64,000 nt of DNA from Escherichia phage vB_EcoM_G4498: the sequence record NC_054918.1, one strand, 5' to 3'. Position 1 is the first letter of the stretch. Every line of letters begins with the position of its first letter. Of this stretch, positions 1 through 64,000 are shown piece by piece. The translations under genes and the position numbers were made by a program. The notes under the pieces were generated by a model. That model was not told where the DNA came from and did not search any database. It was given only the letters and a program-made list of their open reading frames with translations.

Positions 1-2178
1 TTAGGCCGCAAGGGCCTTCATAGTTTTAGCGATTTGGGAAACTTCATCATCACTCAAAGAGTTGCGATAACCGATGAAGTCGGAAACAATACGGAATTTC
101 TTGGTAAACTCAGCAACCATTTTATCACTGTTTTTTGAAGCATTATTTGATAATACATCAAAAAGATTAGTTACTGTCCAGATGTCATGACCGATGGTAT
201 CTTTTCCACCATTAAAATATACACCGCGCAATGAACTAACTATATTAGCGAGTCGTGTATATTCTTCAGAAACTTCATCTGTACTGAAGTACTTCATCAT
301 AAAATCTAGTTCAGGATACTTGATAATTTTATCAATATATCGTTGAGCTGAACTTGAATAACCTACGTACTTATCATAATCTACATCATCAAAAGCATCT
401 ACATATAAATCACGCAGAGTTTCAAAAATACATTGGCACTGACCGAGTTCTTTTACCTTTTTCTGCAAAAGCGGACGAATAACATAAAACTCATTAATGC
501 CAATAAGATTAGCCATACGAATCAAAATATTCATAGATGGATGACAAAGAGATGTAGTACCATCCATAGAGAAAATATCAGAACGATGCATATACGCTAC
601 ATACCCAGTAATTTCATCTGCTTCTGATGTGAGCGTAAATAATTCCTCTTTTTCCCAGCGCCCGTCTTTAATTTCAAACTTAAATGCTGTAGCAGCTTTA
701 GGACGAGAAGCTTTACTTTTAACTACCTTTGGAATATAGCTTTTAACTAAAGCTTCAATTTCTGACAAATAATGAATGTTAACTTCATCACTTTCAAACA
801 TCGCCATAATATCAGGAAGTAAATCAATCTGCGATTCTACTTCTGGATTAATAAACAGAAGACGCTCATTATGATGAATATTCAAAGTGTTATTAAATTC
901 ACTATCATCTAACGCTCGTGCTAATCCACGAACAATATTAACACGATTTTTAATATTATCAATAACGATATTAATTTTTGTTGTATTAATACCAAACAGA
1001 CGATAACTTGATGCAACGGCTGAAGTTTCATGACTTTGCTTAATGCGCTTCAGTCGAGGGTCAAGATTTACTTCATACACAACTCCTGCATTACATAACT
1101 TATTGTCAGGTTCAAACATGCTCTGCATCTTTTTATATGACAGATTTTTAGTCGTGAATTTGACTGAATTACTAATCATATAATCTCGAGCAGAATATCC
1201 CATCTTCATCAATTCACGATATGTGTGACGAGGAGATGTAGATTCTTTAAATCGTTTTACATCTTCATTAAATGCTTTCTCACTGAGTTCTTTAACTCGT
1301 TCAATAATATTTTTACGAGTACGATCATCTAGTGAAAGAGCTTCGCGTGATGGAGCAATATCAAGCGAACCCATTGGAAACTTAATGTAATTCACTTCAT
1401 TACGAATGCTTAGCCAGTTACGGTCTTTAATAACACCATCGATAGGATAAACAATACCGCCATAGATAGCATATAATCCACCACGATCAGGCCAGTATCT
1501 TTCTGGATTTATGCCGTAATAATCATCAAAATCCGGAAAATAATCAATTTCGCGGTCAAGACCATTAATGATAGCCAAATCTTTGAATGGTCGCATGATA
1601 TAAGAAACTTCATAAGCAAAGTTTCTAAAGTCTTTTTCTTCAACTGGAACTACGATTTCAATACCAGTTTTATCATCTGGACCCATTTCTTTTACGAATG
1701 TAGGTTTAATCTGTGGACCATCACCATCCATGTAAGCTACATAACCACGAATTTCACCTTTATGATACGAAGTAATACTAAATGTATCAGTATAACTAAA
1801 CGGAGATTTAGAACCTAAACCAAACCCGCCAATAAAGTCATTAGATTCAGCCTTAGATGAACTGAAGTATGAATTATATAACCCAGGAGAATTATCATCA
1901 CCCTGAATATCAAAATCACTCATACCCGGACCAAAATCTCGACAAACAAATCGCGGATCTAATCGTCCTGGAACTTGTATGATAAATTTTTCAGGATTTC
2001 CATTAAGTGCATGGGCATCAATCATATTAGTAATTAATTCACGGACTACTGCACGAATCTTGTTTGTATACAAATCAGATGACAGAATTTTAAATACTTT
2101 AGGAGATGCTGTGATGCTAAATGCTTTTGATTTAGAACCATTGCCAAGAATTGTTTCTTTTTCAGTGGTGATAATCAT
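1..2178 (-). CDS. rIIA: rIIA protein, complete 725 aa (GHKL/HATPase-like N-terminus)
   Basis: Full-length ORF. The sequence [20 protein letters not shown]... matches my memory of T4 rIIA along its length. The stop codon is at 1-3. Confidence 0.95.
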
Positions 2179-2188
2179 AATTTCCTCA

Positions 2189-2392
2189 TTAATTCATATT
2201 ACGCTTAATAACTTCAGCAACTTCTAGTAATTCATCTTTAGTTGCAGTGTCGGATTGAATTTTATCTCTAATATCTTTAAAGCGGTTTTTAAATTCTTCG
2301 GCTTCTCCCATATCGAAAAAGCGTTGAATGATTCTATATTCTCGATGAACTGCTTTATCAAAAAGTTCTAAATTTACTTTATATGATTTCAT
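2189..2392 (-). CDS. rIIA.1: small protein at the T4 rIIA.1 position (67 aa)
   Basis: ORF directly upstream of rIIA, with an early promoter at 2418-2447. Confidence 0.7.
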
Positions 2393-2417
2393 TTCAATAT
2401 CCTCATTTGCCCAATTA

Positions 2418-2447
2418 ATTATACCACATCCTTGTGGTAAAGTAAAC
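2418..2447 (-). promoter_or_regulatory. early (sigma-70) promoter
   Basis: Minus strand GTTTAC (2442-2447), 18 nt, TATAAT (2418-2423). Upstream of rIIA.1/rIIA. Confidence 0.7.
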
Positions 2448-4264
2448 TACTGGCTCATCCATTCTTTACGAAGGTCAGCATTATCTCCCATGAGCATTTC
2501 AAAAAGCTCTTTCCAGTTCTCAGGAAGTTTAACAACATCATATACTGGATTTTGAATCATCTCACGATATTCAGATTTTTCCAAAGAGCCAAGTCCTTTA
2601 ATATAACGGATGCTATGTTTAGGTAGAGCATCTTTAGCACTCTCATATTCAGCGACTGTATAAAACCATTCTTGTTTTTTACCAATCTGTGCGATGATTA
2701 CAGGAGTTTTGACAAAGCGAATTCGTCCTTGCTCAAACAGTTCTGGCCAATTACTAAAAAATCCAAGCAGAGAAGGATAAATGCTTCCTAGACCATCATG
2801 GTCAGCATCAGTCATAATAGCAATATTATGATAATTCAAGTTTTCAGCTTTTTCACCGAGAACTAATCCAGTGATTGCGCAAATATCAAACAGTTCTTTG
2901 TTTTTAAGCATGTCAGCATATGACATACCCCAACTGTTGAGAACTTTACCACGTAATGGATAACCACCGTGAAGTTCTTTATCACGAACATCAATAAGAT
3001 ATCCGATAGCCGAATCACCCTCAGTCAAGAAAAGAGTAGTATCAGCATCTTTACCACAAAGATTCGCTTTAATATGTTTATGAACCTTAGCTTTAGAAGC
3101 CTTTTTAGCTGCTTTAGTTTCTGCTGCTTTTTCTGCCGCCAATTTACGAGCCAAAGCAGCTTCAATAATCGGCATTAGAATTGCTTCATTATTTAGAATA
3201 GCGCGTGAAATCTTTTTAGCATCAAGTTGAATATGACTACGAATTTCGCCAAATGGAGAAGTCAAACGCTCTTTAGTTTGAGAATCAAATCGCATGTTTT
3301 TCATATCACGAACAAACATAACGATAGTCAAACATTCTTTAACACGCGCTTTAGTTACATCAATTTTGAACTTACGTTTGATTTGTGGAATAAGGTCTTC
3401 ACAAATATCATCCATAACACAGTCAATGTGATGGCCACCATTCTTAGTGTGAATGTTATTGACGTATGTTAATTGACGAAAACCATCCGGTGAACGACCA
3501 ACCGCAATAGAACAATTTTCTTGTTCTTGAACAATAGCATGCTCATCATATTGGCGTGCATATTTCTTAAAATTGCCCTGAACCTTTTTACCATTAAAGG
3601 TAAATTGAATATCAGGATAAACAACAGCAAGTGTCTGGAGACGATCTAATGTAATGTCAAGATAAACTTGAGATAATTCATTAGTTTCAAATGACATAAA
3701 ATCTGGAATGAAAGTAACACGAGTTCCTTTCCATTTTCCAGGAATAGTTTCCCATGATTTATTTTCCATGCCATTTGAACAACGAACTACAATATTATTT
3801 TGACCATCGCCAGTTTCACCGACAAACATCACAGAAAAAATGTTAGTTAAACTAGAACCAACACCATTCATACCACCGGTGACGCGTTCTTTATCATCAC
3901 CAAAGTTACCACCTGCTTTTGGAATAGTCCACGCAGCAACTGGACCAGGAATTTCTTCACCGGTAGGTGTTTTGACCATCGCTTGTGGAATACCACGACC
4001 GTTATCTTCAACTGTTACTTGATTGTTTTTAATAGTAACATTAATTTTATTTGCGAATTTAAACTTAGTACGAATACCTTCATCTACTGAGTTATCGATA
4101 ATTTCATCAATAAGCTTAACAAGACCAGGTACATACTGAACACTTTCCCATTTACCAAACAGAAAGCGCTCATGCATTTCATTAGCGGAAGAGCCAATGT
4201 ACATGCCGCTACGCTTTTTGATATGTTCAATATCGCTCAGAATTTTAATTTCATTCTTAATCAT
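2447..4264 (-). CDS. 39: DNA topoisomerase II large subunit, uninterrupted 605 aa (T4 39 + 60 equivalent)
   Basis: GHKL ATPase and Toprim motifs. The sequence ...GEKAENLNYHNIAIMTDADHDGLGSIYPSLLGFF... is continuous. ATG at 4262-4264; the track ORF begins one codon earlier at a GTG. Confidence 0.95.
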   Translation of the reverse strand: MIKNEIKILSDIEHIKKRSGMYIGSSANEMHERFLFGKWESVQYVPGLVKLIDEIIDNSVDEGIRTKFKFANKINVTIKNNQVTVEDNGRGIPQAMVKTPTGEEIPGPVAAWTIPKAGGNFGDDKERVTGGMNGVGSSLTNIFSVMFVGETGDGQNNIVVRCSNGMENKSWETIPGKWKGTRVTFIPDFMSFETNELSQVYLDITLDRLQTLAVVYPDIQFTFNGKKVQGNFKKYARQYDEHAIVQEQENCSIAVGRSPDGFRQLTYVNNIHTKNGGHHIDCVMDDICEDLIPQIKRKFKIDVTKARVKECLTIVMFVRDMKNMRFDSQTKERLTSPFGEIRSHIQLDAKKISRAILNNEAILMPIIEAALARKLAAEKAAETKAAKKASKAKVHKHIKANLCGKDADTTLFLTEGDSAIGYLIDVRDKELHGGYPLRGKVLNSWGMSYADMLKNKELFDICAITGLVLGEKAENLNYHNIAIMTDADHDGLGSIYPSLLGFFSNWPELFEQGRIRFVKTPVIIAQIGKKQEWFYTVAEYESAKDALPKHSIRYIKGLGSLEKSEYREMIQNPVYDVVKLPENWKELFEMLMGDNADLRKEWMSQ

Positions 4265-4291
4265 CACTTATCCTCGTTTGGTTTCGGGAAT

Positions 4292-4318
4292 ATTATACTC
4301 CGGTAATCATAAAGCTAA
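4292..4318 (-). promoter_or_regulatory. probable MotA-dependent middle promoter for gene 39
   Basis: Minus strand TTAGCTTTA (one mismatch to the MotA box a/t-a/t-TGCTT-t/c-A), 12 nt, TATAAT. Confidence 0.45.
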
Positions 4319-4334
4319 AGGCCCGAAGGCCTTT
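4317..4334 (-). terminator. UUCG-tetraloop hairpin
   Basis: Minus strand AAAGGCC-UUCG-GGCCUUU. Overlaps the stop of 4334-4594. Confidence 0.6.
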
Positions 4335-4594
4335 TATTTAAAACGAATAGTCGAATCCTTGAAGAATAGTCCAGAACATACTGTTCCTTCTACTTTCTGC
4401 CCAGTAGGTCCAATAGCACGAAATCCAGTATGTTGGAAATCATTTTCAGAACAACCGAACCAGTTATATCCAGTGATTTCAATATTAGTAAAACCGCTTG
4501 AAGACAAAACTTTGGTTGCATTATCAGCATCAGTACATCCTACTAAAGACACTGCTAATACTAATGCCGCGATAGAACGATTAATATATTTCAT
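4334..4594 (-). CDS. predicted lipoprotein (39.1 position)
   Basis: Signal peptide with lipobox ...AVSLVGC. ATG at 4592-4594; an alternative GTG at 4601-4603 overlaps the upstream stop. Confidence 0.6.
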   Translation of the reverse strand: MKYINRSIAALVLAVSLVGCTDADNATKVLSSSGFTNIEITGYNWFGCSENDFQHTGFRAIGPTGQKVEGTVCSGLFFKDSTIRFK

Positions 4595-4599
4595 AATTT

Positions 4600-4971
4600 T
4601 CACTTAAATTTAATGGCTTGAAGAAGACTAATAATTCTCAAGCGACTTCCTTCATCTTTAACTGTAAAAGAAAGAGGGTCACCAGATTTCATAGTGATAG
4701 TGCATTCAAAAGCAAAACCTTCGGGAACTTCTTCGAAGAAGTCAAATTCTTCATCATAAATTAGAACATTACTCTGAAAACTGTGAAGAATTTTTCCGTC
4801 ATTTCCAGATGCTGTACTAATCATTGTAACATTATTACCTTTCATATCTTCAACGATAAATTCGCTTGTAGATATTACAGCATTAATAGAACCATTCCTA
4901 TAAATAGCAGAAAATAGATATTTCTTTTCTTCACCTTCGCGAATGCGATATTTCTTACCGATTTTAAACAT
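4600..4971 (-). CDS. hypothetical protein, 123 aa, with a GoF-like C-terminal motif
   Basis: Intact ORF. EEFDFFEEV resembles EAEFFNEV in the goF product. Confidence 0.6.
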   Translation of the reverse strand: MFKIGKKYRIREGEEKKYLFSAIYRNGSINAVISTSEFIVEDMKGNNVTMISTASGNDGKILHSFQSNVLIYDEEFDFFEEVPEGFAFECTITMKSGDPLSFTVKDEGSRLRIISLLQAIKFK

Positions 4972-4973
4972 AA

Positions 4974-5150
4974 TTACCCTTTAAGTAAGTCGTAAAATCC
5001 GCCATTCACATGCTTAGGGGCAGAGACTAACCGAATAGCAATCCGATGACAATCAGGACATACATCAGTATCTCTTTCAGAAATTTTCTTGATTTTTTCG
5101 TATTCTTTTGCGCAGTCTTTTGATTGACATTTATAATCATAAAGCGGCAT
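4974..5150 (-). CDS. small zinc-ribbon protein, 58 aa (below the ORF-track cutoff)
   Basis: My own translation: MPLYDYKCQSKDCAKEYEKIKKISERDTDVCPDCHRIAIRLVSAPKHVNGGFYDLLKG. It has CxxxxC...CxxC and fills the gap between flanking genes exactly. Confidence 0.6.
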   Translation of the reverse strand: MPLYDYKCQSKDCAKEYEKIKKISERDTDVCPDCHRIAIRLVSAPKHVNGGFYDLLKG

Positions 5151-5152
5151 AA

Positions 5153-5566
5153 TTATTCCTTAAAGTGAGCTTTCAACATCTGATACAAGGACCATGCCTG
5201 TTCATCATTTTCAATAGTAACTTTCATTACAGGGAATTTAGATTGATCAGTTATCGGTGCAGATTCTTCCTGCTCTTCAGCTGCCTGGTATGGATTTTCA
5301 ACTTCATTAAAGAATTCAGCTTCATTCGATGAAAGCCAAATAAAATCTTCATCCAAAATATCTTTACCAGAAGATAGTACTAAATTTCCAGCAAATGACA
5401 TAATTTTAATAGGACGCCCAAGAGCATCCACATCTAAAATTTTAAAAGGATGCATACCTAAACGGCGTGCATAGATTCCGTTATCAGTATGGTCTTTAAT
5501 AAAATTTTCTTGAGCTTGTTTATTTTTAAATTGATACCATTTATTAACTTCAAATTTAATAGCCAT
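5153..5566 (-). CDS. goF: GoF mRNA-metabolism modulator (137 aa)
   Basis: Position after 39.x and size are close to T4 GoF. Recognition is from memory only. Confidence 0.6.
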
Positions 5567-5781
5567 TAATAAATTTCCTTCCAGTAAGTTGTACCATCTT
5601 CAGTGATTTCACGAAATACACCGTAAATTGGTTGTTTATCCCCAACCTTTTCATACACATAAACCGAAGTCAAGTGAGTAAACTTAGCAGTGTGTTCCTT
5701 TTGAACTACTACCAAATCTGGATCGAATAACACATCTTCAAATTCGTCATTAGTGCAGTTCTGAACAATTTTACGTTTCAT
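5566..5781 (-). CDS. cef: Cef, modifier of suppressor tRNAs (71 aa)
   Basis: Size and position match T4 cef. It overlaps the goF start by 1 nt. Confidence 0.55.
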
Positions 5782-5853
5782 TACAATTTCCTCGTTAATT
5801 GAACATTGGAGCGATGCGTTTCAGAAGAGTAGCAGCACCTTTGGCAAATTTTC

Positions 5854-5929
5854 CATTTTATTCTCCAAGTTATTTTCTGTATCAGTAGTTGATATTGATA
5901 TAGTACCATAATCAACTACTGATGTATAT
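5854..5929 (-). repeat. promoter/leader cassette copy A (degenerate) with a 13-bp inverted repeat
   Basis: Arms atcagtagttgat (5881-5893) and atcaactactgat (5911-5923) flank TACTAT (5900-5905). GGAGAATAAAATG leads into an 11-codon mini-ORF. Confidence 0.6.
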
Positions 5930-5952
5930 AGTTTTATGAAAAATTTTAAACT

Positions 5953-6444
5953 TTATGCATAGCGAGCTTTGCTGTAGTGTTTAATCCAACTTTCAGGAAT
6001 GACTTTGTATGTTCCTAAAAATACCGCGTTGTATAACTTAACGCCATCTTCTACCCATTGATCAGTAATGTATGCACACATAGCGCGAGTACGGTTAACA
6101 ACACCTTCCTCACCTTCAGTAAATTCAAACTCATAAGGAGCAACGAACTTGATAGCTTGACCGAGTTTCCACTTAAAGTCTACACCTACATGCGAAGTAT
6201 CAATCGTTTCAATTCCTTTAGCGGGAACAGCTTTCAAAAACGCAGGCTCAAGAAATTTCCATCGAACATAACCAAACTGAGGTTTAGACATTCCATCTTT
6301 AGGAATGATACGCACTTTTACTTCAGAATCTTCATCTTTAACACCATGTTTAAGCTGAATGCTTACGACTTCAACCAATTTTCCTGCTGCTTTAGAACGG
6401 GATTTATCAGATACACGAGCAATTTCACCGATATTAATATTCAT
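5953..6444 (-). CDS. motB: MotB-position DNA-binding protein (163 aa)
   Basis: Size and position match T4 motB. An early promoter lies at 6489-6518. Confidence 0.55.
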   Translation of the reverse strand: MNINIGEIARVSDKSRSKAAGKLVEVVSIQLKHGVKDEDSEVKVRIIPKDGMSKPQFGYVRWKFLEPAFLKAVPAKGIETIDTSHVGVDFKWKLGQAIKFVAPYEFEFTEGEEGVVNRTRAMCAYITDQWVEDGVKLYNAVFLGTYKVIPESWIKHYSKARYA

Positions 6445-6488
6445 AATTATCTCTCACTTGTTAAAAAGATTTTATACTCCGCAGGACC

Positions 6489-6518
6489 ATTATACTCTGG
6501 TCCCAAGAGTTTGTAAAC
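6489..6518 (-). promoter_or_regulatory. early promoter
   Basis: GTTTAC-N18-TATAAT upstream of motB. The -10 sits in the loop of a GGACC/GGTCC hairpin. Confidence 0.7.
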
Positions 6519-6520
6519 TA

Positions 6521-7063
6521 TTAATTCAAAATAGCTACCACTGCACTACGAGGTACTACACTAAAATCACCTGCATGAACAACGTTCAGAAGTTCAACAC
6601 CATCTTCAATCCACTGGTCTGTTACCCAACCACAGACCGAAATAAATGGGGTCTTGATAGCTACAGCACGAGTTAGAAGGTCAGTAGGATCGCATTCTTG
6701 GAAGAGGATAAGCTCTGCTTCAAAGACTATAGTTTTAATTACTTCATCATTATCTAAGCGTTGTGCTCGAATCACATAAGCTTTATTCTTATCATGCCAA
6801 TTACTTTTTGAAAAACTTTTAACCACAAACTCGCCTTCACCCAAAACACTGGTCAATGCTTTATAACCCAAACTTAGTTCAGTAGTTTTAATTTCAGTTT
6901 CAACCAGTTTGTAGGTTTTGCCAATTTCGATGGTTCGAGCAGTCATAAAGGTTTCCTTAATTTCTAATGGTTTAACAAGAGTGCCGTACATGCTTGCTAT
7001 ATCCATATCAAATATTTTATCTATAGGATTTGGGGTGTATTCAGGATTATAATTAAATTTCAT
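6521..7063 (-). CDS. hypothetical protein (motB.1 position), C-terminal domain paralogous to MotB
   Basis: CGWVTDQWIEDGVELLNVVHAGDFSVVP aligns with CAYITDQWVEDGVKLYNAVFLGTYKVIP in the preceding gene. Confidence 0.6.
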   Translation of the reverse strand: MKFNYNPEYTPNPIDKIFDMDIASMYGTLVKPLEIKETFMTARTIEIGKTYKLVETEIKTTELSLGYKALTSVLGEGEFVVKSFSKSNWHDKNKAYVIRAQRLDNDEVIKTIVFEAELILFQECDPTDLLTRAVAIKTPFISVCGWVTDQWIEDGVELLNVVHAGDFSVVPRSAVVAILN

Positions 7064-7065
7064 AA

Positions 7066-7566
7066 TTATCTCATTTCAATAAAATCTACAAGTTCAGCAT
7101 GGGATTTGCGGAACATTACTTGGTGCCCGCCAATGATAACTTGGTCATCTGGCACTTCGTATACAGCAAGATAAAATCCTTTAGAAGATAATTCTTCACG
7201 CTCTTCTCGTGTGAACCATCTCATCATATCATATTCACTAGCGAAAGCAAAATGATAAAGAGCTATAAACCATCCTGGAATATGATATTCTACTCCAACA
7301 TAATCTTTCTTGAACTTAGTATTAATTGCTGTATTAGCGTTTTTAACTAATAGTTTATCTTCATGCGGTACAGGAATTCTTTTATTATTATCGCTATGAT
7401 GCATAAAATTAGGTCTGTCATAACCTACGCGTAATAACCACTCTTCGCTCCATGAATCTATTATACTCCTGTATGGTGTTATTTGAACACAAAGATTTCG
7501 ACGCATTGTTATAGCATCTTCACAATTAAGAATACTAAAAGATGATTCAACACGATAAATTTTCAT
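7066..7566 (-). CDS. hypothetical protein (motB.2 position), 166 aa
   Basis: Start moved to the ATG at 7564-7566 (SD GAGGA). The track start lies inside the early promoter at 7594-7623. Confidence 0.6.
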   Translation of the reverse strand: MKIYRVESSFSILNCEDAITMRRNLCVQITPYRSIIDSWSEEWLLRVGYDRPNFMHHSDNNKRIPVPHEDKLLVKNANTAINTKFKKDYVGVEYHIPGWFIALYHFAFASEYDMMRWFTREEREELSSKGFYLAVYEVPDDQVIIGGHQVMFRKSHAELVDFIEMR

Positions 7567-7593
7567 TTTATTATCCTCAGTAGCTATGGTGTT

Positions 7594-7623
7594 ATAGTAC
7601 CACAACTAACCGAGGAAGTAAAC
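7594..7623 (-). promoter_or_regulatory. early promoter
   Basis: GTTTAC-N18-TACTAT upstream of 7066-7566. Confidence 0.65.
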
Positions 7624-7629
7624 AACTTT

Positions 7630-8313
7630 TTATCGTTTTGTTGGAAGAGACAGAGGATCGCACTCTTCCTCTGACGGAGCATCTTCAAGACCCATAGCAT
7701 ATCGCAAAGCGTACTTCATCATCAGGATGTCTTTCGCACAGTCATGAATAGAATCATGTGCAACGAATCCATCTAAAGTTCCCTTTGGAAGAGGACATGT
7801 GGTCATATCACGAACAAGCAGAAGTGCTTCAATTCTGGTACGAATATCACGCTGATTCCAGAATTTACATGGTTCTAACTTAAATGTGTCAAGCTCATTC
7901 TCAGATACACCATTAAGGCGTTGAATATCACGAATGAGATCGACTAAAATTGGAAAATCAAACGACATTCCACGGCACCAGCCTTGAGATTTCCAAGGAT
8001 CGATATTATGTGCATTGATGTAATCATTAAATTTCGCAATACCGTCGATAGTGCTTACATCTTCATCGGACGGTGCAATATTTTTTCGAGCTTCAGGAGA
8101 TTGATTCTTCCACCATTCGATAGTACTTTTAGTAAAAAGACGATGTCCTTTTTGGCTTTTTAAATCAAATTTGATTTTAATGCCACGTGAAACTAATTCA
8201 TCGAATGTTTCAACCACTTCTGGATTAGGGTCAAAAGCAATTACAGCTAAATCAATAACCGCTGCTTTTTCACCGCTTCCCATTGTTTCAAAATCTATAA
8301 TAAAATCAAACAT
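7630..8313 (-). CDS. dexA: exonuclease A (DEDD-type 3-prime to 5-prime exonuclease), 227 aa
   Basis: N-terminal FDFIIDFETMG Exo-I motif. Size and position match T4 DexA. Confidence 0.85.
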   Translation of the reverse strand: MFDFIIDFETMGSGEKAAVIDLAVIAFDPNPEVVETFDELVSRGIKIKFDLKSQKGHRLFTKSTIEWWKNQSPEARKNIAPSDEDVSTIDGIAKFNDYINAHNIDPWKSQGWCRGMSFDFPILVDLIRDIQRLNGVSENELDTFKLEPCKFWNQRDIRTRIEALLLVRDMTTCPLPKGTLDGFVAHDSIHDCAKDILMMKYALRYAMGLEDAPSEEECDPLSLPTKR

Positions 8314-8555
8314 TAAATTTTCCTCGCTAAATCACGAATTTGACCTACAGTATAGTCTTGAATATAAACTTTATTAATAGGCTCATCAATAAATTTTGCC
8401 ATAGATTCAATATCTTTTTGTATCTCTTCAAGACTGTATACTATCTTTAAAGCTTTTTCGCGAATAGTAACATTATCAGGTCCTGAATTTTCTTGAATGA
8501 CAGCTTTAACATTTGCCATAAGAGATTTAAACTGGTACCAACTTAATTCAATCAT
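8313..8555 (-). CDS. small helical protein (dexA.1 position), 80 aa
   Basis: ATG at 8553-8555 preceded by GAGG. Paralogous to the next gene. Confidence 0.6.
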   Translation of the reverse strand: MIELSWYQFKSLMANVKAVIQENSGPDNVTIREKALKIVYSLEEIQKDIESMAKFIDEPINKVYIQDYTVGQIRDLARKI

Positions 8556-8793
8556 TAATAATCGCCTCATAAAGATAGCTAATTTCGCCTAAAACGTAAT
8601 CATTGATTGTAACAGTTTTCACTTCACCACAAAAGAATTCTAACGCAATTAAATCTCGTTCAATTTCTTCTAATTGAAGCATCAACTTACTAGATTCAAT
8701 TTTTACAGTTTCACGATTTTTACCATGAGCAATTTCATAAATTTCGCTAACTTTATCCTGAAGAAGATAAAACTGATCTTTAGTTATTTCCAC
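8548..8793 (-). CDS. small helical protein (dexA.2 position), about 81 aa, probable GTG start
   Basis: No ATG is available. GTG at 8791-8793 lies 7 nt after GAGGA. Aligns with the 8313-8555 product (QF...LEEI.(K/R)D...(Q/N)DY(T/V)(V/L)G(Q/E)I). Confidence 0.5.
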   Translation of the reverse strand: MEITKDQFYLLQDKVSEIYEIAHGKNRETVKIESSKLMLQLEEIERDLIALEFFCGEVKTVTINDYVLGEISYLYEAIIND

Positions 8794-9040
8794 GAATAGC
8801 TTCCTCAAATTTAATTAGTAATTTACAGACACTTTCATCTAGTGTAATTACCGTATCTGTATTACTGTGATATGATTGTTTTTCAATTCGTTTAATTGCT
8901 AATATAGTATCACTTATAAGATAAAGCTTATGAAGGAGCTCAGCTCCTGTTACCATAACATTAAGATTATCTTGCTTATTAGTATGCTTCCTTATACCAT
9001 CTATTAGACGATTTAAATATTTTGAATTGATGTTAATCAT
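8780..9040 (-). CDS. small hypothetical protein, 86 aa
   Basis: ATG with a GAGGA SD directly downstream of the dda stop. Confidence 0.6.
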   Translation of the reverse strand: MININSKYLNRLIDGIRKHTNKQDNLNVMVTGAELLHKLYLISDTILAIKRIEKQSYHSNTDTVITLDESVCKLLIKFEEAIRGNN

Positions 9041-9046
9041 ATATCC

Positions 9047-10366
9047 TCACACATAAAATACGTCATAACGACCACGGGTAACACCAACATAAAGAAGTTG
9101 TTGAGCCAATTCAGCATCTGCATAATGAATACAAGGCGTATAAATGAAAGCACGGTCTACAGACATACCCTGAGCTTTATGGAATGTTGATGCAGGAAGT
9201 GCTTTCACTTTACTAAACTGTGATTTAGCATCCCAAAAATCACTCCACGGAGCTTTTCCGCCTTTGTTCCAATTTTTATAAGTTTCTGCAGTTTTACCTA
9301 AAAATAGGTTAAACTTATATAGCTCTTCATCAGATGAAATTATTTTAATCTTTTCACGATAATATTCATCATCGCCGTAAGTTTCTACTGTTAAATCCCA
9401 ATGACGAATTAAGTATTCTCCAGGAACACCACGGGCTTTAACAAACGTTGATGTATACTCTGCTTCTATAATACGAACTAATTGTCCGTTATTAAAAATA
9501 ATTTCTGACACAGGCTTTCCATCAATTTTATATGTTTTAATTAATGGTTCCTGCATTACAATAATTTCACCTACAATAAAATCTTTATCAGTTTCAAAAA
9601 TCTTTTTACGAATAATGCTATTTAACTTGTCAACAGATTTATTCGTAAATGCCATCACGCGATTTTCAAACAAATCATCTAGAGATTTGACGATTGAAAA
9701 ATAATTTACCATAAAATCGCGTAAAGCGGTATCACCAGTAAATCCACGTACTCCATGCCCGTCAACAACTTTATCATAAATCCACTTACCGTTACGAACG
9801 TCAGTAGCTACATCAATAATAGGAGCATTACTGCGTTTAACTTCAGTAAGTTCACACTGATAAAAATCTTTGTGTGTAAAGAATGGACTGATATAAGCAG
9901 TATTTTCTCCTGGATCAACAGGTCTAATTTGCTTATTATCACCTATTCCAATTATAGTACACCAAGGTGGAATAGTTGAAAGCAGAATTTTAAATAGCTT
10001 TCTATCATACATTGACACTTCGTCGCAGATTAATACCCTGCATTTAGCTAAATCTGGTACTTCCTTCTGTTCAAAAAGAACGTTTTCTTCATACGTAACT
10101 GGGTTAATTTTAAGAATACTGTGAATAGTACTCGCTTCTTTCCCCGACAGTTTTGAAAGAATCTTTTTAGCTGCATGTGTAGGAGCTGCCAAAATGATAC
10201 CAGTTTCGCCTGTTGATATTAAAGCTTCAATGATGAACTTAGTAAGAGTAGTCTTACCAGTACCAGCAGGTCCATTAATAGTTACATGATGTTTCTTTTC
10301 TTTAATAGCCCTCATAACGATGTTAAAGGCATTTTTCTGGCCTTCTGTCAAATCATCAAATGTCAT
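9047..10366 (-). CDS. dda: Dda DNA helicase (SF1B), 439 aa
   Basis: Walker A GPAGTGKTT. Sequence and length match T4 Dda. Confidence 0.95.
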   Translation of the reverse strand: MTFDDLTEGQKNAFNIVMRAIKEKKHHVTINGPAGTGKTTLTKFIIEALISTGETGIILAAPTHAAKKILSKLSGKEASTIHSILKINPVTYEENVLFEQKEVPDLAKCRVLICDEVSMYDRKLFKILLSTIPPWCTIIGIGDNKQIRPVDPGENTAYISPFFTHKDFYQCELTEVKRSNAPIIDVATDVRNGKWIYDKVVDGHGVRGFTGDTALRDFMVNYFSIVKSLDDLFENRVMAFTNKSVDKLNSIIRKKIFETDKDFIVGEIIVMQEPLIKTYKIDGKPVSEIIFNNGQLVRIIEAEYTSTFVKARGVPGEYLIRHWDLTVETYGDDEYYREKIKIISSDEELYKFNLFLGKTAETYKNWNKGGKAPWSDFWDAKSQFSKVKALPASTFHKAQGMSVDRAFIYTPCIHYADAELAQQLLYVGVTRGRYDVFYV

Positions 10367-10674
10367 CGGAAAGTCCCTGCAATTGGAATACTAACAATAC
10401 GCCCAGTATCTAGAATTCGTTGATATAATCTTTGTGTATCTACATCAGGCTTAACATGTTTAACTTCTATTTTATTAAACCAAAACTTGCGTGGAGTCTC
10501 AACTAGTCTTGGAATTCCCATACCTAAAGCTAGTTTATATTGGTCTTTGAGAGTAGTAAAAACTCTATCAGCAATCTCTCTTTCAAAAAACACAGCAGGA
10601 CGATGTTCATCAAGTGGAACTGGCGCCGTAAATCCGTCTTTGTCTCGGTAAACTATCGCATATACATAAACCAT
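10363..10674 (-). CDS. hypothetical protein (dda.1 position), 103 aa
   Basis: ORF whose stop overlaps the dda start by 4 nt. Confidence 0.65.
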   Translation of the reverse strand: MVYVYAIVYRDKDGFTAPVPLDEHRPAVFFEREIADRVFTTLKDQYKLALGMGIPRLVETPRKFWFNKIEVKHVKPDVDTQRLYQRILDTGRIVSIPIAGTFR

Positions 10675-10675
10675 A

Positions 10676-11422
10676 TTATCCTCGGATAAGTTTAAAAATT
10701 GAACAATTTAGCGGGTATCCTCTTTTCAGTTTAAGTTTATCAATAAAAGACAAATTTTGATACCGCTCTACACCTTGAATAATTTTATCACACATATCAT
10801 ATTGCATTTCTGCTTCTGACAGCTTTTTCACAATTTTCCAATCCGAGCCTTTAAGAAGAACGTTCAATTTAACAACTTCAGCGCCTTCTGCTATGCGAGA
10901 ACCATCAATACGTGCTTTAAGTGCTATAATCCTTAGCTTAATGTCAGAGGTCTGTTTTGATTTAGAAAGCTGAGAAATGTGTTCAATTCGGTTTTCACGT
11001 TTTTTCTGTATAGCTTTAATTTGATTATAAGTCTTTTTGATTTTAGCCCATTTCTTTTCATCTAAATTTAGTTTATGAACTTTTTTCGCAGATGAACGAC
11101 CAATTCGCAAAGCAAATAAATCCCGTTTTTCAATCAACTCTTCTAAAGTATAATCAGAACGAAATGTATTATACTTTTTCTTTACTGCAATAACATTCCC
11201 TTTAATGTATCCAATGTTATTATTAAAACGTTCTAATGATAATTTCTCTCCTTCAATACGATTATCAAAAGGTTCTCCCGAGTAAGCACAAACTTTTTGA
11301 TCTAAAATGTTCTTAATGTAATTGAAGTCTAAGTTAAAATCTTTAGAACGTCTTTTTGCAGATGCCTGAGTATGCTCTAGACGACGTTTAATTTTACGAA
11401 TTTGATTATTAGACAGCTTCAT
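10676..11422 (-). CDS. srd: Srd (sigma-70-similarity protein; reported RNase E modulator), 248 aa
   Basis: Size and position match T4 srd. An early promoter lies at 11459-11488. Confidence 0.7.
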   Translation of the reverse strand: MKLSNNQIRKIKRRLEHTQASAKRRSKDFNLDFNYIKNILDQKVCAYSGEPFDNRIEGEKLSLERFNNNIGYIKGNVIAVKKKYNTFRSDYTLEELIEKRDLFALRIGRSSAKKVHKLNLDEKKWAKIKKTYNQIKAIQKKRENRIEHISQLSKSKQTSDIKLRIIALKARIDGSRIAEGAEVVKLNVLLKGSDWKIVKKLSEAEMQYDMCDKIIQGVERYQNLSFIDKLKLKRGYPLNCSIFKLIRG

Positions 11423-11458
11423 ATTTTTCTCACATCTTACGGACGGTTAACTACTTAT

Positions 11459-11488
11459 ACTATAACATTTTTACCTTAACTTGTAAAC
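11459..11488 (-). promoter_or_regulatory. early promoter
   Basis: GTTTAC-N18-TATAGT upstream of srd. Confidence 0.65.
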
Positions 11489-11545
11489 AACTTTATGTAA
11501 AAATGCTTTAAAACTTTCATGGTATAATGAATCTAAGTCCTTCCA

Positions 11546-12148
11546 TTATAGATTAAATCCTTCAAAATCAAGAGTATAGATAGTGTATGTTGAATACTTT
11601 TTGTACTCATATCTATCTGCAATTCTAAATACACTTCCAGCTGGTATCATTACTTCTTGTTCATCTGAAACTAATTCCATATTACGATAACGATGGCTAT
11701 CTGGAAACTTAAAGTTTGGATTGTATTCTTTACAGCGTAGAGCTTTTATAGCATACTCCTGGAAATTGAATACCATAGGAGCTTTGAATTCAAAAATAAC
11801 TTGTGTGTTATACTCTAAACCGGAAGCAAAATGTAGAGCTATATTTTTATCATATGAAGCTGATACTACTTTATCAAATGTAATAATATCAATTCCTTGA
11901 TTTAATATTTGTTTAGTCTCAGCTGGAACACCTCTCCAAAGAGGTTTATCGTTTGGAACCAAACGAGATTTGATTATTTCATTTAACCAAGTATGGTCAT
12001 CTGGCTTATTAGTAATACAATGAATTAAAAGTTCAATTTCAGATAAATTAAACCCTTCAGAAAGTAATTCTTCACGAATAGAAGCACGCACCGATGCATC
12101 CATTGATTTTATTTTAAAATCTTTTAGTTGCATTACTGAGTATTTCAT
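11546..12148 (-). CDS. modA: ModA ADP-ribosyltransferase, 200 aa
   Basis: R-S-E ART motifs (LWRGV, SASYD, EQEVMIP). Size matches T4 ModA. Confidence 0.85.
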   Translation of the reverse strand: MKYSVMQLKDFKIKSMDASVRASIREELLSEGFNLSEIELLIHCITNKPDDHTWLNEIIKSRLVPNDKPLWRGVPAETKQILNQGIDIITFDKVVSASYDKNIALHFASGLEYNTQVIFEFKAPMVFNFQEYAIKALRCKEYNPNFKFPDSHRYRNMELVSDEQEVMIPAGSVFRIADRYEYKKYSTYTIYTLDFEGFNL

Positions 12149-12768
12149 TCAACTACCTCAATATCATAAACTTTAAATGTTCCAAATGAATCGTGTAATT
12201 TTTCTTTTGAAATAGAAGTTATTTTATACTTTCCAATTGGAATCATCCATTCTTGTTCACGCACAATCATCATTAAGTTATCAGTACGCTCTGAATCTAA
12301 TCCATCAGTATCTTCATACGTGTACTTAAACTCAGTATTAGGAGAAGAAAGTATAATATCGCTGATATGGTCAGAATAATTAAAAGCTTTATTAGTTTTT
12401 AAGCGAAGTATTATTTTAGTAAAATATTCAGCGTAAGAAAAAGAACATGCTGTGAGCAAACTAGTAGTAAATGAATCTACTCTATTCGTTGAAAACACTT
12501 CTCCGACTTGTAAATCTTTAATGAGTTCTTTTGTCGATTTTGATATACCACGATATAGCTGATAAGGCGATTTAGTTAAATGCTTTTTAACGATTTTATT
12601 CAACTGCCGATGAAGAGCTTCATTCTTTTTGGCTTCCATACATTGCCAAAGAACTGACTGCTCAAAGTCAGTAAATTTTTCACAGACCTTTTTATACATA
12701 TCATATTGAAAATCAACGCTTTCAGCTTTTATAGATAACTGTTCAACATCTGCAAGATTAATAATCAT
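12145..12768 (-). CDS. modB: ModB ADP-ribosyltransferase, 207 aa
   Basis: ART motifs (LYRGIS, EQEWMIP). Paralog of modA; size matches T4 ModB. Confidence 0.85.
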   Translation of the reverse strand: MIINLADVEQLSIKAESVDFQYDMYKKVCEKFTDFEQSVLWQCMEAKKNEALHRQLNKIVKKHLTKSPYQLYRGISKSTKELIKDLQVGEVFSTNRVDSFTTSLLTACSFSYAEYFTKIILRLKTNKAFNYSDHISDIILSSPNTEFKYTYEDTDGLDSERTDNLMMIVREQEWMIPIGKYKITSISKEKLHDSFGTFKVYDIEVVE

Positions 12769-12794
12769 GATAGCCTCCGTATACTTCAGAAGCT

Positions 12795-12824
12795 ATCATA
12801 TCATCGTTAGAAAGGAAAGTAAAC
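12795..12824 (-). promoter_or_regulatory. early promoter
   Basis: GTTTAC-N18-TATGAT upstream of modB. Confidence 0.6.
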
Positions 12825-12835
12825 AACTTTTTGAA

Positions 12836-13018
12836 TTATTTTGCCCAGGGAGCCCAAGGCGGAGGGTCAAGATGGTATGAAGCTAGTTCTTCTAGAAGAG
12901 CATCTGGGGCTTCAATTCCATAATTCTGTAATACTATACGGTACTCTTTCTTATAATCACTAGAATCATTCTGGATATTCGTAGAATGATTATCTTCTAA
13001 CATCTCAAATAAATCCAT
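12836..13018 (-). CDS. small hypothetical protein, 60 aa
   Basis: ORF in the operon context after modB. Confidence 0.55.
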   Translation of the reverse strand: MDLFEMLEDNHSTNIQNDSSDYKKEYRIVLQNYGIEAPDALLEELASYHLDPPPWAPWAK

Positions 13019-13026
13019 ATTAATTC

Positions 13027-13497
13027 CTAGCGATAAAAACCAAAGTGACGATTAGCTTCAACAATCTTTCTTTCTTCTTCAGACATTCTCCAGCGTAGTC
13101 CAACATCAAAATGAGCCCAGACCATCTTAACAAATGCGTGTATGTCTTTAATATCTTCAATAATGAATGTTTTACTTTTAAAAGGCTGACTCGCTAATTT
13201 AACTTTATCATCTTCAAACAGGTCAAAAAGACCATATTCATGAGCTCTTTTATAGCCTTTAATAGTTAAAGCTTCAGAAGAAGAAAACGGTGAATCAGTA
13301 TTCTGCAAAATATCTTCAGTATGCTTTATAATTAGAATAATATTTTCTGGATATTTTCTTTCTTTTATATCTTTAATTAAAAAATCCGGATTTTCTGCTA
13401 AAGGAATAATTAATGAGCATTTTTTATCAAGTGTATTTACTGATTTACCTTCTTTAGACATAAATTCTATTGAATAATGTTTTGCTACTTCAATCAT
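13027..13497 (-). CDS. hypothetical protein, 156 aa
   Basis: Intact ORF with same-strand packing. Confidence 0.6.
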
Positions 13498-13654
13498 GGG
13501 ATTTCCTTTTGCCTACTAATGGACCGTCAGGAATTTTGTTTTCCTGAATGTATTTCTCATTTTCTTCCATCATTTTACTACCGATTTTAAGAAGCAAATC
13601 TAACGCTTCATTTGCTTTAGCCTTAGCCTCTTCTAACGTCATGTTCTTGTTCAT
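13490..13654 (-). CDS. small hypothetical protein, 54 aa (not in the ORF track)
   Basis: My own translation: [58 protein letters not shown] overlap with the srh stop; its stop overlaps the next start. Confidence 0.5.
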
Positions 13655-13854
13655 GATTTATCCCCATAGATGTCTCTCATCAATTTAAGCGCTGAGCGCT
13701 CTAATTTCTTTTCTTTCTCAGCACTAATCATTGATTTCATCCATTCTTCTGATTCGTTCTGCATTTCTTTATTTGCCTGTTCAACCCAACCGTCATCAAT
13801 ATACATTGAGTTTGGTCTATTGAACCATTCAAGCATCTTCTTCAGAACTTTCAT
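13651..13854 (-). CDS. srh: Srh (sigma-32-similarity protein), 67 aa
   Basis: Size and position next to mrh match T4. Confidence 0.6.
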
Positions 13855-14314
13855 TCGTTTTACCTAAAACAATAGTAGGAGCATCGTCAAATTTATGAAT
13901 TTTTAGCAAATTTGGATTTAAACTATTCCATAAAGAGGTAATAAAATATGATAGCGCATTTTCTTCCGTAATTATAAATTTATTTCCCTTATCTATTTTC
14001 CAGTCATATATTGAATCATATGAATATAATGGCAGCGGTTTATTATTATAATATGCTTCAGCAACATCAATATAGTTAGATTTAGTAAATGCTTGAATTG
14101 CCATAAATGGAGAATTTTGTACAGTTTCAATAATTCCGATCTTTTTAAGTTTTATTTCAACATCTTCTGGAATTGGCATTGAAATAAAATCTTCTACTAG
14201 ATACATGTCATTGTCATATCTTTTATCAATCATTACTGCTACGGTAATTGGAACATCCTTGACAAACGCCATACTAATACTATTGATAGACATTTCAAAC
14301 AAAATTGCTTCCAT
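13829..14314 (-). CDS. mrh: Mrh (modulator of host heat-shock sigma factor), 161 aa
   Basis: ATG at 14312-14314 after GAGG gives 161 aa, the T4 Mrh size. Confidence 0.65.
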
Positions 14315-14322
14315 AATTTTCC

Positions 14323-14664
14323 TCAATCGCAAGATGTAGATGAACAACTAGAATCACAAGAACTTCCGCATGAATCACCTGCCCATACATGAACAGGAAC
14401 ATTAGTGTCATATGAATCAGAACTAGACTGTGTATTCTGTGTGTTAGATGATGTAGTAGGTACTGACCATCGCCAAGGATTTTTATAATATTCTTGGGCT
14501 TCTTCATAAGTCATAGTAACTGCTTCTACTGTTCCATCTCCCATATAAACATACTCAACTACAGTTAAAGGAAGGTAGTCATTTGAAATAGGAACTACAC
14601 CTTCTCCCGGAGTTGTAGAGAAAAAATCTGTAAAGAAATTTTTAAACCAATTAAAGATAAACAT
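14323..14664 (-). CDS. hypothetical protein with a Cys/Ser-rich C-terminal tail, 113 aa
   Basis: Intact ORF. The tail reads [18 protein letters not shown]. Confidence 0.6.
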
Positions 14665-14870
14665 TACAAAAAGCCTCTTTTGAATTCGACTTGCTTCTCA
14701 CCATAATCATATCGAATCTCTGCATTAAATTCGACAGAACCATCTGCGTACATCATAAATGAATGAACAACAACTTCTGTAGACCATGGTTGCAGTTCAT
14801 ATTTCTTCATTACATGCCGTGAAATGATAATATCTAAATCTTCATTTGGTTTAATCCAACGATTTAACAT
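14664..14870 (-). CDS. small hypothetical protein, 68 aa
   Basis: ORF downstream of the early promoter at 14897-14926. Confidence 0.6.
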   Translation of the reverse strand: MLNRWIKPNEDLDIIISRHVMKKYELQPWSTEVVVHSFMMYADGSVEFNAEIRYDYGEKQVEFKRGFL

Positions 14871-14896
14871 AGTGCTCTCCTCTATAAGATAATTCT

Positions 14897-14926
14897 ATTA
14901 TACCATACTCATTTTGGAAAGTAAAC
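14897..14926 (-). promoter_or_regulatory. early promoter
   Basis: GTTTAC-N18-TATAAT immediately after the soc terminator. Confidence 0.7.
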
Positions 14927-14940
14927 CGTTTAAATGAAAA

Positions 14941-14962
14941 AAGGACTCCCGAAGGAGTCCTT
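14941..14962 (-). terminator. rho-independent terminator after soc
   Basis: AAGGACUCC-UUCG-GGAGUCCUU followed by a U-run. Confidence 0.8.
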
Positions 14963-14966
14963 GAAT

Positions 14967-15212
14967 TTATTCACCAGTTACTTTCCACAAATCTTCATTT
15001 GCAGCAATCCATTCAGTACGTTGATTTTCTTCATATACTGTAGAATATGCTGCTTTTTCTGAAGGGAATGTCTGGTAATGTGCACCAGAAATTTTGTGAA
15101 CGTCAGAATAAAGAGGGAAAGCTACGGAAATTTCCTTTCCTTCAATTTTCTTATTTCCATCTAATTTCTGCTCAAATGTTTTGATATTAACATAACCGCG
15201 AGTACTAGCCAT
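14967..15212 (-). CDS. soc: Soc small outer capsid protein
   Basis: MASTRGYVNIKTFEQKLDGNKKIEGKEISVAFPLYSDVHKISGAHYQTF... matches T4 Soc. Late TATAAATA box at 15243-15250 and a UUCG terminator after the stop. Confidence 0.95.
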   Translation of the reverse strand: MASTRGYVNIKTFEQKLDGNKKIEGKEISVAFPLYSDVHKISGAHYQTFPSEKAAYSTVYEENQRTEWIAANEDLWKVTGE

Positions 15213-15242
15213 GTAATTCTCCTTTTATTTAAATTACATGAT

Positions 15243-15250
15243 TATTTATA
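15243..15250 (-). promoter_or_regulatory. late promoter TATAAATA for soc
   Basis: Exact TATAAATA on the minus strand, 31 nt before the soc ATG. Confidence 0.8.
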
Positions 15251-15280
15251 ATAAATTCTCGCGGCTTTTAAGACGAGCTG

Positions 15281-15799
15281 TTAATAACCTCGGTCTTGAC
15301 GAGCGAAATTTTCAGCATTTTTCAGATAATAAAGTTTAAAGATTTCTTCTGCTGTAAGACCAAGACCTTGAAACATGTTCAGAACAAAATGGAGAATATC
15401 AATCATTTCGAATTTGATTTCTAACTGGTCCTGTGGAGACAAATCAGTAATCAGAGTTTCACGACGTTCACCATGCTGAGCTTTCCACGGCTTCCATACA
15501 GCAGATGCATCTTTTTCGCCATTACTCATACCACCAAGAGAAGTCAGAAGTTCGCGGAATTCATCATCAATATAATCTTTCTGATTACGCAGCCAATCAA
15601 CAACTTCACCTGCAGTAGCCAAATCATCAGGATGACGGTTATATTCAGGTTTATCTTTAGCTAAACGAACTTGCAGAGATTTCTGCATATCAAGCATTAC
15701 CTGCAGCGGGTCTTTTTCATCACCGAGAATATCCCAATATTCATTTTGAGCTTTATCAGCGCCTTCGATCAGTTGACTACATTCGTTGAAATGTGGCAT
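15281..15799 (-). CDS. 56: dCTPase/dUTPase (gp56), 172 aa
   Basis: MazG-like all-alpha NTP pyrophosphatase sequence. Matches T4 gp56 in size and position. Confidence 0.9.
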   Translation of the reverse strand: MPHFNECSQLIEGADKAQNEYWDILGDEKDPLQVMLDMQKSLQVRLAKDKPEYNRHPDDLATAGEVVDWLRNQKDYIDDEFRELLTSLGGMSNGEKDASAVWKPWKAQHGERRETLITDLSPQDQLEIKFEMIDILHFVLNMFQGLGLTAEEIFKLYYLKNAENFARQDRGY

Positions 15800-15800
15800 G

Positions 15801-16451
15801 TTATTTTTCCTTTCTTATGAAGTTTTCTATCATATGTCTATAGCAGATATTAGGATAACCTGCCTTGACAGCTATTTTATTAAATTTTGTGCGCTTAGGT
15901 CTATTATTATAAACCCATAATTCATAAAGCGCATCATAACTATTCCATATTTCTCCTCGCCTAGGATTTGGTAAACCATATCGAGGTGAATTTTTACCGC
16001 TAAATCTTCCTTTTCGGGCTTTACTCATATTAGCCTTGGCTTCATCGGATATAATTTTACCTTTATGAGCTAGACGCATTTTGGCTTTAGTTTCTTCTGG
16101 GGTCTTTTTGCCTTTAATCCATGACGGCTTGCCATATCTAGGATTATTTTCACCCGAGAAAAGAACAGAGTTTTGGATTTTAAGGGTTTCTATTAATCTA
16201 CTTGTTAATTTAACACCTTTATTATATCGCATTAAATTTACAGCATAATGCAATCCTCTCACATCTGGATATATTTTAGTTAATAATCTATGAGCTATAA
16301 AATGCTCACGCGCAGTTAACTCAACAAGATTGTTTTTGTCATCTGCTCCTCCTATACATCTAGGAATTATATGATGGCGTTCTTTATATCCGCCAAGATG
16401 CCGGCATTTAGCTTTTGTAATTAAAGCCGAGTAAATTTTTTGGTAATTCAC
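15801..16451 (-). CDS. free-standing HNH homing endonuclease (Mob-like), 216 aa, GTG start
   Basis: HHIIPR...NLV.LT.REH HNH core. NUMOD3-like repeats (NNPRYGKP, KNSPRYGLP). GTG at 16449-16451 after AAGGA. Confidence 0.85.
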   Translation of the reverse strand: MNYQKIYSALITKAKCRHLGGYKERHHIIPRCIGGADDKNNLVELTAREHFIAHRLLTKIYPDVRGLHYAVNLMRYNKGVKLTSRLIETLKIQNSVLFSGENNPRYGKPSWIKGKKTPEETKAKMRLAHKGKIISDEAKANMSKARKGRFSGKNSPRYGLPNPRRGEIWNSYDALYELWVYNNRPKRTKFNKIAVKAGYPNICYRHMIENFIRKEK

Positions 16452-16484
16452 ATATATCCTTTCAATTCATGGGTTAGTAGATTA

Positions 16485-16510
16485 ATTATACAATAAATAT
16501 ATAAAGCAAT
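16485..16510 (-). promoter_or_regulatory. MotA-dependent middle promoter upstream of the HNH gene and gene 56
   Basis: Minus strand ATTGCTTTA (perfect MotA box), 11 nt, TATAAT. Confidence 0.6.
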
Positions 16511-16521
16511 AAGGAGGACAT

Positions 16522-16722
16522 ATGGTACAAAAATTAATGGCACTTGTTAATGCCATAAAAGGTAATAAGAAACGTATAGCTTTTACTATTTCTGCTATGG
16601 TAGGAATTTTACTCTGGAACTTTATTTTATCACCTGTTGCAATTGCACATGGTATTAATATTCCAGTAGTTACTCTTGATACATTCGTAGATTTAGCATT
16701 TGCTTTAGTTGGGTTAATTTAA
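16522..16722 (+). CDS. small two-TM membrane protein, 66 aa, plus strand
   Basis: Strong SD AAGGAGG 4 nt before the ATG and phage-like A/T-ending codons. Two hydrophobic segments. The 3-prime end overlaps the gene 61 stop convergently. Confidence 0.45.
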   Translation: MVQKLMALVNAIKGNKKRIAFTISAMVGILLWNFILSPVAIAHGINIPVVTLDTFVDLAFALVGLI

Positions 16723-17747
16723 ATCTTAGCATATTTAGATAGCCGCATTTTAGCCATCAACCCCTGGGCAATATTATTTTTCATATATTCCATAATTTGT
16801 TCAGGGGTTGCACCTTCCTTTCTAATCATATCATTAACATCTTTTGATTTCCAGGGAGATTTATCCCAAAACATAACCCTTTCTCCTACATCAACTAATT
16901 TAGTCATTCGCTTGATAGTGTCAGGGTGACGAGGTTCATTATCTAAAACCCACACTCGTCTATCTTTAAATGGAACAACTTCTAGGTCTAATTGACCACC
17001 CGTAATAGCTATACCATTTTCAATAAAAAGTGAATCTATAGGTCCTTCTAGAACATATACATCACCATCTTTAACTCGTTCAACACCGTAAATTTTTGTT
17101 GCCTCAGGATAAGCTTTAATGGTGATATATTTTTGAGGAGCATCTTTCTTTAATGCACGTCCTTGAAAAGACTCAGCTTTTCCATTAGCATTATAAATTG
17201 GAATAACAAGACGAGGCTCAGAAATTTCCTTTTTGTATGTTCCCGGTGCTATGCTATTAACTAATTTAGGCCATTCGGTTGTAAACCAAAGATATTTCCA
17301 TTTATCCTTTGGAATACAACGAGCTTTTACATATTTTATAATTGGATGGTCTTCCGCCAGTTTATCTAATCTAACACATGACGGAAGAGATTTAATTATT
17401 TTCTTCTCAGGTTGCTTAGGAAGTTCTTTAGGTTTTTCTACTGGACGACTTTTACCTTTTTCTTTTCTTATTTCAAAAATATACTCACGATATAAATCAG
17501 GTTCAAACTCCTTTAAATATATTCCGATTGGTGCATGATAGTTACAGTTATAACAATGAATATTTCCTTCATTATTATCGCCGTAATACCATCCACGGGC
17601 TTTATTTTGGTCGGTTTTTGAATCTCCACAAACAGGGCATCTAAACCGTAATTTAAAAGTTGAACTATTATTTACTTGTGTGAATTTAGGTAAATGAGCT
17701 AGCGCACGGTATGCAAACTCATTATCAATCCAAGGTATTGATGACAT
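16719..17747 (-). CDS. 61: DNA primase gp61, 342 aa
   Basis: Zinc ribbon CPVCGDS...CYNC plus Toprim. Matches T4 gp61. Confidence 0.95.
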   Translation of the reverse strand: MSSIPWIDNEFAYRALAHLPKFTQVNNSSTFKLRFRCPVCGDSKTDQNKARGWYYGDNNEGNIHCYNCNYHAPIGIYLKEFEPDLYREYIFEIRKEKGKSRPVEKPKELPKQPEKKIIKSLPSCVRLDKLAEDHPIIKYVKARCIPKDKWKYLWFTTEWPKLVNSIAPGTYKKEISEPRLVIPIYNANGKAESFQGRALKKDAPQKYITIKAYPEATKIYGVERVKDGDVYVLEGPIDSLFIENGIAITGGQLDLEVVPFKDRRVWVLDNEPRHPDTIKRMTKLVDVGERVMFWDKSPWKSKDVNDMIRKEGATPEQIMEYMKNNIAQGLMAKMRLSKYAKI

Positions 17748-17749
17748 TT

Positions 17750-17914
17750 TTACTCTTCTTTTTCTTTAGATTCCTCTTTTTTCTTTTTAGGAATCTGTTC
17801 AGGACCTTTATTTACTACAGCGCCTGATGCTGTTCCAGTAGAGATATTTTCAGGATTACCACCTGAATCTCCAGCGACCATATCTTCTTTGATAAATTCT
17901 TTATATGTTTTCAT
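17750..17914 (-). CDS. small protein (61.1 position), 54 aa, with a capsid-targeting-like N-terminus (not in the ORF track)
   Basis: My own translation: MKTYKEFIKEDMVAGDSGGNPENISTGTASGAVVNKGPEQIPKKKKEESKEKEE. Fills the gap exactly. Confidence 0.55.
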   Translation of the reverse strand: MKTYKEFIKEDMVAGDSGGNPENISTGTASGAVVNKGPEQIPKKKKEESKEKEE

Positions 17915-17915
17915 A

Positions 17916-18542
17916 TTAACCTCTATTCATAAAAGCATTAAAAATTTGGTCATCAATAGAAACATTCACTTTAGACTGTTTTTCTGATGGTAATTCATAT
18001 CCACATATTACAATTTTATGATCAATATCAAAATACACAGAAGCAATATGATTAATGATGTTTTCAGTAAAGTCTAAATCAACATCAATATCTTTTTGAC
18101 CACAGCCCAAAGGATAAATAATGCGAGTAATTCGATTATCTTTAACAAAGATTCCACCGATATACTCTGTGCTGCGTTCAAAGTCTACACGCCGACGAAA
18201 TGAAAAATATTCAGGCTCTTTATGAGCTCGGCTCATAGGACACAACGAGTAACTAGAATAAGAGATGTCAAATCCTACGCCTTCAATATGAGCCAAATTA
18301 TCATGATTAAACCAATTATAATCGTACGCCAAGTCCATTAGATTATAATATGTGAAAGGCACCGGATTAACATCACTAGTCGCAAGCATGTAATTAGCAA
18401 CTGCTATAATTTCGTTGTTTTTAACGAATACAAACCGCGATTGATGCGAATGACCTGGACCTGCGTTTTCACGATTAATGATATAACACTGGGCACCTTT
18501 ATATTTGTACGTGTCTTTGCACTTGTGCATTTGATAAAGCAT
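17916..18542 (-). CDS. adfA: gp61.2-position protein, 208 aa (family reported as AdfA, anti-DarTG)
   Basis: Position between 61.1 and sp and size. The assignment to the AdfA family is from memory of the literature, not from alignment. Confidence 0.5.
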   Translation of the reverse strand: MLYQMHKCKDTYKYKGAQCYIINRENAGPGHSHQSRFVFVKNNEIIAVANYMLATSDVNPVPFTYYNLMDLAYDYNWFNHDNLAHIEGVGFDISYSSYSLCPMSRAHKEPEYFSFRRRVDFERSTEYIGGIFVKDNRITRIIYPLGCGQKDIDVDLDFTENIINHIASVYFDIDHKIVICGYELPSEKQSKVNVSIDDQIFNAFMNRG

Positions 18543-18835
18543 TATTCACCTACCACTTCAGCGATGATATTTTTATTATTGAAGTTTTTATCACAATACA
18601 GAACGTAATTATACTGCATTACACCACCAGACTTAAGCTGTTTTTGTACTTCAGCTTTCATTTCAGGGCGATCACGCTCAACGATATTCATAATATCTGC
18701 TTCAATCTGAGTTTCAACCTCAGTCTGATCTGCGGTCATAGACCATTCACACAAATCTTTATCATAACCTGCCATAGCAGGCTGAGCAGCACAAGAAGCC
18801 AAAGCAAAAATTGCAGCAAAAACAAATTTTTTCAT
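18542..18835 (-). CDS. sp: Spackle periplasmic superinfection-exclusion protein, 97 aa
   Basis: Signal peptide MKKFVFAAIFALASCAAQPAMA. The sequence matches my memory of T4 Sp. Confidence 0.9.
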   Translation of the reverse strand: MKKFVFAAIFALASCAAQPAMAGYDKDLCEWSMTADQTEVETQIEADIMNIVERDRPEMKAEVQKQLKSGGVMQYNYVLYCDKNFNNKNIIAEVVGE

Positions 18836-18863
18836 GATAATCTCCTCAGTAGTTTATGTTTAT

Positions 18864-18893
18864 ATAGTATCTCAATTTCCAACAAAAGTAAAC
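18864..18893 (-). promoter_or_regulatory. early promoter
   Basis: GTTTAC-N18-TACTAT upstream of sp. Confidence 0.65.
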
Positions 18894-19147
18894 TATTTTA
18901 TTTCCTCAAGTTCGTTAATCAATAAAAGTTCTCTGACGCTAAAAACAAAGAAAAATGTGTTCCCATCAACCAGAGCATGACCGCTAATAGAACACCCTCT
19001 GCGGAATTTAGAAACTTCACAATCTAGAACTGTAAAGGGTTTTAATCCTATGACTTTAGCTATGCGTCTATTCAGTTCACAACCACTTGCGAATTTTTCC
19101 AAATCTTCTTCTGATTTAAACTGATATTCTCTATTAACTAGCATCAT
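18893..19147 (-). CDS. GoF-like small protein, 84 aa
   Basis: VNREYQFKSEEDLEKF...RRIAKVIGLKPFTVLD aligns with [16 protein letters not shown]...[13 protein letters not shown] of the goF product. It has its own early promoter at 19179-19208. Confidence 0.65.
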   Translation of the reverse strand: MMLVNREYQFKSEEDLEKFASGCELNRRIAKVIGLKPFTVLDCEVSKFRRGCSISGHALVDGNTFFFVFSVRELLLINELEEIK

Positions 19148-19178
19148 TTTCTTTTCTCCGCGATTAGCTGATAGAATT

Positions 19179-19208
19179 ACTATAACACAACTCTATCAGC
19201 TTGTAAAC
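19179..19208 (-). promoter_or_regulatory. early promoter
   Basis: GTTTAC-N18-TATAGT upstream of the GoF-like ORF. Near-duplicate of 19667-19696. Confidence 0.65.
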
Positions 19209-19210
19209 TA

Positions 19211-19453
19211 CTATTTTACTAGCATCAATAACTGTTTCTCTAACTTGACGATTTTACGAAAGTATCTTTTGCATTGGCGAATCTGCCGCTTCGTAGGGCG
19301 CACAGCAAACTTAATAAATTCAACTCGACCAAATGGAGGACTTTCTTCTGCTGGAATATCTAACACCAATTCCCACGTATCTGCAATAAGTGCTTTGAAT
19401 TGAGTATTTTTCCTGACATTATACGGAGTAGGTTTAAATAAAACAATGTGCAT
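19211..19453 (-). CDS. small basic protein, 80 aa, translationally coupled to dmd (61.4/TifA-position candidate)
   Basis: ATG at 19451-19453 after GAGGA, 1 nt past the dmd stop. Basic C-terminus RPTKRQIRQCKRYFRKIVK. Confidence 0.55.
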   Translation of the reverse strand: MHIVLFKPTPYNVRKNTQFKALIADTWELVLDIPAEESPPFGRVEFIKFAVRPTKRQIRQCKRYFRKIVKLEKQLLMLVK

Positions 19454-19454
19454 A

Positions 19455-19637
19455 TTATCCTCGGCAATCCACTTCGCATACTTTCTTGTCATCAATGAAA
19501 GCTTTAACTAATGCTTTATTAACTTCAGCATATTGAGTAGTAGCCCATTGAACGTCGTCTTTCATCATTGTGATTTCTTTAGTAAACATGCTTTCATTCT
19601 TAAACCACCCCATAAAAACTACCTTTACCAATTCCAT
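19455..19637 (-). CDS. dmd: Dmd antitoxin (inhibitor of RnlA/LsoA), 60 aa
   Basis: MELVKVVFMGWFKNESMFTKEITMMKDDVQW... matches T4 Dmd in size and position. Confidence 0.85.
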   Translation of the reverse strand: MELVKVVFMGWFKNESMFTKEITMMKDDVQWATTQYAEVNKALVKAFIDDKKVCEVDCRG

Positions 19638-19666
19638 AACAATCTCCTCATTTAACCAACAAGACT

Positions 19667-19696
19667 ACTATACCATAGTCCTGTCAGCTTGTAAAC
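19667..19696 (-). promoter_or_regulatory. early promoter
   Basis: GTTTAC-N18-TATAGT upstream of dmd. Confidence 0.65.
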
Positions 19697-21123
19697 TAAA
19701 ATTTTAATTCATTTGCCAAAGCATCTAACTGGGCTCGAGTAGATTCGTTTCTTTGATAGCGATTCTGCTCAGCCTGAATCTGCTGTGAACCTGCTACTTC
19801 GTTAACTTCAGTTGGAGTAGAATCTTGCTCAATTTCTACCCATTTTTGATTTCCTTTTTGAACACCCATCAAAAACTTATTCCATTTATTCTTATCACCA
19901 TATCGTGATTTGATTTGCTTAATGAGTTGTTGTTCAGCAGCTGCTAACTCCTCGGTTTCAATGACCGCAAGCATAAAATCAGCTGTTGCTGGAAGACCAG
20001 CAGATTCTGCAATATCGCTCATGTTAACATCAGAAGAATCCCAAGCTTGTTTACCAACCTGCGCTGCAGTCCAAAGAACAGTTTCGGTTTCAACAGCCAG
20101 AGCACGCAATTCCTCTGCAATAGCTTTAACAGTTGTGTAACTATTTTCTGAATAAACTCTAATGCGGCAAGATTTACAAATACCTAGATAGTCGACAATA
20201 ATGATTGTTGGAACAAAATTCTTCTTGAGCTTCAATTCGTTTAAAAGTGATCGAAATGTATTAGCATCTGCTCCACCGGTAGGATACTGTTTAACGATTA
20301 AACGACCGAGAGTAGATTTCTCACGCCATTTTTCCATTTTTCCTTTATACTCAGCGTAAGAAATATGCCCATCATCAATGTCATCAAGAGAAACATCAAG
20401 CATATTAGCATCAATACGCTTAGCACAGACTTCTTCTGCCATTTCCATGGAAATGTAAAGAACGTTATGACCAAGCTGCAAATAATCTGCTGCCAATGAA
20501 CACAATCCTAATGACTTACCAACGTTAACGCCAGCCATTAAAACGTTCAGTGTTCCAGTCTCAGCTCCGCCTTTAGTAATTTTGTTTAGAATTCTGAGTT
20601 TAAATGGAACCTTACGAGCTTTATTCATATAAGATAGCCAACGCGCTTCGTAGTCATCCATCCAGTCATGACCAACGTAGCTATCAAATGAAATTGATAA
20701 TGCTTGCCGCATGATGTCAGGAATAGCACCAACATCCGGCATTTTCTTATTTCGTTTTTCCGGAGGAAGCTCAGCATTAGTTTGAATTTCGATTATTTTA
20801 GACGTAGCATTAAACATCGCCCTTTGCTGAACATATTTTTCTGTTTCTTTTACTAACCAGCTGTGGTCTTCCGGAGAATCAGCCAGTTTTGAAATAAGTG
20901 TTTTTACACCAGAATATTCTGTTTCAGTAAATGAACTATTTTCTAATGCAACATTTAACGCATTAATAGATGGAACGCTATGATACTCATTAACATGAGA
21001 TTTAATTAATTTGAATGTATTTTTAGCTGGACCACTTTCAAAATATTCTGAATCCATATATGGCCAAACTTTTGAAAAATAAGCTTGATCAAATATGAGA
21101 TGAGAAAGAATAATTTCTACCAC
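19696..21123 (-). CDS. 41: replicative DNA helicase gp41, 475 aa
   Basis: DnaB-family Walker A GVNVGKS. Matches T4 gp41. Confidence 0.95.
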   Translation of the reverse strand: MVEIILSHLIFDQAYFSKVWPYMDSEYFESGPAKNTFKLIKSHVNEYHSVPSINALNVALENSSFTETEYSGVKTLISKLADSPEDHSWLVKETEKYVQQRAMFNATSKIIEIQTNAELPPEKRNKKMPDVGAIPDIMRQALSISFDSYVGHDWMDDYEARWLSYMNKARKVPFKLRILNKITKGGAETGTLNVLMAGVNVGKSLGLCSLAADYLQLGHNVLYISMEMAEEVCAKRIDANMLDVSLDDIDDGHISYAEYKGKMEKWREKSTLGRLIVKQYPTGGADANTFRSLLNELKLKKNFVPTIIIVDYLGICKSCRIRVYSENSYTTVKAIAEELRALAVETETVLWTAAQVGKQAWDSSDVNMSDIAESAGLPATADFMLAVIETEELAAAEQQLIKQIKSRYGDKNKWNKFLMGVQKGNQKWVEIEQDSTPTEVNEVAGSQQIQAEQNRYQRNESTRAQLDALANELKF

Positions 21124-21132
21124 ACTTACTCC

Positions 21133-21483
21133 TTAAAAGAATTTAAATTTTTTCTTTGACCTTTTATTAAATGCATCTTGTAGTTGCATTGTAATACATT
21201 TTTCTACATGAGGAGCTAACTCAGCTTTTCTTTCTTGGTCAAGAACAGCAAAGTCCATTACAACCTTTCCATCAACCCAATCCAGTTTAGTTACATACAC
21301 TATATGTGTAGAACCATCTTCTAGTTTAATGACAATCTCCTGGATAACATTTTCCATAGCGGATTTAATTATCTTAAGAGACTCATTAAAAAGACGTTCT
21401 TTTCTTTCTTCTTCCCCCTCCGAAGAGGGGGATTCATCGATAATTTCTAGATCTAAATCTAAATCTAAATCATCTTTATTCAT
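21133..21483 (-). CDS. 40: gp40 head-vertex assembly chaperone, 116 aa
   Basis: Position between uvsX and 41. The ATG at 21481-21483 overlaps the last uvsX codons. Confidence 0.7.
   Translation of the reverse strand: MNKDDLDLDLDLEIIDESPSSEGEEERKERLFNESLKIIKSAMENVIQEIVIKLEDGSTHIVYVTKLDWVDGKVVMDFAVLDQERKAELAPHVEKCITMQLQDAFNKRSKKKFKFF
21414..21431 (-). other. 7-bp GC-rich UUCG hairpin inside the gene 40 coding sequence
   Basis: Minus strand CCCCCUC-UUCG-GAGGGGG, encoding SPSSEGE, about 45 nt downstream of the uvsX stop. Confidence 0.6.
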
Positions 21484-22657
21484 TAAATTCTTCCATATCA
21501 CTTAACTGTTCGAGGTCAGTTTCTAAATCAGCAGCTGATTTACTTTTACTTTCTGGAGATTTAAATTTTTCAACCTTTGAGTTAATCAATTCATCAACTT
21601 CAGCTTCAACAATTTCATTGCTATCAATAGCACCTAACTGATAAGCACGTTTAATAGCATCTCGGAATGGTTGATGCTTAAATAAAGGACCCCAGAATGT
21701 AGTGCAGTTGGTATCTTTTGCACGCCAAGATTTTTCTTCGCGAATCATCTCACCGGTTTCTTCATCAAGAAATTCACGAGCATACCAACCGTTCTTAGGT
21801 TTTACCACGAATCCTAATTCTAGAGCCATATCTAACAATCCAGAATAAGGATCGATACCACCGTCAAATTTAACATCAATAAAGAATTTACTTTTTTCTT
21901 TAACGGTACGAGATTTTTCTACATTTAGAACAAATTGATACCCCTGAAGATCAGAACCATCTTTAATCTGGCGCTTACCGATAATGAATACGGTATCAGC
22001 TGAATACATTACGCCTGTACCACCTGTCATCACGGTTTTACTAAACATTTCAATTGTTTCAATTGTATGGTTAACCGCAACGCACGGAATATTTTTAATG
22101 CTAAAATAAGGAGTAACAATACGGAATAATGACTTCAGTGATTTAGCACGAGTCATATCTGCCACAGATTTTTCATTCAAGGCATCTTCCGTTTCTTTCT
22201 TAGAAGCCATATTACCGATTGAGTCGATGAATACAATAACCTTTTCACCACGCTCAATAGCTTCAAGCTGGTTCACCATATCAATTTTCAGTTGTTCAAC
22301 TGACTGAATCGGCGTATGAATTACTCGTTCCGGGTCAACTCCCATGGATCGCAAATAAGCTGGAGTAATACCAAATTCACTATCATAGAATAGACAAACC
22401 GCGTCAGGATATTTGTTCAAATATGCCGCAACCATAGTCAAAGACATATTTGATTTAAAGTGTTTAGAAGGCCCTGCGAAAATAGTTAAACCAGACTGCA
22501 TACCGCCATCAATCGCACCAGAAATAGCAATATTAAGCATTGGAATTTTTGTACGAATTACATCCTTTTCATTAAAGAATTTAGATGTAGTCAGTTCAGC
22601 AGTCATTTTAGAAGTGGAAGCTTTAATCAAACGGGATTTTAAATCTGCAATAGACAT
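21476..22657 (-). CDS. uvsX: UvsX recombinase (RecA/Rad51 family), 393 aa
   Basis: Near-identical to my memory of T4 UvsX (GPSKHFKS Walker A and the acidic C-terminus). Confidence 0.95.
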   Translation of the reverse strand: MSIADLKSRLIKASTSKMTAELTTSKFFNEKDVIRTKIPMLNIAISGAIDGGMQSGLTIFAGPSKHFKSNMSLTMVAAYLNKYPDAVCLFYDSEFGITPAYLRSMGVDPERVIHTPIQSVEQLKIDMVNQLEAIERGEKVIVFIDSIGNMASKKETEDALNEKSVADMTRAKSLKSLFRIVTPYFSIKNIPCVAVNHTIETIEMFSKTVMTGGTGVMYSADTVFIIGKRQIKDGSDLQGYQFVLNVEKSRTVKEKSKFFIDVKFDGGIDPYSGLLDMALELGFVVKPKNGWYAREFLDEETGEMIREEKSWRAKDTNCTTFWGPLFKHQPFRDAIKRAYQLGAIDSNEIVEAEVDELINSKVEKFKSPESKSKSAADLETDLEQLSDMEEFNE

Positions 22658-22711
22658 TCATTTTTTTCCATAGGCATCATTATATTTTCCTCACTGGTTA
22701 AAGATAGAGTA

Positions 22712-22737
22712 ATTATAACACAATAAATTTAGGCATT
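22712..22737 (-). promoter_or_regulatory. probable middle promoter for uvsX
   Basis: AATGCCTAA (one mismatch), 11 nt, TGTTATAAT extended -10. T4 has a well-known PuvsX middle promoter at this position. Confidence 0.5.
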
Positions 22738-23578
22738 AATCAACTGCTATTGGATGAATAGCATTAAACTTATGAAATGCTTCTGATTTTTCTTTACGCG
22801 AAACGCACATGCGAAGAACCTTTAATGGCTCGTCTTCTTCACCCAACGATTTTCGTTTTTCAATATTAGAAGTTTTCCAACGAGCTTGCTCTGGAAACTC
22901 TCTATTGATTTGCTCAAGCGCTCTATTATGTTTAGAATTACTACGAATTGAACTGCACCCTCCAGGAGCTTGTGCTTTTCCAGATACAACCAGATATTTG
23001 AACAAGGCCAAATGCGGATAACCTTGATTAATTAAATTGAGAAATGCATACATATCTTCGCACAAATCAATTTTTCCATACCCAATTTGTTCTGTCGTAA
23101 GTTTTCCAAGGTCATACCATGTATTCGTGAATCCATATGAATTTTCACGATAATTACCCCAAGATGAAGTAATTTTAAAAATTGGTAGGCGAGCATGACC
23201 GTGATAATACCCACAATCCATGGCATCTTCGACGTATTGAATCAATTCATAGAACTGTTCACGAGTCAATTGATTGACTTTATCCACACAACGACGATCA
23301 TCTCTTTTTCGCATTGAACTCATACGAATAGTAGTATCATCGTCAATCATCCAGATTCGTTGACCTGCATACATATCAGTAATTGCTTTACGAGTACCGG
23401 CAATTCCATTAACATCATCAGGAATAGTTACAATTTTAGCTTTAGACCCATAGGCATCATAATAAGCTTTTTCTTCATGTTCACGTACTACGATATGAGG
23501 TTCATAATCAGTCGGAAACATATCAAGGGCAGAAACTGCCCCTACACGTTGATAGCTCGGAATTACGAATTGAATCAT
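22736..23578 (-). CDS. GT-A-like glycosyltransferase, probable beta-1,6-glucosyl-HMC-alpha-glucose transferase (beta-alpha-gt) of T2/T6 type, 280 aa
   Basis: DxD motif IWMIDDDTTI. Sits where T4 has beta-gt but is unrelated to my memory of the T4 beta-gt sequence. Confidence 0.65.
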   Translation of the reverse strand: MIQFVIPSYQRVGAVSALDMFPTDYEPHIVVREHEEKAYYDAYGSKAKIVTIPDDVNGIAGTRKAITDMYAGQRIWMIDDDTTIRMSSMRKRDDRRCVDKVNQLTREQFYELIQYVEDAMDCGYYHGHARLPIFKITSSWGNYRENSYGFTNTWYDLGKLTTEQIGYGKIDLCEDMYAFLNLINQGYPHLALFKYLVVSGKAQAPGGCSSIRSNSKHNRALEQINREFPEQARWKTSNIEKRKSLGEEDEPLKVLRMCVSRKEKSEAFHKFNAIHPIAVD

Positions 23579-24216
23579 TTAAGTGCCTTACATTTGTCAA
23601 AATGGTATCTTGTCATATTTGGCCCACGTCCTTTTAGTCCGCAATGCGGACATATTTTTTCTATCAAATTATGAGGTTTTCCTTTACGATTTTTAGACAT
23701 CGTTTCTTTAATTATTTTAGCTTTTTCTACGCCAAAAATTTCTTCATAAGTTTTACCAGAATTTTCCTTGGCTCGATTTATAATTCCATATGCCTGCTCA
23801 TTTTTACCATACATTGGATTACCTTCGCCTTTCATTCTTTTAGAATGATCAGGACGCTTGATTCCACGAAAGGCATTTCCGCACTTATATCTTTCTTCTG
23901 GAGATAGTTTTTTACCGTACATTCCATTTAATTTGCCTGGAAAACTTCCTCCCCATGCTTCATTCTTTAAATTATATGAATCCGGACAATTAGCAGCATC
24001 TAAACAAGTTAAAATAATTTCTTCAACCTGTCTAAACATTGGTCCTTCATATAATATTTCTTTATTAAAGGATTTTATTCCATATTTCTTTTTAGCATGT
24101 TGCCAAACTACACCCGAACCATCATAATTCGGGTTGTGACCATCATGACTTCCTATATACCACTTTTTAGTTTTAGGATGTTTATACTTATAAACATGCG
24201 GCACATTTACTTCCAT
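23575..24216 (-). CDS. free-standing GIY-YIG (Seg-like) homing endonuclease, 213 aa
   Basis: VYKYKH-x6-KWYIGS GIY-YIG motif. NUMOD3-like repeats. C-terminal CPHCG...NMTRYHFDKC zinc finger. Confidence 0.8.
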   Translation of the reverse strand: MEVNVPHVYKYKHPKTKKWYIGSHDGHNPNYDGSGVVWQHAKKKYGIKSFNKEILYEGPMFRQVEEIILTCLDAANCPDSYNLKNEAWGGSFPGKLNGMYGKKLSPEERYKCGNAFRGIKRPDHSKRMKGEGNPMYGKNEQAYGIINRAKENSGKTYEEIFGVEKAKIIKETMSKNRKGKPHNLIEKICPHCGLKGRGPNMTRYHFDKCKALK

Positions 24217-24947
24217 TTTCCAGTATAATCCTTTTTAGCAATATGAGTCTCACCGGTGTTCCACCAATGGTCAACTAAATAAAACTGATTTTCGTACACA
24301 TGAAGACTTCCAACGTTCCATATAATAGAACCTGCTTTATATTGCCGCGATGGGTCGCCTGCATTCAAATCAGATACTAATTTATCTAGTACGTATTTTT
24401 GCCAAGCATAATCATTACGATAGCCTGCCCAGCAATCATTGCTTCTCATGCTAACAACCGCATTGACTTTCTTATCACGAATCAGGTACTGTACTGTATT
24501 AGTACACATGAAATCTGACATACCATCTTTATTGTAGTCAAATTGCATGGATGGACGAGTATAAATCATGATACCACGCCGAGAATCAGGATTTTGACCA
24601 AGTTCAGCTAAACACATATCATACTGGGCATAGTTATCTTCTGACCAAATAGCCCAACCATAATTCGAGTTAATTTCGCCTTTAGAAGATGCTACCTGCT
24701 GCCAAATCTTTGGTGTTTCACCTGGAATATCTTTAACAAACAAGCTCTTAGATTTATACCATTCAAGTTCACGCTGAATGTATTCATCATTAAGAGCGCC
24801 AAAAATAAACGGTTCATCTGCTACAAATGATGCGCCAATAATTTCAATAGTTTTAACACCAGTTTTATCAACTACGAAATCTTTTTCTTTTAATGCAAGC
24901 CCCAAATGAAGACGGATTTCTTCAACTGTCATAGAGTCACTAATCAT
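24207..24947 (-). CDS. 42: dCMP hydroxymethylase gp42, 246 aa
   Basis: Thymidylate-synthase-like sequence. Matches T4 gp42 in size and position. Confidence 0.95.
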   Translation of the reverse strand: MISDSMTVEEIRLHLGLALKEKDFVVDKTGVKTIEIIGASFVADEPFIFGALNDEYIQRELEWYKSKSLFVKDIPGETPKIWQQVASSKGEINSNYGWAIWSEDNYAQYDMCLAELGQNPDSRRGIMIYTRPSMQFDYNKDGMSDFMCTNTVQYLIRDKKVNAVVSMRSNDCWAGYRNDYAWQKYVLDKLVSDLNAGDPSRQYKAGSIIWNVGSLHVYENQFYLVDHWWNTGETHIAKKDYTGKWK

Positions 24948-24954
24948 TTAAACC

Positions 24955-25104
24955 TCAATTGATACATTCATATTTAACTTGTAACAGTAATAAACCCCAA
25001 CCTAAAATAATAGTTGGAATCATAAGAGGAACCGTTACACTATAGTATATACTTATTATAATCATCAAGATTAAAAGCAACACTGTTATAATTTTGCTTT
25101 TCAT
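24955..25104 (-). CDS. small membrane protein, 49 aa (not in the ORF track)
   Basis: My own translation: MKSKIITVLLLILMIIISIYYSVTVPLMIPTIILGWGLLLLQVKYECIN. ATGA overlap with the imm stop. Confidence 0.5.
   Translation of the reverse strand: MKSKIITVLLLILMIIISIYYSVTVPLMIPTIILGWGLLLLQVKYECIN
25055..25080 (-). promoter_or_regulatory. possible middle promoter for gene 42
   Basis: TTGCTTTTA, 12 nt, TATAAT. Lies inside the 49-aa ORF. Confidence 0.4.
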
Positions 25105-25352
25105 TCCTTCTCTCTGATGATAATTACCTGGTTTGGTTGTGCAGACTTTTTAGTTTCACCCGCAATTGACCAAATAAATGTAATAAACCAACCAATAATT
25201 GACCAGTTAAACAGTAAAGACGTGAAAAAGATTCCTACTGTCGATTTTGACCCACGCATCAAAGCAATAAACCATGGAAGCATGTATATAATAATAGCCA
25301 ACACGCCTGAAACTAAAACCATAAAAATTGAACCTGCTACTAAAGTTTCCAT
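25101..25352 (-). CDS. imm: Imm superinfection-immunity membrane protein, 83 aa
   Basis: Two-TM 83-aa protein. Size and position match T4 Imm. Confidence 0.85.
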   Translation of the reverse strand: METLVAGSIFMVLVSGVLAIIIYMLPWFIALMRGSKSTVGIFFTSLLFNWSIIGWFITFIWSIAGETKKSAQPNQVIIIREKE

Positions 25353-25359
25353 GTTTTCC

Positions 25360-25740
25360 TCACTTAGTCAAATTTTTTACACATGAATTATAAGAATTCA
25401 CTACATACTCCATCGGAGCATTTTTACCAGTACGCCATTGGTAATTATTAGCCCAATTAGCCCAAATTTCGGCGCAGTAGTTTTCAATTTTTTCTTCGTG
25501 TGTAATTACATCAGAATTACGATATGCTTGAGCAGATTCATCTGGACGAATAGCTTCGTCAAAATTCGCCTGCATTTGTTCGACTGTTTGCTTTGGAGCT
25601 TCTTTATAACACTTGACATTAGGATTATAAAATTTGCTTGAACAGTTTACAATTTTTCCTGCATCAGACTGATTTACTACCGGTCCTTGAGCTACACAAC
25701 CAGTAAGACCTAATGCAATAACCAAAATAGCGATTTTCAT
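25360..25740 (-). CDS. predicted lipoprotein (imm.1 position), 126 aa
   Basis: Lipobox LGLTGC after the signal peptide. Confidence 0.65.
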   Translation of the reverse strand: MKIAILVIALGLTGCVAQGPVVNQSDAGKIVNCSSKFYNPNVKCYKEAPKQTVEQMQANFDEAIRPDESAQAYRNSDVITHEEKIENYCAEIWANWANNYQWRTGKNAPMEYVVNSYNSCVKNLTK

Positions 25741-25750
25741 AATAATTTCC

Positions 25751-25987
25751 TCAAATGCAAGTAGTAATTACTCCAGTAGTGCTTATGCAGGTATTACCCA
25801 TTTGCACACCTAAAGATCCATTTGTATTCACATGAAGATTATCATCAATTTTAACTGATATTTTACCATTAGTGTGAATAACAGTGCTAGATTCAATCAC
25901 AGGTTGAGTATCATTTTCAACACTAACAAATGGAACTGCTGCTAATGCAACTAAACAAACTGCTAAGCATCCCATAACAATTTTCAT
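25751..25987 (-). CDS. small secreted/membrane-anchored protein, 78 aa
   Basis: Start moved to the ATG at 25985-25987 (MKIVMGCLAVCLVALAA...). The upstream track codons are the promoter/leader cassette. Confidence 0.6.
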   Translation of the reverse strand: MKIVMGCLAVCLVALAAVPFVSVENDTQPVIESSTVIHTNGKISVKIDDNLHVNTNGSLGVQMGNTCISTTGVITTCI

Positions 25988-26054
25988 TTTATTCTCCAAA
26001 TCCGTATCAGTAGTTGATAGTTGTATAGTACCATGGAAGAACATTCTTGTAAAC
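25985..26054 (-). repeat. promoter/leader cassette copy B
   Basis: Minus strand GGTACTATACAACTATCAACTACTGATACGGATTTGGAGAATAAAATGAAA. Confidence 0.75.
26025..26054 (-). promoter_or_regulatory. early promoter
   Basis: GTTTAC-N18-TACTAT. Part of leader cassette copy B. Confidence 0.65.
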
Positions 26055-26140
26055 AGTTTTGTGAAAATTTTTTAGGGAATTCTAAATGTCCAGAATCATC
26101 TGTTTTTCATAAGTATAGATTTATATTACTTGTATGAAAA

Positions 26141-26158
26141 AGGGACCCGGAGGTCCCT
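26141..26158 (-). terminator. terminator hairpin after gene 43
   Basis: AGGGACC-UCCG-GGUCCCU followed by UUUUC. Confidence 0.7.
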
Positions 26159-26170
26159 AGATTTATTCTA

Positions 26171-28867
26171 TCAGCCAAACAGGAAGTCTAACGAAGCTTT
26201 TTCTTCATAGTCCATACCAGCCGATTCACACATGCCCGCAAGCGGTTTAACAAACGATTTTTGGAACAAAGTTGAGTAGTCAATCCAAGACAGTACGTCA
26301 GAACGAATTTCTTTTGGAAGTTCTGTACCCGACGGCCAAGCAATGCATTTGTCACCAAATGGATTTCCTTCACGCAATGGAAGAACCATTACTTTATTTC
26401 CATCCAAAATTGGAGCTACACCTAAACCGCTAACAGCTCGACGATAAGTTAGCACACCACGAATATGGAACGGACATTTAAATCCTGGCCAACCTTTATC
26501 ATCATATTTCGCTATATCGTTCGCAGTTTTTACTTCAGCAATAACTTTATAGTCAAGTTGACGATATTCTTTCTCGAAGTTCTTGTAATATTCTTGGACA
26601 GACTCTTCACCTTCCTGAAGAATACGACGAATACTTTCTTCGAGAGCTTCTTGGACCGCTTTAGGCGTTGAACTTTGCTGAGTTTCCATACCCATGATTT
26701 TTAGATGCGGTTCAGCAAATCGCTTATCTTCCATATCATAAACGTTCAGAGCATAACGCTTTTTCGCTTTCCAAAATCCACCAACACCCTTTGAACCAAG
26801 TGGAGGGCAAGAAATAGCTTCACGGTCCATATGCATCAGATGCTCGCGGTTATTCATATAATCACATAACTCACGATATGCAACATCAATCATAGGTTCC
26901 ATCTTTTTCTTACCGAACTGATTCATGAATTCAACTAAATCGTTCTGCTCTTTGAATCGGTCAAGACCAACTTTTTCAATAACTTTATCTACACAAACAT
27001 ATACCGAATCAGTATCACCTGCTGCGATGAAATCTTCACCATTAGTTCCGCATACTTTATTCAGATATTCATTAATTTTACGAGCAATCCACTGAATACC
27101 GACTTGGCCGAAAATTGTGATAGCAGTAGCATTTCGCAGATCATAATAACGGAAATGAATATTACCAAGAGCACCATAAAGACTATTAATGAGAATTTTA
27201 CGGTTCAGCTGATTTGTGTTAGCAAGTGTAGCTGCTTTTTCACATTCTTCAATCAAACTATTGAGAACAGATTCAGTATAATTCGATAGTTCATTTAAGA
27301 AATCATCACTGAACTTAACATATCGTTCAACTTCAGGTTTAGTTGAACAAGACCCTGCGCCTTTCATAATAATCTTTTTAATAGCTTCGGCATTCATTTC
27401 TTCAGCGAACATTTTCTTTTTCCAATCTTTACGCTGGAAAAATACTTTAGCGATTTCCTTTGGAATGATACCTTCTTGATGCTTATCATACATCCATCCA
27501 TTCGGAGAACAAGAATATTCATCACTTGGTTTAGGAGCTGTTCCTGCGATATATTCATGAATTGGATGAACTTTAAACTGTCCACGAATAGTCTCAGGAC
27601 TAATGTTAACCTGACGAATAATGCTCGGATACAGAGACGTCAAGTCAAAACTCATAATATATCGACGAGCAATTGGTTTAGGTTCAAACACAAATGCACC
27701 CGGAAAACTCTGTTTAACGTGCGAACCTTGTTGAGGAATAACCTTGTGTTCACCTTTCAATGAGTTAAAAATAATAGCATCCCAAGTTTTAATAGGACTC
27801 ATTACACCAGAAAAAGGCATTTTAGCGTAATAAGACATACTTAAAACTAGATCGATAAACCCGCGAATTTTATCAATTGCTTGAACTGATTCTACGTCAA
27901 TGATGTTATAACTAATGTATCGTTGATGATTAGTCTCACGAAGTTTATTAATAGGACCGTCGTATGGTAATTTACCTTTTTTGGTTTCATGTTGAGCAAC
28001 TGATTCCAAAGAGAATGACGGCAAATTAGTAAAAGCGAATTTCTTGTACAAATCTAAATAATCAAGAATAGATACGCCATCAATAGAATAAATTTCTTTG
28101 CTACCGTACATATTTTGAATTAGTTTAGATTTTACTCGACCGATTGGAGAGAAGCGTTTCATACTGCGTTCACCTAGAATCATTTTAACACGATTCATGA
28201 TATACGGAACGTCAAACCCCTCAATATTCCAACCAGTAAAAATAGCAGGTCGTTTCTGTTCCCAGAGATTAATATATTCCATGAGCATATCACGCTCATT
28301 ATCGAATGGCATATAAATTACTCGGTCAAGAATTTCTTGAGGAACTTCATCACCACCTTCACAGTCAAGCTTAGCAGCTAACTTTGCATCCCATTTTGAT
28401 ACTGAACCGTACATTGAATTCAAAAGGTCGAAAACATAAAAACGGTCATCAATTGAATCGTAATGAGTGATAGCATCAATTTCATATTCAGCTTTCATTG
28501 GGTCAGGAAATTTATCACCAGTAACCTCAATGTCGCAGTTAGCTACACGAACAAATTTTCGGTCATAAACAATTTCTGAACCATACGTATCACTGATATA
28601 AGCGAGTTTAAAATCGTTCATACCGAGAGCTTCGAGACCGATGTCTTCCATTCGTTTCATCCAATCTCGAGCATCTTTCATTGATGGAAATTTTTGAGGA
28701 GCACAGTTTTTACCATAGATGTCTTTGTACTTTGACTCTTCCTTACAATGTCTAAACATAGTTGGAAGATATTCTACTTCACGAGTACGTTCCTTTCCGT
28801 TTTCATCAATATAACGTTCAACAATGTTATTTCCGACTGTTTCGATAGAGATATAAAATTCTTTCAT
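26171..28867 (-). CDS. 43: DNA polymerase gp43 (family B), 898 aa
   Basis: Exo and Pol motifs (DIE, SLYPS, YGDTDS-like AAGDTDS). Length matches T4 gp43. Confidence 0.97.
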   Translation of the reverse strand: MKEFYISIETVGNNIVERYIDENGKERTREVEYLPTMFRHCKEESKYKDIYGKNCAPQKFPSMKDARDWMKRMEDIGLEALGMNDFKLAYISDTYGSEIVYDRKFVRVANCDIEVTGDKFPDPMKAEYEIDAITHYDSIDDRFYVFDLLNSMYGSVSKWDAKLAAKLDCEGGDEVPQEILDRVIYMPFDNERDMLMEYINLWEQKRPAIFTGWNIEGFDVPYIMNRVKMILGERSMKRFSPIGRVKSKLIQNMYGSKEIYSIDGVSILDYLDLYKKFAFTNLPSFSLESVAQHETKKGKLPYDGPINKLRETNHQRYISYNIIDVESVQAIDKIRGFIDLVLSMSYYAKMPFSGVMSPIKTWDAIIFNSLKGEHKVIPQQGSHVKQSFPGAFVFEPKPIARRYIMSFDLTSLYPSIIRQVNISPETIRGQFKVHPIHEYIAGTAPKPSDEYSCSPNGWMYDKHQEGIIPKEIAKVFFQRKDWKKKMFAEEMNAEAIKKIIMKGAGSCSTKPEVERYVKFSDDFLNELSNYTESVLNSLIEECEKAATLANTNQLNRKILINSLYGALGNIHFRYYDLRNATAITIFGQVGIQWIARKINEYLNKVCGTNGEDFIAAGDTDSVYVCVDKVIEKVGLDRFKEQNDLVEFMNQFGKKKMEPMIDVAYRELCDYMNNREHLMHMDREAISCPPLGSKGVGGFWKAKKRYALNVYDMEDKRFAEPHLKIMGMETQQSSTPKAVQEALEESIRRILQEGEESVQEYYKNFEKEYRQLDYKVIAEVKTANDIAKYDDKGWPGFKCPFHIRGVLTYRRAVSGLGVAPILDGNKVMVLPLREGNPFGDKCIAWPSGTELPKEIRSDVLSWIDYSTLFQKSFVKPLAGMCESAGMDYEEKASLDFLFG

Positions 28868-28903
28868 AGATATTCCTTAGTTTATAGCCCGAGTTATTAG
28901 GCT
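28865..28903 (-). promoter_or_regulatory. gene 43 translational operator (gp43 autoregulation hairpin plus SD and ATG)
   Basis: Minus strand AGCCU-AAUAACUC-GGGCU hairpin (28886-28903), followed by AAGGA and the ATG. The 8-nt loop AAUAACUC is the classic T4 operator loop. Confidence 0.8.
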
Positions 28904-28925
28904 CTTGATATATTATACTCCAAAT

Positions 28926-28943
28926 AAGGGGCCGAAGCCCCTT
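28926..28943 (-). terminator. UUCG hairpin after regA
   Basis: AAGGGGC-UUCG-GCCCCUU. Confidence 0.65.
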
Positions 28944-28945
28944 GC

Positions 28946-29314
28946 TTAATTACCAATCGTATATTTAGGAACGAGTTTCCATTCATGTTTTTGTTTAAAA
29001 GAAATAACTCGGAAGTTATTAGTTAAATCTTTCATAAAAGTTCTTTGACCAGGAACGATTTCAATCAGTCCCCAATCTTCTAATAGCCATGCAATCGAAT
29101 CACGACGAACTTCATCTTCTTCTGTCATTTCAACTTGGCGACCATCCATACGAAGCATTTCTTTAAAATGAACGATATAGTATAGTCCTTTTTTCTGAAG
29201 AATATGACAGGACTGATACAGAACTTTATCTTTATTATTAGCAATTCCCATACGAGTCAAAGTTTCTTTTACTTTCAGAAAATCTTCAGGTTTTTTAAGA
29301 GTAATTTCAATCAT
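28946..29314 (-). CDS. regA: RegA translational repressor, 122 aa
   Basis: MIEITLKKPEDFLKVKETLTRMGIANNKDKVLYQSCHILQKKGLYYIVHFKEM... matches T4 RegA. Confidence 0.95.
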   Translation of the reverse strand: MIEITLKKPEDFLKVKETLTRMGIANNKDKVLYQSCHILQKKGLYYIVHFKEMLRMDGRQVEMTEEDEVRRDSIAWLLEDWGLIEIVPGQRTFMKDLTNNFRVISFKQKHEWKLVPKYTIGN

Positions 29315-29315
29315 T

Positions 29316-29879
29316 TTACCATTCCAATGCTAGTTTTTTGAGTTGTTTCTGTTCTTTTACGTTCTTAGTCACTTCTTTCAAAAAATCATCCGTGACTAAA
29401 CCTTTTAGTTCTTTTAATACTAAAGGAAGTTTTCCATTTTTAGTAAGAATTGATTTATAGTTAATTGCATCATTTGTATTAACTTGATACCGCTTAGCAA
29501 GTAACCTAATAATCAATACTTCGGTGGAATCTTCAACCAGTTTTGCCCATTTACCATATCTTTTACCACGAGGAACTGCAGCCATTAGATAATTAAAATG
29601 AGCTTCATCACTTAAACCTGATCCAATTAAATTCATAGCATATACAGCTGGCATGCACTCTGGAAATTGTGATAATGCATTTTCAACCATGAATTTTGAA
29701 TAATCTTTTTGAGCAATAGAGCATTTAGTTTTATTATTAATAGCTCCAATTATTTCAAAAAACTCATTTTCAGCTTTTTCTTTAAAAGAATCAGCAGCGG
29801 ATTGGACAGCTGTCCAATCTTTTGAATACCAAGCAACTTGATGCTCGTTTAATTGAATATCATCTTCAAATAAGCTCAT
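29316..29879 (-). CDS. 62: clamp-loader small subunit gp62, 187 aa
   Basis: Start at [22 protein letters not shown] (ATG 29877-29879), as in T4. Confidence 0.9.
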
Positions 29880-29880
29880 A

Positions 29881-30840
29881 TCACTTCCACTGCATTTCAC
29901 ATGCTAATTGAATGAAAAGATAAGCTAAATGCAATTCAGTATTAGCTGCAATTCCATGATACTGATTATTTTCACCAACAATTTCGTACATACGAATAAT
30001 ACTTTGTGGAGTTACGCGTGAATAGATTTCTTCGGCAAGTTTACCCACGAACCACGAATAATCAGCCGCATATTTTGGTGCTAAAGCTCTGAGTTGTTTA
30101 ACATCTTTATTTTTGAGAGACTCAAGAACATCATCAATAGCACCACGATCGTTAGTAACCAGTGATAAAATACCAGCATCCAAAACACCTTTAGATGAAT
30201 AACTATCGAGCTCGCCAATAGTTTTACGAAAATCAGGAAAATTCTTTTTAACCAAAGCTGCTACAACTTTCATATCAGCTATAGCAATTCCTTCATGCTT
30301 GCAGATTTCAGTCAATCGACGAATCATCTGCTTCATCATTTCAATTTTATCTTCATCAGTTGGTTGACCGAATGTAATAACTCGGCAGCGTGACTGAAGC
30401 GGTTTAATAATACCATCAATATTGTTAGCAGTAATAATAATACTACAGTTTGAACTATAAGCTTCCATAAAGGAACGAAGATGTCGCTGAGACTCTGCTA
30501 GCCCTGAACGGTCAAATTCATCAATAACGATTACTTTTTGACGACCATCAAATGAAGCGGCACTGGCAAAATTAGTCAAAGGACCACGAACGAAATCAAT
30601 TTTACAATCTGATCCATTCACAAACATCATATCAGCATTTACATCATGACACAATGCTTTTGCTACAGTTGTTTTACCTGTTCCTGGAGAAGGAGAATGA
30701 AGAATAATATGTGGAATCTTACCTTTACTTGTAATAGATTTAAAGGTTTCTTTATCAAAGGCGGGAAGAATACATTCATCGATAGTAGATGGACGATATT
30801 TCTGTTCAAGAATGTGTTCTTTTTCATTTACTGTAATCAT
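29881..30840 (-). CDS. 44: clamp-loader ATPase gp44, 319 aa
   Basis: Walker A SPGTGKTT. Start at [17 protein letters not shown] (ATG 30838-30840) after GAGG. Confidence 0.95.
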
Positions 30841-30853
30841 AATTTCCTCATTC
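30826..30853 (-). promoter_or_regulatory. probable RegA-binding translation-initiation region of gene 44
   Basis: Minus strand GAAUGAGGAAAUUAUGAUUACUGUAAAUG matches my memory of the gene 44 RegA operator. Confidence 0.5.
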
Positions 30854-30874
30854 AAGTTTTAGTGTAAATTATAA

Positions 30875-30888
30875 AGGGCCGAAGCCCT
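30875..30888 (-). terminator. UUCG hairpin after gene 45
   Basis: AGGGC-UUCG-GCCCU followed by UUAUAAU. Confidence 0.6.
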
Positions 30889-30891
30889 CTA

Positions 30892-31578
30892 TTAAAAATC
30901 GTGGGTAGAATCAGCTTCAAGAGCTACTACATAATTCGCGTGTTCACCTTCAAATTTAGCAGCGCCTTGTTTACCTTTTGCCCAGAGCAGAAGTTTATAA
31001 TTTCCTGGTTGCATTTTCATATTTGCCATATTGATAATGAAATTAAATGTATTTTCACCATCATAATCACCAAGAGTCAAAGAATATTTAACACGGGTCA
31101 GAGCAGAATCTTCTACTTTATTAAAACCGTTAATTACGATTTTACCTTCTTTTACCGTGATAGCAATTGTATCAATTTGCAGACCACGAGATACACGCAA
31201 CAGTTGTTGAAGGTCTTCAGCTTTAATTTCAGTAACAACAGATGCTACCGGGAATGGAATTGGTTTATTAGGAGCAACTACTGTACTCGGATCGGCTGCT
31301 GGCCAAAAAATTGTTGAACGAGCATCAGCAATTTTAATATTTCCATCTTCTGACTGGGAAATTTCTGCATCATCATTAACTAGCGACAGAATACCGAGAA
31401 AACCGTTCAAATCGTAAATTGCTACATCAAAATCAATAACGTCAGAAATATTTGCTTCCGCATAAGTTGTACCATTAACTGCGCGAGTCATAATAAATTG
31501 ACCGGATTTAAGCATAATACCGGAGTTAATAGTAGCGAAATTTTTAAGCAGAGCAGTAGTATCTTTAGACAGTTTCAT
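30892..31578 (-). CDS. 45: sliding clamp gp45, 228 aa
   Basis: MKLSKDTTALLKNFATINSGIMLKSGQFIMTRAVNGTTYAEANISD... matches T4 gp45. Confidence 0.95.
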   Translation of the reverse strand: MKLSKDTTALLKNFATINSGIMLKSGQFIMTRAVNGTTYAEANISDVIDFDVAIYDLNGFLGILSLVNDDAEISQSEDGNIKIADARSTIFWPAADPSTVVAPNKPIPFPVASVVTEIKAEDLQQLLRVSRGLQIDTIAITVKEGKIVINGFNKVEDSALTRVKYSLTLGDYDGENTFNFIINMANMKMQPGNYKLLLWAKGKQGAAKFEGEHANYVVALEADSTHDF

Positions 31579-31609
31579 GTAATTTCCTTCAATTCAAATG
31601 AGATTTAAT

Positions 31610-31634
31610 TTTATAACTAATTTAATAAAGCAAT
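31610..31634 (-). promoter_or_regulatory. probable middle promoter for gene 45
   Basis: ATTGCTTTA (perfect MotA box, overlapping the rpbA stop), 10 nt, TATAAA. Confidence 0.5.
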
Positions 31635-32023
31635 TAACGATTAAAATCAGCCGCAATTGTTTCCGCAACAATTTGAGCAGCAACAATTAGACGTTCATCT
31701 GCATTACCACAATAATCATCTTCAAGGCGTTCACCACATGAAGTCATAATAAATTTAGCACCGGCGTTTAGGGATTCTGTAGTATGTTTGCGCATTAGTT
31801 CAATCCATTTATTACTTACTTCACGATCGATAGCTTCATAATACGCATGACGAGCAGGTGCAGATTTAATTTTGTTCTGAATAACTTCCATTGCGTTATC
31901 AGAAAGAGACAAAACCCATGCTCGACGAATTTTATTTTGGTTTTGTGGATTTGATTCAGAACGCACGTGTTTTGGCTGAATATCTTTTACGTCAACAGTA
32001 TAATTCACAGTAATTTTAGTCAT
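31634..32023 (-). CDS. rpbA: RpbA RNA-polymerase-binding protein, 129 aa
   Basis: Size and position after 45 match T4 rpbA. Confidence 0.8.
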
Positions 32024-32032
32024 AATACACCT

Positions 32033-32224
32033 TTAGTCATAATAATCAGTAACAGTCCAAGCTTCATTTCTATTGGACATTATTTTTGTATATTCTGCTT
32101 TAAATGCATTCCTAAGCATAGATTCAGTAACTATATGCTCTTCATTAGAAAAATTATTTCTCAGAATATATCGTTTTATTTCAGGAATAGTTAATAGATG
32201 CTGTCCAGTTGAATATTCTGCCAC
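32033..32224 (-). CDS. small hypothetical protein (45.1/45.2 position), 63 aa, GTG start
   Basis: GTG at 32222-32224 lies 4 nt after GGAGG. Confidence 0.55.
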   Translation of the reverse strand: MAEYSTGQHLLTIPEIKRYILRNNFSNEEHIVTESMLRNAFKAEYTKIMSNRNEAWTVTDYYD

Positions 32225-32234
32225 AGTTCCTCCG

Positions 32235-32242
32235 TATAAATA
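32235..32242 (+). promoter_or_regulatory. late promoter TATAAATA for the plus-strand HNH endonuclease gene
   Basis: Exact TATAAATA on the plus strand, 34 nt before the ATG at 32276. Confidence 0.7.
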
Positions 32243-32275
32243 TGTTTATCACTCGCTGTATCAAAAGGATATGTT

Positions 32276-32992
32276 ATGAATTATAAACTAATTTATGAAA
32301 AGTTAATCTCTAATGCTAAATCTCGAAAACTTGATTGCTATACTGAATCTCATCACATTATACCACGCTGTTTAAACGGTAGTGATGATGCTTCAAACTT
32401 AGTAGATTTAACGCCAGAAGAGCACTATGTAGCTCATCAACTTTTAGTAAAAATTTATCCTTCTGAACCAAAATTAGTCTATGCTGCTAACATGATGACA
32501 GTTTCCACGAAATACGCTAAACGCAACAATAAAACTTTCGGTTGGATTCGTCGTAAACTCTGGGAAATAGAAAAGAACAAAGAATTCTCCCAGGAGACAC
32601 GAAAGAAAATGTCTGATGCAGTAGCTAATAAAGCAAGACTAACTTGTCCTCATTGCGGTAAGTCTGGATTAAGCGGGAATATGAATCGTTGGCATTTTGA
32701 TAACTGTCCAAATCACCCTAATCCTAAAGTTAGACCACCATTGTCTAAAGAACACAGAAATAATATCTCAAACGGGCTTAAAGCAATCGTTCTTGAAGAA
32801 ACATCCTGCGAATTCTGTGGAATGATAGGCAAGAAATGCGTTATCGCAGCGCATAGAAATTTCTGCAAGAAAAATCCAAATGGACGCAAGAAAACTGAAA
32901 AGACTGGTACTTGCGTCCATTGTGGTAAAGTTACCACTTTCGGAAATTTATCAAGATGGCATAATGATAACTGTAAATATAAACCTAGCTAA
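32276..32992 (+). CDS. free-standing HNH homing endonuclease with three C-terminal zinc-finger repeats, 238 aa, plus strand
   Basis: The N-terminus is paralogous to the 15801-16451 product (MNY..IY..LI..AK.R.L..Y.E.HHIIPRC..G.DD..NLV.LT.(R/E)EH). Exact late promoter TATAAATA at 32235-32242 and an AAGGA SD. Confidence 0.85.
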   Translation: MNYKLIYEKLISNAKSRKLDCYTESHHIIPRCLNGSDDASNLVDLTPEEHYVAHQLLVKIYPSEPKLVYAANMMTVSTKYAKRNNKTFGWIRRKLWEIEKNKEFSQETRKKMSDAVANKARLTCPHCGKSGLSGNMNRWHFDNCPNHPNPKVRPPLSKEHRNNISNGLKAIVLEETSCEFCGMIGKKCVIAAHRNFCKKNPNGRKKTEKTGTCVHCGKVTTFGNLSRWHNDNCKYKPS

Positions 32993-34673
32993 TCTTAGCT
33001 AAACTAAATCTACCAACTTTTTCCATCTGAATATGCTGACCATATTCTTGTGGGTCATGGTCTTTATGCGAAATTATGAAGAAGTTGGTATCCTTCAAAC
33101 CATCTAAAATTTTAGCTACATTTTTAATACCTTCAGCATCAAATGCACCGTCATATACTTCATCAAGAAATAAACAGCTTATTTTAACACCTGAAACTTT
33201 TTCAGCAATATCACGCCAAGTAAATAAAAGAGCAATATCAATTCGCGCTTTTTCACCTTGACTGAATGAAGCATAACTAAAATCTTCACGACCACGGGAT
33301 TTAATTGTCTCATTAAATTCTTCATCTAATGTAAACACATAATCCGCTTCCATTATTTTAAGATAATGGTTAATCTGCTTATTAAATAATGGAATGTACT
33401 TTTTAATAATAGCACCTTTAATACCAGAATCTTTGAGCATATCAGTCAAAATTCCTCGGTGGTATTTTTCCATTACTAAATTAGTTTTTGTCTTAACAAT
33501 TTTATCAAGTTCTTCTTGAAGCAGTGCTATTTCATCAGCATGGTCAATAAACTCAGAAGATGCTTTTTCTATAGCTGCTTTAACTTTTTTAGCTTTATCT
33601 ACTGTCGTGATTAGAGATTGCTTTTTATTGCGAATATCATTTGCCAACGACTGCTGGGTTTTAATATTATCTCGGTATTCATCAACAAGAACTTTTAAAT
33701 TATCACGATGTGTTGAAAGCTGTTCAAACGAATGCGTGCATTCAGAAACTTTATCTTTAATTTTAGAAACAACTTTATCACCGGAACTTAATTGCGACAA
33801 ACAGGTTGGACATAATCCACCTTCGTGATACATATTAATGACTTTATTATATGAGTCAATTTTTGATTTAATTAAAACTGCTTCTTGACCGATTTTATTA
33901 AATGCATCAGTCGGGTCTTCATCCAAAACAATATTAACTAATCTTTCATTAGCTTCTTCTATTTCCGATTTTAGCGTTCTAGCTTCTTTTGCCAAATCAT
34001 CGTACATATTTTGCAGACGAGTAAGATTGTCACCCGTTAATTTTTTCTGGCGTTCAACGTTATCATTATATATTTTAATTTGTTGGATAATACTATCTTT
34101 TTTAACATCAAGCACTTGGTTTTGTGAATTTAATTCACGTATTAGTGCTTTATTAAGCTTATCCATTTCAGCTAATGTTCCTACCTCAAGCAGGTCTTCC
34201 ACAAGCTTTCTTCGCGCAGGGGTCGACAAACCCATGAAAGGGGTATACCCTGCTGTACCAAGGACAACAATCTGCTTGAAACTGGCATATGACATTCCGA
34301 TAAGCTGTTCAAATTCTGCTTGGAAATCTTTACTGCTGGCAGATTCATTAAGACGTGTACCGTTAACGGTGATTTCGAAAACGTTTGGTTTTTGTCCTCT
34401 TTTGATATAGTACTTTTTCTCATCATATTCCATCCACAGTTCAACTAAAAGTTCTTTCTTATTTGTGCTGTTTATTAATTGACCTTTCTTTACATCACGA
34501 AATGGTTTGCCAAAAAGCCCAAATGTGATGGCTTCTAACATAGTAGACTTACCACCGCCATTTCGGCCAGTAATAAGAGTTTTTTGAACCTTATCTAGTT
34601 GAATGTCAATAGGATTTCCACCTACTGACATTATATTTTGATACCTAACTCGGTTTAGTTTAAAATTCTTCAC
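32985..34673 (-). CDS. 46: gp46 recombination nuclease subunit (Rad50/SbcC-like ATPase), 562 aa
   Basis: Walker A GRNGGGKST, a coiled coil with a CPTC zinc hook, and a signature/Walker B near the C-terminus. Confidence 0.95.
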   Translation of the reverse strand: MKNFKLNRVRYQNIMSVGGNPIDIQLDKVQKTLITGRNGGGKSTMLEAITFGLFGKPFRDVKKGQLINSTNKKELLVELWMEYDEKKYYIKRGQKPNVFEITVNGTRLNESASSKDFQAEFEQLIGMSYASFKQIVVLGTAGYTPFMGLSTPARRKLVEDLLEVGTLAEMDKLNKALIRELNSQNQVLDVKKDSIIQQIKIYNDNVERQKKLTGDNLTRLQNMYDDLAKEARTLKSEIEEANERLVNIVLDEDPTDAFNKIGQEAVLIKSKIDSYNKVINMYHEGGLCPTCLSQLSSGDKVVSKIKDKVSECTHSFEQLSTHRDNLKVLVDEYRDNIKTQQSLANDIRNKKQSLITTVDKAKKVKAAIEKASSEFIDHADEIALLQEELDKIVKTKTNLVMEKYHRGILTDMLKDSGIKGAIIKKYIPLFNKQINHYLKIMEADYVFTLDEEFNETIKSRGREDFSYASFSQGEKARIDIALLFTWRDIAEKVSGVKISCLFLDEVYDGAFDAEGIKNVAKILDGLKDTNFFIISHKDHDPQEYGQHIQMEKVGRFSLAKIS

Positions 34674-34933
34674 AAAAGATTCCTTTTAATGTATCTTTTA
34701 GACCATTCTATCATATCATCATAATCTAAAAAGTATTCATCAAATTCAGCCATGCAAACAACGCCTTGTGCTGTTTTTGATGTAATATAAATTATTCCAA
34801 CATATCTAGAATCTTCTTCGGTATAATCAATGTTTGCTATGAATTCATCATTAATGTCAAATGTCGAAAACTTCACAGTATGCATCCTTAATACAAGATA
34901 CAGCCATATCTCGTAATGATTTAGGTGTGTCAT
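34670..34933 (-). CDS. small hypothetical protein (46.1 position)
   Basis: ORF between 47 and 46. The true start is uncertain (alternative ATG at 34883-34885). Confidence 0.5.
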   Translation of the reverse strand: MTHLNHYEIWLYLVLRMHTVKFSTFDINDEFIANIDYTEEDSRYVGIIYITSKTAQGVVCMAEFDEYFLDYDDMIEWSKRYIKRNLL

Positions 34934-35120
34934 TATCTAAAATGTTGAAGTTAAAAGATACAGCCCAGTCAGTGCAGACTGTAACCTTTTTAATACAATT
35001 ATCTTCAACCTCTAACGGTTCAAACCAATATTCAATAATTTCTTTATGCCCAATATCATCTTTTACTTCGCATTCAAAATGCTGACTCATCATAACATTT
35101 TTAAATTCATCAAAAGTCAT
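34857..35120 (-). CDS. small hypothetical protein (46.2 position), 87 aa
   Basis: ORF overlapping the gene 47 stop by 4 nt. Confidence 0.55.
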   Translation of the reverse strand: MTFDEFKNVMMSQHFECEVKDDIGHKEIIEYWFEPLEVEDNCIKKVTVCTDWAVSFNFNILDNDTPKSLRDMAVSCIKDAYCEVFDI

Positions 35121-36136
35121 TGTGTTGCCTCTACATATAGCTGATTTGCATATTGAATAAGTGCTTCACGGTCAGAATCGGTGATGTCTGGAATTGCATT
35201 AATGTATTCTTCCATCAACGTCTGAAGAGATTGAACTTCAACTTCTTCACTGTCATCTGACTCGACAGAGTTATCAATTTTTGACACAACTCGTAATGAA
35301 TGCACAACTTTTTCTAGTTCAGATTCGAACTTCGTTAGATTTTTGTCTACTTCAGTTACTATAACACGTACTGATAGATTTGTAAAATCTTTATAGTCAA
35401 TTTTTCCTTTAAATGGATAATGAATTCTACGATGCCAGGTAGTGTTGTTTGGAATAAATTCCATTCGTTCTGTTTCTGTATCAAACATCCAGAACCCGCG
35501 AGGGTCATTCTCGTCACCTGCAGTTAGTGTCCATGGTGTCCCAATATATCTGACGTTAGCAGCCTCAGAAATAGTATGGAAGTGACCAGACCACACCTCT
35601 TTATAAGTCTTAAGGAAATCAGGTTCAAGACCATGAGATTTCATTCCTTTATAAAAATAAAATCCATTCAGCTCCCAGTGACCAACACAAAAAGAAGCAG
35701 AAGAAGTTTTTATGTGCTCGAGAATTTCACCAGTATTTTCTTCACACATCCAAGGAATTAAATCAATCAAACATCCGTCAAAATCTACTGTAGTAGGCTT
35801 ATCATATACTTTAACATTATGATATTTAGCCAAAAGCTCAGTAGAGGCATTTGGAGTTAAAGTATTTTTAAAGTGCATATCATGGTTTCCTACAACAGTA
35901 TGTAGGGTAATACCAGCATCATCAAGCATTTGAACTATTTCACGAGCGAACTCCATAGTTTTATGCGTGATTGCTTTTCGCACATCAAAAATATCGCCGT
36001 ATTGAATCCAGGTAGTAATTCCATTTTTCTTAGAATATTCTATCGCTTGCTTAATTCCATCCAACTGAATGGATTGAACCCATTCATCATCGGCTTTAAC
36101 ACCTAAATGCCAATCACCTAAATTTAAAATTTTCAT
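35117..36136 (-). CDS. 47: gp47 recombination nuclease subunit (Mre11/SbcD-like), 339 aa
   Basis: Metallophosphoesterase motifs (GDWH, GDIFD, GNHD, GHFH). Matches T4 gp47. Confidence 0.95.
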   Translation of the reverse strand: MKILNLGDWHLGVKADDEWVQSIQLDGIKQAIEYSKKNGITTWIQYGDIFDVRKAITHKTMEFAREIVQMLDDAGITLHTVVGNHDMHFKNTLTPNASTELLAKYHNVKVYDKPTTVDFDGCLIDLIPWMCEENTGEILEHIKTSSASFCVGHWELNGFYFYKGMKSHGLEPDFLKTYKEVWSGHFHTISEAANVRYIGTPWTLTAGDENDPRGFWMFDTETERMEFIPNNTTWHRRIHYPFKGKIDYKDFTNLSVRVIVTEVDKNLTKFESELEKVVHSLRVVSKIDNSVESDDSEEVEVQSLQTLMEEYINAIPDITDSDREALIQYANQLYVEATQ

Positions 36137-36273
36137 ATATCAAGAACCGTCATTGAAATGCAAAATAAAATTATTGAAATAAATCCATCTGGAGTGCTAA
36201 AGAACCCAATCCAACATGCTCTAGTGAATAGATAAAATGCAAGAAAAAGTATCACATATCCAAGAAATATCAT
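36133..36273 (-). CDS. small membrane protein, 46 aa (47.1 position; not in the ORF track)
   Basis: My own translation: MIFLGYVILFLAFYLFTRACWIGFFSTPDGFISIILFCISMTVLDI. ATGA overlap with the gene 47 start. Confidence 0.45.
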   Translation of the reverse strand: MIFLGYVILFLAFYLFTRACWIGFFSTPDGFISIILFCISMTVLDI

Positions 36274-36298
36274 TATATCAAACTCCGTATAAAGCTAA
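36272..36298 (-). promoter_or_regulatory. probable middle promoter for genes 47/46
   Basis: TTAGCTTTA, 12 nt, TATAAT. Same cassette as 4292-4318. Confidence 0.45.
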
Positions 36299-36314
36299 AG
36301 GGCCGAAGCCCTTT
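36297..36314 (-). terminator. UUCG hairpin after a-gt
   Basis: AAAGGGC-UUCG-GCCCUUU. Overlaps the a-gt stop. Confidence 0.65.
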
Positions 36315-37515
36315 ATTTTGTAATAATGTCAAACTGTTCTTTAAAACAGAAGCTTGAATCTTGGTGCTGATACAAAAATTCATATGCTTTTTCTCGCTCA
36401 CGGTCATAAAGAGCTCGGTCAGATGACAGTTCTTTAATACGTTCAAACGCTGATTCCATATCATTTTCATCAAACCAAATGATACCGCTATCATGCGAGG
36501 TCAAAGGAGTATTATCAACACGGAATTTTAAATTTTCGCCAGTAGATTTCCAAAATACCGGAATTGTTCCACATGCACCAAGCTCGAGATGAGTATATTC
36601 TAAAGAGCGCTGTAGATATTTTTTATCCAACTTACTCAACTGATAACCAAATCCGGATTTACTCATACGTTCAAGCATTTCGCTATTTACATAACGATCG
36701 AGAATTTGCGTTGGTAAATTAGGAGCAATTTTAATTTGGTCTACTTGATGAAGACGATAATACTCGTATGGAATTCCTTTTTCTTTAATAGGAATGAACG
36801 CTGGAGAACGTTCCAGACCTTCCATAATAGTACTTAGTCCTGCAGGTTTAAGATGTTTTTCGTGAAAATCAAACATCTGATAAAAACCTTTCCATGTAGT
36901 CGTACGACCAATCCAACGGTTGACATTCATGTTAATTTCAGAAACATCTTTCCAGTAGGTTGACCGAACCTTCGCAATATCCATAGGAGGCTGAAAGTTA
37001 TATACGGTCGGCGCTTCTTCAATATCATCAAACAGAGAAACAGTTTCTGGATACCATTCTTTCATCAGAACTTTATTAAAATCACCATTATCAGAATGGC
37101 TAAAAATAACATCAGCTCGACGAACAGTTTCTTCTAATCCCAAATTTCGACGCAAAGAAAGAGAAGAATGGTCATGTTGATAAACTACAACACGAACCGA
37201 AGGTTTAATGTTATCAATAATTTTTTTATAGTTATTAATAGTGTCTTCTTCAACTGAAGTAGCAGGAACTGAATTGATAATTAGAATATCACAATCATTT
37301 ACCAGCTTAAGTGTTTTATCGTATTCTTTTGCCAATAAAACCGGAATTGAAAATGATTTATAATCATGCGCACAGTTACGAGTAAATGATTTATCTTTGG
37401 CATAAACCAAAGTTACTTCATGACCATTTTTAATAAACCAATCACGTTGCTCGAGTGAGAATTTTGTTACACCACAACCTTCAAGACCTCGAGCCATAAA
37501 AATACATACTTTCAT
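36313..37515 (-). CDS. a-gt: DNA alpha-glucosyltransferase, 400 aa
   Basis: M(K/R)(V/I)CIFMARGLEGCGVTKFSLEQRDWFIKNGHEVTLVYAKDKSFTR... closely matches T4 a-gt. Confidence 0.95.
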   Translation of the reverse strand: MKVCIFMARGLEGCGVTKFSLEQRDWFIKNGHEVTLVYAKDKSFTRNCAHDYKSFSIPVLLAKEYDKTLKLVNDCDILIINSVPATSVEEDTINNYKKIIDNIKPSVRVVVYQHDHSSLSLRRNLGLEETVRRADVIFSHSDNGDFNKVLMKEWYPETVSLFDDIEEAPTVYNFQPPMDIAKVRSTYWKDVSEINMNVNRWIGRTTTWKGFYQMFDFHEKHLKPAGLSTIMEGLERSPAFIPIKEKGIPYEYYRLHQVDQIKIAPNLPTQILDRYVNSEMLERMSKSGFGYQLSKLDKKYLQRSLEYTHLELGACGTIPVFWKSTGENLKFRVDNTPLTSHDSGIIWFDENDMESAFERIKELSSDRALYDREREKAYEFLYQHQDSSFCFKEQFDIITK

Positions 37516-37539
37516 TTAATATCCTCTTTGTTTTGGTTT

Positions 37540-37565
37540 ATTTTACCAAAAATTTATAAAGCAAT
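37540..37565 (-). promoter_or_regulatory. MotA-dependent middle promoter for a-gt
   Basis: ATTGCTTTA (perfect), 11 nt, TAAAAT. Confidence 0.55.
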
Positions 37566-37566
37566 A

Positions 37567-37584
37567 TAGGAGCCGAAGCTCCTA
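37567..37584 (-). terminator. UUCG hairpin
   Basis: UAGGAGC-UUCG-GCUCCUA. Contains the stop of 37582-37755. Confidence 0.6.
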
Positions 37585-37755
37585 TCCGCATAATACGCCA
37601 TACAAAGGCTCATTAGAACTTCTAAATTTTATGCGCTTATATGTTATAGTTCCTTCTGCTTTAGCTTTATCATAAGACTCTTTAAAGCGTCTCATCATTT
37701 CCTCTTTAGAGGAACGAATTTTATTATAATCTATTTCAGAAGTCTGGATGTTCAT
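37582..37755 (-). CDS. small hypothetical protein, 57 aa (not in the ORF track)
   Basis: My own translation: MNIQTSEIDYNKIRSSKEEMMRRFKESYDKAKAEGTITYKRIKFRSSNEPLYGVLCG. The stop lies inside the UUCG terminator stem. Confidence 0.5.
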   Translation of the reverse strand: MNIQTSEIDYNKIRSSKEEMMRRFKESYDKAKAEGTITYKRIKFRSSNEPLYGVLCG

Positions 37756-37758
37756 CTT

Positions 37759-37962
37759 TCATAACTGCCACCATTTTTTGACTTGATAAGAATCAACCCA
37801 CACTTTCATATTAGGGTCTGCTCTTACAATAGGAGGATTAACTTCTTTAATTGAACTATCATGGTATTCTTTTTCAGAAATTTTCACACAAAGATGACCA
37901 TTCAAAGATTCAGTAAATCCTGCATTAATTTTAAGACGCTTGAATTTTACGTGTGTAAGCAT
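37759..37962 (-). CDS. small hypothetical protein, 67 aa
   Basis: ATG at 37960-37962 after GAGGA. Confidence 0.55.
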   Translation of the reverse strand: MLTHVKFKRLKINAGFTESLNGHLCVKISEKEYHDSSIKEVNPPIVRADPNMKVWVDSYQVKKWWQL

Positions 37963-38248
37963 CAATCATATCCTCAATTTGCGATCTAGTAGTCTTCCAA
38001 AGAATACTGATGAGTTCATCGTTATATGGCTGTTTTAGAATATCCCGACTTTTCTTGATAGCATATTCGTATTGAGCAAAATTATTATTTTCAGCCGCAA
38101 TCTGAGCATGCTTATAAAGACGATTCAGTTCGCGTTTGTTTTTAGACAATAACTTATTTGCTTTTCTTTCTGCTTCAAGACGGTTCTTTTCTTCAATAGA
38201 AGAAATAAGCTTTTCCACTTCATCATTAATTTCGGGTTTATCAATCAT
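37931..38248 (-). CDS. hypothetical helical protein, 105 aa
   Basis: Intact ORF with operon packing. Confidence 0.6.
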   Translation of the reverse strand: MIDKPEINDEVEKLISSIEEKNRLEAERKANKLLSKNKRELNRLYKHAQIAAENNNFAQYEYAIKKSRDILKQPYNDELISILWKTTRSQIEDMIDAYTRKIQAS

Positions 38249-38249
38249 A

Positions 38250-38468
38250 TTATTTCTCTAATATAAAATAAAAATCATCATCTGTTAAATGATACCTGTA
38301 ATTTAATTCTACACCATTAGATTTAAAAGCGGTATCATACGGATTTTCTGGATCAATATCAATGTCAAGAGCTAAAACTTCCCTGAGATACATTTTAAGT
38401 AAATAGGGAATAGCTTCAACTTCAGGTATTTCTTCCAAGAATCCGGAGAGGTTAATCGTTAGCCTCAT
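38250..38468 (-). CDS. small hypothetical protein, 72 aa
   Basis: Intact ORF immediately downstream of gene 55. Confidence 0.6.
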
Positions 38469-39009
38469 ATAAAAAATCCAAACTAGGAGAATCGTCTACA
38501 ACACTTTTCTTTTCAGCCCCCGGTGTTCTATAGGTTGATTCTTCGTAATGCGTCATTTTATCATAGATGTCTTGAATAAAAGTTTCATCTACTAACGCAA
38601 CCATATCGTCGTCACGGCTGTCATAGACATTGTGAACGAAGTAACTATATTTCTTTGCAACTTCCTTACGTTCTTTTTTAATACGTTGGACGAATGCATT
38701 AAAACAAGCTTGAGTTATATATGCATGTGGGTTTTTATATTTCGTTTCATCAAAATTGTGAAGCCCCTTAATAGAAGCTTCTATACCATCTGCAATCATT
38801 TCTTGTTTCCAAGACTGGGTGTATCCTGAAAAGTTGAAACGTTTAGATAAGCCTTCTGCAATAAGCATAATGGCTAATCCGATAGTATCATTCTGACGAA
38901 CTACTTTATTTGGGTCTTTATTATTTGCTAATTCTGTTTTCCAATCAATAATAGCCTGTAAAAGCTCTTTATTGTTTACGTAATTATATTTAGGCTTAGT
39001 TTCTGACAT
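38452..39009 (-). CDS. 55: gp55 late-transcription sigma factor, 185 aa
   Basis: [41 protein letters not shown]... matches T4 gp55. ATG at 39007-39009 after GAGG. Confidence 0.95.
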
Positions 39010-39087
39010 TTTCACCTCTTAGCTCAATTCATAGATCTATTATATCATAATATTTGAAGATCTATCTTAAAGCATAGAGGATATCAG

Positions 39088-39357
39088 TTATCTAAGTAAG
39101 CAGTATGCTTGGAACACTTTCTCCATCATCTTTTTAAATTCATGAATATCTATATAATGACTAGTTAAATCAGCATGATATAAAAAGTCTAAAAACTTTT
39201 CATGTGTGCTAACATATTCACTTTCATTTAATTCAGAAACATGACTTTCCCAATATCCAACACCAGTCTTATTTGGGAAAAATGAAATTTTCATATATTG
39301 GTCAACATAGAAAATGCCATAATTTTCAATAGTAATAGAAATATTAATAAATTTCAT
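39088..39357 (-). CDS. hypothetical protein (55.x region), 89 aa
   Basis: Intact ORF. Confidence 0.55.
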   Translation of the reverse strand: MKFINISITIENYGIFYVDQYMKISFFPNKTGVGYWESHVSELNESEYVSTHEKFLDFLYHADLTSHYIDIHEFKKMMEKVFQAYCLLR

Positions 39358-39569
39358 ACATTCATCAACTTAGCCGCTTCGAGAGCTGCATCTAGTGAAT
39401 CAAATTGGTCAACATATTCAATCAATTCGCCGTAATTAGCATATAACCACCATTGGCTAAATTCATACTCAAGGATGAATCCGTTTCCTTCAATTTGAGT
39501 TAAACCAATGCCATTTGTATTTACTTCATATCCAGCAAGACGCAAATCGTTAATAAGAGCTTCGTTCAT
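39354..39569 (-). CDS. hypothetical protein (55.x region), 71 aa
   Basis: Intact ORF with a 4-nt overlap with the downstream gene. Confidence 0.55.
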   Translation of the reverse strand: MNEALINDLRLAGYEVNTNGIGLTQIEGNGFILEYEFSQWWLYANYGELIEYVDQFDSLDAALEAAKLMNV

Positions 39570-39571
39570 AA

Positions 39572-39898
39572 TTATACCTTAGCAATTTTCAGGTCTGCAA
39601 ATTTTTTCTTGCGTTGATTTTTCATGCGACGAATAGTTTTATCGGAAATTTCATGCTTTTGATAAGCTTTAGATTCTACACCAAAAGCTTTAACATCAAA
39701 TTCTGACAAGATATATTGAACCAACAATTCACGGACAGTATTGCGTCCAATCTTCTGATCATTCTGTTTCATCGTCTGATGAAGCTCTTTTTCCCATTTA
39801 TCCAAAATTTGAGGAGTTACAATATCGCCTTTTTCTAGCAAAGAAACTACTTTATCGTATGCGTAAGAATTGATGGCGTTTTTAATTTGAATAGTCAT
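39572..39898 (-). CDS. hypothetical protein (55.x region), 108 aa, basic C-terminus
   Basis: Intact ORF. Confidence 0.6.
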   Translation of the reverse strand: MTIQIKNAINSYAYDKVVSLLEKGDIVTPQILDKWEKELHQTMKQNDQKIGRNTVRELLVQYILSEFDVKAFGVESKAYQKHEISDKTIRRMKNQRKKKFADLKIAKV

Positions 39899-39936
39899 AC
39901 ATTATCCTCAATTGCGTTAAAATTTTATTATCCAAA

Positions 39937-39952
39937 AAGGGCCGAAGCCCTT
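39937..39952 (-). terminator. UUCG hairpin
   Basis: AAGGGC-UUCG-GCCCUU followed by a U-run. Confidence 0.65.
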
Positions 39953-40151
39953 AGCTAAACTTTTTGGCACCCTTCCAGCCTTCATACATCATTGCGGCTG
40001 ATATTAATATTGCTCCTGAGCAACTTGAATATTTGTGATTCCAAAACCAGTTTAGAAAAACTTCGTCATCAATACCTTGTGCTATCATATTTTCAAAGAA
40101 CTGACGACGAGCTTCGGCAATTCGCTGCGATAATTTAGATTCAGGATTCAT
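39951..40151 (-). CDS. hypothetical protein, 66 aa
   Basis: Intact ORF. The stop lies within the UUCG hairpin at 39937-39952. Confidence 0.55.
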   Translation of the reverse strand: MNPESKLSQRIAEARRQFFENMIAQGIDDEVFLNWFWNHKYSSCSGAILISAAMMYEGWKGAKKFS

Positions 40152-40283
40152 TTAAATTTTCCAATTACCGTTTTCATCAATGAATTTAATCCAGTCATTT
40201 ACTGACCACTTAGTTGTATCGCCTTTTGGAGTAACATTTAAAGTATATAGCCCTTGCTTAAAAAGCATTCGTTTGATATTCAT
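40152..40283 (-). CDS. small hypothetical protein, 43 aa
   Basis: Start moved to the ATG at 40281-40283 after GAGG (MNIKRMLFKQGLYTLNV...). Confidence 0.45.
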   Translation of the reverse strand: MNIKRMLFKQGLYTLNVTPKGDTTKWSVNDWIKFIDENGNWKI

Positions 40284-40290
40284 ATTTTCC

Positions 40291-40584
40291 TCAGCTGTAA
40301 CGATAACACTCGTTTGATTTACGTTTAGCAACTCGTTGAGAAGTATTATAATCAAAATCATCGTCAATGTAAACTGATTTTTTCAACTTTCTTACTTCAC
40401 CACGTAATTGGCGATTTAGCTCATCTTTAACTTCTGAATCAATACCTTTCATTCTACGCCATTTATCTGAGCGAAAAATGTTTTCAACCATATCTTTATG
40501 ACTTACACCATCAGGAGCTTTACGCTTTCCGAAATAGTCATAATCACGTACTTTTAAATCTTTACGACGATACGTTTTACCCAT
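40291..40584 (-). CDS. highly basic hypothetical protein, 97 aa
   Basis: Start at MGKTYRRKDLKVRDYDYFGKRKAP (ATG 40582-40584), overlapping the upstream stop. Confidence 0.55.
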   Translation of the reverse strand: MGKTYRRKDLKVRDYDYFGKRKAPDGVSHKDMVENIFRSDKWRRMKGIDSEVKDELNRQLRGEVRKLKKSVYIDDDFDYNTSQRVAKRKSNECYRYS

Positions 40585-40759
40585 GGAGTTTAATTTCCTT
40601 AGCAACTGAACTAAATACAGCACGGTCACAAATCATGTGTTTATGTAACTTAAGTATAAGATAATAAACATCATAACCATTTACGTAAGTAACGCGAACA
40701 GCATTACCATTAATAAGATAATACTGTCCCTTTTTAATTTCTTTATCAATCATAACCAT
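40577..40759 (-). CDS. small hypothetical protein, 60 aa
   Basis: ORF downstream of the early promoter at 40790-40819. Confidence 0.55.
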   Translation of the reverse strand: MVMIDKEIKKGQYYLINGNAVRVTYVNGYDVYYLILKLHKHMICDRAVFSSVAKEIKLHG

Positions 40760-40789
40760 ATCAATTCCTCAAAGGCAATTCATGTGTTA

Positions 40790-40819
40790 ATAATACCACA
40801 GTTTGAGCTCGCTGTAAAC
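40790..40819 (-). promoter_or_regulatory. early promoter
   Basis: GTTTAC-N18-TATTAT upstream of 40577-40759. Shares the upstream ttcacaaagtt element with 26054+ and 52940+. Confidence 0.55.
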
Positions 40820-40900
40820 AACTTTGTGAAAAATATTTTAGGGAATGATAAGAAAGGAACGATAGCTTAGAATGGTAATATACAGAATGTGAGAAAGAAA

Positions 40901-40913
40901 GGCCCAGAGGGCC
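40901..40913 (-). terminator. short GC hairpin after nrdH
   Basis: GGCCC-UCU-GGGCC followed by UUUCUUUCUC. Confidence 0.45.
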
Positions 40914-40917
40914 CGTC

Positions 40918-41226
40918 TTAATCTTCTATGATATCTCTATCATATCCAAGTGAAATGAGAGTTTCTTTGAAGTGTTTAATGTTCTTTTGTCTAGAATCAT
41001 TAATGAAAATGACTGGATAACGAATGTTAAGAGATGTGAATCCAGCTCGTTTAGCAAGAGATACAATCAGTGGACGATCATACTCAATCTTACCATTATT
41101 TGTAAGAACTTTATAGAAAGTAAAAGGAGCATTGAGCTCCTTTAGAAGTTTTGTAACTGATTGACATCCAGGACAACGACCTACTTCATCTGGAATTCCA
41201 TAGACTTCAATCTTATTTTGTTTCAC
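40918..41226 (-). CDS. nrdH: NrdH glutaredoxin-like protein, 102 aa
   Basis: CPGC redox motif. Size and position match T4 NrdH. Confidence 0.85.
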   Translation of the reverse strand: MKQNKIEVYGIPDEVGRCPGCQSVTKLLKELNAPFTFYKVLTNNGKIEYDRPLIVSLAKRAGFTSLNIRYPVIFINDSRQKNIKHFKETLISLGYDRDIIED

Positions 41227-41228
41227 AA

Positions 41229-41441
41229 CTATTCCTTACTAAGAGCAGCATTCAGCTTGTTAGTAATTTTATCCAGACGCTCATTGAACTCACTAGAAGA
41301 TAATCCCTTTTCTGGAGAAATCAAACTAATCACGAAAAATATAGCAATAAAAGGAATAAGGAAAATAGCTCCAACTGCCATAAACAGAAAGAATGTTACA
41401 GTTGTAAGAAAATCAGCTAAACCTTTACGAAATTTATACAT
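41229..41441 (-). CDS. small membrane protein, 70 aa
   Basis: Long hydrophobic stretch FFLFMAVGAIFLIPFIAIFFVISLI. Confidence 0.55.
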   Translation of the reverse strand: MYKFRKGLADFLTTVTFFLFMAVGAIFLIPFIAIFFVISLISPEKGLSSSEFNERLDKITNKLNAALSKE

Positions 41442-41556
41442 ATTTTACCCTTAATTAATTAACCAAGCATTGATAAGCACTAAACTATACTGCGAATAAA
41501 ATTCTGGACCAAAATGAAAAATCATATCATTTATAGTATCCATAATGTAATTCAAT

Positions 41557-42027
41557 TTAATCATGTTTCCACACCCCATCGGTATTTGACCAAAGTCGCT
41601 GATTATCTGATCCTCGCCACAGCTTTTTAGTCGGAAGATTTTTCTCATACTTCCCATCAATAATAACATCAACATATTTAAGCATTTCTAGTTGTTTAAT
41701 ATCTTCAAACTTATATCCTGTCCACAACCAAATGCTTTTATTGGGATAAAGATTTTTTACTGTTTGAACAATGCAATGAATAACATCTCGATTGTCAGGA
41801 TAGAGAGGGTCTCCTCCAGTTATAGTTAATCCTTCTATATAATCATTATTCAAACATTCAATCAATTGTTCTAGTGTTTCACCAGTGAATGGAATACCAT
41901 TTCTAGCATTCCATGTTGATTTATTATAACACCCTTCACATTTATGCAAACAACCTGTAACGAAAAGAACGACCCTGCAACCAGGGCCATTCACAAAATC
42001 GCAAGGATAAAATCTATCATAATTCAT
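41557..42027 (-). CDS. nrdG: NrdG anaerobic RNR activase (radical SAM), 156 aa
   Basis: CxxxCxxC cluster motif GCLHKCEGCYN. Size matches T4 NrdG. Confidence 0.92.
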   Translation of the reverse strand: MNYDRFYPCDFVNGPGCRVVLFVTGCLHKCEGCYNKSTWNARNGIPFTGETLEQLIECLNNDYIEGLTITGGDPLYPDNRDVIHCIVQTVKNLYPNKSIWLWTGYKFEDIKQLEMLKYVDVIIDGKYEKNLPTKKLWRGSDNQRLWSNTDGVWKHD

Positions 42028-43841
42028 TGGTGCTTAACCCTATGCATGATTTCTTTATTTTTACCGAGATTAAATCCGCGTTCGTTCGGATTTCCCAAAT
42101 AACCGCATGTTCTTCTTATGGTATTCATCTTTTTAGGATCAGTTTCTCCACAAATAGAACAAACAAATCCGTTTTCAGTAGGAATCATTTCATGGGTACT
42201 TCCGCATGTAAAACATTTATCTACTGGCATATTAACACCAAAATAATCTAAATGTTGTGCAGCATAATCCCATACAGCCTCAAGACCTTTTAGGTTATTT
42301 TTCATATCAGGAAGTTCAACATAAGAAATGTGACCACCTGTCGCAATGAAATGATATGGCGCTTCACGAGAAATCTTTTCAAACGGAGTAATATTTTCTT
42401 CTACTGAAACGTGGAAACTGTTAGTGTACCAGCCTTTATCGGTAACATCTTTTACACTTCCATATTTTTCTGTATCAAGTTTACAGAAGCGGTAACAAAG
42501 GTTTTCAGCAGGAGTCGAATATAAACTAAAAGCAAATCCGGTTCTTTCAGTCCACTGTTTAAGATGAGCATTCATTTTAGTTAAAATTTCTTGTCCAATA
42601 TCACGACCGACAAGAATATTCAATTCGTGAATACCAATGTATCCCAAAGACACTGAACTTCTGCCGTTTTTAAATAACTCAATTATATCGTCATCAGGTT
42701 TAAGACGAACCCCGAATGCACCTTCTTGGTAAAGAATAGGAGCAACAGTCGCTTTAACTCCTTTTAAGGAACTAATTCTACACATCAAAGCTTCAAAACA
42801 CAGATCCATTCGTTCATTAAATAGCTCAACAAATTTCTGCTCATTGAATTGAGTTCCAATATAAGAATCTAATGCGATGCGAGGAAGATTCAATGTTACA
42901 ACACCAAGATTATTACGTCCATCAAGAATTTCATTACCGGTTGAATCTTTCCACACACTCAAAAAACTGCGGCAACCCATTGGAGAAACAGGAATAGATG
43001 AACCGGTGATAGCTTTGTTATTCTTAGCCGAAATGATGTCAGGATACATTCTTTTGCTTGCACACTCTAAAGCAAGCTGTTTAATATCATAGTTAGGATC
43101 GTCTTTATAAAGATTAACACCTTCTTCAACGAACATAACAAGCTTAGGGAAAATAGGAGTTATCCCATCACGACCAAGACCTTTAATACGATTTTTCAGA
43201 ATTGCTTTCTGAATCATTCGTTCAGTCCAGTCAGTTCCTGTACCAAATGTAATTGTTACAAAAGGTGTTTGTCCGTTTGAACTAAAGAGAGTATTTACTT
43301 CATATTCATAAGCTTGGAATGCATCGTATACATCTTTTTCTGTTTTAGATTGAGCATAATTTAACGCATCAGCGATTTGCCATTTTTCTGCATCCTCAAT
43401 ATGTTTTGCATAGGTGCGTTTAACATAAGGAGAAAGTACTTTATCTACATTAGCAAAAGTCGTTCCGCCGTATTGATGGGAAGCAACCTGTGCAGTAATT
43501 TGTGCCATAATTGCAGTAGCAACACCGATTGATTTAGGAGTTTCAATCTGTGCATTACCAAGCTTAAATCCATTCTCAAGCATTCCTTTTAAATCTACTA
43601 AACAACAATTAGTAAATGGAAGAGCAGGGGAATAATCAATATCGTGGAAATGGATAATTCCGCTTTCATGCGCTTTCATAATAAAAGACGGGACCATATT
43701 TTTGGCAATGTGTTTAGACACAATACCAGCCATAAGGTCCCGTTGAGTTGGAAAAACACGAGAATCTTTATTAGCATTCTCATTCAAAAGGTCTTTATTA
43801 GTTTTATGAATCAATCCTTCAATTTCTTTTTCAATTGTCAT
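42024..43841 (-). CDS. nrdD: NrdD anaerobic ribonucleotide reductase (glycyl radical enzyme), 605 aa, intronless
   Basis: Continuous 605-codon ORF with the C-terminal glycyl-radical region RRTCGYLG and a Cys4 motif. Confidence 0.95.
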   Translation of the reverse strand: MTIEKEIEGLIHKTNKDLLNENANKDSRVFPTQRDLMAGIVSKHIAKNMVPSFIMKAHESGIIHFHDIDYSPALPFTNCCLVDLKGMLENGFKLGNAQIETPKSIGVATAIMAQITAQVASHQYGGTTFANVDKVLSPYVKRTYAKHIEDAEKWQIADALNYAQSKTEKDVYDAFQAYEYEVNTLFSSNGQTPFVTITFGTGTDWTERMIQKAILKNRIKGLGRDGITPIFPKLVMFVEEGVNLYKDDPNYDIKQLALECASKRMYPDIISAKNNKAITGSSIPVSPMGCRSFLSVWKDSTGNEILDGRNNLGVVTLNLPRIALDSYIGTQFNEQKFVELFNERMDLCFEALMCRISSLKGVKATVAPILYQEGAFGVRLKPDDDIIELFKNGRSSVSLGYIGIHELNILVGRDIGQEILTKMNAHLKQWTERTGFAFSLYSTPAENLCYRFCKLDTEKYGSVKDVTDKGWYTNSFHVSVEENITPFEKISREAPYHFIATGGHISYVELPDMKNNLKGLEAVWDYAAQHLDYFGVNMPVDKCFTCGSTHEMIPTENGFVCSICGETDPKKMNTIRRTCGYLGNPNERGFNLGKNKEIMHRVKHQ

Positions 43842-44311
43842 TTTAAACTCTTTCTAAGCTGCTTCTTAAATGAAGCTATTAACTGTGTTTTAGTGTCAGA
43901 TTCATTATATTCAAATCCTCTTTGAAGCATCTCAGCCATCATTTCCTCTTTTCCTAAACGAGAAAATTCCTTTGATTTATCTCCAACAAAGTTAGGGTGA
44001 ATATTATTTTGGGTGTAATCGGATTTTAAGTAAGTAAGTAAATTTTCTAACCATTCAAGATAATCAACACCTTGTCCCTTTAAGCCAGAACGATTAAATT
44101 TATGCTTCATTTGACCTTCTGCGGCATTGCATAGATTACAAAGCAATCCACGCACCTTTCCTGCTTTTGGTCCATTTAATTCATGGTCATGGTCGAGGTG
44201 ATTAGCTTGAACATCAGGATTTAGTTCTCGTTGGCAAATTAAGCATTTACCGTTTTGTGCATTATAAAATTTTTGTTTTTCTTCTTTATATAATTTGCCA
44301 GTCAATAACAT
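43838..44311 (-). CDS. 49: endonuclease VII (Holliday-junction resolvase) gp49, 157 aa
   Basis: MLLTGKLYKEEKQKFYNAQNGKCLICQRELNPDVQANHLDHDHELNG... matches T4 gp49. Confidence 0.95.
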   Translation of the reverse strand: MLLTGKLYKEEKQKFYNAQNGKCLICQRELNPDVQANHLDHDHELNGPKAGKVRGLLCNLCNAAEGQMKHKFNRSGLKGQGVDYLEWLENLLTYLKSDYTQNNIHPNFVGDKSKEFSRLGKEEMMAEMLQRGFEYNESDTKTQLIASFKKQLRKSLK

Positions 44312-44317
44312 AATAAA

Positions 44318-44342
44318 ACCCTTACCTTAAATAGATAAGGGT
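44318..44342 (-). promoter_or_regulatory. hairpin abutting the gene 49 start
   Basis: ACCCUUA-N11-UAAGGGU, followed by UUUUAUUAUG. A hairpin that regulates initiation of the long gp49 form is described for T4. Confidence 0.45.
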
Positions 44343-44353
44343 ATTTATTATTT

Positions 44354-44839
44354 TCAAGTATTGTAAAACATTTGATGCAATCGCTTATATTGCTGAATCA
44401 TTCGGTCAGAAAAAGAAATTTGAGTTTCAAGCCATTCAATGTATTCTGCAGCAGCTTGCATCAGGTTACCTTCATAGCCATCGTTATTTTCTTGTGCAGC
44501 TAATTTAGCTAATGCGTATGAAATACGTTCACCTTGAAAATCGGCTTTAGGCTTCTGAACAACTTGATTAGTTCGCTCTACAACTTCTTCAATTTCGCCA
44601 TTTTCGACTGATTCAGTATTCCACAAACACCAATACGTAATTGGCTTATCGTAGATGTTAATAATCTTTCCGTCGGAAAGTTCAATTTCAATAATTCCAG
44701 TATCAGGTTCTATATCATCTTCGCATTCTTTTGCAAGTTCACGAACTTTAAAGACAGTACCTGCACTAAGTTCCGGCCAGTAATTACACAGCCCTGTATC
44801 AGCACGATTAATTCTAAACCACTTATCTACTGTAATCAT
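44354..44839 (-). CDS. pin: PinA inhibitor of host Lon protease, 161 aa
   Basis: ATG at 44837-44839 after GGAG gives 161 aa, the T4 Pin size. Position next to 49. Confidence 0.7.
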   Translation of the reverse strand: MITVDKWFRINRADTGLCNYWPELSAGTVFKVRELAKECEDDIEPDTGIIEIELSDGKIINIYDKPITYWCLWNTESVENGEIEEVVERTNQVVQKPKADFQGERISYALAKLAAQENNDGYEGNLMQAAAEYIEWLETQISFSDRMIQQYKRLHQMFYNT

Positions 44840-44879
44840 GTCCCATCTCCATATCAATTAAATCATTTATCGTTGGTTC

Positions 44880-44909
44880 ATTATATACTGTTTCTTCATC
44901 AGTGTAAAC
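44880..44909 (-). promoter_or_regulatory. early promoter
   Basis: GTTTAC-N18-TATAAT upstream of pin. Confidence 0.65.
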
Positions 44910-44962
44910 CGGTTCTTCCGACTCTGGCTCTACAGTTTCCCATCTAGCCGCCCACCAAGGTT

Positions 44963-45283
44963 TTATAGCGTAATCCATTCTCGTACTGTCTGAGTTACTA
45001 CACGTTCTCGAAGCTCGACTAGTTCAACAGTCGGAACTGCATAATACCAGTCAGAATGATAAGAACCCGAACGGCATTCATTTACGGAAACATGTACGTT
45101 ATGTTTTGGACTAAAATAAACACACTGACGATATTGACATTTGCCGTCTTGCACCCAGTCTTCTATTTCGACAGGTTTAAGATAATCGGAAAAATCGAAA
45201 TCATAGTTTTCTGAAAATGCATCATGGTCTTCAATGATTTCACTCAGAACTGCATCAACATCTAATTTATTTTCAGTATTCAT
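44963..45283 (-). CDS. hypothetical acidic protein, 106 aa
   Basis: Intact ORF. Confidence 0.6.
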   Translation of the reverse strand: MNTENKLDVDAVLSEIIEDHDAFSENYDFDFSDYLKPVEIEDWVQDGKCQYRQCVYFSPKHNVHVSVNECRSGSYHSDWYYAVPTVELVELRERVVTQTVREWITL

Positions 45284-45293
45284 TTTTCACCAA

Positions 45294-45464
45294 TTAATTT
45301 CGCAATTTATTAAGTTCTTCATAATCAATCCAGGATTCTAATCCTGATGGCAAATCAGATTCAATTTCCCAAAGAAGTTCTTCAATTTTATGAAGACGAT
45401 CTAGTTCTTCAGCAGGAATAGTAACCACTGACGGAGCTCTTGCTACATTAATATCGTAAATCAT
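45294..45464 (-). CDS. small hypothetical protein, 56 aa
   Basis: Start moved to the ATG at 45462-45464 (MIYDINVARAP...), just after the upstream stop. Confidence 0.5.
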   Translation of the reverse strand: MIYDINVARAPSVVTIPAEELDRLHKIEELLWEIESDLPSGLESWIDYEELNKLRN

Positions 45465-45466
45465 AT

Positions 45467-45682
45467 TTACCCCAGTTTGACCATACAATCGCCGTATTTC
45501 CACTTAGAAATAGACTTTTCACCATTAGAATAATAAACTTCAAGTTTAGCACGATTATTTTTAATTTGAATAACCTTTGCTGCCATCAAAGTTCCATACC
45601 CATAATAAACTGCAACTTCATCACCTACATATACCGCGCTTCCGCGGTAATCGTGAATATAGTCAGTTCCTTCGAGCATCAT
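45467..45682 (-). CDS. small beta-rich hypothetical protein, 71 aa
   Basis: ATGA overlap with the nrdC stop. Confidence 0.6.
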   Translation of the reverse strand: MMLEGTDYIHDYRGSAVYVGDEVAVYYGYGTLMAAKVIQIKNNRAKLEVYYSNGEKSISKWKYGDCMVKLG

Positions 45683-45942
45683 TTAAAATATTCTCGCAGT
45701 TGGTCAAATCCACCAATATGACTTCCATCAGGAGCAAATACCTGGGGCATTGTCAAGCCGATTTGAGTATCACGACCTAATTTAGTCAGAAGCTCAGCGA
45801 TTTTCTCATCATCAAAAACACCTTTTTCCGGCATAATGTTGATAAATTCAAACGGCTGTTTCTTCACGATCAAAAGACGTTTTGCATTATCGCAATACAC
45901 ACATTTATGAATGTTACTATCATAACCATATACTTTAAACAT
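45679..45942 (-). CDS. nrdC: NrdC phage thioredoxin/glutaredoxin, 87 aa
   Basis: MFKVYGYDSNIHKCVYCDNAKRLL... CVYC active site. Matches T4 NrdC. Confidence 0.95.
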   Translation of the reverse strand: MFKVYGYDSNIHKCVYCDNAKRLLIVKKQPFEFINIMPEKGVFDDEKIAELLTKLGRDTQIGLTMPQVFAPDGSHIGGFDQLREYFK

Positions 45943-45943
45943 A

Positions 45944-46186
45944 TTATTCCTTAATTCCTAGTACTTGTTTAAAAGTCTCGTCGTAATCAAGACTTTGGCC
46001 CGTTTGTTCTTTATGTTTGTATATAATATCACTTACTTCTGATAGCATATTTTTATATGAACGAGTTAAAGCAGATTTAAGCACGCTGTATCTATCAGGA
46101 AATTTACCATGTTCATTATAATAAGCTATTGCTAATTCACGGACTGCCTTTTCAGCAGCCTCCATATATTCTTTACGCTTGGTCAT
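45944..46186 (-). CDS. hypothetical protein, 80 aa
   Basis: Start moved to [20 protein letters not shown] (ATG 46184-46186). Confidence 0.55.
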
Positions 46187-46490
46187 TTTCTTCTCGGTCA
46201 AATCGGTGTTTACAATGGCGACATTTATAACGAAGATTACTAGTCTGCCAATGGACCAATTGCACCTGTTCAGTTCCACATTCAGGGCAATTAGGAACGT
46301 TTTTAGAAGCACGTTCGCGACGTTCAACCATAACCATAATGGCATCCCAAGCAGGAGGTTTAAAGTCTAAATCGTCACAACCATGAATCTTTCCACGCAT
46401 TTCCAAATCGTCTTCTTCACCAGCCATAATAATTTTAATTAGACTAGAATTACTTGAAGCTGCAATGTCTTCTAATAGACGCTTTTTCAT
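46173..46490 (-). CDS. zinc-ribbon protein, 105 aa
   Basis: CPEC...CRHC motif. Confidence 0.6.
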
Positions 46491-47416
46491 TTCAATACCT
46501 CAATAGCATTACGTAAACCATTTGCTTTTGCATTAAGAGCTTTTAACAATTTGGTGTGTTCTGCAATTTGGGCTTCAACTTCAATCAAACGAGCATTGAG
46601 ATATTCGCGTTCTTCACTCAGATTATCAACCTTTTCTACTTTAGGCTCTTTTACAACTGTCTTATATGTATTAGGGTTCTTCAGTTTAATTAGAATGCGT
46701 GAACTGTATAACATTGAACCATTATTTTCGGTTTCGTCATACATTTCTACTACATCCATAATTTTTAACATCATGCGGAGTTTATAAGACAACGAACGAA
46801 TAGTTTTGTTGTGCTTATTAATTTCTTTAGCTGTCATGGTGCCGAGATTACGTGAGTAATAATAAGGAACCTGGATATTAATTAATACTGATGAACCACC
46901 TGGCTTGTGTGTTACTTCATCAGCAATAACCCAGTCCTTAACATGAACTGTATTTGTACGGTCATCACCCGCGGTAAACAGTTTGCGAGCATGCTTAAAA
47001 AGCATATTCACTTGGTCATTGAATTGACAAGCAAATTTATCAGCAAATTTAGTTTCAGGAATGGTAGATAACCAATCAGCCAAATGGGTCTTTTTAACAT
47101 CGTTAACAATAGTAAATTCAACCAAATCGGTTATAGATGTCGCAGATTTAACAAAGTTCGGCTTCATAAAGTTTTTAATGTTATCGTGAGCTACAGTAGA
47201 AGATAACATACGAGAACGTTTAAACCATTCAAGCAAATTGCCTAACGAATGAGAATAAGCGTTTTGAGTATCTTTACAGATATGATTTTCCTGGCTAACA
47301 TATTGAAGGAAATCACGAAGAATATTATTGATTACTGCTCTGTGTCCGATCTGATAATTACGATGTTTAGTAATAAGACTGTCAAAATAATCAATATAAT
47401 GTTTACGAGTTTTCAT
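46487..47416 (-). CDS. coiled-coil-tailed protein family member 1, 309 aa
   Basis: Globular N-terminal region plus a roughly 45-aa heptad-like C-terminus. The N-terminus TRKHYIDYFDSLI resembles member 2. Confidence 0.7.
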   Translation of the reverse strand: MKTRKHYIDYFDSLITKHRNYQIGHRAVINNILRDFLQYVSQENHICKDTQNAYSHSLGNLLEWFKRSRMLSSTVAHDNIKNFMKPNFVKSATSITDLVEFTIVNDVKKTHLADWLSTIPETKFADKFACQFNDQVNMLFKHARKLFTAGDDRTNTVHVKDWVIADEVTHKPGGSSVLINIQVPYYYSRNLGTMTAKEINKHNKTIRSLSYKLRMMLKIMDVVEMYDETENNGSMLYSSRILIKLKNPNTYKTVVKEPKVEKVDNLSEEREYLNARLIEVEAQIAEHTKLLKALNAKANGLRNAIEVLK

Positions 47417-47470
47417 GTTCTTCTCACTTGGTTAATGATTTATACTCCGAGCCATCCTTGGCTTTAAATT

Positions 47471-48472
47471 TTACTTAATTAACTGTAAAGCCTGTTCTAA
47501 ACGATCAAGACGATTAACAGATTCTTCCCAAATCCTTTTAGCCTGCTCATATTCTTTCTGCGCTTTATTAGAAATTTCTAGAACTTCTTTATAAGCTTTT
47601 TCTAATGCAATAACTTCTGGACGAATTTCTACCTGTTCAGGTGAATCATCAAGACATTCCATTAGTTCCTCAAGGGTAGTTTCTTCTTTAGGAGTATTCA
47701 CAATTTCATCACATTTTTGTTGGTAAATTTCTTTATTAGTCGGTGAGTACGCACACTTTACTTCACGAAGACTAATTATAATTTTATATCCTTCCCATCC
47801 ACACATATTTTTGAAAGGATATGTATGAATACTTTTTACAGTTTCCATACAGCCCAAAGCCGTCTCTAATTGATGAGTTATAGTGCTAGCAATTGAGAAA
47901 AATTTATTAATGTTCTTTTGATTAGCTGCTGGTGTAAAAAATCCATAATTCACAAAAATAGCTACTTTATTTTTATCAAGCTCATATTCTTTTACGATAA
48001 TCATATCAGAAGCCAAAGGATGAATTTGACGATAATCGCCATAACATAATTTAGAAGCTGATTTTAGAATTTGTCCTTTGAAAAGTCTGAAATTACTAAT
48101 CCAACGACGAGTAAAAATATTCTCAGGGTCTTCTTTGATATTAAGATGATAAGAATTAACATCACCGAACCAATTATATCCTACTACATCTTTGGTTCGT
48201 TTAATTTCTTTCCCAAAATTACCAAGAATATCCCGATTAACCAAATATGAAAGAAGACGAGATCCTTTAAAGGTTTTCTTAATGGCATCTTTATTTGTAC
48301 GACTAGAAATTTCATGAACTTCATGAATAAATTTGCCGGAAGAAACAATACTTGCATCAATATTATTGAGCCATTGATTGATAATAGAAAGAACACTATT
48401 TTGGCCAAACAGCGGTATAACTTTATCATCAATAACGCTATTGAATGATTTGATATATTCGTTACGAGTCAT
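47471..48472 (-). CDS. coiled-coil-tailed protein family member 2, 333 aa
   Basis: Start moved to MTRNEYIKSFNSVI (ATG 48470-48472, SD GAGGAG). The track start lies in the promoter at 48501-48530. Confidence 0.7.
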   Translation of the reverse strand: MTRNEYIKSFNSVIDDKVIPLFGQNSVLSIINQWLNNIDASIVSSGKFIHEVHEISSRTNKDAIKKTFKGSRLLSYLVNRDILGNFGKEIKRTKDVVGYNWFGDVNSYHLNIKEDPENIFTRRWISNFRLFKGQILKSASKLCYGDYRQIHPLASDMIIVKEYELDKNKVAIFVNYGFFTPAANQKNINKFFSIASTITHQLETALGCMETVKSIHTYPFKNMCGWEGYKIIISLREVKCAYSPTNKEIYQQKCDEIVNTPKEETTLEELMECLDDSPEQVEIRPEVIALEKAYKEVLEISNKAQKEYEQAKRIWEESVNRLDRLEQALQLIK

Positions 48473-48500
48473 ATTAATCTCCTCAGTAGAAAGTAAGAAC

Positions 48501-48530
48501 ATTATACCACATCCTTGTGGCGAAGTAAAC
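48501..48530 (-). promoter_or_regulatory. early promoter
   Basis: GTTTAC-N18-TATAAT. The spacer is nearly identical to the promoter at 2418-2447. Confidence 0.7.
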
Positions 48531-49549
48531 TAGTTCAGTGCATTTAGTGCGTTGTTCAGTTTAGAACGTTGCTTCGTGAGATTTTTGACTTTTTCTTGAG
48601 CTTTTTCTAGCATCTTTTCAGCTTCTAGCACTTCATTGGTCGCTTTAACGAGTTCATCATCTACTGCCTTGATAGACTTCTCAATCGCATCCGCGTGCCA
48701 TTTTTCAACAGGTTTAAGACTCGGATTTTCAATAGGAAGAAAATTCACTTTATTGAATTTCCATGCATCTTTATTGCCTGAACTATACATCCAAAATTTA
48801 GGATCGTTTGATGAGTAATTAGATAAATTTAAGTTATCTTGCACTTCTTGCTTTTTCTCTTGCGGGACTTCATCCTTTCTCAAAAAATCGTATTTAAATG
48901 AAACGATCATATCAAGTTCATATGTTGTTGTATGTTCCCAATTTCGCTCAAAACGAGGTAAAATCTTAGAATGAACAGCGGCAACAACATCCATATACTT
49001 AAATGCTTCTGTCAACTGCGATTTAAGGCATTCGCAAATTGAAAGAGAATTTTTTGTATTAGGTTTAAAGCTAATTCGTGCAGTTCTATTATTTTCTTTT
49101 AATGGTCTTACTTCCATCTGAAGAGTATAACCATCAAATTTCAGGTTCTTTAAGTTAATGTCAGAACCTTTTAATCGACTAGCCGTCGACAAAATTTGCT
49201 TTAATTGTTTACGGAATAGAGCAATAAATCTCCATTCAATACGATAATGATTTGGATTGAAAAATCCAGATGATAAATCGACCTTACTCTGACCAACACC
49301 TTGAACAAACAGAGGATTTTTATAATCAATAGTTTTACAGAAATCGGTGAGCTGCTCACGAGCAGTCATTTGTGTAATATACCCCGCTTTACTAAAATGA
49401 CGTAACCATTCACTGCTATTCATATATTTAAAGTGAATATCACGATTAACTTTATCAGGGTCTAAATTATTTTGGCACAAAAATGTCATAACATCACGAG
49501 TATAGCTGGCATTACGAACCATATCTTCAATTTGAGAACGAGTTTTCAT
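48530..49549 (-). CDS. coiled-coil-tailed protein family member 3, 339 aa
   Basis: Same architecture; C-terminal coiled coil ...EKMLEKAQEKVKNLTKQRSKLNNALNALN. Confidence 0.7.
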   Translation of the reverse strand: MKTRSQIEDMVRNASYTRDVMTFLCQNNLDPDKVNRDIHFKYMNSSEWLRHFSKAGYITQMTAREQLTDFCKTIDYKNPLFVQGVGQSKVDLSSGFFNPNHYRIEWRFIALFRKQLKQILSTASRLKGSDINLKNLKFDGYTLQMEVRPLKENNRTARISFKPNTKNSLSICECLKSQLTEAFKYMDVVAAVHSKILPRFERNWEHTTTYELDMIVSFKYDFLRKDEVPQEKKQEVQDNLNLSNYSSNDPKFWMYSSGNKDAWKFNKVNFLPIENPSLKPVEKWHADAIEKSIKAVDDELVKATNEVLEAEKMLEKAQEKVKNLTKQRSKLNNALNALN

Positions 49550-49557
49550 GGTGTTCC

Positions 49558-50445
49558 TTAAGATTTAAGTAAATCAACAATTTTAATTAACTTTTCACGC
49601 TCAGATTTAGCTTTACTACTCAATCCAGATAGTCTGAAAATTTCATCGTCATACTGTTGAATAGAAATATTCAGCTCTTCAATTTGCTTATTAAAATAAT
49701 CAATTTGCTCAGAATGTTTTTCATTACTGCGAACTGGTACAGGTTTTGTAGGCAATTTAGTTAAACTGGATTCATCCGGGCGATAAATTAAAATACAACT
49801 TGAACCAATCGGGCATTTAGCACCAGACACATATTCTAATGTTCCGGCTTCTTTTAAAACTTCAAAAGCTAAACAGAGATGATGCCCCATATTAACATAA
49901 TCTGTAGAGCGAGCTCTGACGTAATAATCATCGCCGCGAATACTAAATTTAAAGCATTTAAGGTCTTCTGTATTATTGGTCTTAAAAATCATTTGTTTAT
50001 CTAGACCTTTAGCTAATCGAGCGCCTAATGCTAATAATCGTCGTTGATTTTCCCACAAATCTGCGATCATTTGGTCAAATGATAATTTCGGCATTAGTCG
50101 ACCGTAAAGATCATAGCCTTTATTATAATTGCGAAGAATTTCACTTGCATTAATACGAGACAATGCTCCAATTTTATTAAGGGCTTTCATAATGCGATTA
50201 GATAAACCCATTCCAGACCCGTTTGTTCGCTGTAAATGTTTTTCTAATCCAAATCCAATATCAACTTTAAACTTATCTAAAATTTCTGCATGAACATCTC
50301 TGTCAATAACATTCAAATCCAAAGTTGGGTTAAATCTATGAAAAAATTTATCTGGCTCTCCACGACGAAGTACAGTCCATTCATTCAATTTTTTATTAAC
50401 TAAAGATTTAATTACTGCATTGACATTATTAATTACTACTGACAT
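49558..50445 (-). CDS. coiled-coil-tailed protein family member 4, 295 aa
   Basis: ATG at 50443-50445 after GAGG (MSVVINNVNAVIK...). C-terminal coiled coil. Confidence 0.7.
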   Translation of the reverse strand: MSVVINNVNAVIKSLVNKKLNEWTVLRRGEPDKFFHRFNPTLDLNVIDRDVHAEILDKFKVDIGFGLEKHLQRTNGSGMGLSNRIMKALNKIGALSRINASEILRNYNKGYDLYGRLMPKLSFDQMIADLWENQRRLLALGARLAKGLDKQMIFKTNNTEDLKCFKFSIRGDDYYVRARSTDYVNMGHHLCLAFEVLKEAGTLEYVSGAKCPIGSSCILIYRPDESSLTKLPTKPVPVRSNEKHSEQIDYFNKQIEELNISIQQYDDEIFRLSGLSSKAKSEREKLIKIVDLLKS

Positions 50446-50452
50446 ATTTTCC

Positions 50453-50860
50453 TCACTCAATTTCAATTTTACTAAATACGCAGAATATGATGGAAAAGAC
50501 TATATAAGCACCGCATACAGATTGAACTAATACCATTCCAAAGAACCAAACAATATTATCAAACAATGTCTGTTTTACGTCGAAAGGACGTAAACTTACA
50601 GTAATATTATCGCCTTTTTCTATTGATGAATACATCTCTGGGGAAATATATTCGCTAAATCTATAACCGTCTTTGAGTTCATATACGGCAATAAACGATA
50701 AACTAGACCCCTTTCCTTGAGTTCCTGTAAGGGTATTAACTACAGTAACATCATAATCTTTATAATGCATATAATCATTAATTGCGTAATAACCATATGC
50801 AATTACTATACATAAACAACATATCAATAAATTCAATCTTTTAATTATCAACTGTTTCAT
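50453..50860 (-). CDS. membrane protein with N- and C-terminal TM segments, 135 aa
   Basis: Hydrophobic segments LNLLICCLCIVIAYGYY and IVWFFGMVLVQSVCGAYIVFSIIFCVF. Confidence 0.65.
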   Translation of the reverse strand: MKQLIIKRLNLLICCLCIVIAYGYYAINDYMHYKDYDVTVVNTLTGTQGKGSSLSFIAVYELKDGYRFSEYISPEMYSSIEKGDNITVSLRPFDVKQTLFDNIVWFFGMVLVQSVCGAYIVFSIIFCVFSKIEIE

Positions 50861-50915
50861 AATAATCTCAATTAAAAGGGCTTAGAACCATTATACCATC
50901 CTTGGTATAAAGCGG

Positions 50916-51443
50916 TTATGCGAGTACCGTCTTTAACCGTTCTTCAAACTTCCGAAGAGTATTTTGGCGTTCAGCTCTTTGCTTTTTGTAAGTTTCAATA
51001 CGCTCTGAAATGAGAGTGTATCGTTCATTTACTGATTCTTTCATAAAATCAGGAATTTCACGAGAAGCTTTAATCTCGTCAAATTTATCAATAACAGCTT
51101 GCTCTTCAGCAATTAAGTTATCATACATCAAAATATCTTTCTTGATGAACTCAATATCTTCTTGAGTTACACGAGATAATTTAGATGCTTTATCCTTTTT
51201 GTACTGTTCGTTAGTATCACGAGACCAGTGTAATGTACGATTTTTATTCATATTCTTGTAAATTTCTACAATACCAATCTCATCGATAATAACGATCCAA
51301 TTCCAACGGGATTTGTAAATTTGTCCTCCATCAACAGTGATTTCACCTCCGATTGAGATGTCATTAAAGAACTTGCTTTGTGCTTCAGATTTAAATTTAC
51401 CATCATTGTAGTTTACCAAGTTGAAAATATCTTTAGCATTCAT
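50916..51443 (-). CDS. hypothetical protein with a helical/coiled C-terminal half, 175 aa
   Basis: Start at MNAKDIFNLV (ATG 51441-51443). The upstream track codons are the promoter/leader cassette. Confidence 0.65.
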   Translation of the reverse strand: MNAKDIFNLVNYNDGKFKSEAQSKFFNDISIGGEITVDGGQIYKSRWNWIVIIDEIGIVEIYKNMNKNRTLHWSRDTNEQYKKDKASKLSRVTQEDIEFIKKDILMYDNLIAEEQAVIDKFDEIKASREIPDFMKESVNERYTLISERIETYKKQRAERQNTLRKFEERLKTVLA

Positions 51444-51501
51444 TTTCTGTTCCTCCGTAGTTGATAGTTGTATAGTACCACAGAGGAACGGTCTTGTAAA
51501 C
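51441..51501 (-). repeat. promoter/leader cassette copy C
   Basis: GGTACTATACAACTATCAACTACGGAGGAACAGAAAATGAAT. Shares the first ~22 nt after the -10. Confidence 0.65.
51472..51501 (-). promoter_or_regulatory. early promoter
   Basis: GTTTAC-N18-TACTAT. Leader cassette copy C. Confidence 0.65.
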
Positions 51502-51503
51502 AA

Positions 51504-51806
51504 CTAAAAGAAACTTCTTTCACAATTTTTTCCACTGAACCACGCACTCACTGCTTTCTTAGTCTCAGGAGCAGTGTTATCCATAAACCATTCAAAGGCA
51601 GCCTTTTTATGATTCTGGAGGGCTTCTCGGGCTTTAATCTGCTCACGGTCTATTAACACTAACATATGAGCCTTTCTTGTCACCAGGGGCTTCTTATGAT
51701 TTTTTGAATACTCCCAATCATTTGTCCATCGCATCGTTGTTGCGAATTGAAGTACAGCTTCCTTAATCTTAGTTTCGTAAATTTCACGAGCCTTTGAGTA
51801 TAACAT
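51504..51806 (-). CDS. hypothetical protein, about 100 aa
   Basis: ATG at 51804-51806 lies 5 nt after GGAGG (MLYSKAREIY...). Confidence 0.55.
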   Translation of the reverse strand: MLYSKAREIYETKIKEAVLQFATTMRWTNDWEYSKNHKKPLVTRKAHMLVLIDREQIKAREALQNHKKAAFEWFMDNTAPETKKAVSAWFSGKNCERSFF

Positions 51807-51907
51807 CACTACCTCCATTTACCAGTTTAATTCTAGTCATCTTTTTGATGGCAGTCCATATAATCTATTTCTGAACTGCCTTTTTGTCATAGAAATCCTC
51901 TTATGAA

Positions 51908-52876
51908 TTATTTCAGAAGAGTAACCTCAGCGATTTCTTCCCAACCGTTTTTGTCGGTCATAATAAAGTCAGCAAGATAAAGCGCAGTACGCAGTGAAAC
52001 ATTGCGTAAACGATTAACATTGACTTTCATCCATGATAATGCTTTATAAGTTTCTTCATCAGAAAGACCACGCTTTTGCATCATGTCAGTTGAAAGAATA
52101 ACATCTTCAACCCTGACCATAATTTCTTCATTAGTGTGAACACCCAAATCCAAATAAACTGAGCGGGACACTAATGCTTGTAAATGTGGAGCAAGTTTAG
52201 TACCACGGTCTAATTCGCGGTCAATGTCAACGTTTGTGATAAAAACAATCGTTCCTTTAAATTCAAACTCACGCTCAATGCCTTTTTCTTCTAAGTAAGA
52301 AGATGCAGTGCTCCAGCAGACTTTACGGGTCTCTCCAGTGTCCAGAGCAGCTTTCAGAAGATTAAGAATGTCCATATCAGAGAAAACATCCACATCATCA
52401 ATCAAAAGGACAGAATTCTCTTCACGATTATTCCAGAGCTGTTCATAAAGACCGATACCAGAGATTTTACCGTTAATGCTTTTATATTCAATGTATCCAA
52501 TATCATTTGCTTTATTTAAAGCTTTATCTAAAGAATACGTTTTACCAATGCCTGCTGCGCCAGAGATAATTAATGAACGAATGTTTCCGTTAATAATACC
52601 ATTCGTCATCATTCCCATAACATTAAATCTTTTATTAATACGGGTTTTCATATCTTCATATGATTCTTTAACTTCTTCAACTTTTACGCCATCATATGAA
52701 ATGTCTGATTTGTAAACCCAAACACCGCGACGTTTACCGTCAATTTCAACAAAAACTTTACCATCTCCTTGTGCATCTACCGGAGCATTATCAGGGAACC
52801 ACTCACCTAAGAGTTCAAAAGTTCCAGAGATTTCTTTACCGAAGTAGATACCCTTATTGATAGTTACAGTTTTCAT
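51908..52876 (-). CDS. AAA-type ATPase (nrdC.10 position), 322 aa
   Basis: Walker A SGAAGIGKTYS and Walker B VLLIDDVD. Start at MKTVTINKG (ATG 52874-52876). Confidence 0.75.
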   Translation of the reverse strand: MKTVTINKGIYFGKEISGTFELLGEWFPDNAPVDAQGDGKVFVEIDGKRRGVWVYKSDISYDGVKVEEVKESYEDMKTRINKRFNVMGMMTNGIINGNIRSLIISGAAGIGKTYSLDKALNKANDIGYIEYKSINGKISGIGLYEQLWNNREENSVLLIDDVDVFSDMDILNLLKAALDTGETRKVCWSTASSYLEEKGIEREFEFKGTIVFITNVDIDRELDRGTKLAPHLQALVSRSVYLDLGVHTNEEIMVRVEDVILSTDMMQKRGLSDEETYKALSWMKVNVNRLRNVSLRTALYLADFIMTDKNGWEEIAEVTLLK

Positions 52877-52940
52877 TTTATTCTCCAAATCCGTATCAGT
52901 TGATAGTTGTATAGTACCATAAAGCTTTATGCTTGTAAAC
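52874..52940 (-). repeat. promoter/leader cassette copy D
   Basis: GGTACTATACAACTATCAACTGATACGGATTTGGAGAATAAAATGAAA. Differs from copy B by a 3-nt deletion. Confidence 0.75.
52911..52940 (-). promoter_or_regulatory. early promoter
   Basis: GTTTAC-N18-TACTAT. Leader cassette copy D, just after the terminator at 52971-52988. Confidence 0.65.
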
Positions 52941-52970
52941 AACTTTGTGAAAAAATTTTGAAATAAAAAA

Positions 52971-52988
52971 GGGAGCCCGAAGGCTCCC
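52971..52988 (-). terminator. rho-independent terminator after the nucleotidyltransferase gene
   Basis: GGGAGCC-UUCG-GGCUCCC followed by UUUUUUAUUU. Confidence 0.8.
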
Positions 52989-52990
52989 TA

Positions 52991-54004
52991 TCATTTATAA
53001 TAACTTCGATGGTTTTCAAGATAGACCTTCTCAAGGAAGTCATCCCAGAAACCCATGTCAACTTTTTGTTGCATACCGTTCTTAGAAGCTTCAGTAGATG
53101 CTGCTTCTACTTGATCGACCACATCTTCCAAAAACTCTTGAACCGTTTTAAATGGATGTTTACCCAACTTCACGTCGAGAATAAATGGAGCATCTTGGAG
53201 TGGATAAATCAAGTCGCCAGTTTTGTAAATTTCCAATAGTTGAAGTCCACCACGACAAGCATGACTCAGAGCTTTCCAGTCAATACCTTCGTTGGCTTCG
53301 GCCTTACGAGCGCGTTCACCGTATTCAGCATCTAATTTGTTCAGTGACTGCTTAAGCTCAATAAGAGAAAGCGTTGTCTGATATTTACGACCCAACACAG
53401 TGTAAAACGTCTGTGGGCCTGTTTTCTCATGATTATGAAACACCCATTCACAGAATTCGTTTTCTGGAAGACGATGCTTAATATCTTCAACTTTAGTGCG
53501 ACGCTGCTTAATAGAACCATCTTCTTGGTAATCAATCCATTGCTCAGGGATTTGATTAACTACTTTCAATACATCACGTAATGCAGCCAAACGAGAACCC
53601 TTGACACCGTATTTAGAAGCTTGCTTACGGACATATCCTAAATAGGATTTCATGTTAGTCGTATAAAAACGAGAACGGTTGTCTTGAATAAACTTCCACA
53701 CATCAGGCAAATCAGATTTAACCACTAGCTCAGGTGGAGTGTGAAGCATATCTAATGCTACAGTTTCACCATCTGCTGCTAATTTAAAGAAATATTTAAG
53801 ACTGTATAGTTCATGGTCAATATCATCTTTAGTGTTTTTAGATGATGTGTTGTTAGTGTTTTTACTCATGTGCTCTTTGACATTTCCGATAAGAATATCA
53901 CGAGCAGGAGGAACAAAAATTTCTTTAAAATCTACATCAGATTCTGGGGTAGAAGTTCCATAAAGATGACTACCAAAATAGCTTTTCATTACTGTTTTCA
54001 TCAT
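52991..54004 (-). CDS. Pol-beta-superfamily nucleotidyltransferase (nrdC.11 position), 337 aa
   Basis: N-terminal GSHLYGTSTPESDVDFKEIF matches the GS-x(9-13)-DxD NTase signature. ATGA overlap with the upstream stop. Confidence 0.65.
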   Translation of the reverse strand: MMKTVMKSYFGSHLYGTSTPESDVDFKEIFVPPARDILIGNVKEHMSKNTNNTSSKNTKDDIDHELYSLKYFFKLAADGETVALDMLHTPPELVVKSDLPDVWKFIQDNRSRFYTTNMKSYLGYVRKQASKYGVKGSRLAALRDVLKVVNQIPEQWIDYQEDGSIKQRRTKVEDIKHRLPENEFCEWVFHNHEKTGPQTFYTVLGRKYQTTLSLIELKQSLNKLDAEYGERARKAEANEGIDWKALSHACRGGLQLLEIYKTGDLIYPLQDAPFILDVKLGKHPFKTVQEFLEDVVDQVEAASTEASKNGMQQKVDMGFWDDFLEKVYLENHRSYYK

Positions 54005-54462
54005 TCAGCCTTATATTCAATAACAGGACATACTTTAGCTTTACGAGCTTTTAAAAATTCGACGATAATCGATTTCTTGGGTTGAATAGGAGGTAAACCT
54101 TTATACGCTCTATCAATATTTTCTACGTGTAAAGCATAATCCTTTTTCCATTTATAATCTTTATATTTTTCATGCAAATGTGCAGGAATAACAAATGAAC
54201 CGATAATAAGTAAAACAACCAAAAGCGCAAGTATAAATGCCGATGGAAGAAGAGTCCATAAACTACCGAAAATAAGCCAACGATGTAGGCTTTCTGCACA
54301 AATAATTGTTAGCCCTACGAGTATAGCACATCCAAAAATAGAAACGAAAAATGTAGGAATGGCAATAGACCAAAAATATGCGCATAGTGTCTTAGGTCGT
54401 TGCCATTCATCGTTAAACAATTTGAATAATTTATAATGCCAAGAGTTTTCATTAATAATCAT
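54001..54462 (-). CDS. multi-pass membrane protein, 153 aa
   Basis: Three hydrophobic segments. Confidence 0.65.
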   Translation of the reverse strand: MIINENSWHYKLFKLFNDEWQRPKTLCAYFWSIAIPTFFVSIFGCAILVGLTIICAESLHRWLIFGSLWTLLPSAFILALLVVLLIIGSFVIPAHLHEKYKDYKWKKDYALHVENIDRAYKGLPPIQPKKSIIVEFLKARKAKVCPVIEYKAE

Positions 54463-54464
54463 AA

Positions 54465-54986
54465 TTATCCTTTCATTGAAGGCGTAACAGTTGTTAAATA
54501 CTTAATCATAGCTTCAGCTTCTGATTTTGATAATGAAATTTCTCCATTGTTTTGACGAATAGAAATAAAATCCGGATGACGGTCACCACCAGCTTTTAAA
54601 ACACACATATAAGTATCAACTTCATCTTCAATATTTGAAATGATTGAAGCAGTTCCACATGAATGCGGTTTTTGATAAATCAATGCAGCCTTTCTTCCGC
54701 CATTTGACTGTTCATAAACTTTTAATACATCAAACAAATCACTTCTTTTATCAATAGCTAAAATGTTATTTTCATCTTCAATGTTAAATCCTTCGGATAC
54801 TTCATAAAGTGTCACCCATAAATCGCCAATATCAATAACAGCGTTCACTTTTCCATGATTTTCAAGAGCATGACAAATTTTCTTGATTTCGTCATAACTC
54901 ATTTTAATAATATCATCTCCTTGAATAAGAAAGATGTCATTTTTAAATTCAACACGAATTAAACCACTTCCACTTGAAATAAACAT
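54465..54986 (-). CDS. hypothetical protein, 173 aa, paralog of the next gene
   Basis: C-terminus ISLSKSEAEAMIKYLTTVTPSM aligns with VTFTKDEAIALKTYLDSVIPTM. Confidence 0.65.
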   Translation of the reverse strand: MFISSGSGLIRVEFKNDIFLIQGDDIIKMSYDEIKKICHALENHGKVNAVIDIGDLWVTLYEVSEGFNIEDENNILAIDKRSDLFDVLKVYEQSNGGRKAALIYQKPHSCGTASIISNIEDEVDTYMCVLKAGGDRHPDFISIRQNNGEISLSKSEAEAMIKYLTTVTPSMKG

Positions 54987-54992
54987 ATTTCC

Positions 54993-55535
54993 TCACTTTG
55001 AAATCATAGTTGGAATGACAGAATCAAGATAAGTCTTTAGCGCAATAGCTTCGTCTTTGGTAAATGTGACAATATGTGCTCGAGAATCATCATTTTGGCG
55101 AACAAGTACGACATCGCCATCTTCATAAGAAGTCTTGACATCCAAAGTCGTAGTATAGTTTGCAGCTACTGGATTAATAATGTTAGCACCGCGATCTTTA
55201 GCCCATTGAAGTTTAGCCTTTTCGGGTGTTTCGACTGTTTCAGATTCTAAGAATTCTTTCACCTTGGCAACGAATGTTGCCCAATTGTTGATAGAAAGAC
55301 ACATAAATTCAGTTTCAATATTACCGCCGTAAAGGCCACGATAAAAACGAACTTGGAGGTCGCTTGTAATATTAGTTACACCGGTAACTCCTGAGGGAGC
55401 ATAAGATAAAATCGCAGCCAGTTCCATAGGAAGAATAGTAATACTATCGTCTTCCTGCGTCAGAACGTATACATTATCACGTTTTTCGATAACCAGGTCA
55501 CCGAACAAATCAGTTGTTTCAATTACAGCTTTCAT
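54993..55535 (-). CDS. hypothetical protein, 180 aa, paralog of the previous gene
   Basis: ATG at 55533-55535 (MKAVIETTDLFGD...), just after the upstream stop. Confidence 0.65.
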   Translation of the reverse strand: MKAVIETTDLFGDLVIEKRDNVYVLTQEDDSITILPMELAAILSYAPSGVTGVTNITSDLQVRFYRGLYGGNIETEFMCLSINNWATFVAKVKEFLESETVETPEKAKLQWAKDRGANIINPVAANYTTTLDVKTSYEDGDVVLVRQNDDSRAHIVTFTKDEAIALKTYLDSVIPTMISK

Positions 55536-55536
55536 A

Positions 55537-55722
55537 TTATTTACCAATTAAAGTTTCAATATAAGAATCAAGATTTACTTTAGCTTCTTCCATAAGAGTT
55601 TTGTATTTAATCTTGTTAGCATGTCCGGAGAAAGCTGATTCATCAATAATTGTTGATGTATGAACAGCTTTACTATACGTCTCAATTAATTCTCTTAATT
55701 TAAAAGCCTGCTCACTTGTCAT
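55537..55722 (-). CDS. small helical protein family, 61 aa
   Basis: MTSEQAFKLRELIETYSKAV... Member of a repeated 57-67-aa family. Confidence 0.6.
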   Translation of the reverse strand: MTSEQAFKLRELIETYSKAVHTSTIIDESAFSGHANKIKYKTLMEEAKVNLDSYIETLIGK

Positions 55723-55826
55723 TACATACTCCTCTGAATCATATCAATAATGTTGTTTACCAAATTATAAGTAAACATTGGGTAATTATATTGAATCATC
55801 ACATACACAACAAACAAAACTTTCAT
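55722..55826 (-). CDS. very small hydrophobic peptide, 34 aa (not in the ORF track)
   Basis: My own translation: MKVLFVVYVMIQYNYPMFTYNLVNNIIDMIQRSM. SD AAGGAG and a TAATG overlap with the next start, downstream of the promoter at 55855-55884. Confidence 0.35.
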   Translation of the reverse strand: MKVLFVVYVMIQYNYPMFTYNLVNNIIDMIQRSM

Positions 55827-55854
55827 TCTCTTCTCCTTGGCAGTTGACAAGATT

Positions 55855-55884
55855 ACTATACCATAACCTTGCCAACTTGTAAAC
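55855..55884 (-). promoter_or_regulatory. early promoter
   Basis: GTTTAC-N18-TATAGT. Confidence 0.6.
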
Positions 55885-55886
55885 CA

Positions 55887-56060
55887 TTAAATGACGTTTT
55901 CGATAAAATTCTGAAGCTTTGTATGAGCATCAACCATGATTTTCAATTCTTCTTTAGCGAAAGCCGTACCTCTTTCCCGAGCAGAATACTCATAGTCAGA
56001 AACTGCATTAGCATATTCTTCAATTAGCTTCATTAAAAACATCTGCTTTTCAGTTTTCAT
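55887..56060 (-). CDS. small helical protein family, 57 aa (not in the ORF track)
   Basis: My own translation: MKTEKQMFLMKLIEEYANAVSDYEYSARERGTAFAKEELKIMVDAHTKLQNFIENVI. The start overlaps the upstream stop. Confidence 0.5.
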   Translation of the reverse strand: MKTEKQMFLMKLIEEYANAVSDYEYSARERGTAFAKEELKIMVDAHTKLQNFIENVI

Positions 56061-56244
56061 TATTCCACCTAATCATTTCAAGATATTGAACTAACTTAGC
56101 TTTGGATTTATCCAAATCCTTTTTAGCTGCTTCTATACCGTCGTATGAATATCCTTCACAATGCTCAACTGCTAATTGATATGAATCTATTTCAATATCA
56201 CGTGCTAATTTAATGATTTTTTCAAACTGTTCACGTGTTAGCAT
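56050..56244 (-). CDS. small helical protein family, 64 aa
   Basis: MLTREQFEKIIKLARDIEIDSYQ... Confidence 0.6.
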   Translation of the reverse strand: MLTREQFEKIIKLARDIEIDSYQLAVEHCEGYSYDGIEAAKKDLDKSKAKLVQYLEMIRWNNEN

Positions 56245-56246
56245 AC

Positions 56247-56450
56247 TTAAACTCTCGTATTATGATCGATAATTTCATCAAGAAACATATCTAACGCTTC
56301 TACAGCATTATTAACTTTATCTTCAAGTTCTTCAATACTTTTATTTGCAATGCCTGACGAAAACCAAGCAAAGTCACTAAGTTCCTCGTCTGCTTTACGA
56401 ATTAAAGCTACTAATTCCTTAATTTTATCTGCTTGTTCGATACTAATCAT
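56247..56450 (-). CDS. small helical protein family, 67 aa
   Basis: Start at [20 protein letters not shown] (ATG 56448-56450), with a TAATG overlap. Confidence 0.55.
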   Translation of the reverse strand: MISIEQADKIKELVALIRKADEELSDFAWFSSGIANKSIEELEDKVNNAVEALDMFLDEIIDHNTRV

Positions 56451-56638
56451 TATTCCACCACATATGAAAGAGAGAATATTGCACACGCCATGTGAGTTGC
56501 AACTTCATCACACATATTATAACGTTTCTTAAGAAGTTCTACAAGTTCTTCACTAGTAACTTCATCCATGTCGACGAAAAAATCACCATTAATGATGACG
56601 TAGATATTTCCTTCTTGATTGAGTGCTTCAATTTTCAT
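56450..56638 (-). CDS. small hypothetical protein, 62 aa
   Basis: Start at [10 protein letters not shown] (ATG 56636-56638), downstream of the promoter/leader cassette. Confidence 0.55.
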
Positions 56639-56696
56639 GATGTTCTCCTCTTTATCCGATAGTTGTATAGTATCACAGCTCAAACGGAAAGTAAAC
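56636..56696 (-). repeat. promoter/leader cassette copy E
   Basis: GATACTATACAACTATCGGATAAAGAGGAGAACATCATGAAA. Confidence 0.6.
56667..56696 (-). promoter_or_regulatory. early promoter
   Basis: GTTTAC-N18-TACTAT. Leader cassette copy E, just after the terminator at 56712-56729. Confidence 0.65.
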
Positions 56697-56711
56697 CGGT
56701 AAAATGAAAAA

Positions 56712-56729
56712 AGTCTCCCGAAGGAGACT
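56712..56729 (-). terminator. rho-independent terminator after the rI.-1-position gene
   Basis: AGUCUCC-UUCG-GGAGACU followed by UUUUUUCAUUUU. Confidence 0.8.
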
Positions 56730-56733
56730 AATG

Positions 56734-57120
56734 TTATTCGAGGGAAAGAAGATACTTACTCTGATAAAACATTCCAGTAATATCATCTATCGTGCTTTGG
56801 ATGGCTGGAGGCATTTCTTTATAAATGCTGTTAGATTGGTCTAGTATGCGATCAATCATTTTAATTGTGTCGGTAGGAAGTTTACTGGCATCTGGAATTG
56901 AAGGTGTGTATTTTCTACCAGAATACCCCAAATATTGCTCACCAAATTTATCAATCAAATCTGGCAACTCGGAGAAAATAAAATCGTATGCTTTGTGTCT
57001 AGCATAATTTTTAGTTTCAAAATGTGCAGAATGAAAATAAGCTTGTGCAGCCATTAATAAACCTAAGTATTCATCTGCCTTTGAAGGTTTTCCACTTTGT
57101 GAAAAGTCGCTGAATTTCAT
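56734..57120 (-). CDS. hypothetical protein (rI.-1 position), 128 aa
   Basis: ORF overlapping the rI stop by 4 nt. Confidence 0.65.
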
Positions 57121-57410
57121 TCAGTCTCCAATTTAATGTTCATAATTCTAGCGTATGATTGTGCCATCTCCGCGCCTCGTTCTATACATTCAAAATCAGA
57201 AGAGCACGGGTCATTTTTATAGGTCGTTCTCATAAAACTATAGAACTGTTCAGACGATTCTACGCTTTTATTTTCAAAAAGCATATAAACGTGCCTAATA
57301 CCAGATTCCATAAATTTATCAAAATGAGGATCGACATTCGCTTCAATCGATGGAGATAAAACAAATGACAATCCTAGCATGGCAAAAAGTGCCGTTGCTT
57401 TTAAGGCCAT
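57117..57410 (-). CDS. rI: RI lysis-inhibition antiholin, 97 aa
   Basis: MALKATALFAMLGLSFVLSPSIEANVDPHFDKFMESGIRHVYML... matches T4 RI. Confidence 0.92.
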   Translation of the reverse strand: MALKATALFAMLGLSFVLSPSIEANVDPHFDKFMESGIRHVYMLFENKSVESSEQFYSFMRTTYKNDPCSSDFECIERGAEMAQSYARIMNIKLETE

Positions 57411-57422
57411 AAAGGCCTCCTA

Positions 57423-57635
57423 TCATTTTTGTCCTGTATTTACTTTATGCCGATGCACGGCCTTAACTTTATCAAGGTATTTTTCAAAATTTCGCAATCT
57501 AGTATAGTCTGCCGGAGATTGGTTGAGTGATACTTCTCGACGCAAAGCTGAAATGATATTTCCAACTTCCCTACGAATTTCATCTAATTGAAGCACAGTA
57601 AGATTGCGAAGTTGCTTTTCAGTTAATTGTAGCAT
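57423..57635 (-). CDS. small hypothetical protein (rI.1 position), 70 aa
   Basis: ORF downstream of the late TATAAATA box at 57661-57668. Confidence 0.6.
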
Positions 57636-57660
57636 ATATACCCCTTTAGTTAGATAAACC

Positions 57661-57668
57661 TATTTATA
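57661..57668 (-). promoter_or_regulatory. late promoter TATAAATA for rI.1/rI
   Basis: Exact TATAAATA on the minus strand, 26 nt before the 57635 start. Confidence 0.7.
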
Positions 57669-57677
57669 ACTTTTGCA

Positions 57678-58259
57678 CTAACCGAGCTTTTTAGTTAATT
57701 CATTCCAATGTTTTCTACACAAAGAAACATAAATTTCATCACCAATACAGATTTGATTACCTTCTTTAACTGGTGTTCCATCTTCCATTAATCGAGCTGT
57801 CATAATCGCTTTTTTACCACAATGACAAACTGCCTTTAGTTCAATAAGTTTATCTGCAATCGCTAAAAGTTCTTTAGAACCTTCAAATAATTTTCCAGCG
57901 AAATCAGTCCTTAGCCCATAAGCCATAACAGGAACATTATATGTATCAACAATTCGGCTCAATTGATGCACCTGTTCAGTTTTTAAAAACTGAGCTTCAT
58001 CTACAAATACGCAATGAATATCTTTTTGTGCTTCAGCCCATTTATAGAACTCGAAAATATCCATATCATCTGTAATAATATTCGCTTCCTGCTTAATTCC
58101 AATGCGAGAAACGACTTCACAGACAGAATCGCGAGTATCAATAGCAGGCTTAAGAACTAATACACTCATTCCACGTTCTTTATAATTATGTGCAGCAGTC
58201 AAAAGAGAAGCAGATTTTCCAGCATTCATTGCTGCATAAGTAAAAATTAAACTCGCCAT
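57678..58259 (-). CDS. tk: thymidine kinase, 193 aa
   Basis: P-loop YAAMNAGKS and C-terminal zinc motifs CHCGKKA / CRKH. Matches T4 Tk. Confidence 0.95.
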   Translation of the reverse strand: MASLIFTYAAMNAGKSASLLTAAHNYKERGMSVLVLKPAIDTRDSVCEVVSRIGIKQEANIITDDMDIFEFYKWAEAQKDIHCVFVDEAQFLKTEQVHQLSRIVDTYNVPVMAYGLRTDFAGKLFEGSKELLAIADKLIELKAVCHCGKKAIMTARLMEDGTPVKEGNQICIGDEIYVSLCRKHWNELTKKLG

Positions 58260-58268
58260 ATCACCTTC

Positions 58269-58454
58269 TTAAAGCGTATTCACATAAGCTATTAATTCAT
58301 TTTCTTTCTTATCAAACCGATCAGCAAATTCTTCCTGCTGTTCGGGAGATAGCGGGCCGTATTCATCATAAAAGGTGTTTGCTTCTGTATGCTCATCTAG
58401 AAGTTCATGGATAAGCTCAAACAATTTATCTTTTTGTTCTTTGCTTAGACTCAC
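58269..58454 (-). CDS. small helical acidic protein, 61 aa, GTG start
   Basis: GTGA overlap with the upstream stop. Resembles the 55537-56450 small-protein family. Confidence 0.55.
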   Translation of the reverse strand: MSLSKEQKDKLFELIHELLDEHTEANTFYDEYGPLSPEQQEEFADRFDKKENELIAYVNTL

Positions 58455-58627
58455 AGTATGTCAATCCCCAAAAGTTTTAAAATGACTCGTTTCTGATTCA
58501 TAACCGCTACGATTGAATGACCGTTAGGGTCTTTTTGACCCGATCCAATTATAAATCCTTTTTGTGCAGAAAGTTCAATCAAAACATCAAGTTCACGTAA
58601 TAATTGATATTTTAAATCATCATTCAT
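58451..58627 (-). CDS. small hypothetical protein, 58 aa (not in the ORF track)
   Basis: My own translation: MNDDLKYQLLRELDVLIELSAQKGFIIGSGQKDPNGHSIVAVMNQKRVILKLLGIDIL. ATGA overlap upstream. Confidence 0.5.
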   Translation of the reverse strand: MNDDLKYQLLRELDVLIELSAQKGFIIGSGQKDPNGHSIVAVMNQKRVILKLLGIDIL

Positions 58628-58830
58628 TTTGGTTTACCTTCTTTAACGAAATCAGGATAAGGATAAAATCCCGAATAAAATCCTTCACCTTTATGATTGA
58701 TGCATCCTTTATTAGAACAATAGCACCAATAATCGAAATCACAAGCCATTTCATCATTACATAAAGCAAAAACAACAGGCCATTTACACTTTTCACAATG
58801 GGCATTTTTAAGAATACTAGTTTGGCTCAT
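58624..58830 (-). CDS. Cys-rich small protein, 68 aa
   Basis: Start at MSQTSILKNAHCEKCKW (ATGA overlap). Eight Cys plus His residues suggest a zinc-binding fold. Confidence 0.55.
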   Translation of the reverse strand: MSQTSILKNAHCEKCKWPVVFALCNDEMACDFDYWCYCSNKGCINHKGEGFYSGFYPYPDFVKEGKPK

Positions 58831-59039
58831 AACCATGTAACCTTTAAGCAATATTCTTCTACGTGCTGTTTACGACCTTTCTTATCAATAAAGGTATATT
58901 CAACGAATGTTCCAATGTAGTCTTTATCTACATCATGTGGACTATTAATTGGACATTTAGTACGGCAAATGCGTTCCCATTGACGAATAATTACTGCTTT
59001 ATTCTTTGGGTCATATGGATGTGGATAATGTATATTCAT
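58827..59039 (-). CDS. small hypothetical protein, 70 aa
   Basis: Start at MNIHYPHPYDPKNK (ATGA overlap with the macrodomain gene stop). Confidence 0.55.
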   Translation of the reverse strand: MNIHYPHPYDPKNKAVIIRQWERICRTKCPINSPHDVDKDYIGTFVEYTFIDKKGRKQHVEEYCLKVTWL

Positions 59040-59503
59040 AATAATGGTTCCCAATCAACAATCACAATTTCTAATTTAGAGGAATATGCATCTAAAATCC
59101 CCTCAATAATATCCCAGTTCCCTTTACCTATGCCTGCACCAATCCTAGGCATATAGATTGTAGGTTTAATCAGTTTATTTTCACCAAACTCATTTAATTC
59201 TAACATACAATTCATTAAAGCGGAATACTCAAAATTTGGCCCTGGTTGAAATTGAGTATAAAGGTTGAAGCAATACGCTTTATGAGTCCTAAAGTATTTT
59301 TCATAGACTGAGTAAGAACCGAGTTTAGTTACATCACCCCATTCAGTCTGTAATTTATCAGCTTCCAAAATTTTAGGGAAAGCTTTGGTTAATTGACCCG
59401 CTACGCCTGAACCCATAGTATGAAAACAATTACATCCATGCGCAATATTTTTACCTTCAGCGAAAAGGGCGACAATATCGCCCTTGATATATTTTACAAT
59501 CAT
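59036..59503 (-). CDS. macrodomain protein (TARG1/OARD1/DarG-like ADP-ribose binding or hydrolase fold), 155 aa
   Basis: By-eye match to the TARG1-type macro pattern: IKGDI...AHGCNCFHTMGSGVAGQL...CFNLYTQ...IYMPRIGAGIGKGNW...IVIVD. Confidence 0.65.
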   Translation of the reverse strand: MIVKYIKGDIVALFAEGKNIAHGCNCFHTMGSGVAGQLTKAFPKILEADKLQTEWGDVTKLGSYSVYEKYFRTHKAYCFNLYTQFQPGPNFEYSALMNCMLELNEFGENKLIKPTIYMPRIGAGIGKGNWDIIEGILDAYSSKLEIVIVDWEPLL

Positions 59504-59847
59504 CTAGTACTCAATCCTCGATTATAAGAATCTACCAAACGGTCAACCATTGAATGACAAGCGGCTTTATCTTTCTCCTCCGCAACTGAGCATTCTAAGG
59601 TATTCCACTTTTTAGCATATCGTTTTAATAATGTATCGTTTTTGTATCTGCTTGATTTATCTCTTTCTCCGTCTTTATATGCATATATTAATTTCTGTGC
59701 AAATTCAGCTTGGCATGCTTTATTTTTCCCACAATAATCTGCCGCAGTGCGGTTTACATATTCTCTAATTTCAGTATATGATGTATCTGCTGATGCAGAA
59801 GCAGAAAATGAAATTAATCCTATACATAAAACCAAAATTTTAGTCAT
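59500..59847 (-). CDS. vs: Vs (valyl-tRNA synthetase modifier), 115 aa, with a signal-like N-terminus
   Basis: Size and position match T4 vs. Confidence 0.6.
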   Translation of the reverse strand: MTKILVLCIGLISFSASASADTSYTEIREYVNRTAADYCGKNKACQAEFAQKLIYAYKDGERDKSSRYKNDTLLKRYAKKWNTLECSVAEEKDKAACHSMVDRLVDSYNRGLSTR

Positions 59848-60385
59848 TTACTATTTCCAAAAGTTTATTATTTTTAAGGTAATTAGCCTTTTCTAGGACT
59901 TCAGAAGCATATTTAGAACCTGCTTTAACATTCCATCCCGAATTATAAGAGGATATTGCTTTTCTTATATCGCCCTTATGTATATTTAACCAATAAGAAA
60001 GTTCAATGTACGCCCAGGAAGCTGAATTGGATCGTTTATTCAACATTCTTTTTATTTCAGCATCAGTCATATTATAACCAAGTTCCTTAACTCTCGCTCG
60101 CATAGTAGGCAAATAATTTTGGAACATTCCGTAGGCGTGATGCTTTGGTTTAGATTTTAAATTAACTCCGCCAGAGCTTTCTTGCCATAAAATGGCTGCC
60201 ATTATATGACCTAATCCGCTCTTGTGGATATTTTTGTGTGTTTTATATTTTCCATCCTTAGAAAATTGTTCCCCGAATTGATACGCGTAACGCATGTTAT
60301 CGAGTTGGACATTACTGAAAGTATGCTCGGAGCTATGTGCCATCATTGAAATGGCCAATAGACCAGCGAGTAGTGCTTTTCTCAT
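59840..60385 (-). CDS. secreted lytic-transglycosylase-like protein (vs.1 position), 181 aa
   Basis: Signal peptide plus the SLT-like motif AILWQESSGG...YGMFQ. Confidence 0.65.
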   Translation of the reverse strand: MRKALLAGLLAISMMAHSSEHTFSNVQLDNMRYAYQFGEQFSKDGKYKTHKNIHKSGLGHIMAAILWQESSGGVNLKSKPKHHAYGMFQNYLPTMRARVKELGYNMTDAEIKRMLNKRSNSASWAYIELSYWLNIHKGDIRKAISSYNSGWNVKAGSKYASEVLEKANYLKNNKLLEIVND

Positions 60386-60392
60386 GCTTACC

Positions 60393-60854
60393 TCATTGAG
60401 TTTTAATTACTGCTTTAGAAGCCTTTCCTGGTAAACGACGACTGTTAATAATTGCCATCCTACATTGAAGCGACGGGTCTTTGAACTTCTCATTAGGTTT
60501 ACAAACTGTAAATCCGAGCCAAAGATTTCCATCTGTGATTTCTAAACGTCCAGGACGATATTCAACCCCATCAATAAAATCCTCGTCAATGTCAGGACGC
60601 GGAGGCATACTTAGGAATTCATTAACTTCTAAAACATGGTCTTTTATTTTATGGAATAATTCAAAAACGTATGTCTCATCAATCTCCCGTTGAATTGCGC
60701 GATCAAGAAGATGCTGAGAATATTTTAGATGAAACGATGAGACTCCTGCTGCTTTTGATGCCTCACGAATCTCATTGTTAATTTGACGAAACTCCGACTC
60801 AAAGTGACGACGAAGCTTATTTCGACGGATAAAAACTTCTGTATTGATAGTCAT
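60393..60854 (-). CDS. regB: RegB sequence-specific endoribonuclease, 153 aa
   Basis: MTINTEVFIRRNKLRRHFESEFRQINNEIREASKAAGVSSFHLKY... matches T4 RegB. Confidence 0.93.
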   Translation of the reverse strand: MTINTEVFIRRNKLRRHFESEFRQINNEIREASKAAGVSSFHLKYSQHLLDRAIQREIDETYVFELFHKIKDHVLEVNEFLSMPPRPDIDEDFIDGVEYRPGRLEITDGNLWLGFTVCKPNEKFKDPSLQCRMAIINSRRLPGKASKAVIKTQ

Positions 60855-60881
60855 GTTGTTCTCCTCTTAACTGATAGAAAA

Positions 60882-60911
60882 ATTATACCACAGTCAAGAG
60901 GAAAAGTAAAC
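60882..60911 (-). promoter_or_regulatory. early promoter
   Basis: GTTTAC-N18-TATAAT upstream of regB. Confidence 0.7.
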
Positions 60912-60913
60912 AG

Positions 60914-61192
60914 TTATTCTTTAAATCTAATCAATTTATTCATAGACTTTGAAACTTCTGCACGAACCTCATGTAGATTTTTGAGCTGTTCAAGACGCTG
61001 CGTATAGTAAGCAATTTCATCTTCTTCGAGACAGTCCTGTGAATCTTCTTTAAGATAACGTGCATAGTCCTGAAAAGCGTTACGAACTACTTCCTGGAAA
61101 TCATCAAGACTTTGAATTTTCTTAGGAGCAGCAGATACACGACGAGGGGCAGTATAATACTCATAACCAAACCCTGCGCTTAATTGAGCCAT
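60914..61192 (-). CDS. hypothetical protein (vs.3 position), 92 aa
   Basis: Start at [13 protein letters not shown] (TAATG overlap with the vs.4 stop). Confidence 0.55.
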
Positions 61193-61458
61193 TAGTATTT
61201 TTCCTCTGGTTGGAACACTGCACGACAAGCCCACATACTGGCTTCTTTGAGTTTCGTTTTAGCAATAGTTAACTGATCGAGGCTTTCAGCATAATTCTTC
61301 GCGAATTCACAGTCTTCACAATTATCTAGTGCTTCCCAGAATTCATCGTATAAAGCGTCAAAGATAAGTCCTAAACGAACTTCAGCGTCTTTGATTGCAT
61401 TCACTTTACCGATTTTCTCTTCAGTATGTGGCTTATAACCCTTAATATCTTCAATCAT
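61192..61458 (-). CDS. acb2: Vs.4 / Acb2-family cyclic-oligonucleotide sponge (anti-CBASS), 88 aa
   Basis: Start at [25 protein letters not shown]-terminal ...[16 protein letters not shown] is the family hallmark as I recall it. Position matches T4 vs.4. Confidence 0.7.
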
Positions 61459-61672
61459 ATTTGACTTCCTCACCAGTACATAAATCATATTCAACTAAAC
61501 GAATGGGTTCATGAATGCCATATCCCTGAACAGAAATTTCTGTCGTAGGATAAATTCCATCAATATCACCCATATTCCACGCTTCATTAAATTGCTGTTC
61601 GCCTGAATTACTAAACCACTCGGCGAAAGCATTTAGCACATCTTCAGAACCTTCAATAATTATCTTTGCCAT
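61451..61672 (-). CDS. small acidic hypothetical protein (vs.5 position), 73 aa
   Basis: Intact ORF, overlapped at both ends. Confidence 0.6.
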   Translation of the reverse strand: MAKIIIEGSEDVLNAFAEWFSNSGEQQFNEAWNMGDIDGIYPTTEISVQGYGIHEPIRLVEYDLCTGEEVKYD

Positions 61673-62034
61673 TACAAACTCTCGGTAAAGGTACGAGCGA
61701 TAACGTCGCGCTGCTGTTCCGGAGTCAGAGAGTTAAAGCGAACTGCATAACCGGATACACGGATGGTCAGCTGCGGATATTTTTCCGGATGCTTAACTGC
61801 ATCTTCCAGAGTTTCACGACGCAGAACGTTAACGTTCAGGTGTTGACCACCTTCAATTTTAACTGTAGGCTGTGGCTCAATTTCAATTTCACGGGCATGC
61901 AAACCATAGAAAATTTCTGGGTCTACAAAAGAGTCCTCTTTAAAGGTTTTAGAAACGATAATTCGTGCTTGAATACCATCTTCAAAATAAATAGTACCTT
62001 TATGTGTTCCTTCAAGAATTTGATATGCTTTCAT
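61672..62034 (-). CDS. vs.6: autonomous glycyl-radical cofactor (GrcA/YfiD-like; vs.6 position), 120 aa
   Basis: The C-terminal ~60 aa, [59 protein letters not shown], carries the RVSGY glycyl-radical signature. As I recall, it is identical to E. coli GrcA. Confidence 0.85.
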
Positions 62035-62041
62035 ATAAACC

Positions 62042-62371
62042 TCAATTAGAAAATAAATTTATCCAGGATTGTTCTTTAATTAAAAATGGCTCAGAATCAT
62101 ATGCCATTAAACTTTGGGTAATTAACCCTTTAAAAGGTCCATCAATAAATTCCATGGTAAAATATGGAATTTTATTCATTAGCCGTGCATTAGGAGCAGT
62201 ACATAAAACTCTGCATCCTTTGAATACACCTTTTTGTAATTTGTATTGCTTGGGATAAAATTCGCTCAAAATGTTATTATTTGCTAAAATTTCAAAATGA
62301 TTCACCAATTTATTTTTAATAGTTTTTGGCGAAAAATAAAGATATTCGAAAAGCTGAGTGTCTGTCATCAT
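62042..62371 (-). CDS. hypothetical protein (vs.7 position), 109 aa
   Basis: ATG at 62369-62371 overlaps the upstream stop (ATGA). Confidence 0.55.
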
Positions 62372-62907
62372 TGCATTCCGATTATGAAAAACTGTGGACG
62401 AGTAATACCACCAATGCAACAGTTAATATTACAGCAGTGGTGTACAGTGTCAATATGGACACTATAAATCTTATCCATATCAGGAGATTTGACAGGCTCA
62501 TCAATTATATATAAAATTCGCGAAAGCGATAAACCTCTGAACTTGCTTCCTTTATTACCAATAAAACTGCGCACAGAATCAGTAAATAAACGAAAACGTA
62601 TATCATCATTAGAATAACGCGAAAATTCCTTTTTAATGTTATTTGCAGAAATTTTAGCGTAAGCTGAAGTATTAGAAAGAACAATAACTGTTCCGCCATC
62701 ATATAACCAATTAGCAGCAAAATTAGTCACAGCAATTGATTTACCGGATTGACGTCCACCATCTATACGAAGTGTGCAATACTGTTTAAGTAAGTCTTCA
62801 AATGGTGGGATATAATCGTTTTTACAAATTTCTTCTACTCTAGCATCAGAATGGTGTGTAAAAGCATTCATCAGGGATAGATAAGGACCAGTTAAAAATG
62901 TTCTCAT
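62368..62907 (-). CDS. P-loop NTPase (vs.8 position), 179 aa
   Basis: Walker A DGGRQSGKS and Walker B ILYIIDEP. Start at MRTFLTGPY (ATG 62905-62907) after AGAGAGAATAAA. Confidence 0.65.
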   Translation of the reverse strand: MRTFLTGPYLSLMNAFTHHSDARVEEICKNDYIPPFEDLLKQYCTLRIDGGRQSGKSIAVTNFAANWLYDGGTVIVLSNTSAYAKISANNIKKEFSRYSNDDIRFRLFTDSVRSFIGNKGSKFRGLSLSRILYIIDEPVKSPDMDKIYSVHIDTVHHCCNINCCIGGITRPQFFIIGMQ

Positions 62908-62940
62908 TTTATTCTCTCTAGGTTTGGGCCATTCCGTGGC

Positions 62941-62975
62941 GCATGAATTGTCCATTTCTGTATTTACCCATTACC
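62941..62975 (-). repeat. 35-nt element following an internal-protein gene (copy 1)
   Basis: gcatgaattgtccatttctgtatttacccattacc. 33/35 identical to 63577-63611. Confidence 0.8.
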
Positions 62976-63048
62976 GCACTTGGGCTCGACCTTATTACAT
63001 GTTGGCGGGAATCCCTCACAAAATCATGAGGTCCAGGTTGTTCCCATG

Positions 63049-63522
63049 TTATTTGAACGATTTAACGTACTGAATAGAACCTTTACTATTCACAAAGGCA
63101 ATTTTACCATTTTTGTTATACATAGTAGCAGTACGTTGATAACCGTAAGTTTGTTTACCAGATTGATAACCAACTAATGCGAAATTATCTTCACCCATTT
63201 TATTCTGTTTAGCGCGAATGCGTTCATGACCATGTGCCATAAGAACCTTAGCATCACCAGTTGCAATGGATCGACGAGTTTTTTCATCTTCAGCTGTATT
63301 AACAAAGTCGTCAAATGAATCAAATTTAGCATGAGATTTATTATACAGTTTTCCATCTACTGCATAATTATATCCTTGTACATCCATCTCAACTTCTGTA
63401 CCATCATCTAATACAGCAGTAATTTTCTGTCCTTTTTTAAATTTCAAAAGATCAGTAAAAGATTCAGCAATAATTTGAGAATTAATAGCTGCCTCAGTAA
63501 TAAATTCTTGATATGTTTTCAT
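63049..63522 (-). CDS. capsid-targeted internal head protein (IP family), 157 aa
   Basis: The N-terminus MKTYQEFITEA is the T4 internal-protein capsid targeting sequence with a prohead-protease site. The body does not match my memory of IPI/II/III. Confidence 0.75.
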   Translation of the reverse strand: MKTYQEFITEAAINSQIIAESFTDLLKFKKGQKITAVLDDGTEVEMDVQGYNYAVDGKLYNKSHAKFDSFDDFVNTAEDEKTRRSIATGDAKVLMAHGHERIRAKQNKMGEDNFALVGYQSGKQTYGYQRTATMYNKNGKIAFVNSKGSIQYVKSFK

Positions 63523-63563
63523 GTATATCCTTTAAATGTAAATAGTTTTATTCTTTAAGTTTT

Positions 63564-63589
63564 GGACAATTCACACGCATGAATTGTCC
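63564..63589 (-). other. perfect 10-bp stem / 6-nt loop hairpin between the two IP genes
   Basis: ggacaattca-cacgca-tgaattgtcc. Confidence 0.7.
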
Positions 63590-63611
63590 GTTTCTATATT
63601 TACCCATTACC
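63577..63611 (-). repeat. 35-nt element following an internal-protein gene (copy 2)
   Basis: gcatgaattgtccgtttctatatttacccattacc. Its low-coordinate end forms one arm of the perfect 10-bp hairpin at 63564-63589. Confidence 0.8.
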
Positions 63612-63630
63612 AGGTTCGAACTCGGCTTTA

Positions 63631-64000
63631 TTAAGAATTACCGCGGGCTGCATTAGCAACGGCGTAAGCGTACTGAACATTAGCGTCTTTAAACGTACCT
63701 TTAGAGGTATCTATTTCTGCCCTAAAGCCGCCTTTAGTCATAACATCGGCAAATTCTTTACGGAAAGCCATTGCATCAAGACTTCTCCATGATGATTTGT
63801 GCTTGGCAAATTCAAGACCTGCGAAGTTGACAGCTTTAGCCAATTTATTATCAATGACCCATTTACCGGCTTTAGGCACAAACTTCGGGCCTTTTTGTTT
63901 AGAGAACAGTTTTAAATTCCAGCGACGAAGGTCACTGTCGGCTTTAACAAAAGCTGCGTCTAAGTTACTAGCAACAACATCTTCAATATGAGCAAATTTA
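63631..64000 (-). CDS. 3-prime part of a gene running off the window end (probable second internal protein)
   Basis: The frame stays open from 63879 to 64000 (...KFAHIEDVVASNLDAAFVKADSDLRRWNLKLFSKQKGPKFVPKAGKW...). The track start is an internal GTG. Followed by the same 35-nt element that follows the IP gene. Confidence 0.6.
   Translation of the reverse strand, partial: KFAHIEDVVASNLDAAFVKADSDLRRWNLKLFSKQKGPKFVPKAGKWVIDNKLAKAVNFAGLEFAKHKSSWRSLDAMAFRKEFADVMTKGGFRAEIDTSKGTFKDANVQYAYAVANAARGNS

Follow-up and report, generated by a model that had tools for sequence, protein, structure and literature searches.

Ip4 of T2-type phages: a conserved internal-protein family and candidate injected anti-defence factor

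What might a T-even internal protein do when the familiar capsid-targeting sequence (CTS) at its N-terminus is joined to a cargo unlike those of T4? This question is raised by an open reading frame near the end of the 64,000-nt stretch of Escherichia phage vB_EcoM_G4498 (NC_054918.1) that was analyzed here and is referred to below as the window. Each T-even internal protein of known target (Ip1, Ip2, Ip3, and Bas37_0260) blocks a modification-dependent nuclease. In the case of T4, Ip1, Ip2, and Ip3 are inhibitors of three different GmrSD type IV nucleases, without cross-protection (PMC12373910), and IPIII, which T4 needs to infect ECOR17, works in trans without its CTS (PMC9391042). The McrBC inhibitor Bas37_0260 is a CTS protein whose gene occupies the ipI locus of phage Bas37 (bioRxiv 10.1101/2025.11.20.689424), and internal proteins can therefore target type IV systems beyond GmrSD.

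The minus-strand reading frame occupies exactly 63049..63522 in the list of open reading frames, with its ATG at 63522-63520 and its stop at 63051-63049, and encodes 157 residues that a preliminary description of this DNA had quoted correctly. The gene and its parts are as follows.

63049..63522, minus strand: ip4 coding sequence, 157 aa plus stop, a member of the Ip4 / DUF7412 / PHROG 3155 family.
63493..63522, minus strand: residues 1-10, MKTYQEFITE, the capsid-targeting sequence with the first I-x-E site, ITE10 (T4 match and motif scan).
63463..63492, minus strand: residues 11-20, AAINSQIIAE, a variable linker ending at IAE20 and presumably removed as well.
63052..63462, minus strand: predicted mature Ip4, residues 21-157, globular and without a close structural relative.
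63292-63294, minus strand: codon 77, a family-variable position.
63528..63533, minus strand: Shine-Dalgarno sequence AAAGGA, 5 nt upstream of the ip4 ATG.

The product matches the Pfam family DUF7412 (PF24183) with an E-value of 3.6e-95 and a score of 316.8 bits against a cut-off of 27, and the alignment is full length (residues 1-157 on profile positions 1-158). It also matches PHROG 3155, annotated as "internal virion protein", at 4e-101. Together with the low dN/dS reported below, these matches place the reading frame far beyond chance. At the level of individual phages, 156 of the 157 residues are identical to Ip4 of T2, RB14, Shfl2, and Yersinia phage fD1; the sole difference is at residue 77, which is alanine here and valine in the other four. 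Ip4 of K3 (UniProt Q38388, "Ip4 [Enterobacteria phage K3]") is 98% identical and is the best structure match in BFVD. The Ip4 annotation is carried by the homologues of RB14, Shfl2, RB51, RB32, and K3, with the RB14 entry (ACP30770.1) bearing the note "similar to T2, RB70 Ip4" and the Shfl2 entry (AEA73081.1) being annotated as Ip4. Essentially the same protein, of equal length and at the same locus between e/ipIII and vs.8, occurs in T2, K3, RB14, RB32, RB51, RB70, and Shfl2. The T-even internal-protein series, which now extends to Ip10, is credited to Repoila et al. (1994, EMBO J 13:4181; PMC12373910). In our view the gene is almost certainly the standard Ip4 gene of T2-type Tequatroviruses, one that is already known and belongs to the internal-protein class.

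The preliminary description had taken the gene for a novel allele. This was mistaken: the product lies one residue from its T2, RB14, Shfl2, and fD1 counterparts, is annotated under the Ip4 name, and is represented in hundreds of phage records (see below). The high identity is to a protein that has a name but no characterized function, so that it is not the refuting observation named in the preliminary description, high identity to an internal protein of known function. Searches of PADLOC and NCBIfam with Ip4 returned no meaningful match. Among open-access main texts, none links the name Ip4 with T4-like phages, GmrSD, or virions, and none deals with DUF7412. Papers describing escape mutants in "internal virion proteins" were set aside, as they concern gp16 or gp13 of T3/T7.

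The N-terminus is the part of Ip4 that most clearly ties it to the T4 proteins. Nine of the ten residues of MKTYQEFITE are identical to MKTYQEFIAE of T4 IPII and IPIII, which bears out the assignment of the gene to the CTS-bearing internal proteins. In T4, cleavage at the I/L-x-E motif follows the glutamate. The preliminary description had correctly recognized both a CTS and a protease site, but it had drawn the cut after A11, whereas the motif leads one to expect it after E10. A motif scan revealed two sites of the (L/I)-x-E type, ITE10 and IAE20. Both glutamates are invariant in 13 close homologues even though residues 11-19 vary, and the position three before E20 is always I, L, or M in these proteins. 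Two of three distant homologues (P0016 and P0017) keep an L-N-E-S site aligned with IAE20. This pattern would be consistent with a second predicted cut after E20, in which case mature Ip4 would start at S21. In the best structural model, the mean pLDDT values of the two ten-residue blocks covering residues 1-20 are 53 and 46, with values of about 50 for residues 1-10 and below 50 for residues 10-18. The model thus fits a leader that is flexible and removable and is joined to one globular domain.

Comparison with the T4 proteins delimits how far the likeness goes. IPII and IPIII, which are inhibitors of GmrSD-ECOR21/BrxU and GmrSD-ECOR17, respectively, have in common with Ip4 a near-identical ten-residue CTS, the translation-initiation leader, the e-vs.8 locus, and a basic character, but past the leader they show no homology to it, and the extra conserved protease-type site at E20 is peculiar to Ip4. 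With IPI/IPI*, the inhibitor of GmrSD-CT596, Ip4 shares an MKT(Y/F).EF leader. The sole I-x-E site of T4 IPI is ITE19, and the loss of about 19 residues from this protein corresponds in position to the second Ip4 site at IAE20. Homology of the cargo to IPI or IPII was considered and rejected, since the similarity detected by hhalign and MAFFT was limited to the N-terminal leader; a single weak internal match to IpIII (probability 64.5) was judged not credible. The claim that the cargo is unrelated to IPI, IPII, and IPIII therefore stands. Bas37_0260 is likewise a CTS protein with a cargo unrelated to Ip1-3. It is encoded at a locus other than that of ip4.

The predicted mature protein has 137 residues, a mass of about 15.5 kDa, and a pI of about 9.3, with 22 lysines and arginines and 17 aspartates and glutamates. 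The AlphaFold model first obtained, from 13 sequences, was of middling quality (pLDDT 76). With the three distant homologues added, the models were consistent and reached a mean pLDDT of 83-86 and a pTM of 0.80, with block means of 82-95 past residue 20 in the best of them. Within the modelled domain, a beta-hairpin (33-54) is followed by three helices (70-103), and the C-terminal part (113-156) forms a sheet of four strands. No convincing match to the best model (pLDDT 86) was found among solved structures. Residues invariant in the wider family are G31, V48, G50, K58, N61, K62, A65, L94, N107, K108, A115, Q120, G122, G127, Y128, and T131. There are no conserved histidines, cysteines, or acidic residues in this wider family and no catalytic-looking constellation; the two histidines of the close members are lost in the distant ones. 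Because none of these residue types is invariant, conservation suggests that Ip4 may be a binding protein rather than an enzyme. The most conserved stretch is residues 41-80 (63283-63402, minus strand), which reads V-x-G-Y-N-Y...G-K-L-Y-N-K-S-x-A-K. These residues match the first double-stranded RNA-binding domain (dsRBD1) of RNA helicase A marginally (E 0.04-0.07 against the PDB). A dsRBD reading was rejected, as Pfam returned no dsrm profile match and the structure model does not show the alpha-beta-beta-beta-alpha fold. Lacking support from either source, the likeness is probably due to chance.

Does the protein reach the virion? The closest available data come from Yersinia phage fD1, whose g129 encodes a protein identical to T2 Ip4. 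This gene product is listed as "Head protein, PPAP" based on LC-MS/MS of virions purified by ultracentrifugation (PMC8309999 Table S3), and its neighbours g125-g128 lack the particle-associated listing (PMC8309999). The fD1 proteome detected 113-137 of 277 gene products, which is about half of them, and the particle-associated list, derived from a non-stringent preparation, also has DenV, lysozyme e, and NudE (PMC8309999). Absence from virions, which the preliminary description had named as a result that would count against it, is contradicted by this listing, albeit weakly given that DenV, lysozyme, and NudE appear in the same list. The fD1 result is consistent with the packaging of Ip4 without proving it. 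Overall, T2-like phages probably pack Ip4 in their heads and inject it along with the DNA.

The genetic surroundings of ip4 are also those of an internal-protein gene. The ip loci of T4-type phages are e-vs.8 and trna.4-57B, and ip4 was always found in the former, 3' of e or ipIII and 5' of vs.8. Its position is fixed in Tequatrovirus, Jiaodavirus, Gelderlandvirus (S16), and Muldoonvirus (SP1), and the lysozyme gene e is its immediate or overlapping neighbour in those phages of Klebsiella, Salmonella, and Serratia that were examined. Among the Tequatroviruses and their relatives, the content of the locus differs from phage to phage:

T4: e-ipIII-ipII-denV-vs.8.
This window: ipIII-ip4-vs.8, with e beyond the window end.
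Shfl2: e-ipIII-ip4-vs.8.
T2 and RB14: e-ip4-vs.8.
fD1: e-denV-ip4-vs.8.
T6: whole block deleted, so that regB adjoins e.

Accordingly, ip4 follows ipIII here, e in T2 and RB14, and denV in fD1; it follows ipIII also in ECML-134 and VEc74. Relative to T4, positions 62368-64000 of the window lack denV and ipII. In T2 the locus holds ip4 only, followed by short apparent remnant reading frames of vs.8, and in T6 the loss spans everything from vs.3 to ipIII. The locus is highly modular. Several elements that flank ip4 bear on how this modularity may have arisen:

63631..64000, minus strand: 3' part of ipIII, encoding the C-terminal 122 aa; the gene passes the window end.
63576..63633, no strand assigned: upstream copy of a 58-nt element, between the ipIII stop and ip4.
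62940..62997, no strand assigned: downstream copy of the 58-nt element, between the ip4 stop and vs.8.
63563-63590: 11-bp hairpin GGACAATTCA-TGCGTG-TGAATTGTCC, between ipIII and ip4.

The part of ipIII within the window is 93% identical to residues 72-193 of T4 IPIII. The two 58-nt copies form a direct repeat (D1) of 81% identity on either side of ip4. The downstream copy is kept 3' of ip4 in T2, RB14, and Shfl2, and the upstream copy is found 3' of ipIII both here and in Shfl2; the repeat has the appearance of a 3' limit to a cassette by which internal-protein genes are exchanged. On the 5' side, an alignment of upstream regions places the ip4 Shine-Dalgarno sequence inside a leader, TATTTACATTTAAAGGA, that is common to T4 ipII. 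In T2 and RB14, ip4 is preceded by the same promoter-and-leader region as T4 ipIII. Because the upstream region is that of ipIII in these phages, and because leader and CTS are shared, the arrangement looks like the product of an exchange of ip cassettes, which may have proceeded by recombination between conserved gene ends.

Expression of ip4 in the window appears to depend on its neighbours. A search of the minus strand of 63523-64000 yielded neither a late promoter (TATAAATA, at most one mismatch) nor a T4-type early promoter (GTTTAC type) upstream of ip4. Since no such promoter lies between ip4 and the window end, the gene is probably co-transcribed with ipIII, and it is presumably read through from the ipIII or e promoters located past the window end. 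The ip4-proximal end of the upstream 58-nt copy forms part of the 11-bp hairpin. The palindromes that T4 has at the corresponding site 5' of ipI, ipII, and ipIII embed promoter-like GTTTAC...TAnnAT sequences, whereas the ip4 hairpin has neither hexamer.

Beyond this locus, the family is large and well conserved. Megablast of the ip4 region retrieved 727 phage records, and tblastn with the mature part retrieved 469, all but two of them (467) essentially full length. The recorded hosts include Escherichia (207), Klebsiella (135), Shigella (45), Salmonella (19), and Yersinia (11), with T2 and many Klebsiella, Salmonella, Shigella, and Yersinia phages among the carriers. Protein identity is 61-99% across phages of Escherichia, Shigella, Klebsiella, Salmonella, Serratia, Yersinia, and Citrobacter. 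The dN/dS ratio is 0-0.03 against T2, RB14, and Shfl2 and about 0.10-0.16 against the Klebsiella and Salmonella phage orthologues, the latter values being read with dS saturated between genera. The gene is functional and under strong purifying selection. An exhaustive profile search covering 1.84 billion representative proteins returned only seven matches. Five were DUF7412 members or fragments, and the other two were a truncated, frameshifted Ip4 (P0019) and a spurious repeat protein. Three of the relatives identified in this way are ~35% identical to Ip4 and have CTS-like N-termini such as MNFEQFLNES; they are absent from the phage collection searched, and we infer that they come from unsequenced T4-like phages. 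The family appears to be confined to T4-like phages.

How might such a protein act? Following expression from the e/ipIII transcription unit, the CTS MKTYQEFITE would direct Ip4 into the core of the assembling prohead, where the gp21 prohead protease would cut off the leader behind E10 and probably cut a second time behind the conserved E20, leaving a basic protein of ~15.5 kDa that forms a single globular unit. Mature Ip4 would then be ejected into the cell along with the DNA. Once there, it would bind and block a host defence that acts early against the incoming modified DNA, the likeliest target being a modification-dependent nuclease outside the GmrSD variants that have already been screened. 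The steps up to ejection are drawn from sequence features, synteny, and one virion proteome, and the last step follows by analogy with Ip1, Ip2, Ip3, and Bas37_0260. By that analogy, the likeliest role of Ip4 is that of an injected anti-defence protein working as outlined, a proposition that we consider evenly balanced.

The preliminary description had put the protein forward as a candidate inhibitor of a nuclease. Anti-restriction is reasonable as a working hypothesis for a protein of this class, but as far as GmrSD enzymes are concerned the available results are negative. Protection against type IV systems, which had been proposed as an experiment, has largely been assayed already: ip4-10 gave no reproducible inhibition of a GmrSD panel (Silas et al. 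2025, PMC12373910 main text and Supp. Fig. 9), for which 15 enterobacterial GmrSD groups were synthesized and five proved to be active against T-even phages beyond the three known systems (PMC12373910). A leader kept on the expressed ip products, whose form the paper leaves unspecified, might have masked activity in this assay. Moreover, T2 and T6 are restricted by GmrSD-ECOR21 and GmrSD-ECOR17 (PMC12373910). The T2 record examined encodes Ip4. Assuming that the T2 stock used by Silas et al. carries ip4, we infer that natively packaged Ip4 does not neutralize GmrSD-ECOR21 or GmrSD-ECOR17, and Ip4 presumably does not share the targets of IPII and IPIII. No similarity in sequence or structure to known inhibitors was found that would support the function. 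A more specific reading makes mature Ip4 (residues 21-157) an injected inhibitor with a new structure, directed against some widespread defence of enterobacteria other than the screened GmrSD variants. We hold this version to be possible, if a little less than evenly balanced. The candidate targets it implies, a modification-dependent nuclease of another class or an early-acting sensor that is not a nuclease, are put forward just as tentatively. A target of this kind, if real, would account for the fact that few residents of the e-vs.8 locus are kept as widely as Ip4, which is found in four Tevenvirinae-type genera.

Other explanations accommodate some of the same observations. Ip4 might be an injected effector directed at a conserved core function of the host or at a non-nuclease defence instead of a type IV enzyme; an abortive-infection sensor or a host nuclease like RecBCD would be examples of its target. 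The identity of 61-99% across seven host genera would fit a target common to the Enterobacteriaceae, the negative GmrSD screen (PMC12373910) points the same way, and none of the known type IV restriction inhibitors is related to Ip4 in fold. High conservation by itself was rejected as an argument against an inhibitor role, and it is not diagnostic for the target, since IpII, whose role as an inhibitor is proven, is 94% identical in T4 and a Klebsiella Jiaodavirus. Set against a core-function effector is the record of the class, in which each of the four CTS proteins of known target is an inhibitor of a modification-dependent nuclease, and the dispensability of ip4 in many Tequatroviruses, T4 and T6 included, for which a strain-variable defence is a better fit. 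We rate an effector of this type as rather unlikely.

A role inside the head must also be weighed. Ip4 could be a DNA-associated protein of the head interior and not an inhibitor of any specific host enzyme, binding the condensed genome and aiding its charge neutralization, packing, or ejection, or shielding the ends of the entering DNA. The basic pI of the mature protein, which resembles IPII and IPIII in this respect, would suit such a role. Part of the fold resembles small barrels of the SH3/Sm/L19 type, many of which bind nucleic acid, and weak Pfam matches to hSH3 and S1/CSD occur in single family members. The invariant Lys/Asn cluster formed by K58, N61, K62, N107, and K108 lies partly in the stretch with weak likeness to RNA helicase A dsRBD1 (E 0.04). 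Strong purifying selection, the fixed position in four genera, and the failure of the ip4-10 screen to find a GmrSD target (PMC12373910) are further points in its favour. However, T4 and T6 lack ip4 at the e-vs.8 locus, and because T6 does without the whole locus as well, Ip4 is not a required structural component. Basic charge is a poor guide in addition, as the equally basic IPII and IPIII are specific nuclease inhibitors (PMC12373910). We consider this proposal unlikely. Least credible of all is that the reading frame is a decaying or non-packaged remnant with a CTS-like leader. Disrupted alleles do exist (P0019, of 39 aa, and P0014), and there is no promoter directly upstream within the window. 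Yet dN/dS is 0-0.03 within the Tequatroviruses and about 0.1-0.16 between genera, the records are essentially full length in 467 of 469 cases, the ribosome-binding site and leader are intact, LC-MS/MS detected peptides in fD1, and the fold is predicted with confidence. A dead remnant is effectively excluded by the data on selection, proteome, and fold.

As a sequence feature, ip4 of this window is ordinary, and the question of the target belongs to the whole Ip4 family, to which the window adds one near-identical copy only. Identifying that target would probably lead to either a new inhibitor fold or one more class of defence against hypermodified DNA, and it would help explain the differences in host range among T2-like, T4-like, and T6-like phages.

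A few unusual members of the family deserve mention. P0019 is a 39-aa product of a frameshifted ip4 copy, P0014 is the ip4 copy of Klebsiella phage AM_K5 with a frameshifted C-terminus, and P0018 is a protein of 100 aa that has only its last 35 residues in common with Ip4. These disrupted or chimeric alleles may be assembly errors or real pseudogenes. One NCBI entry in the P0001 cluster (99% identical) bears the name "DUF7412 family protein [Shigella sonnei]", and Ip4 deposits under bacterial names of this kind presumably stem from phage DNA within bacterial assemblies.
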